Shown here: positions 1 through 64,000 of the stretch, piece after piece | Layout of the letters: each line of letters opens with the position of its first letter | How positions within the stretch are numbered: the stretch's first letter is position 1 | Origin: Hydrolagus affinis | Lineage: Eukaryota | DNA: 64,000 nt | Assembly: GCA_012026655.1 (NCBI GenBank) | Contig: JAAILG010000272.1 | Location: 1 to 64,000, forward strand | Direction of reading: 5' to 3' | The notes under the pieces: model-generated | Seen by the model: only the letters and a program-made list of their open reading frames with translations | Database searches by the model: none | Told to the model about the DNA's origin: nothing | Position numbers and translations under genes: made by a program

Positions 1-152
1 AGCCAATTGCGCACAGCAGCGTCCCACAAACAGTCGTGGATTGAAATGACCAATTTTATTATCGTGGTTTTTTTTTTATCCGATGGACCTGCCTGGATTT
101 GAACACAGATCTCCTGCTGGTAAGGTGGGTGGTCTAACCACTGAGGATTCCA
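1..152 (-). mobile_element. tRNA-derived Deu-domain SINE, partial
   Basis: Reverse complement of the family core (gctgctgtgcgcaattggct) and the tRNA head; cut by the window edge and internally deleted. Confidence 0.85.
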
Positions 153-299
153 CAAATTCCCCATGTCAGAAGAATGAGTTTAATAGCAACCATTAGACAA
201 ATCAATGCTCTTCAGTCTTCAAAGGAGACACTTCAGAAGGGATCCTACAGAGGTAGATAACAATTTAACTGTGATCGAAAGAGCATACTCAAGATACAT

Positions 300-512
300 G
301 AAAAACAGCAGAACAATGTAAGGACACAGATGTAACTCTACAAAGGGCAATTTCAGGAGAGATACCAGGCAATATTTCTTTAGCTAGAGTTTAGTTAATA
401 ACTGACTAGGTTACCAGGAAAGGTGGTTGAGGGCAGGGCGCTGAAATCATTTGAAAACCAGCAACTTGATGCTGTGATGAAAAATGAGATAAAATGGGCC
501 GGAAGGCCTTTC
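300..512 (+). mobile_element. Decayed CR1 LINE 3' end
   Basis: ggacacag...tttcaggagagataccaggcaatatttcttt...aaggtggttgagg...atgggccggaaggcctt resembles the CR1 ORF2 C-terminus and 3' UTR. Confidence 0.55.
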
Positions 513-912
513 CTCCCCCCCGCCCCGCACTGAACTGATCTTGTGAGCGGGGTTTCGATAAGACAGTAAATCTCACCTGCTCCTGCTACCATGGAAATGT
601 AACTCCAATTAGAGCCACAGAAGAAAGCCTTTTCCCCTGGTGGTGCATTCACTAGCTTATCTCGCTGGAAGATCTGTCTCGGAAAGACTTACACTTGTTC
701 ATCTGCCCTTTTCTTAAAGAGCAAATGAACAAGGCACTGCATCCGGCATGATTTACAGTCACTTGAGTAAATCTGGTCTCTTTAATAGTCTCCTTATAAA
801 CCAGACCAACCACATCATATTTCTGGCAATAGATTTACGGTTCTGGCCGTTCGATTGTTATTTCTCAGGAAAGCCGCATGGATCTGCAGGACGGAGACGG
901 CAGTTGGCTTTC

Positions 913-1258
913 GTGGAGTGCCTGTAGCAAAGTGGTTAGAGCGCTCGCCTTACAAGCACAAGACCTGTGTTTCGAATCCAGGCAGGTCAGGGAGAAACCT
1001 TGGGCAAGTTTCTTTACTCCACATACACACCTGTTAATAATCCGTCCCCCAGCCCCCCACCCCCCAAAAAAAACCTATAATAAATTGGTCATTTCAATCC
1101 ACGGTTGTTTGTGGGGTCACTGCTGTGCGCAATTGGCTGCCGTGTTTTGCCCACAAATATAGAGTCAATTTACTTTACAGTATATTCTGTGAAACATTTT
1201 GAGACGTCTAGAAGACTTGAAAAGCGCTATATCAAATGCAAAGATTATTATTATTATT
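913..1258 (+). mobile_element. tRNA-derived Deu-domain SINE, full length
   Basis: tRNA-like head (gtagc..agtggttagagcgctcgccttacaagc...ttcgaatcc), Deu core (tgctgtgcgcaattggctgccg), L2-like tail and (ATT)n. Confidence 0.92.
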
Positions 1259-1420
1259 CCTCCCTCCATTGTCTCCTTCAAGGCACGTCTCAAGACCCTT
1301 TTGTTTGACCGTGCTCTCATCCATTCTCTTACCCTCCCTGTCCACCCATTCCACCGCCCATGTCCTATAATCTGACTGTTCAGCAACCTGAGACGTCTTC
1401 CCGATGTGAAAGGTGCTTTA
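1259..1420 (+). mobile_element. L2 LINE 3' fragment
   Basis: ccttcaagg...ctcaagacccttttgtttgaccgtgc ... gagacgtcttcccgatgtgaaaggtgct, shared with the other L2 copies in the window. Confidence 0.8.
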
Positions 1421-1804
1421 ATCGCTCTAATTCTGTATTGCCCACACAGCCATTATAAGAATGTTGATTCAAAGTGTTCTCCCTCCCACCCTCAGCTGAA
1501 TGTCAAGGTGATCAAAATTGAGACTGATATCTCTGGCACGTCTGTTGAACAATAATGAAGCCTTGGATGAACAGAATATAAATCAGCTCCATCAGCAGGA
1601 AGAGAAGCCACAAGTTGAGTGTGAAGATTTGACACAGCTGCTGTTAACACCCACCTGGCAAAATCCACACACAAACTTTAGGCATTTACTGAAAAGGCAA
1701 CCCCACCCCCAAAAAAAACACACATCAATTCTCAACGCCTCTGCCGAAGCGTGGTGCAGTAGCCATTTAAAGTATCTGAACTTGCGAGGACACACAGTGA
1801 TGAA

Positions 1805-2108
1805 CTTCTGTAGCTCAGCGGTTAGAGCGCTCGCCTTGCAAGCAAGCGAGAGACCTGGGTTCGAATCCAGGCAGGTCAGAACAATGGACGAGTTTGCTTA
1901 CTCCACACGGCTGATAATAATCCCTCCAAAATTTTTTTTAAAAATTGGTTATTTTAGTCCATGACTGTTTGTGGGACGCTGCTGTGCGCAATTGGCTGCC
2001 ACGTTTTGCCCACAAATATACAGTCAATTCACTTTACGGTGTATTCTGTGAAGCGCTTTGAGACGTCAATAAGATGTGATAAGGCGCTATATCAAATGAA
2101 AGGAGTGT
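1805..2108 (+). mobile_element. Deu-domain SINE, near full length
   Basis: A-box gtagctcagcggttaga, B-box ggttcgaatcc, Deu core and tail. Confidence 0.9.
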
Positions 2109-2130
2109 TATATATATAATATATATTCCA

Positions 2131-2183
<53 letters not shown>

Positions 2184-2403
2184 ATAGTGCATCAAATTTA
2201 TATCACTTATTATCCGCTCAGGATATGGGTGAATACTGTAGTGCATTAGCTACAGGCTCAGAGGGAAAGCTTATAAATGATCCTCTTTCAAGGAAATTAG
2301 TCTAGAGACAATATAGAAAATCCATAGCAGCAGAAGAGGGATTCCTGAGGGAATGCCACAATCAGTTCGAATACGGTGAGTTTTTTTTTGTACCCTTACA
2401 AGT

Positions 2404-2520
2404 TCAACCACAAAATTACATCTGTATAGCGCCTTTCACGTCGGGAAGGACGTCCTAAGGCGCTGGACAGTCAAGGGTTTCAGACCCGAGCTGGGGTCAG
2501 GATCGGGGAGGGAAAGGGAA
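2404..2520 (-). mobile_element. L2 LINE 3' end
   Basis: aaaattacatctgtatagcgcctttcacgtcggga...cagacccgagctgggg is the reverse complement of the L2 tail. Confidence 0.85.
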
Positions 2521-3711
2521 ATTTATTACTTTTAGCAAAGCTGTTGCGGCTACATGCAGGGGTGAATATATTGAAGCTTATTTTTTTTTTAAGACGGATG
2601 CCGCTATATTGCAATGCAGTGCTTCGCGCACCTGCTGTTCGGAATACTGTTCGGAATTCAGGCAATCTCTCCAGAGGAAGAGAGTGTGAGTTCCACTCCA
2701 AACACAGGCACGTTAACTTGAGTAAGTGGCTGACACACATGGAACTCTCAGGTTGCTTTGAGAGCACCGAGCTGGGAAGCATGGCGACGGGTTTCCACGT
2801 GGGTAGGACATCCGGCTGACCTCCCCCCCCCCCCCAAAAAAACAAACAAACAGAATAATCCTTTGAAAATCTGCCTCGCTCATCACCATTACGTTTTCCA
2901 TCAAAAGAAAACAGTAGTACAGGAACATGGCAACGACATCCTCCGTTACACACGGAAAGAAGAAGCGATGGTAAAACACAAGACAGTAATGAGCCGAGAG
3001 GTTTCAGCTCAATGTATCCACGGAATCCAAGTGACTTCTCCCCAGGAGAAGAATTGGCTTGCGCACAACCGACCGATAGGTATTGGCGATTAGAGTTTTG
3101 CTGGTGATAACGTTATTAATTCTTTGGGAGAAGGGAATTCAGCAACATACAAATTGCATTAGGTTTCGTGGGAAGAACAAGACATTCTATAACTCTGTAC
3201 AGGAAAGTAATAAAGACACAATTAAGCTGGAATTGCTTGTACGGTTTCAACAGGGAATCCCACAGTCACCCGCAGTGCTGTTATGAAACTAAATTTGCCT
3301 TCAGTTAGTAGAATTTTCATTGTTGAGTCACAAGCTTTGATGTGAATATTTGGGGATCGATTGGGTGGGTTCCTAGACATCACAAGGTTTGGACTAGGAT
3401 TTGGATGCATAATGACATGACGAGATGCTTTGTAATAATAATAATAATAACAACAATAAAACACCACTAAAACCAATGCCTTCATTTTATGTAGGGTCTT
3501 ATGTCTTCGAGACATCTCAAAGCGCTTCACACAATATTCTTTAACATGAATTGACAGTATGTTTTATGGACAAAATGCAAGCTTGTTCTTTTCTTCAAGG
3601 AACTCTGACTGGATTGCTATTATAGTGTTAAATTACATAATACAGTAATCACATTTGACAGAGTCAGGCATACGAGCTGGGGAGGTGAAGGTCTCAAAGT
3701 ACTTCACAGGT

Positions 3712-4066
3712 TATAATAATACTAACCTTTGCATTTGATATAGCATCTTCTCACACCTTCGCAACGTCTCAAAGCGCTTTGTAGAATATACTGTAAAGTT
3801 AATATACTGTATACTTTGTGGGTGAAATGTGGCAGCCAATTGTGCACAGCAACATCCCACAAATAGTTGCAGATCGAGTGATCAATTTATTATATTTTTT
3901 GATGGAATTATTACCCCCGGAAAAGTGATCCGCCAATCGACTAACAACCCGGTTCGTACTTACTGCTGAGCAAACAGAGGTGTGGGGAGTGAGGAAACAT
4001 TGCCCGATATTTCGTCCTGCTGGGAATCGAACTCGGGTATCTCGCGAGCGCTCTAACCACTGAGGA
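3712..4066 (-). mobile_element. Deu-domain SINE, long subfamily (extra ~55-bp segment)
   Basis: Same head, core and tail plus an insert gaaaagtgatccgccaatcgactaacaacccggttcgtacttactgctgagcaaacagag, which is also present at 46617-46924. Confidence 0.8.
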
Positions 4067-4659
4067 CTCTGCGAAGGGCAATGACTGTATTGTGCAGGCG
4101 AATACAGGAAGCCAGTTTGTGCACAACAGAGTCCCTCAACATTGTCGCTATGGTGAAACCTTGCAATTAAATCAGTCGCTGGCTAATTCGAGCATGTAGC
4201 AGTGTAATAACAGCGTTTCACAACGGCTAAAATCCCACATCTAGTGAACGCAACTTGGCAAAGCAAGAAACAGCAGACAGAAAATATTGTGTTATCCCTG
4301 TACACGATTTGCAGGTATTGACGCAAACAATATAGTAATCTGCGTTTCGTATTATATTAACTGGTCACTGTGAACCTCATGCTTCAAAAGTTCAACTGAG
4401 GCTAGAAAATTACCTGTATCAAGGCATCAGAATTAGGCGCTAACTCAAAATTAGTGGCAGCAGAGAACTCTGCTCATGAAGTCGTTAAAGCCAAATAACC
4501 TACCAATTTACACAGTTTCAGTTGTCAAACGTGGGATTCGAGTGGAGCGTGACTCTATTAATTATTGACTACGCCTTTGTGCGTTGACCGCAATCCCTAT
4601 TGAAAGATGAGAAGTTACTGGAACCGTTCAAAATACACACCTTGTTCTCGTGAACCGTT

Positions 4660-5020
4660 CAACAACAATAACATTACATTTCTGTAGCGCTTTTCACGTC
4701 AGGTGGATGTCCCAAGGCACTGGATGGTTAGTGGAGAAGGAGGGGGATCAAAATCACGGTCGAAGAGGAGGGTCTTGAGATGGGGAGGAAAGTGGGTGGG
4801 GGGGTGTTCAGTCGGAGGGACTGCAGGATGGAGTTCCAGAGGGTGGGGGCAGAAGTACCCACTTGCCAATGGTGGGGGCGGGCAAGGCGGTGTATTTGAA
4901 GCAGGCCGGAGCCCGCTGAGCAGAGGGAACGGTCAGGATGGTGTAGGAGGTTACAGAGGTAGGGGAGAACGAGGCCATGGAAGGCTTTGAAGGTGAGGAG
5001 CAAGATTTTGAACCGTATCC
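4660..5020 (-). mobile_element. L2 LINE 3' fragment (ORF2 C-terminus plus tail)
   Basis: Minus-strand translation KILLLTFKAFHGLVLPYLCNLL...PTLWNSI is typical of the L2 ORF2 C-terminus; (GTT)n tail. Confidence 0.88.
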
Positions 5021-6025
5021 TCTGTGTATCTCATTTTTAATTGAGATACAAGTTCTGGATCCCACAACGGACACTTAGGGGTAGGGCAGGGTTGTGGGAT
5101 GGAGAGAGGGGGACAATCAGCCTGGTTTAGTTGGTAACTTCTTTTCTAAGGGAGCTATCGATTTAGGTTGAAATCTTGTCACCCTTTTCCAGCCATACAC
5201 GTATGGCAAACTATTTCATTTAAAAGCACACGCACAAGTGAATAGGTGTTAGCGGAAAAGGAGCTTTGTGTTTTGGTGAGGAATAAGATACCGTTTTAGG
5301 CAGGATCTGCATCATTTGCCTGTTTTAATAATTAAAGCAGGGCTTTTAGTCACAACCCGGCTCTTTGTACTAAAATGTCAATACCTCTTGAAACGCAGCG
5401 GGCAAAACTTCTAACGGGGTCATTTATTGATGCCATATTTCAATAAGAAAGGCATAAATGAAAGTTGACAAAGCACTTTGAATGCATTTGATATTCACCT
5501 GCGAAGACAGGGTGAAAATTCAAATAAATTAAAGTGTTGGTTAGTTGATGTGTTCAGTACCCATCGTGCTGCTTATGATAATGCCTCAGGAAGATGTTTG
5601 CATAATCAGACTGCATAGTGTGCAGTATATTGAATTGCAATCCCACTACATTTCATCCAACAGCAGATATCACACATTCTATCTTAGACATAAATACCTT
5701 TGCTATCATTCTCAATTTTTTATTGCTCATACAGCTTTCTCTAAGAGGTATTCATCTCAATTTTTCACTTCCCCCCCCACTCCCCCAATGTGGATTTATT
5801 TAAATTACACTGAACGAACAGTTTAGAAAAGTTCTCGCTGAACGTGCTGACAACCAAATCTACAGGGGTCGATTTCATCTCTGATGCTCTGCCATCAAAC
5901 TTCCACTTTTGCTAGGGCACGTGTCGAATCCCAGCTCTGTGCCAATACAGAGCAAAACGAGCGTTCCTTTGCCAGTCCACAGAAACAATACTCAGTTGTT
6001 GATCTTGCTGATTCATTTCATGAAC

Positions 6026-6347
6026 CTCCTGTAGCTCAGTGGTTAGAGCACTTGCCTTACAAGCGTGAGACCTGGGTTCGAATCCAGGCAGGTCAGGGCG
6101 AAACCTTGGGCAAGTTTCCTTACTCCACACGGCGAATAATAATCTCTCCACCCAAAAAACACAACAATATAAGAAAAAATTGGTCATTTCAATCCGCGAC
6201 TGTTTGGGGACGCTGCTGTGCACAATTGGCTGCTATGTTTCGCCCATAAATTTACAGTCAATTCACTTTACAGTATATTCTGTGAAGCTTTGAGACAGTC
6301 TAGAAGACATGAAAAGAGCTATATCAAATGCAAGGATTATTATTATT
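6026..6347 (+). mobile_element. Deu-domain SINE, full length
   Basis: A-box TAGCTCAGTGG 6032-6042, B-box GGTTCGAATCC 6075-6085, Deu core, tail and (ATT)n. Confidence 0.93.
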
Positions 6348-7494
6348 AAAACAGTCAGCTGAAGGCAAATTGCGATTGTAACACGGCAAAACGTAAAATA
6401 GCAAACCTTGGATATTTCTAGAAGTAGAATTTTTGCGTAAGTAAACTAGGAAATTGACTACAGACCTAGCAGCACTAATGTTGGGCATTTTCACACTAGT
6501 GTGCATGACAAGTGTAATAGAAGCTATGCTATATCTAGGCTCGATGATGCCAACTTCCTGCTTGTCGGACTTCCCAACTCGCTCCTCGACAAGCTGCAGA
6601 TCATTCCGAATGATCCCTGGCAACGGAGTGGAGTGTGACTCTTTGAGCTCAAAGTCCTGACGCGGGCTTGGTCCAACTGAGGAGACTATCTAGATACATT
6701 TGGAAGCAGCAGCAGCAGTAACACATCTGTGTTTCCAGGAAAATACATCACCGAATGATTGAGTCTGCTTTGATTTGAGTGGCAAGTTTATTTTAAGGTG
6801 GTTCTGAAGTACAGCTTTAACGCAGACTGAAAAAATAAACTCCGTGCAACAGCCGTCTATTTATTTTCTTCGTAGTCAAATAAGCAAAGAGTATGCACTA
6901 TTAGCCACAGCTAGGCTGTGAGGAGACAGAGAGAGAGAGAGAGAAAACACAGTGGGTGGCAACTACAGAGTTTCAATGGACAAGAGAGAGAGAGAGAGAT
7001 AGAGAAAGGGGGGCAAGAAGCATAATTAATAAACACTAGACTCGACTTAAGTACAGGATATCATTTCAAACTTTCATTTTCCATTTTAAGTGGGTGGAAA
7101 TACGAAATGCTCTACTGCTGGGTTCCTATCGCAGTTCATAACTAGGATCAAGCCCACCCTGAATGTAGTGGCTAATTAAATGCAGACGCAGCTCATAATT
7201 TCTAGCTCTTCCTGCATTGATTCCAATTTTATTCCACACTCTGTAGTGGGCTAATATTTCACGTTGAATTTATGGCTTAATTAGACTGTACTCGGCTTCA
7301 TCCCCCCATGATCATCGGATCCTGAATGAATTAAAGTTACTCGGGGAACAGTAATCCAATGTGATTGTGTCTATCAAAACTGTAACCTTTTGCAGCGAAG
7401 GGAGGAAGAAAGCAAAGGTTGTGTCGAAAACAATCCCAATGTACTTTTTTTTCAACAAAAAAGAGAAAAGAAAAAGATCTTATCGATGTGAAAA

Positions 7495-7743
7495 AGAATA
7501 CACTGTAAAGTGAATTGACTGTATATTTGTGGGCGAAATGCAGCAGCCAAATGCAGCAGCAATGTCCCCACAAACAGTCGTGGATTGAAATGACCAAATT
7601 TATTCTTTTTTTTTGAGGGATTATTATGAGGCGTGTGGAGTAAGGAAACTTGCCCAAGGTTTCACCCTGACCAGCCTGGATTCGAACGCAGGTCTCACGC
7701 TTGTAAAGGCGAGTGCTCTAACCACTGAGTTACAGGAGCTCCA
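7495..7743 (-). mobile_element. Deu-domain SINE, 3'-truncated
   Basis: Reverse complement of head and core. Confidence 0.9.
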
Positions 7744-8637
7744 CATCTTGTTAGATCTGGGGCACAAACCTATTATTAATAACCTAAGCATTATTTAGAT
7801 GTGGCACATGCTTGGGGAGGGGTGGTGAGGTGTGGGGGGAGGGGTGACTCTACAAGGTAGATAAGACAGAGAGAGCAGGTGCGATGCTCTCTTGGCTGCG
7901 GGTGGTTGAGGGCAAATCATCCACTTGAATTGTTGTATTAGTCAGTCAACCCCGATCGACAGTTTCAAGCTCAGATTTTTCACCTGGATTTAAGCTGTAG
8001 GGAATCACATCAGTATTAACACAGCTTCGCATCACATCACTGAGAAAGTCTCACAGCACCTCACAGAATATACTGTAAAACAACAACAGCAAGAGCAAGG
8101 ATTCATTTTGCACTCTCCACGCCGGACGGTGCCCAAAATGGATCGACTGAGGACTTTGTGGGAGAAACGCAACAGCCAATTGCACACAGCAGCGTCCCAC
8201 AAACAATTGTGGAGTGACTGACTTAAAGCCCCTCAGCCCAGACTGTTACTGCACTTTATATTTGCTCGTTTTGATTTGCAAATGGCAGCAATTAGCCTTT
8301 TACTGTATTTTAAATGTTATTAAACATACAGCCATTAAACGTTTGACTGCTATTTTGGAGATTGTATTTTATTGGGTTTATTGGGTTTAACTGCAAGTTT
8401 GTGACAGTAGAGTTTTCCAAAAAAAAATTCAGAGCTGCAGTATTCTCTGTTCTGGTTCTATCTTCTGGTTTGTCTTGTTGATTTGGTTTTTTGGGGGAGG
8501 AAAAAAAGAGCCAAAATTATTTCTGAAGACAATACGCTTTCTTCCTTGTGAATGGCGCACTTCCATCGATAACAATTTGACATTTATTCAAAGTATTATC
8601 TCAAGCCCACACTAACATTTAATAATCTCGTATCTTC

Positions 8638-8825
8638 ATAATAATCCGGCAAAAAATAAATTGGTCATTTCAATCGACCACTGTTTGTGGGGACACTGCT
8701 GTGCGCTATTGGCTGCCGCGTTTCGTCCACAAACATACAACCAATTCAGAGTATATTCCGTGACGTGCTTTGAGACATCCAGAAGACTTGAAAAGTGCTA
8801 TTATCAAAGGCAATGATTATTATTG
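8638..8825 (+). mobile_element. Deu-domain SINE, 3' half
   Basis: ttggtcatttcaat...ctgctgtgcgctattggctgccgcgtttcg...tail. Confidence 0.85.
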
Positions 8826-9802
8826 TTCTCAGAACTGTACAATTGGCTGTGACTTTGAAATACCTTTGACGAGCTTGTCTATAACATTACATTGCTTTTT
8901 CTCTGCTGATAGAATTGAGTTCAGCAGCATTGCGGAGTGGAGCAGGGCTACAGATGACTTTCTGACAGTTGATCTTTTAGTGACTGACTCGCCAATACTG
9001 GCTACTACAGTCGTCTAATTCTCTGACTCTCTGGAGGTCAGATTCTCTGATGTCTGACTCTCGCACTGTGATGGTCTGTCTGATGCACTGTCTCCCTGAC
9101 TGACTGTGTGTGAGAATAATATGCTTTCACTCTGCCTGGTTCCCTGCTAACTAAAACATTCTGTCTGTATTCCTCCAACCCTACACATGTTCTGAATGCG
9201 GGGAATAATGTTGCCATTGAGCTCTATACAGCATTAACCTCATAAGGTTCAAACTCTGTTTTCTACAAGTGCAATGAGAAAAACGGGTTTGTGTATGATA
9301 GTATTTTCTAATGGTCTGCAGTATTCAAATTATGGAATCACAGATCACACAGCGTTGTTCCAGTTACCACACTCACATTTAAATGTTGCACATCGCCTAT
9401 ACTTTAAACACAAGTGTTCCTCCAACAGTGGAATAAAAATACAGGATTGGGGGGTGGGGGGGAAATTGCTATCCATCTAGCTCGTCCCAAAGCCATTTTT
9501 AAAGTCAATTGCCTTTGTTTGACGTAGCATGTTTCAAAGTGTTTCACGTGACTTACTACCATAAAGTGTGATCTTGTGTATTTTGTAGGCAAACAAATAC
9601 TAGTAATAGATAATGTATAATCTTGACGACACCATGTGACTCATTACCCCTCCAGTGAATTCCTGTCAAATAGCTATTTCATTCTTCCTTTATTCTCCTA
9701 ATGTGATTAAATGGGAATATACATACAACAAGGGTATGCATTTTACATCAAATATCAAATGGCTTGAACTTGCGTAATGCAAGCAATGTGTTTGAGACCA
9801 CC

Positions 9803-10060
9803 ATTTACTGGAAGGAAATACATCAACGGCTGCTTTTTAATCTAAACACCTCAAACTATTTAAGAGAATAATTACAACAGCAATTTACCCAACAGATAGT
9901 GAATGCGTTCGGTATGGTATCTTATTATCACATTGAAACGTCTCTAAAAGCCTCAGAGATTTCTGTACAGTGTAACTACTCTGCGATCCAGGTAAACATG
10001 GAAGTCAATTTGCACCCATCAATGCCCCACAAACTGCTTTGACGCAAACGTCTGATTAAT
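9803..10060 (+). repeat. Local direct duplication, copy A (~260 bp)
   Basis: Colinear with 12131-12382 (atttactggaaggaaatac...cccaacagatagtgaatgcgttcggtatgg...cgtctgattaat). Confidence 0.9.
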
Positions 10061-10429
10061 TTGAGGGAGAATGGTGCACAACAACAAAATTACATTTGTA
10101 TAGCGCCTTTCACGTCGGGAGGACGTCCCAACTAATTAACACGTACAGCTTTTACTTAGCAACAAAAGAAATTAAAAAAAACACCAGCAATAATTTTACA
10201 CTGATACACCATCTTTCTTGTTGAGAGGCCATCTCACAGAGTGGGGGAGAAAAGGATGTATGGTTGAAAAGAAAGGTCTAAGGAAGGCACTAAAGATAGA
10301 CAGAGCAGGGGGATAACTGGGCTACTCTGGACTGAACATAGTCTTCCTACACCAAACACAAGGGAGATGTTGGCTGCCAGAATTGTGCAGGGTTTTTTTT
10401 TAAAAAAAATTGGGTTTTAAAGTGGATTC

Positions 10430-10585
10430 CAGTAGATTATTTCTTATGGATAAAGGGATTAAGGGATATGGGGATAAGGCGAGGGCAGGTGGAGTTAGAT
10501 TAGAAGATCAGCCATGATCTTATTGAATGGCGGGGCAGGCTCGAGGGGCTGAATGGCCTACTCCTGCTCCTTATTCTTATGTTCT
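10430..10585 (+). mobile_element. CR1 LINE 3' end
   Basis: aagggattaagggatatggggataaggc...gatcagccatgatcttattgaatggcggggcaggctcgaggggctgaatggcctactcctgctcct, the chondrichthyan CR1 tail. Confidence 0.88.
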
Positions 10586-11030
10586 TTCTTGCTCCTTGGA
10601 AACACTTTCCTGCAAAACAGCTGGAATGGCAGATGCTCTGCAAGATAGACTTTGTCCCACCTGTTTCATGCTCAGGGTGTGTTTGAGTGGCAATGATTAA
10701 TATTGGACTCAGTTTCTTGCTCCCCAGTAAAAAAAATTTGAGCTGATCCTTTGGCTCATCACAGATGCACGGGAGAGGTAAATTGTGCATCTGGACATTC
10801 AGAACAAATTATAAGCTTTGCCACAAGTCTGCACATTATACAGGATAAAATAGGTCATTCACTTCCTACTCGTTTGTGGGACATTGCTGTGCATAAATTG
10901 TCCGCGGCATTCACCTACAAATGCAAGTGATTGTTGTATTTGTACAGCACCGTTCACACAGAGTGCTTTATTTCCACCTTAAAAAATATTGGGAGCGAAT
11001 GTTGACACAGACGGTAGTTCGCAAAGTTAC

Positions 11031-11170
11031 AATAATAATAAATAATAATAATAATAATATTCCTTGTATTTGATATTGCACATTTCACATCTTCTGGACG
11101 TTTCAAAACGCTTCACAGATTATACTGCAAAGTGAATTGACTGTACAGATGTGGGCGAAACGCTGCAGCT
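11031..11170 (-). mobile_element. Deu-domain SINE 3' fragment with (AAT)n
   Basis: (AAT)n followed by the reverse complement of the SINE tail. Confidence 0.8.
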
Positions 11171-12130
11171 TGCATCTGAAAATACATGATTGAGTTTTTC
11201 AGCCGCAACGTAACAATGTGTTTTTTTTTAAATTAAAAAAAAAATGCCGGCCACAGACGGCAGAGCTTCCCTCGGTCAGGACCGAACCAAATCTCCGCTG
11301 CGCGTTTCACCCGGGCAATTTGCGTATATTAACAAAAGCGGTTTGTTAGGTTTTACTCTGCCGTGGGTGTTGGATTGCATTCTCACCAGGGATTAGGTTC
11401 TTTCTGAAGTCTTTTTCCTGTAAGAAGGCTGAAACTCACCCATCCACGGCAAGCAAGCGAAAGTGTCATGGGCTCTGGCACTGAATAACACAGCCTTTTA
11501 GTCAGAGCTAGGCTATCGTACATTCCCTCCACTCCCAGCAGATCTCAGGCCGTGCGGTGTAAAGCTATAAATTTTAAAGGCTTCATAAATTTTTGATAAG
11601 AGCTAAACGGATTTTCAAATCCTACAGGTTTCGAATAAGAGAGCCAAAGCCTTGTAATATTCAGAAATCATGTGGAGGATTTTTTTTTTTTTTTTACTCT
11701 CTGCTTTCCATATTCCCTGAATCAGTCCAGTCACAGTATCAGTAGCACCAACACAGCTCTCAAAACTAGACAATTACAAGATATCCCCAGACTCCCAGCT
11801 GCCTGCTAGACTTGTAATGCTTCATCGGTTCTTGTCTAGGGCTGGCCTGATAACTGCAGTGTCTTATTGTATTTCTTGAGTGAATTCCGTGTTCATCAAA
11901 GCAGTATCTGCCAGCGCCGGGCAACAGAACATTCATCCATACGTTGCACCCAATGTCAGAACCAAACGCTTACTAATCAGAGATGGAACTCCATCTTTGA
12001 TACTCTTTCTTGAACTCCATCCTGGAGCTTCACCACCTTCCTAACCCCCTTGCCTCCTAGAAAGCCCATCTCAAGACCTTCCTCTTTGACAGTGCCTTTA
12101 CTTTTATGGGCGTCGCAAATAAAATCTTGA

Positions 12131-12382
12131 ATTTACTGGAAGGAAATACACCAACGGCTGCCTTTTAATTCTAAACACCTCGAACTACTTAAGAGAATAA
12201 TTGCAACAGCAACTTACCCAACAGATAGTGAATGCGTTCGGTATGGCATCATATTGAAACATCTCTAAGAGCCTCAGAGATTTTCTGTACAGCGTAGCTT
12301 CTGAGTGATCCAGGCAAACATGGAAGTCAACTTGCACACATCATTATCCCACAAACTGCTTCGACGTGAACGTCTGATTAAT
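12131..12382 (+). repeat. Local direct duplication, copy B
   Basis: Matches 9803-10060 with scattered substitutions and small indels. Confidence 0.9.
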
Positions 12383-12425
12383 CTGGGGGAAGAGAAGGGG
12401 TGAGGGTGGTTGGTCGGGTGGATAC

Positions 12426-12735
12426 GTGGAGTCCTGTAACTCAGTGGTTAGAGCACTCGCCTTACAAGCGTGAGACCTGTGTTTCAAATCCAGGCAGGTC
12501 AAGGGCGAAACCTTGGACAAGTTTCCTTACTCCACACGCCTAATAATAATCCTCCCAAAAAAAACTATAATTAATTGGTCATTTCAATCCATGGCTGCTT
12601 GTGGCGACGCTGCTGTGCGCAACTGGCTGCCGCGTTTCGCCCACATATATACAGTCAAATTCTGTGTATAACAGTAGCGCTTTGAGACGTCTAGAAGATG
12701 TGAAAAGCGCTATATCACATGCAAAGATTATTATA
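12426..12735 (+). mobile_element. Deu-domain SINE, full length
   Basis: Head, core and tail all present. Confidence 0.92.
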
Positions 12736-13149
12736 AGTATAATTATTAAAACAGTCAGCTGAAGGCTTAAGACCAGGAGGAGAATAAAGTAGGGTGTGCG
12801 TGGATGAAGAAATTATTTGTTAAGTATTGTGGACAATATGGTACAGTAGCCGTCTGTGTCCCTTTGCTCACCACAGATGGTGAACTGTGGACTCGTGGCC
12901 TTAATGCCACCTGATTGCAGGCGTAAGTTTGACTTAAATCGCATCCTTTGCCATTGTTCTGCTAAATGGTACGAACCGAACAGTCTGATCACCCACAAAG
13001 CAGCCTGCACATAAATCTATTAGCTGATGCTATTGTATTGCAGTTTTAACAGCTGCTTGCTGCCTCTACTAGTACTTCCTCAGTACATGCTACCATAGAA
13101 ATGAAATAATGTGCTTCATGTGTTGAAAACCAAAGAAGAACCAATGTGA

Positions 13150-13370
13150 ATAATAATAATAATAAAAACACTATAATAAAATTGGTCATTTCAAACTACC
13201 TGTACTTTTGTTTGTGTTTTGTTTGTGGGACACTGCGCGCAATTGGCTGCCGGGTTTCGCCCACAAATATACAGTCAATTCACTTTACAGTATAGTCTGT
13301 GAAGCGCTTTGAGACGTCTAGAAGAGGTGAAAAGCACTATATCAAATGCAAGGATTATTATTATTACTAT
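13150..13370 (+). mobile_element. Deu-domain SINE, 3' half
   Basis: Core plus tail and (ATT)n. Confidence 0.85.
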
Positions 13371-14167
13371 TGTCTTGCTACAACAGCAATTAGACGATTG
13401 TGAGTTTTTAAGTCCATTCTTTAAGATAAAACTGAAAATGTAGCTTCTTCTGGAGGCTGTATTTCCACATTTACCTCTTTATCTCAACTCAAAACAAGTT
13501 ATTCAATCACTCGCCCCTGTTTATACAGGCGTATCTGATAGATAGAGGCATCTGACCGACACAGGTATTTTCAGCAGTCGTTAAACTTCAAACGATGGGG
13601 TGGAATTTGCAGTGTTTAATAATAACTCTCCTTTGTGACACAATCGGAGAACATTGAAAATGTAACCCAATCTCAGTCACCCCAAAAAAGATTCTACTCA
13701 GCAGGCACCTCTACAGTAATATACAGCAGCTATGCTATAGAGCCTACTGTACTGTATTGGACATTTCTGGTACATATTCACTAATGTCTAGTGTTAAGAT
13801 TGTATGCCAAAGGCTGGTTTTACTGCAATGGATTTATTAATTAATACACTGACTTTGACAGTCTCCACCAGCGAAGTCTGCAGATGCTAATTTAATTAAA
13901 TTACCGCAACCAGACAGACTTTGGACTCGAACCCTGACCATCTCCAAATCCAATCACTATCGCTGGGTTTCCCTTGATGTCAGAAATGGAGGGATCAGTA
14001 ATGTTACTTAAGCAGCATTACACAGAACAGCAGTACCGTACAACGCTAACACATTGATTTTTCCGAGGCTCAGCCAGGATAGCTAATTTCACGTGAAATG
14101 ACTATGTGGGCCGATACGATAGCTTATCTGTGGCAGCTCCATCCCACAAACAGTAATGAGATGAACA

Positions 14168-14345
14168 AAACTACAAAATACTACAGCCGCTGGGAATCGG
14201 AAACAACAACAAAAGTTGCTGGGGAAACTCAGCAGGTCAAGCAGCATCCATGGAGAGAGGAAAAGGAGTCAACGTTTCGGGTCTACAACCCTTCGTCAGG
14301 ATGCTGGTTGACCTGCTGAGTTTCCCCAGCAACTTTTGTTTTTGT
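14168..14345 (-). mobile_element. Short Penelope-like fold-back element with hammerhead ribozyme core, flanked by a 12-bp TSD
   Basis: The minus strand reads CTGACGAAGGGTTGTAGACCCGAAACGTTGAC...TCTCCATGGATGCTGCTTGACCTGCTGAGTTTCCCCAGCAAC, the Penelope terminal motif common in fish and sharks. It has 42-bp inverted arms (14208-14249 / 14299-14340), and ATGAGATGAACA is duplicated at 14156-14167 and 14346-14357. Confidence 0.75.
14271..14299 (-). ncRNA. Minimal hammerhead ribozyme core (CUGANGA...GAAA), probably degenerate
   Basis: CUGACGA-A-GGGU(UGUAG)ACCC-GAAA-CGUU: conserved core boxes, helix II and the palindromic ACGU helix III typical of Penelope minimal hammerheads. Canonical helix I is reduced to 2 bp. 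Confidence 0.6.
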
Positions 14346-16358
14346 ATGAGATGAACACTTCCTTTGGGGGTGAACGGAGGAAGAGTGAACGTTAGCCAGG
14401 AGATTAATACAATTCTGCTTCTCGGAGGTAAATCCATGAGATCTTTAACGGCCACGTAGACAGGGAGCTATGTTTAACATCTCACCCACAGGGTACCACC
14501 TCCAATAATGCAACACACATTCAATACCGCACTATGTGAACTAAAATCACACACTAACACTTTCAGTGAAGCAGAAATGCGAGTAACAGACAAGACAGAG
14601 ACGCAAGTTTGCAAATCTGATATAAAAACACTCATGATCTAACCAAATTATTACCATCGAAAGCTTCACTCTTCACCTTCAATAGCAATACAGCCTTCAC
14701 TGTCCTCAAAAGTCAGTCTTTTCACCTCAAATCCTGCTGTTCGAACCGACCGGCCCCTCCAGGCTTTGTGAGCTTTAAGCTTGTTGTGTGAAGCAAGCAT
14801 CTGACCTTTTTGTTGAGTTTCTAATGAAAATCAGCTTATAATGTAGCACAGACTGTGGCATTAACTGGGTATCCTGATCACAGCTGTAATTCAGGTGGCT
14901 GTGTGTGTGTGGTAATTGGAAATTGGGAGGAAGTTAAGAATTGTAAATCGCAGCTTGTTACTCTGGCTTACGGCTGTTTGATTGTTTGAGACACTCCCCG
15001 AGTACCAAAGCCCCCAGCAAGCACCTCAAATGAAAAAAAAATAGATCATTTTACACTTTGGCAAATCGAGAACGTTTGGCATTGTGGAAGGATCATGCAG
15101 AATATGAGTGGAGTGCGGTTGGGATGACTCCGAAATAATTTCACGGATCTTATAGTATTCAAAGCCAACTTCTCGATTGATTACGTTCAGTTAGTTTTCT
15201 CCGTGTGAGTCAGTCAATAGAACGAGGCTGAATCATGCTAAATTGAATAAATGCAATCAAGTGTTTTCCCAGAACAACTAATTTCTAGTGAAGAGAAAAA
15301 TCACAGAAACATCTGTTGTCTAGCATACATTAGCTTCACGCTGTGTCCGCTCTATATGGAACCCAGTACTGCACATGATTCATCGTTACGGTTTCCACCC
15401 CCCCTCCCCCACCCCCAACTCTGATCCACGGCACCTTGGGTTTTATAATAAATTAAATTTATGCTGTGAAATTGCTCGTCTGAGTTGCACTTCTCAAGTT
15501 TCTGCGGAACGGCAAACAGGAGCAAGGCAGAACTGTAATATTTAATAAGCTAGATTCAAATGTAAGCGGCTGGGCACTGATTAATCATCTGCGGTAAGTT
15601 TCGAATCAAGCAAAGTGTAAAACAAGGATAGGAGTTTCCATAATCCTTTGACAAAGCGCAGCGCTGACTAAAAGATGGTATTTCTGTTAAAGAACGTAGG
15701 TTTGCCAAACAACTCTGGACATTAAGTGTTATTACGCCCGCGGTTGAATTTTTGACCCTTCACGGTCAATCTCTCAGTCATCGCTTAAAGAAGTTTTAAA
15801 TCTGCATGCATCCCTGCATCAACCCTTTCTAATTAAACTTCAGCAAACTTGCAAAGACAGTCCCATCTCTTTTCAGAGAAACAGCGCCATGGGATCTGCC
15901 CAACGCAGAGGGGGTGGGATGGTGGCGGGATGAGCTTTAACCCACACGCTGATTCTAAGATGCTGTGCTAATTATCATACAAAAATGATAGCTTTCATAC
16001 CCGAGATAATCACTTTAATTAATTAAACTTTGCTTGGCCTTTGGAAAGCTGTGGAACTTTTTTAGGCATGTCATTACTTGTAAACAAGCTCGCGAGTTTA
16101 TTACACCATCCTGTAAAATAACTGAGAAAATTAATCACCGAGGGTCATATGAAACCAAACAGATCATTATCCACAGGATCCTTCGGGTAAACATTGTAAG
16201 TTACTGTATTTTATCCTCGGAGCACAACATTTTGCCATTGCTGCTGCAGAGAACCTAGACATAACTTAGTAAAGGCAAGTGAAAAGATAGGCGTAGGCTC
16301 GCGTGTGTTTCTGTGTTACTGTTCACTGATTTCTATGCAAATTGCTACAAGGAGTTAC

Positions 16359-16612
16359 AGGTCAGGGCGAAACCTTGGGCGAGTTTCTTTACTCCACACA
16401 CCTAATAGTAATCCCTCCAAAAAATACACAATAATAAAACTGATCGTTTCAATCCACGACTGTTTGTGGGGGACGCTGCTGTGCGCAGTTGGCTGCCTCG
16501 TTTCGCCCAGAAATATATACAGTCAATTTACTTTACAGTACATTCTGTGAAGCGCTTTGGGACGGCTGGAAGATGTGAAAAGCGCTACATCAAATAGAAG
16601 GATTATTATTAT
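16359..16612 (+). mobile_element. Deu-domain SINE, 5'-truncated
   Basis: Starts at caggtcagggcgaaaccttggg; has core and tail. A second tail with a long (TAT)n lies at 16640-16699. Confidence 0.88.
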
Positions 16613-16648
16613 ATGTATGTCATAATTCAGTTCCCCAGAAATGCAAGG

Positions 16649-16699
<51 letters not shown>

Positions 16700-17814
16700 G
16701 AGGAGTTCTGTACTCCAACAAAACTCTGGCAACGAATCCTTGTGAGTCGTTGATTAATTTAACGAGTATGTTCCAGCACTGGGACCAATCTTGGGAGATG
16801 CAGACCTAACCTGAACACACAAACAAATGCAATTCACTCGGTCAATTTAAATCAAATGAAACAAGGTTTCAGACTGCAGCACTACGGTATCGTGCGTCAT
16901 TCTGTGCCTTTAAAATGAATTGTTTCCTTTAAACGACTAAAAACCCTTCTGTAAAAAAAAATGTCCCCCATTTTAATCACCAGATGGGCTTTTAAACGTC
17001 TTCATGGTTTCAAAGCTGTGGGTATCTGGATAATCTTTTAAGACTCACATCGTTTGTGCAAGAAATGTGCTTGAAGATGATAGAATATTACAGTCCCCTA
17101 GACCCTTGACGCTAACTTCATCAAATTATTTTTTGTAAAATGAAATTGAGTACTCTGTTACAGGCAGTAATTTTGATAACAATCTTCAAAGGATCTGTTT
17201 GCACTTATATCTCTGACTGTAATGTTCCTTAATGCAGGCTGACTGTGTTTACAGAATAATTAATTGCAGGCTGTGAAACTACAGAATTCCCTTCGGTCAA
17301 GATCATTCATCTTAATTTTCTGAAGTTCGGTTAAAAAAAATGTCCTACAAATTTGGAGGCTACTTGTGATTGACTGAAAGTCTCTAGGAAACGGAACTTT
17401 TGAAGTGAAACAATAAATCTCGGCAAAAAATGAAACCTTAGGCAAGTTTTCTTAATAATCTCTTCAAAAAGTGTTCTTTTTTAAAAAAAAAATCCATGGC
17501 TGTTTGTGGGACACTGTTATGCGTGATTGGCTACCGCGTTTCGCCCACAAAAGTATTAAATGTAAGGATTATTATTAGAAAGTGTATTGGTTCTCCACTT
17601 GTTGTTTGCGTCCCATCATCTTTTTATTTCAACTTTTTCATTCACATTAATGAACTTAACTCTTGCCAACCCTTCCAGATCACCCTTCAATCTGAATCCA
17701 AAGCGTTCAATCCTCTATAGTTATCTGTTCCTATCCGGACAGATAACTTAAGCATTCAATAAGAATTTTTAAGCATAAATGTGTAGGTAGCATACAGATA
17801 CTGTAATAAAGCTA

Positions 17815-18066
17815 GAATTTTTGAGACTGAGGTCAACAGATTTTTGTTAGGTAAGGGTATCAAGGTATCATTTGCAAAAGGTGGATAATTGGAGTTGAGG
17901 TACAGATCATCCATGATTTAATAGGACAACAACAACAAAATTATAGTTACATCAGGAGGACGTCCCAAACAAACGTCATTTTGTTGGTGTTCTATTACAT
18001 CATGGCTGATTCCACACCTCAATCGTATAACAGGCTCGAAGGACTAAATGGCCTACTCCTGATCCT
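17815..18066 (+). mobile_element. CR1 LINE 3' end with internal insertion
   Basis: ttgagactgaggtcaacagatttttgttaggtaagggtatcaagg...cagatcatccatgatttaata ... aggctcgaaggactaaatggcctactcctg. Confidence 0.75.
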
Positions 18067-18529
18067 CAAAGACGCATTACACGGCAGAGAAATCTACCAA
18101 CAATGTATGAGAGAGAGAGAGACACAGACGGATCGCGGTGTTTTTATTACTGCCTGAATTATTCCGGAGATGAAGACCTGGTAACACATGGGTGACAAGC
18201 TAATGGAGAATTTTTTTTTTTTTTCGATCATTTTAATGAGGTTAGTAATTGTGAAATGTCATTTAATATTCAGTACTTGATTAAGTTATGTGGACTCTCA
18301 TCGCCTCGCTCCAGACTAATTAGACATTCTCTTGTAAATCTGAAGTAAGGTTTAACCCTTAGAGGCCCCCATGTCATTGTGTACACACGAGTGATGGGCA
18401 CTAATTGGGTTTGAGAGAAGGAAGTATTTTCTCGACACGTCAATGATGACAACAAAACGGCGAGAGGAAAGGATTGCGGGGAATCTCTTACTGATTGTGG
18501 CTTGATGTTTCGTTGCATTCCTATGTGTT

Positions 18530-18822
18530 TGGAGTCCCGCAGCTCAGTGGTTTGAAAGCACTTGCCTTATAAGCGAGAGACCTGGGTTCAATTCCAGGCA
18601 GGGCAAAACCTTGGGCAAGTTTCCTTACTCCACACGCCTGATAATAATCCCTCAAGAAAAAAAACAATAATAAATTGGACGTTGCTGTGCGCAATTGGCT
18701 GCCGTGTTTTGTCCACAAATATACAGTCAATTCACTTTACTGTATGTTCTGTGAAGCGCTTTGAGACGTCTAGAAGACGGGAAAAGCAATATATCAAATG
18801 CAAGGATTATTATTATTATTAA
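18530..18822 (+). mobile_element. Deu-domain SINE, near full length
   Basis: Head, core with a small deletion, tail and (ATT)n. Confidence 0.9.
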
Positions 18823-18904
18823 TGAGAACTGGGAAGAGGCTGAATCTCACGAATGAAGTGCACGGAAGGAACACTAAGCATTTCTCATTAACTGGCACCT
18901 CTTC

Positions 18905-19285
18905 ATAAAGAGGATTCAATTCAAAATTCTGATCCTCACCCTCAAAGCCCTCCATGACCTTGCCCCAGGCACCTCCATAACCTCCTAACACCTGACCAGC
19001 CCATTCATTCTCTCTGCTCAGCGGCCTTCAGCCACTCTGCCCTCAACCTTTGGAATTCCATCCAGCATTCCCTCAGCCTCACCCCTTCCTTATCTCCCTA
19101 TCCTTGTTCAAATCCCTCCTTAAGACCCTCCTTTTCGATCGTGCGATCGATCACCGCCATCTTTCCCCCCATCTTCCCTCCGCCCTCCCAAGTCCGACCC
19201 AAACCCGGGTCCAAAACACTGACTGTTCAGCGTCGTCCCAACCTAAAAGGCGCTATACAAATGTAATTTTCATTGTTCTTGATGT
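18905..19285 (+). mobile_element. L2 LINE 3' fragment
   Basis: ttcaaaattctgatcctcaccctcaaagccctccatgaccttgcccc (FKILILTLKALHDLAP) ... aaaggcgctatacaaatgtaatttt. Confidence 0.85.
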
Positions 19286-21284
19286 TATGATAATAACCAC
19301 AGCTTTCGAGCTAAAAATTGGGATAATTATGGAGGACATATCAAAAGGAACATTTTCTCTCATATATTGTTACCTTTAATCTACTTAGTAAGATCGATAA
19401 CCTTTGCCTCTAAAGCAGAGGCAATGCCTATGTACAGAACAGGGATTATACCTCTAATTATTCCCAGTGCATTCACATTAAAATGAAATGCAAAATGTTA
19501 CCCACTAAAGCACGCAGATGAGAAATGTTTTTGACATGAGTAGACTAATTCTAGGTCGTTGTAGCACTTGTGCACATTCCTGTTGTGGTGGTTTGATGAG
19601 ATGATAAAATATATATATATATTCGGGTCACAGGCTCATATAGTTATATATTGTTTTCTTCCAGATGGTGTTATCTCTGCCAGCGGTGCAATTAAGTAGT
19701 AAGAAAACTCATCACACAAAATGCCAATCAAATGAAAACGCTAGTTTTGGGTCCCAACTTAATCCCCTGACAGAGAGTGAAGCAATCATCAAGGCAATTT
19801 GCGTTTGGGTTTTGTTCATTATCCGCATTCCAAAATGGTGTTATTCCGTTTTTACGATCTGAAAAGACATCCGAGGCTGCATTTATTCCGTACACATGAT
19901 GTTCAAGGGCCATTTGCGCAAGCACATTTGTCCAAAGCCTCGGAGGAAACAAAAAGGAGGGGGAATAAATCACCGTTATTTACAACAAAAAAAAATACCA
20001 TTCCTGTTTATTATTTGCTCGGAACGTTACTGGTTGGAATGGCCAGTGTGAGACTGTACAGAATTCTAGAAGCCGCGCAACGCTGACAGCTGGACAATGC
20101 TAATGTTTCAATTACCTTTTAGTTTAGACTCCAGTCTCTTCCCTTACAAACACCATTATTCACAGGAACACAGCCCTGACAGCTACCAGCGTGGACTGTG
20201 ACTCAGTTAAGCCCACGGCCCTAACATCTATTTGCCGTCGAACCAGACAAATTCAAGCAACCAGAATGAAACAAGCATTGCAACACTAAACTTACGCCGT
20301 TACCTCGCCTCCGCGCATTCCTACATCAATACAAAGCCGTGGCCCGCGTTCGTAAGATTCTGCGGCTGGCTAATTAGCGCACACTTTCCCTTAAGAACAT
20401 GATGTGAACATTTTAATGTGGAGAGTTGTTGGTGTGCAGTGAGCCTTTGTTGACTAATTCTTCCCTGTTTGCGTACGCTATCAATATAGTTAGCAAACTA
20501 ACACTCCCCCCTCCACCACCTCCCCCCCCACACACACACAAACACACACACGTGGGGGTGGGGGGGAGAGAGAGAGAGAGAGAGAGAAAAAACCTTCTGA
20601 TGCGGAACGGAAATTAGCATCTCTCTCTGTGCAACTGCAGTTTGTGAAGTGAGGACCGCGGGGAAACAAGTCGACTCCAGTTATTAATCAACACAAACCG
20701 CAGACTGTCATTTTCTTTGACACTGCCTCACATCAACAATTCTCGACGTTGGAACATTCACATTGTGTTCTTAAGGGGGGGAAGGAAAGCCTGTGAAAAT
20801 TGGCCAGTAATACAATCCAGAGATGCCCTGCAGCGTACAATCAAGGGCACGTTAAAGAAAATTCGCCAAGACATCTTGACATCGGAACTAAACTCATGAA
20901 TGTCGGCGTTTTTTTTCTCTCTCTCTCTCTCTCTCTCTCGAACATGTGCGCGAAACACAATTAAAATGAAGTCGTTCGTTCCACCGCTGTTTGTGCAGCG
21001 AAAGAGCAACTGGTTTTGGAGATGTTTCGATGCGATAAGACCATGTGTAGCAATCGCAACTTTCACAAATAAGATTCACTTGGGGGTGAATTTGGGAATT
21101 CAGCGCTTTGGGACGTCCTCCCGATGTGAAAGGCGCTGAATAAGTGCAATTTTGTTGTTGTTGGGTCCCCTCTGTGTTTTACAGCTTCCAGTGAAACCCT
21201 TCCAATAGGATAAATATTCAGTACGGCCCAGACTTGATACGTTCACCAGTTACTTAATTCAGATGAAACAGGTTCTGCGTTGCC

Positions 21285-21745
21285 TGGCAGTTGGCACTGG
21301 AGTTGAGGGTGGGAGAGGCGTGAGAGGGTGGCTGGAGGAGTCGGTTGGCGATGGACCAAGGGAGCCTGGAGTTGTTCTTGGCCTCCAAGATTGTCTTTAA
21401 TTAGAATGATGATTTAGCAGAGGCAAGGATGGAACGGTAGGATTTGATAAGGTCCAGCCAGATCTGCAGATGGACCGTTAAGTTCGCTTTAAGACAGGTG
21501 CGTTCAGAGGCACGCAACTGTGCTTTAAGGGACAAAGTGACTCATTCGAGTAGTAGACGGTACGGAAAGTGAGGAGAGCGCGGGAGTCGAGAGTGGTGAG
21601 AGGAAGTTGTGGAGGAGAGTGACGGAGAAGGATTGCCGGAGGGAGAGCCCAGAGAGGGAGGATTTCAGATGACTCCAAGGCAGCAGAGCAGGAGGTGGGG
21701 GAGGAGATTTTACTCAAAGTATGGTTGGAGATGGAGTTCTAATAG
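21285..21745 (-). mobile_element. L2 LINE internal ORF2 fragment (EN-RT linker), decayed
   Basis: Minus-strand translation SLKAQLRASERTCLKANLTVHLQIWLDLIKSYRSILASAKSSF*LKTILEAKNNSRLPWSIANRLLQPP resembles the L2 ORF2 linker; contains stops. Confidence 0.8.
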
Positions 21746-24589
21746 CTACTCAGTCCACACAATTAGACTGAAGTGGGAATCAGACGCTTTCAACTCCAAT
21801 TGCTCGCTGATCATGGGAAACTGGTGATTTTGACACAGCAGAATTATTACTGGGCTGCGAAAGGTCAAACTCTCCACACTCCGAGGGAAGGAAGTTCTCG
21901 CCAATAGCCCAGAGATTAGTTTAAAAGTTCCCGAATTATTAAAGTATCACAGACCGGATATTGCAGCTAACTAGGTCACTGGGAAGAAGCATGCGGTAAT
22001 GAGAGACTATCCCATTAATAAGTGATTTGAAGTACATCAGAAAAGACAAAGAAAAGCCGGGAGAGAAAGTACTCAAGGAGGGTTTGTAATTTACTGCAAA
22101 ACTGTGTGTGATGGCTTCGGCTAATGAAATTAAATTACAATCTACCAGAAGCGAGATTGAGTGTGAGCCTATTTAGAAATCCCCACTGGAGGTTTACCAA
22201 CCACACATTAGAAACAGCAGCTGGCTATACGCACTCCATGAAGTCTCCGCAAACTCTAAAGCTAATGAAAATAACATTTTGTCTAAGATATCTCATATTA
22301 GAGGCATAATGTCCCTGACATAAATGGAAACAATGGGCAATAGCATAAAAGCATTAGAATTTAATAAGAATAATAAGAATAATAATCCTCGCATTTGATA
22401 TAGTGCCTTATCACATCTTCGAGATGTCTCAGACCGCTTCACAGGATATACTGTAAAATGAATTAACTATATTTTGTGGGCGAATGTAGTGCGGAGAAGG
22501 TTTATTTCAAGTCCTCTGGGTCTCTCATACTTGTGTTTGAATGAGTCTCATATTTCCAGGCTCTGCCAAATTAGAAATCTGTCCACTTCCCCTTTGCCGT
22601 CTTTCAAATAAACTTCCGTTCATGTAAGATGAGAAATCTCCATCAATTGCATACACCAAACCAAACCCACCCATTAAATTTTACCTTATATTTCCCAATA
22701 GTAAATAGAATCTGCCATTCACGTTGTTGGCGTAAGTAAGCAACGCATTCAAGGTTACTGATGGAATCATAAAACATAAGAGTGAAAACTCCAAACCATT
22801 TGTCAACATCGTCTATTGAAGAAATACCCTTTGACCTGAATTATCCTTTGCAACATTGACGGCGAAAAATATTTCGCGATGGATTTTTACAGAAAAGAAC
22901 CCAATAGCACAGCAACCCCGTAGATGACACGTTGATTGTTTCAAGTCGAACATCCTGCAAATACCTTGCGCAGACTCGACTGATGACGAAAGTGACATTA
23001 AATTCAGCTTCGCAGTCTGTGTGTGCTGAAAATAAGCCCAATCGGATGCAGTGCGTGGGAAAAACATAACACATCAACACTAAAAAAAAACTTATCCTCA
23101 TCTCAAATTCGATTACGTCGCATTGTTTTATTTTCCAACACTGTTCCGGAAATATCATTCCGTAAAAATCTCATCCACAGCCTTGGAAAATTCAATTTAG
23201 CACAATTCTCACTGTCCATTCATCGATAACTATTGTACCATTACATCGCACGGCTCCGAAGACGACGTTCTGGGAAAGATAGCCTTCAGACCCATTTCAT
23301 TTTGTTCTTTCGAATTCTGAACTAATTGTAGCACCGAGCCATATGTTGAACGGATCCGAGGTGCCGGCCTCAGCCACCGCCGATTATCGTTTATAATGGC
23401 AAATTGACTCAAACCATACAAACGGAGAGACAAGGCCAAGAGTTGACCTTGCCTGGCCAAGAAAATTACAATCTTCCCTCAATCATCACATTCAAAGGCT
23501 GAATGAAGTGAAACCTAGCAATGACAATAACAATCTCAGCATTCAGACAGCAATGTTGTCTAGAACGTTCGATTTTGTTACGGCTCACTGACCGACCTCT
23601 ACCTATCGCTCAGTTTTCCCCTCTCGATACATTGCTACACATGGCTGTGCCCTGTAAAGTGATGTGATGACATGTTGCCTCCAATTGCTTTGCAGTCAAA
23701 TGGTTCTGACACACAAAGTAAAACTCCACAGTCCTCCCACCCCTTCTTAGTGTAAGCACAGTGCGTCTCTCACGCGCTCCCTGCAACGAGAGACAAGCTC
23801 CACAACAAACAATTACTTGAAAACCCGATCAGTTTGAAGGACTGAACCCCCCCCTGAAATTGCTCGAGGGAAACAAAACGCCATTTGGTTCGCTATTTTG
23901 CTCGTGGGGGTGAGATATCGATGAGAGTAGTTGTTATTTGTAAGTCAAGTGTCAGCATTTAAAGGTAACGCTTTGAATTATCCGAGACGTGTAAAAACCT
24001 GGAGTAAAATGCATGGTTGAAGGGGATTAAAGGGATCGCAATCCTTGCAATTGTTTGAATTTTATGATTCGATGCCACCCACTTGCATTTGTTTTAAGTG
24101 TGCAAGTACGAACTGAGATGAAAATGGGCTCCGAGAAATTTTCTGTGTTTTCCTGGTCCATCGAGCAGTTTCCTATGCGAGGGGAAAGAGGTTTGAAAAG
24201 TGGTAACTAGGGAATCTTTTTGCAGTGTGTTCTTGACTACGTTTGAATGAGCGTCTTTGTAGACATTTTCCGCAGGAGACTTGCAATTTGAATGGGGTGG
24301 GTGTAAGGGCACAATCGGATAGGCTTTAAATGCTCTATTGAAGCAACGGCCTTGATTTGCCAAAAGGCTAATTGTTTCAGACATACGCATGTTCTTACAA
24401 GTTCCTTTGTTACCAGAGTTCGATGGATGAAAGAGTTGAACAAGAGCCAGAAGGATCTCGGCATTGGCTATTTCTCCACCTGTCTCTCCATTTCACTTCA
24501 AAATTTGCACTAACTATTGCTGGAAATCAGAAGTCCATCCAACCGACCTCACATTCTGATATTCTTTACTGAGAATTACTGGGACTAGT

Positions 24590-24742
24590 ATAATAATCTG
24601 ATTGCATTTTTGTTATAGCGCTTTTCGCGTCTTCTGGACGTTTCAAAGCGCTTCACAGAATATACTCTTAAGTGAATTGACTGTATATGTGTGGGCGGAA
24701 GGCGGCAGTCATTTGCGCACAACAGCGTCCCCACAAACAGTC
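24590..24742 (-). mobile_element. Deu-domain SINE, 3' half
   Basis: Reverse complement of tail and core. Confidence 0.85.
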
Positions 24743-26129
24743 TATTGAAAAGAAAAGGGAATAACCATTTTCTATTCTGTTAGTACGATACGTCTGAAAA
24801 GCATTGCCAAAGTACTGCCAATTAGTGTTGAATCTGAGGGCAATTTTGTGTTGTTCGGCGATATCTAGTGAGAATTGAATTGCAATTACTAGAGTCCTTA
24901 GACTATTAGCTGCTATTGAACAGGAAACTTTTTTGTATTATCTGTATGGGTTAGATTTGGATCAGTGGCTGAGAGGTGAAGAATAATGGTTCCAATGCAT
25001 TGCATCAGCCAATTCCCTGCACTATCAGTAATAAGTAGACCACAAATCTTCAGATTATTCAAAACAAATTACTGTACTTTAAATGGACAGAATCAAAATT
25101 ATTATGCTGATTCTCTTCCACATACAGAGTTGTACTGATGAACCAAATTAAATTTTCTGTAGGAATTCCGAACGCTTAAAATAGCATCATCCAAATAGTC
25201 AGAGAAAAGAAATGTAGACAATGATAATCTTTCCATTTGACATAGTTCCTTATCACGTCACCAAAACTTCTGGAAGTGCTTCAAAATTGTTATTGTAGAG
25301 CCTAGTGACTGAGTAATTGAAGGTATTTGTCATACCTTATACATTAGCCTTGAACTTTTCTATCAGCAAAACACCAAATAGATGCAACTTTCAACACGTT
25401 CGTGTTTGTTGTTATTTATGGATTGTTATCGTGCTGTTCGTTAAAATTCATTTGGAATAATTGACTGCCATACCTTAACTGGTGCTGAATTCAGTCTTGC
25501 GCGGCAACAGAGTACTCAAACTAATTAAATATTGAACAGATCCGAACATGCGTCTTCAAAAGAATCCCATTAACTATATGTATGATCCAACACAAACATG
25601 AATTTTTCCAAAATGCTGCAACGCTCGCCCAATGAGAAAAATGTACAATTTGATAATGGTGAAACTTTAATTGAAAAGAGGTATAATGGTGGTTCACAGA
25701 GGGTATAATAAGTATGATGATAACATAGTGAATCCTTTTAAAATTAAATTAGTGACACTATGTACGTGATTGTACTAACTTTTTGTCATGCATTATATAA
25801 TATGCCTGGATCTCCTCAGGATAGAGGATGCCAGAGGTGTTTGGAATTGAAAATAGCGTAGTTCAGTTACTGTCGTACATCAATGGATCATTGATGAATT
25901 TCGCCTCAATCAAATATTTTTCATCAATATATAAAATATTCAATGGAATTTCAAAGGACTGCAGGCAGGAAAAATACATTGCCTTTTGTATTCGCCAGGC
26001 TGCAGAAGGAAAACAAGATTATTTCTTTGTGGGGAACAAAAGCAGTTTCTTTCATTGCATGCCATGTAGATATTGTGTTTGTTTTGTTAGCGTAGCCTGG
26101 AAGCTATCAACAAACGTCAACAAGCTAGC

Positions 26130-26266
26130 GACGTACACAAGGGAGAAGGGAATAGAGGGTGTTTTCAGGAGGGGCAGAGGCTCATGTGGAGTGTAAGCAT
26201 CAGCGAGCGCGATTTGACTTGAACAGTCTGTTTTGAGTGTTGTTTGGTCAATGCAATTCTATGTAA
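26130..26266 (+). mobile_element. Decayed CR1 3' end
   Basis: gggagaagggaatagaggg...gaggctcatgtggagtgtaagcatcagc...aattctatgtaa resembles a shark CR1 tail. Confidence 0.55.
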
Positions 26267-26665
26267 CAATCTGCTCGTTTTGTCATCAATCCCCAGTGTG
26301 ACAGCTGTGCATGTTGATAAGGCCACTGGACTTGTCATTTGCATTAAAAAGTTAAAACTAAACTGATAATATTCAGTAGAAACGTCCGTCTTCCGAGGAG
26401 GCAAACTTCCTGCGTAAATCTTGATAATTACATCATTAAAAATATATACATATCTAAAGCTTTCGAGTGAAACTTCAGATTTTGTTTTTTAAAAAAATTC
26501 AATGATCCTAAATACGCTTGATTTTTTGGGTTTGCCCTCAACAGAGGTCAATTAGCTACATACAACATCTCTGCATATGTAAAGAGACAGTATTTTGAAG
26601 AACAATAGCTAATTATAATCTTTGCATTCGATATAGCATCTTTCTAGTCGGGAGCATGTCTCAAA

Positions 26666-26972
26666 GTAGCTCAGTGGTTAAAGCACTCGCCTTGCAAGCG
26701 AGAGATCTGGGTTCAATTCCCAGCCAGGGCGAAACCTTGGGTAAGTTTCCTTACTCCAAGCGCCTGATAATAATCCCTAAAAAAAAATAATAAATTGGTC
26801 ATTTCAATCCACGACTGTTTGTGGGGACGCTGCTGTGCGCAATTGGCTGCCGCGTTTCGCCCACAAAATATACAGTCAATTCACGTTACAGTATTTCCTG
26901 TGAGGCGCTTTGAGACGCTACAAGACGTGAAAAGCATCATAGCAAATGCAAAGAGCATTATTATTATTATTG
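26666..26972 (+). mobile_element. Deu-domain SINE, full length
   Basis: gtagctcagtggttaaagcactcgccttgcaagcgagagatctgggttcaattcc, core and tail. Confidence 0.92.
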
Positions 26973-28572
26973 CTACCGTAAAGTGTTGCGGCTGTATATC
27001 TTGTAGATGAACACAACTGTCAATTTGTGCACAGATATGAAGCAAATGCCCAATTTTAATGGGTAGGGGTCTGTTAAACAGCAGAAACACCTAAACAACC
27101 TTTTTTTTCAACAGTGATCTGTAACATCCACCTCAACAGGCAGGCGGGAGCTCGGCTTCACATCACATCGGCCAATGCCGTTCGCGTCCGTTTCTAGAAA
27201 GCGAAAATGGCAACCAACTTCACCGATTGTAATCTTTACTCGGTTGTGAAATTGTTCCCAATAGGAATTCACCCGGACAATAACCCACAGAGAGGGTCGC
27301 TTTGTAAGCTAAACGTTGCATCAGCCGCACTGACTGGCGTTCGAAACACTTCTCTCAAATCCCACCAGCTGCTTATCGAAGGACTTCCAAAGACATCTTA
27401 ACGTTGTAAGAAGGAGGCCCAGTAACCAGCGGGTAGGTTCCCTCATCAATCTACAATAACGTGGCCAGCCAGCTTTTATCCTCTGAAGGAAAGGATGCAA
27501 TGTCACTTTACAGCTGCTGTTAAGATAGTTTGCAAACATCCTACCCACCTTGGGGCATTTTATCTTCAGCTGTCTCTCTCGCTCTGCAGCAGGTGCGAGG
27601 AGTCAAGTTCGCGGCTTCAATACAGAACCAATTTGGTCGCAAGTATGACTAGAGCGATCTGCGGTTTCAGTTTATTTTTATTTTTTTAAGCAACCCTATA
27701 AAAACCGGCTCATCAAAACAGAGCCAACAGAGTCCATTAATAATACATTGAGCGGTTCGTTTCCAATTATGAAGCCAATTAATTTGCATGATTCCATCGC
27801 GGGTATTTTACTGGGAGGTTCAGCCACCTTGATTTACTATGCATTGAAGGCGGAAAACAGACTTAACTATGCTTCGTTGCACCTCCGAGATGATCCTGTA
27901 TTTAAAGGGCTTCTTTTTTTTCACACACTAAAAGTTACACGTCTCTGGGGGATATTTCTATCAGACTTGATATCTGACGGGGAAAGCCAGTAGATATTGC
28001 CTCGACTTCGAGTCCATCTGCCAGGGGTACAACCGGTCTAATAATTCTTTTGGGGATGAATTCTGCCCACAGAGCTGCATTGTGAATATGATGTTCCAAG
28101 CACAGTGCTCTTAAATCAAGTTACAATGTGCTAGACAGAGCAGTCCTGGAAAACTAAGTGTGCTAGCTCAGAGGGAGGAAAATTGATGCTGTTCATCTCG
28201 CCGCTTCGATTGGACTGCAACGTCAACTCATTACAGTCTATCTATCCCTCATCTGATCGACTCACCAGCCCACCCGCCCACCCACCCTCCAGGCTGCGTA
28301 GGTCATGTGGAGGTGAGAGGTCACGGGGAGAAAGACTGGGGAGAAAATATAATGCCACACTTAACACGTACAATCAAATTAATTCGCTCGACGGAAAGGA
28401 AACAGGGAACACAGTCCAAGGGAACAGAGACAGCAATCACATTTCGGAACTTTTGGTTCTAGTTGTCACCATTATTTCGCTTAATCCCAATTCCTCTCTT
28501 GCCTCGTGTGCGTGCTTAAAACATTGTGGTTGATGATACGAGCCACGAAGATAGAAAAAGAGACAGAGAGAC

Positions 28573-28603
<31 letters not shown>

Positions 28604-28964
28604 GCAAAATGCCTTTTTTTTTAACGCAAAAATCGGCATGGTTTCCTCATGTGGACGTGATTAAAAATAATAATAAAAATAATAATAATGATCCTTGCTT
28701 ACTAGATTAAATGTTGAATTGCCCATCCAAGGCTAAGCCAAGGTTGTCAGAGTGCATCACGCTGAAGAATTTTCCTCGTTCAACATCTCCAGCAGGTCAT
28801 CAATCACTGGGCGGAGGTGCATTAGAGACATCTGCCAGGATTGTGGTTGCCTTTGGCTACAGCCTACCTATTGTTATTGCTATGCAATGGTTCATTAAAG
28901 ACTTCCTTTAAAGTTTGCAAATTGGTAAGAAAAAATGGGTGGAACACGCATCTATCTGTGTGAG

Positions 28965-29225
28965 CAAAGGCTTTCACGGCCTTGCCCTCTCCTACCTCTC
29001 TGACCTGCTGAAGCTCAACGGTTAGAGCACTCGCTTACATGCGAGAAACCTGTCCTCTCCCTCCATTCAGCAGGCTCCGGCCTGCTCCATGTCTCCTGCC
29101 CGACCAGACCCGCCTCCTACAATCCCTTCGCCTTGCTCCCTCCTCAAGACTCAAGACTCTCCTCTTCGACCGTGCCTTCACCCCACCTACTGCCGCCCTA
29201 CCTCTCATCCCAGCCCTGATTGAAA
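28965..29225 (+). mobile_element. L2 3' fragment carrying an inserted SINE-head piece
   Basis: caaaggctttcacggccttgccctctcctacctctctgacctgct ... ctcaagactctcctcttcgaccgtgcctt, with the SINE head at 29012-29052. Confidence 0.75.
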
Positions 29226-29232
29226 ATCCCTG

Positions 29233-29382
29233 GGATTGAAATGGCCAATATTTTTTTTTAAGGGATTATTATTGGCCGTGTGGAGTAAAGAAACTTGCCC
29301 AAGGTTTCACCCTGCCTGGACTTGAACCCAGGTCTCTCGCATGTAAGGCGAGTGCTCTAACCGTTGAGCTACAGGGCTCCAC
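29233..29382 (-). mobile_element. Deu-domain SINE, 5' half
   Basis: Reverse complement of the tRNA head and linker. Confidence 0.88.
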
Positions 29383-29487
29383 TTTTCCCCCATATCCTGC
29401 AACACAAAAGGTAATGAGGGGTGGTGTGGGCGGAGGAGGAGGGGGGTAGAATCGGTGATAAAAAAAAACACTGCAAGAGCTAGGGGT

Positions 29488-29690
29488 AGCCTTGCCCTTT
29501 TTAACTTGGAGACTGGGTTCAAATCCAGGTCAACCAAATTGGATGAAACTCTTCTCTGCGCTCGCTGTTAGCTAAGGACTCAATGGACAATGAGTTGGAC
29601 AATCTCAACCCAGTCATGGCAAATGGGGGCCCTCCAGACACTATCTATGCCACTTAGCAATCTCACCCAGAGAGTTTATGAGATGGTTGC
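29488..29690 (+). mobile_element. Ancient LF-SINE-like relic
   Basis: Ordered motifs ctgggttcaaatccag, aatgagttgg, tctcaacccagt and gcaatctcacccagagag parallel the recalled LF-SINE consensus (CTGGGTTCGAATCCAG...AATGAGTTGG..TCTCAGTCCAGT...GCAGTCTCAGCAGAGAG). Confidence 0.5.
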
Positions 29691-30013
29691 TGCTGCCTCT
29701 GCTGTGAATTAAAATGTTCGACCAGTCCATTGAAGCGACATATTCCTGATGGGAGGGAGCCTCGATGACTTGACCAGGTGCTCACATACACATATTATTA
29801 TTATTATTATTATACAGCAAGCTCTTTGCGCAATTGGCTGCCGCGTTTCGCCCACACAATACGCGGTCAATTGGCTTCACGGTATGTTGTGTGAAGCGCT
29901 TTGAAATGACTCGAAATGTCTCTTGATGTATCAAATGCAAAGAATATTATAATATTATAATCCAAACCTGATTCACAATATCTTATCTTTTTCCCATTTA
30001 GCCCCAAATAACT

Positions 30014-30029
30014 TTGTGTGTGTGTGTGC

Positions 30030-30062
<33 letters not shown>

Positions 30063-30085
30063 TGCTTGCGTGTGCTTGTGTGTCT
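30014..30085. repeat. (TG)n microsatellite
   Basis: Imperfect TG dinucleotide run. Confidence 0.95.
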
Positions 30086-30089
30086 GTTA

Positions 30090-30306
30090 ACCACGTTGCC
30101 CCCAACCTCTGGAACTCCATCCCGCAGTCCCTCCTGGCCTCCTTCAAGTCCCGCCTCAAAACTCTCCTCTTCGATGGACCCATCGGCAACCCCTCTCCCA
30201 CTCCACCCCCACCCGTCCCCAGCTCGGGTCTGACACAGTGACTGTCCAGCACCTTGGGAAGTCCTCCTAACATGAAAGGCGCTATACAAGTGTAATTTTG
30301 TTGTTG
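30090..30306 (+). mobile_element. L2 LINE 3' fragment
   Basis: gcccccaacctctggaactccatcccgcagtccctc...ctcaaaactctcctcttcga...tgaaaggcgctatacaagtgtaattttgttgttg. Confidence 0.9.
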
Positions 30307-31369
30307 TGTGTGTATGTGTGTGTGAAAGCAACATATAGGATTCCCATCACCTTGAGATGAAAAATCAGAAAAAATGTTATTGCCTCCCATCAACTAAGAC
30401 CATGCAGAGTTCAGTATCTGTGCCATTAACATGGATTGTTGAATTTTACATCCTGCAATGCATTAGCCTGATCGCTAACACGTTTCAAGGGAGGGAGAGG
30501 GGGAGGGGGTGTGGGGAGGGGTGGGGGGAGGTTATGGGGGAAGTGAGAGGTGGGGCAAACTAGGAGCCTTATTTAATACATGGCCCATGGGCTTCTTCGC
30601 AAATGCACATTGTAAATTACAGCTGAAAAGTGTGCCAGGCCTCAGGCACCCGAGATAGTCAAATTATCCTGAGCGGAACTGGCTTTGTTGCGGACTGTGT
30701 GTGTGTGTGAGTGTGTGTATTCCGATAAGAGCGGTGACTCGCACAGATGTCACCGTCGTAGGTGTAGCGAGAGGGCATTGAGAATCCGCAATGATGCTTC
30801 CCTGGCCTCGCCACCGTGTCGCCAGGTTTGTGTTTACGTGCCATTTACTGCGCGTGTGAGTGGTCACCAAAGGGTTAGCACGTAACACTACACGTCAATC
30901 ACACTTTCTAATCCGAACCGCACGCCCTGCACAGATATCCATCTGAATAAAGCCTGCACTTCTGAAAAATGGCAGGCACAGGGAAACCTGCCTAACGAGC
31001 ATTAAAATCCTATTATACAAACGGAACGAAAAGGTCAATATCATCAGCGGTGACTGTACGATAGACCCCACATATTTTAGGCAGTCAGTGTGGATGAGTG
31101 AGCTCCCAGGATGGGCTCCAACCCCTGTCATTCATTCAACTGTGGATCAGTGATCTTTAGGATAGGAGATTTGTGTCCACGTTTTTATTAAGCTGTTGCC
31201 AATTCAATACAGTCCATATTGGTAATCATTTGCGTGCTTTCAAAAACAACAGCAACTTGCATTTATATATATATATATATATATACGGTATATATATATA
31301 GTGGCATCATGGAGAGCTTAAGTGGCAGAGCCCATTGCCGAGACAGGGGTAATCCGTACAAAGAAAAAC

Positions 31370-31580
31370 CACAATACTGTAATAAAATTGGTCGTTTCAA
31401 TCCACGACTGTTTGTGTGGACGCTGCTGTGCGCAATTGGCTGCCGCGTTTTACCCACAAATATACAGTCAATTCATTTTCCAGTATATTCTGTGAAGCGC
31501 TTTGTAGATGTCAATAAGATGTGAAAAGCGCTATATCAAATGCAAGGATTATTATTATTACTATTATTATTATTATTGTA
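31370..31580 (+). mobile_element. Deu-domain SINE, 3' half
   Basis: Core, tail and long (ATT)n. Confidence 0.88.
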
Positions 31581-31896
31581 GCGTGTAGGTGATCGTAGGT
31601 ACTGTGAAGAGGAAGGTCTTTGAGCGTGAGCTGAAAACGGGGAGAGAGGCGAAGGGATTGAGGGAGAGTGTTTCACAGCTTCGGAGTGAAAAATACGGTG
31701 GCTGAAAGCAAATGATAAATCAAAATGGACAATAAACCATGCAAACAAAGTCATATTTCTACATCACAGAGGCTGATTGGCACCCACCCGGATGGTTTAT
31801 TCTGGTTCTGTATTTAGGGGAAACATACATAGAAACAGATTGTGTACTAGAGATACACGCCACGCCACCCGCAGCTCAAATTAATCAAATTAAAAT

Positions 31897-32175
31897 CAGC
31901 CCAGGCTGACACTCCGGTGCGGTGTTGGGGAGAGCATTGTATTGTATGAGTTGCCGTCCTTCAGGCGAGACATTAAACTCCACAGTTTGTCTCCTGTGCA
32001 ATTGAAGTCCCCAGGATAAAATTGCTCACTCACTTTTACGACTGTTTGTGGGACATTGCTGTACACAGATTGGCTGCTGCTTTTGCCCACAAAAAACAGT
32101 CAGCGCGCTTTACAATAACATCCTGTGTAGTGTTTTGAGACCTCTCGATGACGTGATCAGACTCTATTCAATGCC
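31897..32175 (+). mobile_element. Old DeuSINE (SacSINE1/AmnSINE1-like)
   Basis: caggctgacactccggtgcggtgttggggagagcattgtattgtatgagttgccgtccttcaggcgagacattaaac ... ctgtttgtgggacattgctgtacacagattggctgc matches the long Deu domain. Confidence 0.7.
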
Positions 32176-33590
32176 CGCAGTAAGCAAAATATTACTCTAT
32201 GCTGTACCACCTGCAAAATCGGAGACAACCCATCGAGGGGATGGAACGGACATAAAAAAAAGATATGGAGGTTTCTCCTTCCAGCTATCATACAGCTGGC
32301 ATACACAGACATACATGATATTTTTCAGACTCTTAATGTGGATTTTTTAATATCGATAAGTAGTATTTGCCACCCACCACACAAAAAAAAGAATATAAAA
32401 AATCGTTCTATTTGATATAGCGCCTTACCATGTCTCAGAGACGTCTCAACGCACTTCACAGAATATAATGCAAAACGAGTGAATTGACGGTATATTTTGT
32501 GGGCTTCCATCTGGAATTCAGATGGAGGAAATCCCATTTGAAATCACCGCACGTTAGACTTCCTCTCTCTCATCCCCATTGAATTAATCGTTTTGGATTC
32601 TGAATTTTCAATGGGTCACTTCAATCCACGACTGTTTGTGGTGGACGCTGCCGTGCGCCATTCGCCAACAAATATACGGTCGATTCCCTTTTTTGCAGTA
32701 TATTCTGTGAAGCGCTTTGAGACGTCCGGAAGGCGCGGAAAGCGCACCGTCACATGCAGGGCTTGTCATCACCGGGAACCTGTAGAACGAGATGAAATGT
32801 TTTGCTCGGTTTTCAGTACGAAACGCGGAAAACACCCCCGAGCGGCAAAAATACCAGGTCGGGTTTAAGAATGAACTCACTCTGATCTTTCGCGCTCGCC
32901 ATTCTCAAGCCACTTATCACGTGGCTACAGCTCGACACCCTCAGAATGACACTTGACAGAACTCTATGGTTGTCTGTAGGTAATGTATTACAGCCCCCTG
33001 TGATCTACTGAGAGGTTTATAACCCGTCCCCTTGTTTCCAGGCAAAGTGATTGTTTTCTCATAATTTTAAAAATCCTGTGGTCTTTTTCATCTTAAGGTA
33101 AGTGCTTTAGGATGTTAGATATAAACATGTGTTGCTGCTGGTGTATACGGGGTGGGGTGGTGGGGTTGTGGGGGGGAATTAAATGTTTTTAAATCACTGG
33201 TTTTATTCCAATCTCTGTACTGTGTAGCTTCATAAGCAGCAAGCCCTTTGCTTTGCCTGCAGTTAGCTGTGAGGTACTGCTTTAACACTGCATGAATTAT
33301 ACTCCGCAGACTCAACCAATAGAGGTGACCATACATCATCAAATTTTAATGTATCAATTTACCTCCTTTAATGACACTTCAGCACAGTTCCCTTAAGAGC
33401 GAGGCAGTCACAGCATTGAACTTTCTCCTAATTATGCCAGTTTAGCAGCAAGCAGCAGGTGGAAGAAGACACAGCTAAACATGGACAGAAGGATATAGCT
33501 GCACGCTGGATACAGACCCTCAGTAAAAGAAACAGCATCGATTGTCTATGTACTTCTCTAGACAGAGTCAGAAGCCGGCAAGGAAAGTCC

Positions 33591-33720
33591 ATGGAGCACA
33601 ATCATATTTTCACCGCTAACAGCAGTCTCCTACTCTCCCACGATGGAAGATTGTATGGATGTGGTTTAAGATTCATGCCTGTTATATACTACAGCTTTCT
33701 TCTTTGCCTGGGATTGCCAG
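33591..33720 (+). CDS. GPR139: GPR139 coding exon 1 (N-terminus and start of TM1)
   Basis: ATG at 33591 in context gtccATGG. It encodes MEHNHIFTANSSLLLSHDGRLYGCGLRFMPVIYYSFLLCLGLP+G, matching the recalled human GPR139 N-terminus MEHTHAHLAANSSLS...[20 protein letters not shown]. It ends at a strong donor CCAG|GTGAGT (130 nt, phase 1). Confidence 0.95.
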
Positions 33721-34190
33721 GTGAGTTTCTTATTCTTATTTTATTATTATTATTATTATTATTACCCGGTGAGTTAGGTAATTTTTTATTCCCCCACCAC
33801 CACAACAACCCAAAAAAATATTCTGTGAAAATCTTTCAAAATGCTCGTGTGAAACAACCCTAAATCTCCCTTGAATTCTGCGAGCTGTTTTACATTTATT
33901 TCCGTTCTCTCCGTAACGCACCGTACATCGAAAGAGTGAAATGGTAAAAGATTTCGGAATTCCACTGCCTTACACCACGGCACTTGTGATTTGTTTATCT
34001 AACAGTCTGAAGTAGCACATTCTATTGTGTGATGTGCACAATATCAGAGACTAGGGTGTGGGGGGGCGGGGGGGGGGGTGGTGGATGGGTGGGGGGGGAC
34101 GGGGGCGGGGGTGAAGAATGGAAAAAATTCTCTCAAGTACTATCAGTTTGTCTTCTTAACCAGTATTTGAAAATGGTTCATATTTATATA

Positions 34191-34237
34191 TTGATTGATT
34201 TGATTGATTGATTGGATTGATTGGATTGATTGATTGG

Positions 34238-34277
<40 letters not shown>

Positions 34278-34289
34278 CTGATTGATTGA
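34191..34289. repeat. (GATT)n microsatellite
   Basis: About 100 bp of imperfect GATT repeats, ~470 bp into the intron. Confidence 0.95.
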
Positions 34290-37200
34290 CGGGAACACGA
34301 GGGATGGAAAGAAAGATTCTACAGCACTGGGGTGTTTTATCATGAAAGCTTTCACTGTTCTTTTATGTCGTCTCGTCAGCTAGAGACGTGAAAAGCTACA
34401 AAATGCATGTCGCTGGTAGGTGGCATGACAATTACGCTCTAATTGATGTCTGATGATCTGTGTGGGCAGACAAGAGGATTTAAACTTTGGATTATTGACA
34501 TCACTACAGCACTACTTAATTTCTAACACGCTGGATCTAAATTAATTTTCGAGCAGCCTAGTGTGGGAAGAACAATGCTGAAATGCAGCTATATTTAATA
34601 TTGATGTTTCATACGCTCGCACGTATAAAAATGATAGTCTTTAATAAAGCACAATTAGATACAGCCCCATGATGGATCTTTCTTATTGGTACCGCACGCT
34701 GATATGGATTTTTATGGGTGAATAATTCGTGGCAAAAGTAATCTGTGGTTCAGGTGAATTTGGACCATACGATAGGATGATTTTCTGCATCCACTGTCAA
34801 CCTAAGCATGGAACAATCACACACACACAAACACACACCCTTGACCAGTGCAGCTCAGCAGTCACATAAATGGATTCCTTTAACCTTTTTGTTCTTGAAA
34901 ATCCAAAGCTAAGAATGTTTGAATCGGTGCAATATTGATGCCATACTGGATGTCACTTGTCCTGATCAAAATATTGAATTGCACGAGTGCACATCAGATC
35001 TCTGTGATGAGAAGTTGGGGGGAGAAAATATGTCTTTATTTATCAAAACACTGGACATTCTTGTAAAAAAAAATCCATATTAAACACACTGACAAAAGAG
35101 ACAAAGTGAAATGAAATCAATGTGCTCATTTTCTGTTTTTATTTACGTGGGCGATGGATAGCATTTTCTCCAGCATAAATCATTGCAGGATTTTCCTTCT
35201 CACTGTGCAATTGTGTCTCGGGACTTATATTTCATTGGAAAATTTACTTCTGCGCTGGTGGAAAAATTTGAATTGAACTACATACAGACACTTACTTAAA
35301 GTAATACATTGTCTCATTCGGACAGATAACAAGAATTTTTTTTTTACACATCTGTTTTTAAATGTATGAATTTCAAGGCAGAAAATTTGCACTCCCATCT
35401 ACATCTCAATCAAACAATTGGTGAGGATTTTAATACATCTTAAAGTAAAGGGTTCACCTTAAGATGTATTGACTCAACCTATCAAATATTTTGATTTCTC
35501 TAATTCTAATGATTACACACAAGGTTTTAAAAATAATTATAATAATGACTTGGGTGTTACCGGAATATAAATGCATGTAATAAGCCACAATTTCCAAGAA
35601 GCAACAGTTTCTATCAAATAACCAATTAAGCAAAATCCTGTAACAAAAAAATCTAAACACTTTTGTGGACAAGTTAATTAAGAAAACAATGGAAATAATT
35701 GCTTCAATTAAAATGATTTAAAAAGCTAAAACAATAAAGCTACAAAATCTTAAATTTTGATGGATTCTTAATTGGTCCAAAGATCACCTCTTTTTGGGGG
35801 GCCAAATTGGAGATGAAGTTACTGTTTATTCTGATATCTCTATTTATTTTCAGTAACTAAATGAAGTGAAAGATCTAGACATTCAAGTGATGCACAGTGT
35901 TTAAACTATGGTTTGAAATTAATTGAGTTTCAAACCACAACCAGGGCCAAAAAAGACACACAGTCAGTGTGTGTTTTTTAAAAAAAATTCATCACACATT
36001 TATATTTTCGTAAAAAAAATAATTTGAGATGCTGAGAACAGTAGTCCACGTTGCTCTGATAGATACATATTTAACACATATGTAACTGCCTTGTGCAGCA
36101 AACATAACCACTGCAGCTATAGTAAATTGATCAAAGGTTGCATTAGAAATGCTAAAAATTATCCTCCACTTGACTGAATGAAACTCTTCGATCTTTCCAT
36201 TCCAAATCAACTGCAAAGTTGTAGGTGTCACTGGAAGACTCCAGTGGCAATCACTGTGCCAGCGAAGTTATGCCAATAGTGAATGAGAGGGGCTATACCT
36301 CACTCTAGTGCTGCGCTGATCAGATCTGACTCTGCTCCTCTCCCATTCTTCTAAAATCCCAGTTGCATCATGGTTCGCCAGCAAGAGAGCGAAAACAAAA
36401 GAGGATTGAGAAGTTTTGCCTTCTTCTACCCTAGTAAACCGGGATGATAATCTGTCAGGTTTCAAGATACAAGACTTACCAATGTGTCATGTTGAGAGAG
36501 AGAGAGAGGGCGGGGGGGTGGGGGGGGGGGGGGGAAGTGGAGGGGGAGGGTGGTGGGGGGAAGAATTGGCATAGGTTTGGGGGTAAAAATTCCTTCTGTG
36601 TCTAGATTTACTCTGTTAATGTAACATGGCGGGGCATCCAGAATTTGCCAGTCTTCAATCTGATCCCTGTCTTGCTGCAAGATTTTAGGAACTACAGAAA
36701 ACAGACTTCATTCACTTGTTAAAGCTGGATTCAACAATTTGCCAAATTCTGCACATTCTGGAACGCTTCGTTGATAGAGTAAAATCTAGACCCAGATGGA
36801 ATTTATTCCCCATCGTCTACAAAAGAAGGAGCCAGGTTTTTTTTGTTGTTGTTGGTGGGATGGTCGGCACGGTTAAATGTGGCAAGGTTTCCTGCGGGTT
36901 TCAGGTAATATTTTACACATTACTTTCTTCCGGAGTGACTGTTTGTGTGGTCAGTGGATTGGGGGAGGTTTTCTGTGGCTGTGGATGGAGCACGGTCGAG
37001 GCTCCAAATAGTCTTTTCTCATTCCGTGCTTCCTTCGTGTTTTATTTATGTTCTTATCCACCACATCCAAGTCACAATCAACGCTTAAACTAGAACAAGG
37101 AGTTAATTTCCTTCCGTGTCCTGCTAGCTGTGTACCTTGCTGAGCATTGTGTCTGATTCCTTGCCCCCACATCCTCCGCCTCCTTCAATCCTTGATATAG

Positions 37201-38905
37201 CTCCTGAACAGGCAAACAAGCCCTCAGTTTAATGCATCGTTCAAAGGACAGCAAGCCCAACAATGCGATGAACCCCAACATATTAAAGTGAGGCTCGGTT
37301 CACCTAATGCAGATGTTCAAGCCACAACCTTTTGACTCAGAGGTGACAGTACTACCAACCGAGCTACACAGATGCCCCCACATCCTTTGAACAGGATTAC
37401 GACTAAATTCCTTGAATGAAAGTAATCCATGCAAATATAAATGAAATTAATAAAGATTAATCATTAAAATGCGGTAGCTTAACAATTGCATTAACGGATA
37501 CCTCTGTATGAAATCAATTACGTTGCTTAATCCTTGCCAGTTTGCATTCCCAGTGGATTCCCAGCCTTCGGTTGGGAAATTGCATTGCAACATTTACCCT
37601 GCGTATGAAATATTGATGGCGATACATTCAATCTACTCCATCTCTCCAATTGCAATCTGAATCCGTGCAATTTATCAGCTCAGCGACCCAAGTCACTATC
37701 TCTGTGGTTGATACTAATGGAAGTTCTTCACCAAATAACAACAACAAACAACAACAAATTACATTTGTCTAGCGCCGGTCACACCAGGAAGAATCCCAAC
37801 AATAATAATAATCCTTGCATTTGATATAGCGCCTGATCACGTCAGTGAATTGACTGTATATTTGTGGGAGAAACAAATTCATGTGGATATGATCTAACAC
37901 CCACAAAATACAAGTGAATCCACGCTACAGTATATCCTGTGAAGCTCGATGATATGATAAGGCGCTGTATGAAACACAATGATTATTATTTGTAGTATCA
38001 TTATTGTAAGAGTCTCGCACAACAGCCACTGAAAAGGAAGGAGGGTGGTGGAGACATCCTGAATTCTCGTGTAAGCAACTCAGGGAAGGAAGCTCCCAGG
38101 CAGAGACCTACATTACCCTCTGTGTGGTTGACAAGTGAAAGTGCTTCTGATGTGAACAGTGTTTTCTCCAAGGAAGACCCTGTAACAACACACACAGTCA
38201 CAACACCTCGCCTTAGACCCAGCAAATTCCATTTTGCAAATTTCGCTTTTCCCTCTTTCTAAGCTTTTAATCCAACAAAATTCCTCTAGGGTACCCGTAC
38301 TGCCCTGGTCTTTCACAGGAATCCAAGACCGCCCCCATTTCTTCCCCACCACCCCCCCCCCCCACCCTCCAACTCACCCCTCTCTTCTCACTAAGTTCAG
38401 GCAGAGTGCTGGGCACAGTTGGAGAAGGCAAAAAGCGATTCATTGCGATGGAGCAAAGCAGCTTATTGATGCGAGCAGTGGAGCTCACGCCAAGCTAAAG
38501 TCAATCTCAACAATATACAGAATTAAGTCCATTATGGCAGCCGCTGACACTGGATGAGCAAGTCAAATAAATACTTCTGCTTCAAGCAAAGTAACATCTT
38601 ACCTTATTGACAGGCAGGCAAGCATTGGCTGGCGGGGGCGTATTCATGGAATCGCAGAAACAGGCTATTTTGGGGGCAAACGCATACAAAGGATTTCCTA
38701 GGTCTCTTATTAGAGCGTCTATCACCTGTTGTACTTGTCATTCAAGTAGCCTGGCAGACAACACAAATAATAATAATAATCCTAGTGTTGATTATGGTGT
38801 CTTTCACATCAATAGGACGTCTCAGGATTCAACGTAAAGCGTACCGATGGTATATTTTGGAGGCGAATGTCTGTAACTAGAGACAAGACGGTCGGACAGA
38901 CAGAG

Positions 38906-38945
<40 letters not shown>

Positions 38946-39154
38946 CCGGACTTCACTGAGATGACTGCAGTTTCTATCAATTAACAAATAACATCAGCTT
39001 GTTCTGTGCAAAGATGGTCTCCTTCCTTGTTGGCTATCGCCACGGTAACAATGAGGAGAAGAGAGGAACAGCCAGCCTCCAACTCTCACAAACTATAAAG
39101 TGGCCGACATGGATTTGTCATCAAGTAAATGGAAGCCTTTTAGACCGTTGTTTT

Positions 39155-39386
39155 ATTATTATAATAAGAATGATAACCATTCCATTTGATATGGAGCTTT
39201 TCACGTCTTCTAGACGTCTCAAAGCGCTTCACAGAATATACTGTAAAGTGAACGGACTCTATTTGTGGGAGAAACACGGCAGCCAATTGCGCACAGCAGC
39301 GTCCCCCACAAACAATCGCGGATTTAAAAATGACCAATTTGTTATTGTTTTCTTGAGGGATTATTGTCAGGTGTGTGGAGTAAGGA
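39155..39386 (-). mobile_element. Deu-domain SINE, 5'-truncated
   Basis: Reverse complement of tail and core. Confidence 0.88.
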
Positions 39387-39824
39387 CGGTTTATCTATTG
39401 ATAAGCTGTTTAGCACTTAATTCCCCAATATATTGTTTAAAGAAAAAAGGCTATTTTCTGTATCAGGGGATTACATTTGAAGCTTCATATTGAAACACTA
39501 GTTTTTTTTCTTACAAACGTAAGTTTGGTTTTCTTTCTTCCCCTGAGGGACTGAAGCACCTGAAAGAGAGAGATGGGTTTAGTATTTCAAGTCTAATCTT
39601 TCCAACAACGTTTAGCGCTGGTGAAATGTCATGGCTTAAACATTAATACATCTTCCTGATCCAGATGCTGATTGCCCTTTCGCCGGCACGCGCCGTTTCT
39701 GCTTTGAATCCATTACAAACCGTGACAAAAGAAATTCATTTGCTCGGTTTGTCATTCGACCCACTTGGAAGATATTGCTGCCTCGCAATCGCTTCCGCAT
39801 CTGTGTAACTGAAGAACCAAAAGA

Positions 39825-40153
39825 TGATAATAAGAATAATCCTTGCATTTGATGTAGCGCTTTTCACATCTTAATGATGTCTCAAAACGCGTCACAGAAT
39901 ACACTGTAAAGTGAATTGATTGTATATTTGTGGGCGAAACGCAGCAGCCAATTGCGCACAGCAGTGTCCCCCACAAACAGTCATGGATTGAAATGACCTA
40001 TTTTATTATTGTGTTTTTTTGTGGAGGGATTATTAGTGGGTATGTGGAGTAAGGAAACTTGCCCAAGGTTTCGCCCTGACCTGCCTGGATTTGAAACACA
40101 GATCTCACACTTGTAAGGCGACTGCTCTAACCACTGAGCTACAGGAGCTCCAC
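39825..40153 (-). mobile_element. Deu-domain SINE, full length
   Basis: Complete reverse complement ending ctctaaccactgagctacaggagctccac. Confidence 0.93.
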
Positions 40154-41499
40154 ACATATTCTTGATTTGACTTTAATGAAAGTCCCGAAATCTAAAAACT
40201 GTACGGTTTTATGCGAAAGCAGCAATTCCTGCTATAATCATTTGCACCAAAGCCTAAATGAATACAAAATAGGTTACTTATTTCACTAAATAGAAGCAGC
40301 AAAAACACCCACCTTTATTAGTCTAATTCAATCATTTTGTTGATTTGTAAATCTTGCCTCTCTGTTCAACTGTGGTTCGAAGGGATCTGAAGCAATCATG
40401 TCTGTTATTTCTCGTTGACTTATTCAAAGTCTACTTCAAGGTAAATTGCCAAAACACTGCTTTCAGTGTAGACATGTGCTAGGTTCTGGCTGAAACACAA
40501 CCAAACGGCAGAGTACTCCCTATTTTGTGCTTGAAAGAAAGGTGAAAGATGTACTTCGACAATAAGCAAGTCCTTATCTGATCCTTACAAGTTAAATAGT
40601 ATCTTTCTGATTATCTCTCGGGCTACACAATGAATGGAAAATTTCTAAATTGGGAAAGGCAGTCAACATTACTCTTAAAATGTTGAGTGAGTACAGATCG
40701 CATAATAATAAAATACAAATCACACTTGCATTTGATGTTGCGCCTTATCACGTCTCCGAGACGTCTCAAAGCACTTAGCAGAACATACAGTAAAGTGAAC
40801 CGACTGTATAATTTGCGGTCAAAACGCGGCAGCCAATCGCGCACAGTGACATATCGTGATGTTCCCAATTCATGGTCTTCAAATTGCTTGAATTTCTCTC
40901 TGGCAACGAGCAAAGTTTCACCAGTTAAAGGGCGGGGGGAAATAGATAAACGCCACTTAATCTTCCATTCAAACCACAGACACCAACCATTGTGCAAGGC
41001 AGGAACAGAATGTGTTGCTTTGGTGTGAACTGGCATTACGTTGGGAAAGATGCTTTCAATTCAATTGGTAACAGTGGAGGTGACTGATTCGGGACTCCGA
41101 AACGAGTGAGAAAAGGTTTGCCACCCATAAGTGGTGTTTTTCACGCGTAAACGTTCAATCTGGACAGCGCTCCAACCCGCAGCCATTTTTAACCCCACAA
41201 GACTGGGTGGTTTTTGCGACTGGCAAACGGACACCATACAATATAATCGCGCAAGAGCGAAAAAAGACAGAATTTTTAGGATGGCTGAAGCCATAGCCAG
41301 ACAGAGCATGACTTTGTCCTTCATTCTGTAACTGTTTATTATTGTGATGATGTGTGGATGACGCAGCACACGATGACCAAAAGCACTGGCTCAGAGTGCA
41401 GTCTTGCTCTTCGGAATCAGCCAATTTGGAGTCTAATTTCAGGTTATTCAAACTCATCTCCTTAAATCTTTAATACATGCCCCCTCCGCCCCTCTCCCC

Positions 41500-41730
41500 A
41501 CACTGTCAGGTGAATTGACTGTGTATTTGTGGGCGAAACGTGGCAGCCAATCGCGCACAGCAGTGTCGCACAAACAGTCGTGGATTGAAATGACCAATTC
41601 ATTATAGGTTTTTTTGGGGACGGATTATTATTAGGCATGTGGACTAAGGAAACTTGCCCAAGACCTGTCTGAATTCGAAACACAGGTCTCACGCTTGTAA
41701 GGCGAGTGCTCTAACCACTGAGCTACAGGA
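41500..41730 (-). mobile_element. Deu-domain SINE, 3'-truncated
   Basis: Core and head on the minus strand. Confidence 0.88.
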
Positions 41731-42184
41731 ATAAGGATTATTATTATTATTATTATGACAATGGTGCTTTGTTTTTACCCAAGGCAACAGGTTAGTCGAA
41801 ATACTTCTCACAGCAAAGATTGAATTCAATTTGTTTGGCTTACTGCTGTACTCACCTTTGTTCCTGCCACTTCAGTTTGATGGCAGATTTGCTGGAGCGC
41901 GAAACAACAGCAAAAGCACCAAAAAGTGTGATTTGTTTTTCACACAAGTTTCACAAACTCATTGGTAAGAATGTGCAATCAATAAAAAAAGTGTCGCCTT
42001 GTCTTGCGCTGGCTTTAACCCCGCAGCGTAACTGAAACTGAGCAACTGAAAATCAGCAAACAGGGAAGACCGAATTTATACCGCACTTTCCAATCCATGC
42101 CAAGTTGCCGCAAATCGGATTGAAACAAATCTCGGAATGAGCGCAGAAGACTGTAGTGGGGGGGGGATTTGTTTTGTTTCATTA

Positions 42185-42520
42185 TAATAATGATAATAAT
42201 CCTTCATTTGATATCGCACTTTTCACATCTTATCGACATCTCAATGCGCTTCACAGAATACACTGTAAAGTGAATTGACTGTATATTTGTGGGTGAAATG
42301 CGACAGTCAAATTGCACACAGCAGGGTCCCACAAACAGTCGTGGATTGAAATGACCAATTTTATTATTCTGCTTTTTTTTTTTGGGGTGGGACCGATTAT
42401 TATGAGGCGTGTGTGTGGAGAAAGGAAACTTGCCCAAGGTTTCGCCCTGACCTGCCTGGATTCGAATGCAGGTCTTGCGCTTGTAAGGCGAGCGCTCTAA
42501 CCACTGAGCTACAGGAGCTC
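42185..42520 (-). mobile_element. Deu-domain SINE, full length
   Basis: Tail, core and head on the minus strand. Confidence 0.93.
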
Positions 42521-43971
42521 TTACAACTCAAGAGCTGGTCTCGTGATCGGTTTCCGAATCACCTTAAAGGATCTGATGCTATCAATGGAGCGCGAGGCTA
42601 ACGGCGAGTGAAATGTAATCGACGTGTCTTGTAGCATGTTGGTGTTAATTCCTGAAAGTGCTCCATCCAAGCAGGTGCAAGCCTCCAGTGCATACATGCT
42701 GCCTAAACCCTCACTGAAATCACTCCCCTTGACAGCTCACACTGAGACAGCGCTCTGAGATATTACCCTACGCAAAGGGCCCAGTATAAATGTAAGTTAT
42801 TGTTGATGCGACAATTTGGTTGCAGTTCCAAAAATGATTTGGTCACTCAATCTACCGCTCTTGGAGTTTGGTAAATTCTTGCAAGCAGAATAAAGGGAGT
42901 TTGCATGTTTCCATTTTCTGTCCTCAGCGAGTAAAACCAGGCAGTTATCATACTTCTTTTTTGCATGTACAAACCATATAGATATGCAGGCTGCACATTT
43001 AGCATTTGTCGCAAGCCTAGATTTATATCTTACTTTAAGACGATAAAATGAAAAATGCAAGCACACCAAGTCCTGGGCAGAAAGAGTGATGAATCTTAGA
43101 CCATTATGCACTATTCTGGCCTACACGGAACTAGCAAATAAGATGTGATTATTAAGAGGCTGAGATCAATTCAGAGTACAGAATTGTCAGAAGCCGCACT
43201 GACATTTGAAAGTGTTATTATTTCAGTAGACTTGAGGTCTGACCTCTGCTAGTTCATTTAAGCGAGGCAATAGATCACACCTTTACATCAGTCAGCATAT
43301 GCAGGTTGGCCTTTGAAATAAATGAAAGTGACTAAATGTGGTGAGCGCATCCAGTTGCACTCACTCTGTCCCATGATAATGGAGATTTTTGAAAATCGCT
43401 AGTTACCTATTCGACAGCCTTGGGAGAACAACAACAACAACTTCGATTTATATAGCGCCCTCCACGCCGGACGGTGTCTCAGAGCGCTTAAAGTACAGTA
43501 TCTTCTGACAACGTGTGTGTGTGTGTCTGTGTGTTGGAGCTTGTCTTATGTCAGACTTGTAGTCAGCTCCAACAAAAAAACATTTGAATGAAAGAATCTG
43601 AGATGAAAGTAAAAGAAAGTAGAAAGAAATGCACAAAATACAGTTACTACACTCCAGAGCAACGCTCTTTTGGGACATCCTGCTAAAATGAAAGGAGTTA
43701 TATCAAATAAAAGGATGATTATTATTATTATCTGCCGAGGCTACTACTGCGGCCTTAATAATTACTGGAATGAAAAGTAATAAAAACTATATATGGGAGA
43801 TACAAAAGAAAATATCTTAGACTGTATTTTTTTCCCCCAGTTTTCTCTGTTATATTCTTCTTGTGATGTATTGGTAGATAACATGTTAGTAGCCCCCATA
43901 TTTTACCCAAGTCTTTCAGGTGACAGTACAATACATTTCACTCAGCAAACCCTCGTATAATATATTGCTGT

Positions 43972-44071
43972 NNNNNNNNNNNNNNNNNNNNNNNNNNNNN
44001 NNNNNNNNNNNNNNNNNNNNNNNNNNNNNNNNNNNNNNNNNNNNNNNNNNNNNNNNNNNNNNNNNNNNNNN
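43972..44071. other. Assembly gap (100 N)
   Basis: Run of exactly 100 n, a placeholder-size gap, so the true intron length is uncertain. Confidence 0.99.
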
Positions 44072-44477
44072 TTATCCAGTCTTTGAGAATATACTGTAAA
44101 TCGAGTGTAAATCGACTGTATGTTTTGTGGGCGAAACGCACCTTTGGACTGATGGCTGCATTAACTATCTGCGCTTGAGAATTGCGCACCCTGCCCTGCC
44201 TTTTGTGCCTTTTTAAGAAGATAAATCACATTCCGTGTACCGTCTCAGAATTTAATGCACAGTGTATGGCACGGTATGTAAAACAGCCCCCAATGTGCAC
44301 CCAGCTCCTTCATTGCTGTTGACTTTAGTACCCTTATGAACTATTTCCACTGTCCTCAGAATTCCCACAATAAACCACATAAAGTGGATGTATTGCAAGG
44401 AATAAAATTTGTCTGACTGTGTGTGTGTGTGCGTGTGTGTGTGTGTGTGTGTGTGCTTGTACTTCATTCAAATGACA

Positions 44478-44602
44478 CAATTGGCTGCCGTGTTTCGCCC
44501 ACAAATATACAGTCAATTTCCTTTACAGTGTATTCTGTAAAACGCTTTGAGACATTTAGAAGACGTGAAAAGCGCTATATCAAATGCAAGGATTTATTAT
44601 TA
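44478..44602 (+). mobile_element. Deu-domain SINE, 3' fragment
   Basis: caattggctgccgtgtttcgcccacaaatatacag...tail. Confidence 0.85.
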
Positions 44603-44749
44603 CTAGTTCATCAGAGCATCTCCTTCAAAATCCTGTCTGGAGCTCACTATCAGATATTCCACAGTTTAAATATTCTGCTCTAAAACTCAAACACAAATCA
44701 TTAAATGGGTCTAAAATTAGGTTGTATTAATAATAATAATAATTGAAAT

Positions 44750-45090
44750 TGTTGCATTTGATGTAACCTCACCTTTTTGCGATATATCAAAGTGCTTGAT
44801 GGAGTTTTACTGTAATATGTTGTGACAATGTATTTGACTGCAGCAGCCAATTTGCGCACAGTTGTCAAGTAAGTTACTCTAACTCTTTTTTTAAATGGAG
44901 GACATGGAGAACTTCCCATCCCTTTTCAAATAGTGCCGCGGGACCTTTAACATCCACCTGAACAGGCAGACACAAACGCCATTTAACGTCTATTCTGGGA
45001 GACAGCATCTGATAAACAATCAAGTGCACACCAGGGCATGTATTTATATATGTGGTTAAGTCTCTGGATAACTAGTCACTGAGCCCGTTT
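44750..45090 (-). mobile_element. Old DeuSINE relic
   Basis: gcagccaatttgcgcacag ... aatagtgccgcgggacctttaacatccacctgaacaggcagac...tttaacgtct is the reverse complement of the long Deu domain. Confidence 0.65.
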
Positions 45091-45533
45091 CCCCTGGGGT
45101 GACCAGGTATCAGGAGTTTACTGTATAGAATACAACAACAACAACAACAATAACAAAATTACATTTGTGCAGTGCCTTCTATGTTGGGAGGATGCCCCAA
45201 GACATATTAATAATAATAATAATCCTTGCATTTGATATAGCGCTTTTCTACATGTTCTCAAAGTGCTTCACACAATGTACTGACTGGATATTTGTGGGCG
45301 AAACGCAGCAGCAAATTGCTACTACCAGAATCTGTAAGTGGGGGGGAAAAAAACACTATTGCAAATCCTTCAAATTTATGTTGAGGGTGTATTTACACAT
45401 AAACCTTAATATTTATCAGCCATATTCAATTACTGAGCAAATGAGTTGCTGTGTGAGAACGAGCCATTCTAATGCAGCGTAAATGGATGAAGGAACATCA
45501 TAGGAAGATAGTGGGGGTATTTATCAATGGGAG

Positions 45534-45570
<37 letters not shown>

Positions 45571-45639
45571 AGATTAGTAACTCAAGGTTCTGAAGAGGAA
45601 TTTGCTTTAAATGGCTACTAACTAGTAATTTAATGATTG

Positions 45640-45865
45640 CCTTCAGCCACTCTGTCTCCACCCTTTGGAACTCTATCCCCCATCCCTCTGCCTCGCCCCA
45701 TCCCTTGCCTCCTTCAAGACCCACCTCAATGCTCTCCTCTTTGACCGTGCTTTTGATCAACCTCCCGATCCCTACTCCCAGCTGAGATCTAAAATACTGT
45801 CTGTCCAGCCCCTTGGGACATCCTCCTGGTGTGAAAGATGCTGTACAAATGTAATTTTGTTGTGG
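45640..45865 (+). mobile_element. L2 LINE 3' fragment
   Basis: gccttcagccactctg...ccttcaagacccacctcaa...ctgtacaaatgtaattttgttg. Confidence 0.88.
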
Positions 45866-46616
45866 TTGATTATACAAATGGTGCAAACGTATACTGGGCA
45901 CACACCACCTGCGAAGATACAAAAGGAGATTTACTGATGAATTAAAACAAAACACATCTGCATTTTTTTTTCCTCCCTCGATACCGCATTCACCTCTTCA
46001 CTGGTAGAAATTCTGTTCAACGTCCTTCGTTGCCTTTTCAGTCCAATTTTCTGCCAACTTCTGTGCTGGGAGCAAACGTGGGGCCCTCAACTCCAAATGT
46101 AATCACTCCCACTTGGAACCAACTAAAGCCGTTTCCATTCAAATTTTGGCTTTGCACATGCTCCGGCTAATGCGGCCCGTATTCATTTACTGAGCTTTTA
46201 TTCTCCATGAAACATTAGGAGCCGTTCTGTTTTATCATCACCAGCATTGCTGTGGAAAATCACTTAATTAACGCGTTTCATCCCTGGGGCAGTTTTTCCT
46301 CGCAGGGAAGAAATGTATGATTCTCGGTTAAAATCTAAATGCAACCGAAAGATAATTTGGATAATGAGTTAAACGACACGCACAAGTTCCGAATCTAATT
46401 TTTGAGCATTCCTAAATACAGCCAGAGGCAAGTGTAAAAATCTCCATGTCTGTGGTTCCTCTCATTATCTAGGTTACGCAGCCCATCTTCTTCGGTCTAT
46501 CAATCACCATCTCGCTTTAACTCCCCAAAGAAATAATGCTTGTTTATTAAAATTGAACTAATCACGCATTTGCATTGTGGACGCAGCATTTGCAGCCAAA
46601 GGCAAGGTTATATGTC

Positions 46617-46924
46617 CAGTAGCTCAGTGATTAGAGAGATCCGAGTTCGATTCCTTACTCCACACGACTCTGTTTACCTCGCAGTAACTAGGAATCGGGT
46701 TGTTAGTCGATTGGCAGATCACTTTCCCTCAAAACAAATGAAAACAAATTAGTCGCTTCAATGCACGACTGTGTGTGTGACACTGCTATGCACAATTGGC
46801 TGCCGCGTTTTGCTCATAATATAAAATATACAGTCAATTCACTCTACGGTATATTCTGTGAAGCGGTTTGAGACTTCTTGAAGACGTGAGAAGGCACTAT
46901 ATCAAATGCAAGGATTATTTATTA
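46617..46924 (+). mobile_element. Deu-domain SINE, long subfamily
   Basis: Contains ctctgtttacctcgcagtaactaggaatcgggttgttagtcgattggcagatcactttcc, homologous to the insert in 3712-4066. Confidence 0.8.
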
Positions 46925-48299
46925 CATACACAACAAAATACCCCCAATATATGAGGAGCAAACGGTAATACTGAATGGCAAAAGGAAAGGGCAAGGGGAA
47001 TGGGGTTAGAGCAGATCACTCCAGAGGGGGTGACAGCATAGACGTGATGGGTCAAATGGCCATCTTCTGAACTGCAAACATTCAATGGTAGGAAAGGAGC
47101 CAGTGAACTGATGCACAGGCAGTGTCAATAAACATATAATACTGATTAGATTTACTTCAAAAGAATGTTCGTAGGCTGGATAGTGAGTGATAGTTTTATC
47201 GGGTGGGAAGCTTATCACACTGTCTGATGTGCTGCAATAATCCATGTGAGAAGTTTGAAGGCATCATCACAGAGGGTACAGTTTAGAAACCAACACTTCT
47301 CAGTGATCACTTCAAGGACCAGTGATAACCTCGTGGGCGCTCCATAGCGAGAGAGATCTCTTTGGATTGAATAACCTGTGAGACTCATTTAATATCGGTC
47401 CATCACATTTCAAGAAGAAACCAAATCAGTCCAGGTCCGAAAGGCTTTGGCTTTGACCGATATCACAATCACAGCACCTTCACCTAGAAGCCTTGCGGAT
47501 TTCGGCACTTCGGATCTAAACGCTGTATGTTTCTGACCCAAGGGAAGCGGTTTGATGCATTCAGTCAGCGTGATATAATCACAATAAATAACATATGAGC
47601 TTCTCGATCCGCTATAGACAAATGTAATTTTGCTGTTGCTGTTGTTTGTTGCTGTAGATCCAACGAAGTGAAATGCAGTCAATCTCCAATAAGTCAGTCT
47701 GTTAGACCAAATATCTCACAAAATCAATCAAACTCTGATGGATTATTTCTCCATGTAGTTAACGTAGCACAGGATTTACAACTAATGTTTTGGCTGAAGC
47801 TCTCATGATTCAAACAGCACATCAGCAATTCCTTACCATTGCCCGAGGCAATGAGCAGTCTGACTCGAGGTTTCAGTAGTTTTTGGCTCCAGGCATGAAA
47901 TGCCTCCAAATCAGATAATAAAATATTGTTTAGTTGTTTCTCACAAGTTACTGATACAGAAAAATAACGTTTGGAGTGTGGGGGCCGGATTGGGGGGGTA
48001 AAGTTTTCATGAGGAGAAAACGCTCAGAAGAAAGAAACATACATAGACACTTAGACAGAGGTAACATAAAACCATATGCTGTACATATTGATTCCAACAA
48101 CAACAACAACAACAACAAATTATATTTATAATACAGTAGCAACACTCAAAACCACCAGAATATAGAGTGGATTTTCAAAGTAGGGTTCAGTCAGAAAGAC
48201 ACCAAAATGAACATTATGCTTTGTGTTTTTTTTTCCCTCGTGGAAGACTGAAATATGATGAAATACATGATTGTGCCAATACTTAACCAATTTACATAA

Positions 48300-48616
48300 A
48301 ATAATGATCATAATGATAATCCTCACATTTGATGCAGCGCTTTTCATGTCTTCTAGACGTGTCGATGACCTTCATAGAATATACTGTAAAGTTAATTGAC
48401 TGTTTATTTGTGGGCGAAACGCGGCAGCCAATTGCGCACAACAGTGTCCCGCCAACAGCCATGGGTTGAAATTACCAGTTTTATTTTTTTTCTAGGGATA
48501 TTATCAGGCGTGTGGAGCAAGGAAACTTGTCCAAGGTTTCACCGTGACCGGGAATCAAACCCAGGTCTCTCGCTTGTAAGGCTGGTGCTCTAACCACTGA
48601 GCTACAGGATTCTACA
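48300..48616 (-). mobile_element. Deu-domain SINE, full length
   Basis: Tail, core and head on the minus strand. Confidence 0.92.
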
Positions 48617-48812
48617 CGTACTTTAAAAAAGTCTAATCATTTTATTGTATCTCAGCCAGCTGCTCCCCCGTTCCCTCCAGAGATTGCAATGTGTATTTAC
48701 ACTGAGATGCATTGAACATGGGGTAGGATAATAATATACTGACCTCAAATCAGTAAAAGAATACTCGATAACAATACACTTTCTTCCCTGTCTTGGGAAA
48801 AGAAACCAAGCG

Positions 48813-48930
48813 CAATAATAATCCTTGCATTTGATATTGCACCTTAATCACATTGTCTGAAAGAGCTTCACGGAATACAGTGTAAAGTGAATTGACTGTA
48901 TATTTGGGGGGTGAAATACGCACAGCCAAC
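48813..48930 (-). mobile_element. Deu-domain SINE 3' fragment just upstream of GPR139 exon 2
   Basis: aataataatccttgcatttgatat...gtaaagtgaattgactgtatatttg; supplies the false GTG start of ORF 48911. Confidence 0.85.
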
Positions 48931-48998
48931 AGTGGATGGAAGCTCGTCCTGTAATACTGTAACGTACCTGTCTAAATTGACTCTTTCTTCCTCCGCAG

Positions 48999-49933
48999 CC
49001 AATATCCTCACGGTAATCATCTTGTCCCGGCTAGTGGCTCGCAGACAGAAGTCGTCCTACAATTACCTGCTGGCGCTGGCCGCGGCGGACATCCTAGTCC
49101 TATTCTTCATCGTGTTCCTCGACTTTGTGCTGGAGGACTTCATTCTGAGCCAGCAGCTGCCCGAGATACTGGACAAAATCATCGGCATCCTGGAGTTCTC
49201 GTCCAACCACACGTCGATTTGGATAACCGTTCCGCTGACCATCGACCGTTACATCGCGGTGTGCCACCCGCTCAAGTACCACACCGTCTCCTACCCGGCC
49301 CGTACTCGCAAGGTCATAGTGAGCGTGTACGTCACCTGTTTCCTGACAAGCATACCCTACTACTGGTGGCCGAACATCTGGAGCGAAAACTACACCAGCA
49401 CGTCCATGCACCAGGTCCTCATCTGGGTCCACTGTTTCACCGTGTACCTGGTGCCCTGCTCGATTTTCTTCGTGCTGAACTCCATCATCATCCACAAGCT
49501 CAAGAGGAAAAGCAACTTCCGCATGCGGGGCTATTCCACGGGCAAGACCACGGCCATTTTACTGACCATCACCACCATATTCGCCATCCTCTGGGCGCCC
49601 AGAATGGTGATGATCCTGTACCACCTCTACGTCTCGCCGATACACAACAGCTGGCTGGTGCACATAGTGTCAGACATCGCCAACATGCTGGCTCTCCTGA
49701 ACACGGCCATCAACTTCTTCCTCTACTGCTTCATCAGCAAACGTTTCCGGACCATGGCGGCCGGCACGCTCAAAGCCTTCCTCAAGTGCCAGAAGCAGCC
49801 GGTGCATTTCTACACCAATCACAACTTCTCGATCACGAGCAGCCCCTGGATCTCTCCGGCCAACTCGCACTGTATCAAAATGCTGGTGTACCAGTACGAC
49901 AAGGACGGCAAGCCGCTGAAGATATCACCATGA
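48999..49933 (+). CDS. GPR139: GPR139 coding exon 2 (rest of the 7TM domain and C-tail)
   Basis: Acceptor ctctttcttcctccgcAG|CC. G+CC gives Ala and restores ...[14 protein letters not shown]. Contains DRY ([14 protein letters not shown]), NFFLYCF in TM7 and the GPR139-type C-tail [33 protein letters not shown] (here HFYTNH...). Stop TGA at 49931-49933. Spliced CDS is 1065 nt = 354 aa. Confidence 0.97.
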
Positions 49934-52900
49934 GAGGGGGGGAGACGGACGGGCAATAAGCTCGATAAGTTCAAGACGCAAAACTCTTAACGGTTTGAAG
50001 ATCAGCAAGTCTGCCAGGCACTTAACGTACAAATAATCACACGTTCGAGTGCTAGTCTCCGTCTCTTCCACCGGTTTTGAACCGCTCCAAGTACCTTTTT
50101 GTTTGCTCTGAGCAGCCGCAAATATGGCGTTCCAGCCAAGGCTAGGTGACTGACCTCGTACAGGTATACGATGAAAATCTGGCATGAAGGAAGAAAACGG
50201 AGAAGAAGAAAAAACACACACACACACACGCTTAGAAGGCGATGACTAGGATCACAATTCTGCAAAAAATTTAGTTTATAACTGATTGAGTTAGTTTAGA
50301 ATCACTCATACCAAAAAAACATACAAGCTCTGTATCGTTTCAGTAATCGTTTAGGATTGTAGCTTGGTGCTTTATTTATTGAGTAGGGATTTGGTTAATA
50401 GTACAAATCTCCTTGGATTTGAAACACCAGTTTTCCCTCCCTTTATGGATTGAGGAAAAATGTCTTTCTTTTTTTTAAAAAAAAGAAAAGAGAATTCTAA
50501 GCTTATTTCATTACTTTTTTTTTAGCCATTTAGGGATGTTCTCAGGTGAAACTATTTCAGTAAAATCCAATTTGTTTCCACATTGCCTGCTCTATTGTCT
50601 TCATTTGTAGTGTTTAAAACGGAGGTTTCTCAAATGAAGTCGGGATTGTTTCAAGAAGTTACTTGGTCTTAAAACGAGCAGAAATATATTGTGCCACTTT
50701 ATGGTTTATTATCAGTAATAATCCTTGCATTTGATATAGCGCTCAACATGGCATCAAAGCATCTCAAAGCACTCCACGGGAGTTTGCTGTGAAGTGTAGT
50801 GACGGTGTATTTGAAGGCAAGTTTAGTTTTAAAGCGGATTACAGAAAATCTAAAGGCACAATAAAATCCTGTTTCTCAAAGCCAAAATTAGCTGCTAACC
50901 ACACCTATAGTAATTATGTATAAGCTATTCACAGAGCAATACATGACATAGGTTTATCAAACCTAATTATTGTTCTGTAGTTTTACAAATGGCAAAATCT
51001 TTGTATTACAGATCTTAAGAGTTGTATTGATTTTCTACACAAGCTTGTTGAGATGCTTGTGTACGTTCGTACTGTACTTGCTTAGAAATTTACAACGCAG
51101 TAGAAGGCCGTTCGGCTTATACAAAATATAGAAACAATCAACGGGCAAGTTTGCCATCAAAACTTAAACTGCACTTCAAGATATTCATCTGTACTCCCAA
51201 GTGCTAGTTCACACACGCGATTTGCCGAGATAAAGATTCTGTACTGCTGGGCAATTCACAAGATCATGTACGTTGGCTCCATTGCACATTTTATAATAAG
51301 GCAGCAGAGCAACTCGATACCACAGTAGTTTGCTGTTTGTGCTCGATAACAAAACGATGCACATTTCAAATGTTCGGTAGCTCTGTCATTTTTTTTTCCC
51401 ATTGATGAAAACTCTGTGGAGAATTAGTACCATTTTGTTTAGTGCAGCAGTTATCGGATCGGTCTGACTGACGTAGTAATTCTTAGTCGAATTAGTCCAT
51501 TTTCGCAAGCATTCAACTTGTGAAAATGGTACTTTATATGTAACAAGGTAAACAGTGGTTGTACTGTGAATGCACTGTGACTGTTTTAAACATTGTTATT
51601 TCTGATGCTTACAATACTTTGCACAGCAGATATGAAAGAATGCTAGTTGACAGGTCTGATATATTCACCATACAATTTATACCTGTAGGTCAATACTAGT
51701 AGCTTAAGCTTTCTACTGCCTTAAATGTAAACACTATCTAGGAATAGGCTTCTTATAAGCTACTTCCTCCTATTAATAAGCCAACCAAAGCCTACACTGT
51801 CTACCCAGTCTGAGTGTACTGGGCAAGATTTAGTTGCCTTTGTTTTAGTATTGCTTTTCCGATAAGTAAATTGAGTTTAACAAAAAGAACATACCTGTCT
51901 AGGCTATCTGTGTTTCTGTAATTATTTCGATCTCAATTGATGTCAAAAATTGTTCGGATGCTATTGTAACCTGCTCTCTGATCCCGCTCCTACGTTTGAA
52001 TACCAAAAGATCCACTTTGGTTGATTTTCAAACTGCCCCAAGATATTTTATGTCAAACTTATTTAAAATGCATACCCAGACTTTAATAGGAATTTGTACT
52101 TGGTTATCTCAATATCTACAGAAATGTTTGAACTGTGAATGCATGTTGTAGGTACTTTTCTAAATGAATGACAAAGTGCTTTGAAAGTGTACACATACAT
52201 GAACCAAAGAGCAATATTGTCGTAATATGTTGGGACTTAACTTTTTACACATTCGAGGCTTTGAATGTTGAGTGGATATTAGAGTGGCTGTTATCAGATG
52301 ACTTCATGACCACAATATTAGCACGAGTGAGAGGGATTGAGGTAGAACAAGCTATTGTATGCTTCAATATTTGCATTTGAGATAGCAATTCGTAACCTGT
52401 TCAAGCATTTCAGGCAGCGAAATAATTTGGAGGCTGATTTGCGCACGGAAATATCAAATCAGATAACAAACCATCAGAAAAACATGATGTAAAAATATCA
52501 ACATTTTGAATCACTCAACGGTGACGAGATATAAATAATAAAGAAAGAATCTTCACATTTGCTAGAAAGGCGGCACCTTTCAAGTGGGGAGGACGTCTCA
52601 AAGCCCTTCACAGGATTTAGTGTGGAGTGTAGTGACTGTGTGTTTTTTGCAGGCGATTGCGGAAGCCAATTTACGCATGTTAATGCCCCACAAAGACACT
52701 AAGTACGTGCAGCGTTGCTCCGAAGGTACAGTGGACAACAAATACTCTGAAGTCTCCAAACCCTGTCCCTTGCCAACCTGCACCTAATACTTTCTGGAAT
52801 TAGATAAGCAGAGTGCATCCCTTTAGGAGAGAGAGTGAGAGAGTGAGAGTGTGTGTGTGTGTGTGTGTGTGTGCGCATTCCATTCCGACAATCTATCTGG

Positions 52901-53565
52901 AATTTCCATGTATGGGTGGGATGCATGGAACTCTCAGCTTGGTTTGGATACTCTTAAAGCATGTTGACAGATTTCTGCATGCGTCAGACACCGGGCTGAC
53001 CCCCAAAAAGCTGGGATTTACTATTAGTATTATTATTATTAAGGGATGGAAATATCGAAGGTTAACAAGGAAATCCAGACACTTCACATGGAAGACTTGG
53101 GTCTTCAGATTTTCTGTTAATGCCCTGTCATTGTAAATAAGCATGTAGTTAGCACTGAGGCAAAGGTCCTAACTGAACTAAAAGTATATATTACACTATA
53201 TTACTTACTGCTCTCACATATTACCCAACAATGTTGCTCAAATCAATTCAAAAAGTTATTTTATAGCGATGGGCCCATTAAATTATTGCACACTCAATAT
53301 GTGCAAATTGCACATATTGAGAGAAATGCACACAATAAACAGCAAAAATATGTTGAATGAATGAAAACTCCGCAACAGATTATTTAAAATATGGGATTTG
53401 TGCATTAAAACATACAATGATTTAAAACGTATTGACTTAATTCTGAATGTTTGCCAATTGTACAAATTTTTTTGGTTGAAATACATATTTTAATGGTTCT
53501 GTATTTCACAGTATGGAATATTATATGTACTGTTTTTTAAATAAAATATTGAATAATTATACGGC
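49934..53565 (+). other. GPR139: Probable GPR139 3' UTR
   Basis: AU-rich, with many TGTA motifs and no young full-length SINE copies. It ends at tatatgtactgttttttAAATAAA. The end point is inferred; earlier AATAAA signals also exist (e.g. ~50859). Confidence 0.5.
53540..53545 (+). promoter_or_regulatory. Candidate polyadenylation signal AATAAA
   Basis: AATAAA preceded by TGTA and a U-rich stretch, at the end of the SINE-poor block downstream of the GPR139 stop. Confidence 0.45.
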
Positions 53566-54019
53566 TCGTTTACTTTGGGTACACTGCACTATCTTGCGCA
53601 CACCGGCTCACTCTTTAGTTACAGGTAAAGAAGATAATGATGACGTGTGGAAGTTTAGCCATGGTGATTGGAATATATGCAAGGAAGAAACGTTTAAGGT
53701 GAAATCAAGGTTGAAATCTTGATGTCCATTGAGGTGTGTTAAGCAACCCAGCATGTGCAGCTCTTTACAGTTTCTTTGCAAGTATAAAGAGTTCTGTAAA
53801 GCTTAAACAAGAGATGCCTTTTGAACATTTACATCAACTCGGCAATCTCAAAATATTGAGATCAAAGCTCTTGCGAAAATTACACGCTGACGAAATGACA
53901 ATGTACTCTCCTGTGGTGTAAAGAGCATCAGCCACAGAACGTTTCATTATCTGGCTGATTAGGAATATTCTTAAAACCCAATATGAATGGCAAGAACTTA
54001 ATAATAATTTTTAAAAATA

Positions 54020-54175
54020 AATCATCCTTGCATTTGATTTAGCGCTTTTCACATCTTCTAGACGTCTCAAAGCGCTTCACAGAATATACTGTAAAGTGAA
54101 TTGACTATATTTGTGGGTGAAACACAGCAGCCAATTGCGCACGGCAGCGTCCCACAAACAACCGTGGATTGAACC
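54020..54175 (-). mobile_element. Deu-domain SINE, 3' half
   Basis: Reverse complement of tail and core. Confidence 0.88.
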
Positions 54176-54554
54176 ATGTTTCTGATTAAAAAAAGACTGA
54201 AAAAACTTACACATTGAACCCGAGAAATAACTATTTGGCTGAGAACAGACATATTCAGAACAGGTGGAAGTCAACACTTTTTAAATCTAACAAACCTACG
54301 TTTAAGTAAAAAGGTTCAAAATTGAATTCCGGTTATGTAAGCAGCAAGAGTTGGGGGTAATATCAGTTTTGTAGCAATAGCAAAATTCTGTGTCTCCCAG
54401 ACACTGAGAAGCTGACTTACCAGTTCTGTAGATATATTTTCGCTTACTGTATTTTTAACATGGTGATGAGCAGTCCTATTCAATACTGTACCCAATAAGC
54501 ACTGTTTACTTACACCAAATCAATTAACCAGCTTGTTGATCTACCAATTACCTT

Positions 54555-54808
54555 ATAATAATCCTTGCATTTGATATAGCACTTTTCACGTCCTCTAAAC
54601 ATCTCAAAGCGCTTCACAGAATATACTCTAAAGTGAATTGACTGGATTGAAATGATCAATTTTCTTACTTTTTTTGGGGAGGGATTATTATTAGGCGTAT
54701 GGAGTAAGGAAACTTGCCCAAGGTTTCGCCCTGACCTGTCTGGATTTGAACACAGATCTCACCGTTTGTCAGGCGAGTGCTCTAACCACTGAGCTACAGG
54801 ACTCCACA
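54555..54808 (-). mobile_element. Deu-domain SINE with core deletion
   Basis: Tail and head present; the core is deleted between gtgaattgact and ggattgaaatga. Confidence 0.88.
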
Positions 54809-55874
54809 GTGCTGTAGAATATTTAACCACTCAAACCACCCGAAATAGGATCTTGTTTTAACATTCCATCTGAAGGATGAGATGCTGAGTCTAGAAGACT
54901 TGAAAAGCGCTATATTGCAAAGATAATTATTATTTATTTTGTCACCTCCGTTAACTCTCCCCTTTGAGTTTGATAATGCAGTATTCAACTCCCTGATGTG
55001 GGCTTTGAGACCAAGAATCTTCTGACCTAGAGTCAAGAGTCCTGCTGACTGAACCAGACAGAATTGATTAACCTGTTTCAATATTTCATCTAGAATTATC
55101 CCTTTGAAGTGTGTGGTAGACAGGTAGTGGTGGGGGGAGGCTAAAACGGAAAAAATTCTATCAAATTATTTGAATTAAATTTCTGGTTAAACTCATGGCA
55201 CTCAGAGTAAACGCAGAGTAGATTCTGGATGTGTTGTCCGAGGTTTTTTTTTCTAGCTAATTTCCCTCTAAACAGAAACCAACCAGCTGACAGATAAGAA
55301 TATCTATTACTGTACGGCTGAAGACTAATCCATCCCCTTTTATTCCTTTTGTTTTTATATTCACTCCTGAAACGTTTCCACCTAACAAATGAAAGCGCTG
55401 GAACACAATTTCCCCTGCAATATCCTTCTCTGGTGTCGATTACTACTCCAAGTGCAAAACTAACATTCTCTCTTTCAAAACATATGAGAAATATGTTGGA
55501 GATGTTGGATGGAATTTATTACACTGGAGTATAATAAATCAGTTTGCACCAGTTAAACGCAGCTAATATAATAATTCAGGTTTTTAGTTACTGTCATTAC
55601 AATAAGTTGGTGGCATTTTTAACGCTAACTACATTTTCAAAACACACCGATTCCCCCGTTGCCACTTTCGGTATCACTCAATTAGTTGATTTGCACCTGA
55701 ACCCTGGAAACTAAAATTACAACCATTACACGATCAGAATCAGCATCAGTCTTTTTATGTTAATAAAAGCATCTGCAAGGGATAATTGACGTGTTATCGT
55801 GATGGAAAGAGAGAGGGTTTTGAAGAGGGGGGAAGACAAACGCTTGAAAGACAACTCAAATTAAATTTGGGGGA

Positions 55875-56146
55875 ATAATAATAATTATTATTATAGTATT
55901 ATAAGAATAATTATTATCCTTGCATTTGATATATCACTTTTCACGTCTTCCAGACGTCCCAAAGCACTTCACAGAATATACTGTAAAGTGAATTGACTGT
56001 ATACTTGTGGGCGAAACGCAGCAGCCAATTGCGCACAGCAGCGTCCCCACAAACAGTCGTGGATTGAAATGACCAATTTATTATTGTTTTTTTGGAGGGA
56101 TGACTGTTAGTCGTGTGGAGTAAGGTTTCGCCCTGACCTGCCTAGA
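55875..56146 (-). mobile_element. Deu-domain SINE, 5'-truncated
   Basis: Tail and core on the minus strand. Confidence 0.9.
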
Positions 56147-56364
56147 TGGTATCAACTGATCGCTGTCCCCCTAATTCCTGTTGTTGAGCCAAGGCTGGCT
56201 GACTGGGGGAGAGAAATAGCCGTGAAATAGATTTTAAAACCATGCAACGGAAATACTTTCGAAGAAGGCGACAGCGGGGAATTCGTCCAAGTGTTCCAAA
56301 AATGAGATTCGAAGTTGCAAAAACTGGCTACAATTTGACGCAGCTCAGTGAAAATCGAAAATTG

Positions 56365-56670
56365 CAAAATAACTAATGTTTTTCCAATGTATAGCAAAAG
56401 GTCAGAAACATGATGTGGGAAATTTATATGCCTGTTATCTTGACATCTCCTCTCGGAAACACATTGCAGCCTATTATAAAGGAAACAGTTCAAGACCATT
56501 CCACAAGAGTAATGTCAACAATTTCAAGCCAGCGTAGGTTTATGAATGACAGATTTATTGGAATTCTTTGAGGAAATCATGGAATGGACACCGTACGGGT
56601 GGATTTCAGACGCTTTGTGGAACCAAAATCCACTCGGCACCACTTTCTACCAAATTTCAAGGTGCGTTTA
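56365..56670 (+). mobile_element. Decayed CR1 reverse transcriptase fragment
   Basis: Frameshifted pieces NVFPMY / PVILTSPLGNTLQPIIKE / LLEFFEEI / MDTVRVDFRRF parallel CR1 RT motifs NVTPLF..NYRPVSLTSVVGK..LLEFFEEV..VDVVYLDF. Confidence 0.7.
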
Positions 56671-56876
56671 AAATTTTTACCAGCAAAACAGATTAGAGGC
56701 ACTCAATTCAAATTGCTCTTAGTTTGCCACCTTAACTATCAAAAGGAAAAGCACTTCACGAACATAAATAGAGGTTGTTTGCTCCCCCACTTTGAGCCGT
56801 TATTAAATAGAGAAGCTGTGAAGAAGAACGGCCAGGTGGAACTCAACCCACATCCCTGAGAGGCAGTGTCATTTTA

Positions 56877-57085
56877 TTACAACAACAACAACTTGGATTT
56901 ATATAGCGCCCTCCATGTCGGACAGCGTCTCAAAGCGCTTCGGAATAACAGATCCCGGGGCCAAGCAGGGGGAGGGGGATAAACATGACCGAAAGCGCGG
57001 TCGAAAAGAAAGTTCTTTAGCCGAGACCTGAAAAGTAGGAAGAGAGAGGGGCGAGGCGAAGGGAGAGAGGAAGGGAGTTCCAGAG
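56877..57085 (-). mobile_element. L2 LINE 3' end, second family
   Basis: Minus strand FRSRLKNFLFDRAF then aagcgctttgagacgctgtccgacatggagggcgctatataaatccaag(ttg)n; a related tail lies at 43425-43492. Confidence 0.78.
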
Positions 57086-57219
57086 CCATAGCAAAGTTTG
57101 CTACTTGGAACGAACAAAGAAATGCAAACAACTTAGGGCAGTGGAAATGTTTATAAAGTTAATGAATTGTCAAAGATGCAGCAAAATCCCATTGGGGTCT
57201 CAGAAAAGCAGAAATACAA

Positions 57220-57475
57220 CCTTCAGCCACTCTGCCCCCCCACCTACCTCTGGAACTCCATCCCACAGTCCCTCTGCCTCACTCCGTCCCTTACCTCCTT
57301 GAAGATCCCTCTGCTTCGACGGTGCCTTTGGCCACCCACCTCCCCCCCTCAGTGCCCTCCACCCTCCCCGATCCCGGATCCCTTCCCAGATCGGGTCCCA
57401 AACGCTGACTCTCCAGAACCTTGGGACGTCCTCCTGACATGAAAGGTGCTATACAAATGTAATTTTTGTTGTGGT
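57220..57475 (+). mobile_element. L2 LINE 3' fragment
   Basis: ccttcagccactctgcc...ctctggaactccatcccacagtccctc...tgaaaggtgctatacaaatgtaatttttgttg. Confidence 0.88.
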
Positions 57476-57696
57476 TATTTGATGTATTGCAAGGCGAAAC
57501 TCACATGCAACAGAAAAAGAACAATGAGAGAGATTTACCAGTGATCGGTTGAAAATAAATCCACTGTAAGATGAAAAGAAAGGCTGGAAGTGTTTGACCT
57601 TCTCACCCAAACTGTGTCCTCCAACTGCAGAGATGTCAATGAGTTTCATATTCACTGCCACTATTGACACAATTCTACAATATGTATTTTCAGATG

Positions 57697-57925
57697 TAAT
57701 AATAACAATAATAATCCTTGCATTTGATATAACGCTGTTCACATCATATCGCCGTGTTGAAGCGCTTCACAGAATATACTGTAAAGTGAATTGACTGTGT
57801 ATTTGTGGGCGAAACGCGGCAGCCAATTGCACACAGCAGCGTCCCCCACAAACAGTTGTGGGTTAAAAATGACCAATTTTTGTTATTGTGGTTTATTTTG
57901 GATGGATTATTATTAGGCGTGTATG
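57697..57925 (-). mobile_element. Deu-domain SINE, 5'-truncated
   Basis: Tail and core on the minus strand. Confidence 0.88.
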
Positions 57926-59589
57926 CAAGTTATTGGAAGCATATGCCAATTTTCTATTCTGTAGTTCAATTATTTCCCATGGCAAAACCCCTGATTTTCA
58001 AAATCATCTTCTGCTCACTCTGTTGTATGTATTTTTGCTCCATTCTTTCTTTGATCACGTCAATCGCTCACTGACTTTCATTACTTAAGTAAGTATATTC
58101 CTGTATGATTCTTCTAATAATAGGATTTGGTTTGAAACGGAGTATGAAACTACAAAAAACACTGCCATTCATTCTGCTGCCTGCCTATCTAACGCAACAG
58201 GAAGCAATACATAGAGAATTATCCAATAGTTCATCACAGGCCTACCCAACATCACATTACTAGACAATGTTCATTTTGCAGTCAAGGCGTAAATGGCTTG
58301 TTTGATAAAAACTGGTCCGATTTTCACACCAGAAATGAACAGCGCAAGTCAAACCTACTCTCTTAATATATATTAATAAAATGAATGTATGTTAATAAAA
58401 TACAAAAACAAAATTGGTCATTTCAATCCACGACTGTTTGTGGGGACACTGCTGTGTGCAATTGGTTGCCGCGTTTCGCCCACAAATGTACAGTCAATTG
58501 ACTTCACCGTATATTCTGTGGAGAATTTTTTATGCTACAATTTGGAAGCAACGAGAGAGGAAGTTTTCGGCGAACACAGAAATATACAGCAGAGACTGTG
58601 TAGTGCCTCAGGGCTCCATCTACTCGCTAGGATCAGGGACAAATGCACAATAATAAAACAATAACGAGTGGAAGGGAAGAAACGAGTATTCATTTCATTT
58701 GAAAAGTAAGTAATGCGCTGTAAGGGCAGGCCTGCCGATAGCTTGACTATACAGCATCATCTGGTCAAAGTCATCGACAGCAAATCCTTTCCCGATGTAA
58801 TTCACCAGATGAGAGAGGGGAGGGGGGGGGGGGGGAAGGAGCCACAATTAATTGCAGTTTTTATAATCACAGATGTCTGAAAAAAGCAGCAATTTGCTCC
58901 GTGGGCTACGTGACTGGATTGCTGTCGCTGTCACATTATCCATTTGTTACAATGCACCCGTGCCTTCCTCTTATGATGCCTCGATCGCCCATTAACACAC
59001 GCACACACACAAAAAGAAAGAGGAAGGCTTTCAGTTCCTCGAAAAGCAATGGGTTAGTTTTGTGAATTGTTCGGAGGATGTGACTAATTGAGACACTCTG
59101 TACGTTTAAACCGGTGTGTACAGTACTGCAGTGAGTTGGCACATTGCCCTTTTCCCAACCCAATGGGAAATGAGATCCAATTTCTTTCTCATCCGTTCTC
59201 TGCTGGCACCCGGTGTCCTCAGTGAAAAGGAAATTGGTCCGTTGCTGTCTTGTTCCAAGGGAGCAAAAGAGCGCAAAATGGTTCTGAGTGCAAAACCGGC
59301 TCAGATACTGTCAAACGCGCATGGAAAAACAACAATGCCGCCAGCTGAAGGGAACAATATCTGTCCATGGGGGTAACTCCATTATTGGAGCGAGTTTGCT
59401 TTTAACTCGGGCGCGCTGTTAGCCCACAATTATAGAACATAAGAACATAAGAATTTGCTCGGCAAAGGAAGACCAAGGTCCACCTAATCTGCCTTCCGCA
59501 ATCCTGGCAGTCGCTTAGCATGTCATGATCCAAGCTACATCCTTACTTTTAAAGCAGAAATCTTATCTAATTGGTTCTTTTCTTTCATT

Positions 59590-59828
59590 CTGCCCCTACC
59601 CTCTTGGAACTCCATCCCGCAGTCCCTCTGCCTTGCCTCCATCCCTCCCCTCCTTCAAGACCCGCCTCAAGGCCCTCCACTTTTGATCCAACCTCCTTCC
59701 CTCACCTGCCCTCCACCCTCTCCGATACCCACCCCCAGCTCAGGTCTGAAACACTGACTGTCCAGCGCCTTGGGAAGTCCTCCTGGCGTGAAAGGCATTA
59801 TACAAGTGCAATTTTGTTGTTGTTGTTG
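59590..59828 (+). mobile_element. L2 LINE 3' fragment
   Basis: ggaactccatcccgcagtccctctgcc...ctgactgtccagcgccttggga...gtgaaaggc...(GTT)n. Confidence 0.9.
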
Positions 59829-60221
59829 GCATTTTCTCATATTTTTATATTTTTTCTTTTCTTAAAATAAATGTCCGCAGTTTACCAGTCTACTGGAACT
59901 CTCCAATGGAGGACACTCGCTCAGATATACCCCTGTTGTAGTGGGTGTGCTTGACCAAGTAGCCAAAATCAAGCCCGTGTCACTGACCTGCAGTAATTTC
60001 ACTTCTCTCAGGCTTTGAAAACCTCATTTATCTTCTTCACAAACCGCGCGGCTGGCTGTGGTTGAGCAGGTGTACGCTGAACGAGAACAATCTGGCAGCT
60101 CAATCCCATTGCTACCGTCCCCTCGATCTCCTTGGGCCCCTGTTGTCAAGCACGTCCTATGAAGGTGCCTCAGCAAAAATAGCAGCACCACACATTAGGA
60201 CATGACATTGCACAGTGCGAT

Positions 60222-60378
60222 GATTCCATAGTGAGCTTTTAAAAGGGAATTGGATAGGTATTTGAAAGGGAAAACATTTGCAGGGCTGTGGGTGGAGTGA
60301 GACTAGTCAGGCAGCTCTATCAAAGAGTCAGCACGACGGGCCGAATGGCCTCCTTCTGTGCTGTAAGATCTTATGGAT
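60222..60378 (+). mobile_element. CR1 LINE 3' end
   Basis: ttttaaaagggaattggataggtatttgaaagggaaaacatttgcagggct...gggccgaatggcctccttctgtgctgtaa. Confidence 0.85.
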
Positions 60379-62271
60379 TGATCCACTAGCTAACGAATGG
60401 TTAATGTGCTCCATTTACATAAGGATCAGGTTTACAAGTATAATCCAAAGCCTAACACGGATCTCTATTTCCTATGTATATGTAGGCCACTGATATTAAT
60501 ATTTACTCAAAGCCACACCAGGGAGCTTGTCCAACAGTGAAACAAGTCATTTACAATGGTAAATTTTACATTGTAAATCGCTTTGTCCCAAATGTAGACG
60601 GAAAGAGTTTGAGAACGCACCTCAGCGATCGTGGTTGAAACGTCTCAAAGCACTTCACAGGATTCTGATGTAAACTGCAGTGACTTGTGATGAATTTGAA
60701 AGAAATAGACCTTAAAGGCGAACGGATTGTGAGAAAAAAAAAGGAGGATGTCCCAAAGTGCTTCACATGATATCCATGGCAGAGTCGAGCTCTTGCTGTT
60801 GACAAGCACTCGAGGACGCTGACCCTGTTGAGGGGCACTGTGGAAATGCAAGTTGTTGTTGTTATATTGCAAAGTGGAGTGACTGTGTTTCGAAGGTGAA
60901 TGTGGCAGCCGATTCACACTTGCACACAGCAACGTCCCCAAATCAGCCGTGAAGTGACAGAACGGTTTCATTTGGGGGTTGAGGGGGTTTGGGTGGGGGC
61001 CGGAGGAGATTGGCATAGGAATGTCTGTTTAAAGAAAGCATCGCATGTGTCCTTTTTTTCTAAAGGAAAATATCAGCCATACTACTTTGCGACCAACTCA
61101 TTACTTCAAACATATATCAGTGTATTTTCTATTCCAGCTACAACCAAACATAGGACTTTCTCAGTAAGGTCTCATAGCGGGAGAGGGAATCTGTTTTGAT
61201 TCTGAAGCCCATTTCGCCATATACTCTACATGATTTTACTGGAACCATTAAATCCAAGGCATTCACTGAGTATAGCTTCTGGCATTTTGTTATTTATTCC
61301 TATTGAACGCCAATTGCAACCATTGCTAAAGTCACAAGGCTTTGCTGTTTTACCAAGCGGTAATTATCTTGACTCGTTTGTTGGATATATTTCCAGCAGT
61401 GTGTAGTAAAATACGAGAAATGATTTTGTCAACTGGGATAATTTATTCTCAAATATACTCCAGGGTGTAATAAAGCTGAAATATCAATAGCCACTTCCAA
61501 ATATTTTGTTATCGCTACACATCATTTAGCTGCTTAGGAGACAGCTGGAACTGTAAATAAGGAATCACACCCTTTCTCTTGGTCTGTTTAAGTGAAATTT
61601 GTATGCTGGGAGGATTTGGTTTTTAAAATGTGGGGTTTCCAAACATTTGCAGATTATTCACAATAGGATTACAAGATTAATATTAATGATTCAATTGCCG
61701 ACAGCAATGAAAGAATGCAAGATGCAACAGGACTCGATAACTTGACTCTCCATTGCATTTTAAACAAGGGCTTTTCTACTATTTTATCTTTCAACTTAGA
61801 AAAACCTCACACAATATTTAAACCTGTGCTACTCCTGGTTCTGAAAAAGTACATTGTGCCAGGCAAAGTATTCACTGGTAATGTAAAGATAAGGATTCCT
61901 CGTTGCATCTGAAATACAGTCCCTTTATACATAGATCCATTTTCCTCTCTCAGAGGTGGTTGAAAATAGAACCAGACAGTTTCAAAGCTGAAAACAGCAG
62001 TAAATTGCACCAGCAAGCAACGTCAGCATCCAGGATCAGAATTATTTTTGCAAAGTGAAAATTGCGTTTGGGGTTTTAAACCCTGAGTGCCACTTTGCCT
62101 GATAATTCTTACAAAAATTATTCCTGGAATTCAGTTTGGTTGCCCAGCTACAGACTTGCAAACATTTTCCAACAATACTGATAATAAAGAATTGAATTTG
62201 ACATAGCGCAATTACCGTGTCTTCGAACCAGAAACAGCCGTGAAGTGAACAACCAATTTTACTTGGAGGGT

Positions 62272-62439
62272 TGAAACAAAACCAGAAATCACTGGGAACG
62301 CTGCAGAACCCTAACAAAGAATCTGACGAAGGGTCATGACCCGAAACGTTGACCAACTTTCCTTTCTCCATAGATGATGCCTGACCTGCTGAGTGTTTTT
62401 GTTTCAGCAGGTCAGGCAGCGATTTCTGTTTTTGTTTCA
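62272..62439 (+). mobile_element. Second short Penelope-like element with hammerhead core and terminal inverted arms
   Basis: CTGACGAAGGGTCATGACCCGAAACGTTGACC at 62323-62354, followed by TTTCTCCATAGATGATGCCTGACCTGCTGAGT. Outer inverted repeat 62272-62294 / 62417-62439 (21/23). Inner perfect 15-bp inverted repeat 62378-62392 / 62404-62418. Confidence 0.7.
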
Positions 62440-62444
62440 GATTT

Positions 62445-62765
62445 ATTATACTGATAACCCTTGCAATTAATATAGCGCTTTCCATGTCTTCTAGACGTCT
62501 CCAAGCGCTTCACAGAATATACTGTCAAATGAATGGACTGTATATTTGTGGGAGAAACGCGGCAGCCAATTGCGCACAGCAGCGTCCTCCACAAACAGTC
62601 ATGGATTGAAATGGCCAATTTTATTATTGTGGGTTTTTTGGACGGATTATTATTAGGCGTGTGTGTGGAGTAAGGAAACTTGCCCAAGGATTTGCCCTGA
62701 CCTGCCTGGATTCGAACACAGGTCTCACGCTTGTAAGGCGAGCGCTCTAACCACTGAGCTACCGG
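62445..62765 (-). mobile_element. Deu-domain SINE, full length
   Basis: Tail, core and head on the minus strand, abutting the Penelope-like element. Confidence 0.92.
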
Positions 62766-63071
62766 ATTTCTCAAAGTCCTGTCAAGGGACATGAAGTCAC
62801 AACCCACTGACTCAAAGGCTATCACCTGACAAGTCAGAAGTGATAAGGTGCATACGCAACATGCAAGGATTATTATTATTATACAACAATTCCAAACAAT
62901 TTTGAAGAAAACAAATTTACGTACAGGAAACCCCAAGATAATTTTCCTGCAGTGCTGAAACCTGTTTAAATGGGAATCACTGCCCACTGTCCACATTCAA
63001 ATCAATCAAAACATACCAACCTTAGTTTTGAATGATATTTTACCTTATATTTCAATTTGGTTACACTTACA

Positions 63072-63185
63072 TTTTCGCCCGCAAATATACAGTCAGTTCA
63101 CTTGACAGTGTATTCTGTGAAGCGCCTTGAGACGTCTAGAAGACGTGAAAAGTGCTATATCAAATGCAAGGATTATGATTAGTAT
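63072..63185 (+). mobile_element. Deu-domain SINE, 3' fragment
   Basis: tttcgcccgcaaatatacagtc...gagacgtctagaagacgtgaaaagtgctatatcaaatgcaaggatt. Confidence 0.85.
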
Positions 63186-64000
63186 TAACTACTGCTACAT
63201 GTAACATTTCAGTAAAGAGCATTTTCTGGGATTCACTGTTCGACCAAGGACAACCTGATTGGTTTCCTGCGGCACAAGTGAAGCAGAGAGATTCAACTCT
63301 TGAGGCATTGCTGCACAAGCAAAAACATTGATATGGGAAACACATCCAAGTAGAGGCTCTTTTGCTCCTCGGGCTCAACACACTTTGGTACATGTTTGGT
63401 TTAGAGGCTTTACACACAGATCAGCAGCACAAACAAGCAGAACTTTTTATTTATCTATTTCTACCTGAGGAGGGTTAGGCATAAAAAAAATCATAGGAGG
63501 GGTGTTGGGCGTGGGGTGTTATGCTTTTAAAGGATTCATTCACAAATTCACATCGATTCATTCACAAATTCTTTCCCATTAGCTGAGAGAGGACAGAATA
63601 AAGAGTTGCAATTTTTCAGCTGACCACATCCTCGTGATTTGTTGCGTTCCGGATAAAATATACAGTCAATTTTTCCTTTCCTCCAACCACGAACCCCCCT
63701 GCTCTGATCCCAACCTGGGGACGTTGTTGTATTCTGTGAAGCGCTTTGAGACGTCGATAAGACGTGGAAGGCGCTATATAAACTTAAGGATTATTATTAT
63801 TTATATTATTTATACATAAACGTTTTAGAGTCATCAGAGCTACTTACGGTTCGAAGCAAAGGGTTTTGATCCCTCACGTAGAATGCATCAGAGAGAGGGA
63901 GAGAATACCAGAACACCACCTATGGAGAGATGGTTGCAATAGAATAGCGAGCCAGTTCCGAGGGATATCTGGAAAGTGAACAAATACACACAGTTGTAAA

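Follow-up and report, generated by a model that had tools for sequence, protein, structure and literature searches.

A 178-bp insert lies at positions 14168–14345 of the window (the whole 64-kb stretch of DNA that we analysed), flanked on the forward strand by a 12-bp TSD, ATGAGATGAACA, at 14156–14167 and 14346–14357. This 12-mer occurs exactly twice across the window, in agreement with the initial annotation of the locus; its last four nucleotides are also the native continuation of the inserted element, as seen in two longer copies (L202 and L216), and may have served as priming microhomology. The insert interrupts an older, decayed interspersed repeat on the forward strand (bounds approximate, 14030–14640), which we take to be DeuSINE-like. 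We took out the insert and one TSD by script and compared the rebuilt junction with 12 related repeat copies; 11 of them could be aligned across it, at low identity and without a shuffled control, which argues that the insert landed in an older repeat. That it did so in one insertion event is likewise supported. Both points had been part of the initial annotation.

The insert consists of two unequal arms placed head to head. Arm A (14168–14301, minus strand) is a 3′-end fragment of a Neptune-type Penelope-like element (PLE) and comprises pLTR and tail; it extends from a first start site, called A, as far as a hammerhead motif, at whose 5′ edge it stops. Its outermost ~33 nt (14168–14200, minus strand), the ‘tail’ between the two start sites of the family, are present on arm A only. 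Arm B (14299–14345, plus strand) is a 47-nt inverted copy of the same element end that begins at site B and carries neither tail nor hammerhead. The arms meet at an inversion seam that is unique in the genome, where they have a 3-nt GGA microhomology in common (14299–14301). A recount confirmed 41 complementary positions out of 42 between 14208–14249 and 14299–14340, and the predicted hairpin fold has an energy of −88 kcal/mol (z −11). Family positions are numbered below from the outer end, with site A as 1, which places the hammerhead at 99–135 and its predicted cut at 102|103.

A minimal hammerhead predicted to be inactive in this copy

The minimal hammerhead proposed earlier for the minus strand was located at 14299–14267, with all of its conserved elements between 14299 and 14271. 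The core CUGACGA (14299–14293) and a bulged A (14292) are followed by a helix II in which 14291–14287 pair with 14283–14279, by GAAA (14278–14275) and by CGUU (14274–14271); the cleavage triplet is GUU, the predicted cut falls at 14271|14270, and the helix I 3′ strand occupies 14270–14267. The motif has the CUGANGA/GAAA core, helix II, palindromic 15.2–16.2 and NUH triplet of a minimal type I hammerhead. A closed helix I is missing from this copy, where the 5′ strand native to helix I (AGUC/AGUU) has given way to other sequence and two canonical pairs remain, just as the initial annotation had cautioned. In the predicted fold, C3 (14299), the first base of the inverted arm, is paired in the long stem. 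Since C3 is held in this stem and helix I is lost, we predict that this copy is inactive, supporting the further caveat that it may not cleave.

In the predicted fold of a native copy, helices I and II both form, and across native motifs helix II is paired in 90–97 of 100 copies and helix I in 58–63 of 63. An 11-copy alignment showed no covariation above shuffled controls, the copies inheriting their pairing from source elements. A hammerhead descriptor gave 82 matches against 1–2 in shuffled sequence, a circular comparison, as the loci had been picked for the element. An Rfam scan of 13800–14700, suggested by the initial annotation, returned no hammerhead match at E ≤ 10, just four weak matches below gathering score (to three miRNA models and one lncRNA model); because minimal hammerheads fall outside the Rfam models, a missing match is no evidence against the motif. 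Lunse et al. are said to have described, in 2017, dimeric cleavage of small PLE hammerheads.

The parent element

A genome search with the insert yielded 2389 first-look candidates, 40 of which were scored, and exact matching found a 31-mer 1385 times and a 25-mer 3579 times, with controls at 0. Short Penelope-like stubs, often in mirror-image form, thus number in the thousands, and the insert belongs to them. Copies reading past the hammerhead enter a broken ORF with a YIDD reverse transcriptase (RT), a C-x4-C-x2-C linker and GIY-YIG. Pfam scores for RT (RVT_1, E 0.062) and GIY-YIG (E 4e-4 and 7.5e-4) come from broken fragments and all lie below the Pfam cut-offs; besides these scores, we read the RT, linker and GIY-YIG motifs directly from the sequence, the linker (CQRRRCNTC) in L061, L077, L088 and L193. 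The first three C-terminal fragments gave no match in Pfam, and a fragment of the parent ORF gave none in a PDB sequence search.

An RT with a GIY-YIG at the C terminus is thus contiguous with the insert’s end sequence, as in EN+ PLEs, and these longer copies with the same end bear out the Penelope-like origin put forward in the initial annotation. The arm A sequence terminates long RT/GIY-YIG copies and also precedes the ORF, the pLTR standing after it in L060–L089 and before it in L202 and L216, where the end sequence continues from site A directly into an ATG and then the ORF. Judged by its sequence, the insert is pLTR-plus-tail sequence in the form of two head-to-head, 5′-truncated element ends. 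On its own, the linker motif suggests assignment to the Neptune clade, which is defined by a CX2-5CxxC linker between RT and C-terminal GIY-YIG (PMC8557442); our element resembles Neptune clade PLEs in having this linker upstream of GIY-YIG. Its parent is known from broken copies, no intact full-length parent having been recovered among the copies examined.

Several further features of individual copies were recorded. The ATG right after site A opens a 9-codon frame (L202:505–535 and L216:495–525, element sense), the stop of which lies within an acceptor-like polypyrimidine-AG just upstream of a second ATG; acceptor-like sites also occur near B and at the hammerhead edge, and no donor was identified in these two loci. 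At L192 and L195, several family copies lie within a few kilobases, including a long coding fragment beside separate fold-backs. The window holds a second copy, of an older subfamily, at 62270–62460, in which a short cDNA-sense arm is followed by a sense arm beginning at the hammerhead core; this is apparently another fold-back. L199 (G000:C283:53000–62000) is a 4.4-kb palindrome (99.4%) that duplicates one insertion (L140/L141), likely an assembly artefact.

The hairpin is likely rebuilt at each insertion

We drew two samples of the family with exact patterns lying outside the seam, so that sampling was blind to it. Sample 1 comprises 90 of the first 100 tail-pattern matches listed, less one mirror duplicate (n = 89); the first 100 mid-arm matches listed, which correspond to 83 insertions, form sample 2, with 28 insertions also in sample 1 and three long copies reclassified by hand. 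As the assembly is fragmented and both samples were taken from its largest contigs, they are biased towards less decayed copies. Sample 1 contained 51 fold-backs and 38 single arms; TSDs measured 11–16 bp in 53 of the 60 that were called, and 29 were uncalled. Fold-backs with one arm of just ~7–35 nt were seen at L107, L231, L271, L290 and L306.

The initial annotation had seen in the insert a self-contained, non-autonomous, retrozyme-like family; in such a family, or a MITE-like one, transcription and re-insertion would involve the 178-bp hairpin as a whole. Many copies do have the hairpin layout and both outer ends in common, about 18 of the best 30 genome matches being fold-backs of similar size, and pLTR-flanked sequences are reported to be mobilised in trans (Arkhipova 2013, PMC3846280). 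The seams, however, do not recur. A 21-mer across the seam of this insert has one exact match in the 1.11-Gb genome, against 175 for one native read-through variant, and the 79 fold-backs of the pooled samples have 74 distinct end pairs; four of the five repeated pairs differ in filler length and the fifth (L139/L157) in haplotype, so that no seam was found again at dispersed sites. Fold-back lengths in sample 1 spread from 71 to >500 nt. Inversion breakpoints thus differ from copy to copy while the outer ends are common, an outcome that, on the annotation’s own terms, refutes a family. Animal retrozymes, moreover, are head-to-tail tandem repeats (PMC7229834; bioRxiv 10.64898/2026.07.22.740005), whereas we found just one unit, arranged head to head and with a broken hammerhead, and no tandem units with complete ones. 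We consider transposition of the hairpin as a unit highly improbable. Non-recurring seams indicate instead that each insertion likely rebuilds the hairpin, from two copies of the element’s RNA that were started separately, and that no independent ribozyme mini-element has been spreading; the outer ends are probably shared because RT would start at two sites of the parent element, which are also used by long protein-coding copies.

Arms begin at two paired start sites

In sample 1, second arms begin at family position 29–40 in 42 of 51 fold-backs, and long coding copies terminate at A or at B. Sample 2 also held 51 fold-backs, of which 49 paired A with B and two paired A with an internal start, with no case of A+A or B+B, while its single arms started at A in 19 cases and at B in 13. 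Under independent starts, the probability of all fold-backs being A+B is ~3e-16. One A+A fold-back (L008) was present among 113 pooled pairs. The 49 A+B fold-backs carry, at one end, the 30–40-bp tail characteristic of inverted EN+ PLE insertions.

From these genomic scars, we consider, with a probability of roughly 0.8, that twin target-primed reverse transcription produced the insert in a single event and left head-to-head truncated ends between the 12-bp TSDs. Identity with the parent’s end, A+B start pairing, variable seams and a hotspot of arm ends are seen in the family itself, and we infer the remaining steps from them. The element’s endonuclease would make staggered nicks 11–16 bp apart; priming from one nick would occur at RNA site A, and priming from the other ~33 nt upstream, at site B. 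The two cDNAs would then be extended across the hammerhead, still uncleaved, towards the 5′ end of the RNA, would most often halt at or before the hammerhead’s 5′ edge, and would be joined through microhomology or a few filler bases. L1 twin priming likewise starts a cDNA from each of two target nicks and joins the two cDNAs through microhomology, with the second primer at variable internal sites. The L1 process produces inversion without duplication; here, the second start is fixed 33 nt away, so that an inverted duplication results.

A different origin, self-priming, has been proposed for PLE head-to-head palindromes (PMC3846280): cDNA or antisense RNA would fold back on itself and be extended into the inverted arm. 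The geometry of this copy fits, with its GGA microhomology and with arm B contained in arm A, and for this single copy, in which arm A exceeds arm B, snap-back copying may have occurred. Self-priming would also accommodate the 13 of 51 fold-backs in which the tailed arm is longer and the 11 in which the arms are about equal. In the other 27, however, the tail-less arm reaches more than 5 nt beyond the tailed one; there, arm B holds sequence absent from A, and A holds a tail absent from B, so A was not copied from B, nor B from A, and simple snap-back is excluded. Nor does self-priming account for the position of the second arm’s end, site B, which is a start for single-arm and long coding copies.

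Haplotypes of the arms agree in 71 of 87 typed pairs (within one subgroup, in 37 of 46 against 15.4 when shuffled), and this sharing by most pairs counts in favour of self-priming. Five of the 87 pairs, on the other hand, show differences at the two diagnostic sites together, well beyond a per-site background of 3.5%, which indicates that two RNAs are sometimes involved and counts against self-priming. For most arm pairs, a single RNA or a single source subfamily would suffice, and a minority would have used two RNAs; the agreement could instead reflect a single subfamily being active at a time, not a single RNA. Taken together, A+B pairing, arms that are not copies of each other and the distribution of arm ends favour twin target-priming on uncleaved RNA over self-priming, which we regard as unlikely.

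Among the fold-backs differing at both sites are four A+B cases (L019, L113, L157 and L140/L199), and in all four GG is found on the arm with the tail and AA on the arm without it. L253 is an L1-style inversion without duplication, its second arm starting internally (~408).

Arms stop at the 5′ edge of the hammerhead

In sample 1, 51 of 140 arm ends fall at 130–136, the hammerhead 5′ edge, and none at 101–104 around the predicted cut; the corresponding counts in sample 2 are 55 and 1 of 131. The per-base stop rate in sample 1 is 0.092 at 130–136 against about 0.003 at 40–98. Ends spread across 120–136, rising gradually from 120, and single arms peak most sharply at the edge (22 of 38). Among 30 copies of older subfamilies judged by eye, 17 have an arm stopping at the 5′ edge, eight read through and five stop earlier.

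If the hammerhead cut the template and so set the copy ends, its native motif, well paired as described above, would be suited to the task. Ends at 101–104 are nevertheless practically absent, and in PAc (Poseidon of Anolis) insertion is reported to be unaffected by hammerhead mutations, with no RNA-seq reads starting at the cut (PMC11167929). Template cutting is consequently an explanation to which we attach very little weight; the peak past the ribozyme, with almost no ends at the cut, indicates that the template was uncleaved and that copying halted just past the ribozyme.

Two candidate causes of this halt were rejected: fixed RT processivity, because single arms, whether they begin at A or at B, share the RNA position of their ends and not their length, and splicing onto a CCCCAG acceptor-like site, because the TSD lies within a few bases of the end and no upstream exon is shared. 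Our leading guess, at about even odds and the least certain step, is that transcription begins with the A of AGUU/AGUC, in what we assume to be an initiator-like context, and that copying runs off there. The ATG immediately behind site A also counts in favour of this guess. An extra cap-like C was found at 14 of 24 ends (p = 0.001) and at 10 of 20 once doubtful ends were dropped, several of them fitting microhomology or the TSD; a cap-templated C is thus suggestive and not robust. Counting against run-off, transcription in D. virilis starts 46 nt before a 75-nt intron (PMC2377424), the end of which maps to the helix I 5′ edge (PMC4209133), so that the start lies ~120 nt before the hammerhead 5′ edge, and in that species the edge serves as a splice acceptor and not as a start. 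A search of sequencing runs listed no RNA data set as a carrier of the sequence. In two single-cell poly(A) runs from one sample of another organism, reads covered both strands of the native end; their depth increased along the final ~135 nt, neither starts nor ends formed a peak, and no splice joint ended at the hammerhead edge; since read depth mirrors genomic copy number, these data are no test of the start site.

The hotspot alone could also arise, independently of the RNA 5′ end, if RT were stopped by a folded or protein-bound hammerhead, or if the interrupted palindrome CAG-NN-CTG and the repeat in helix I promoted joining. Microhomology is present at 20 of 47 scored seams, CTG/CAG at many of them, the ends climb gradually from position 120, and the PAc hammerhead is described as protein-assisted (PMC11167929), all of which would suit such a block or joining bias. 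Single arms, by contrast, need no arm-to-arm joining yet show the sharpest peak, and a structural block should, by our reasoning, act on the 3′ side of the fold (~99–110), where ends are rare. We give this explanation somewhat less than even odds.

Combining run-off with twin target-priming, we tentatively propose that a dimeric RT-endonuclease primes both nicked strands, each at its own fixed RNA site, that a single uncleaved RNA usually serves both and two RNAs sometimes do, and that copying runs off where a capped 5′ end coincides with the hammerhead’s first base. If this were true, the shark Neptune stubs would document the insertion mechanism of PLEs on a genome-wide scale, the inverted pLTR, the one-sided tail and the pLTR 5′ boundary would be explained together, the self-priming proposal would be replaced, and the hammerhead would be a 5′-terminal RNA element, not the cutter of the insertion template.

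Age and wider significance of the insertion

Contigs from organism A (two runs) span both junctions of the insertion and organism C covers the left junction; organism B reaches 28 nt into the insert’s right end, below the bar of the tool used. No contig joining the empty site was found among organisms A, B and C. Being shared across organisms, the insertion is old and not a recent mobile copy; this copy is inert.

The locus is ordinary in itself, as an inverted pLTR with a one-sided tail and a TSD is the textbook, already published layout of EN+ PLEs. PLEs are, however, the sister group of telomerase RTs, and the family is of modest significance for the formation of their inverted repeats and the role of their hammerheads, questions taken up in earlier work (PMC3846280, PMC8557442, PMC11167929). 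Thousands of short copies allow countable tests, of strict start pairing, of arms that are not copies, of occasional two-template events and of the lack of ribozyme-cut ends, making the family statistics a useful but indirect test of the insertion mechanism. We found no published statement of a paired A+B twin-priming model for PLEs in a search that most subscription literature lay outside.

Comparison with known systems

The hammerhead resembles the minimal type I hammerheads of metazoan PLEs (PMC4209133) in its core, the extra nucleotide before helix II, G10.1–C11.1 and the palindromic 15.2–16.2, and native copies also have their 4-bp helix I. It differs from them in a helix II of 5 bp instead of 7–8 and, in this copy, in lacking the helix I 5′ strand. 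That 2014 study describes opposite-strand hammerhead pairs 100–700 bp apart and single motifs from truncated PLEs, and the accessible part of its survey names no sharks.

Like animal non-LTR retrozymes (PMC7229834; bioRxiv 10.64898/2026.07.22.740005), the insert is non-coding, carries a type I hammerhead and is pLTR-related; retrozymes, though, give circular RNAs from their tandem units, whereas the insert is a one-off inverted stub.

A closer match is provided by EN+ PLE insertions (Adineta Pen2a_Av, PMC3846280; Craig 2021, PMC8557442), which combine head-to-head direct and inverted pLTRs, a 30–40-bp tail at one end, a TSD and 5′ truncation. Unlike these, our insert lacks an ORF between its repeats, as neither arm extends more than ~135 nt from its start, and TSDs in the family measure 11–16 bp against 8–10 bp in the Adineta examples.

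The nearest biochemical parallel is PAc, which in vitro cleaves and extends both strands, has two internal RT starts bounding the tail, uses uncleaved RNA and is predicted to form a dimer (PMC11167929). Its start site is reported to be no different between strands, so that strict A+B pairing has not yet been reproduced biochemically; neither this pairing nor the end hotspot is described for PAc in the main text of that paper. In PAc, the ORF begins inside the hammerhead and the starts lie within the ORF, whereas here the ATG follows site A.
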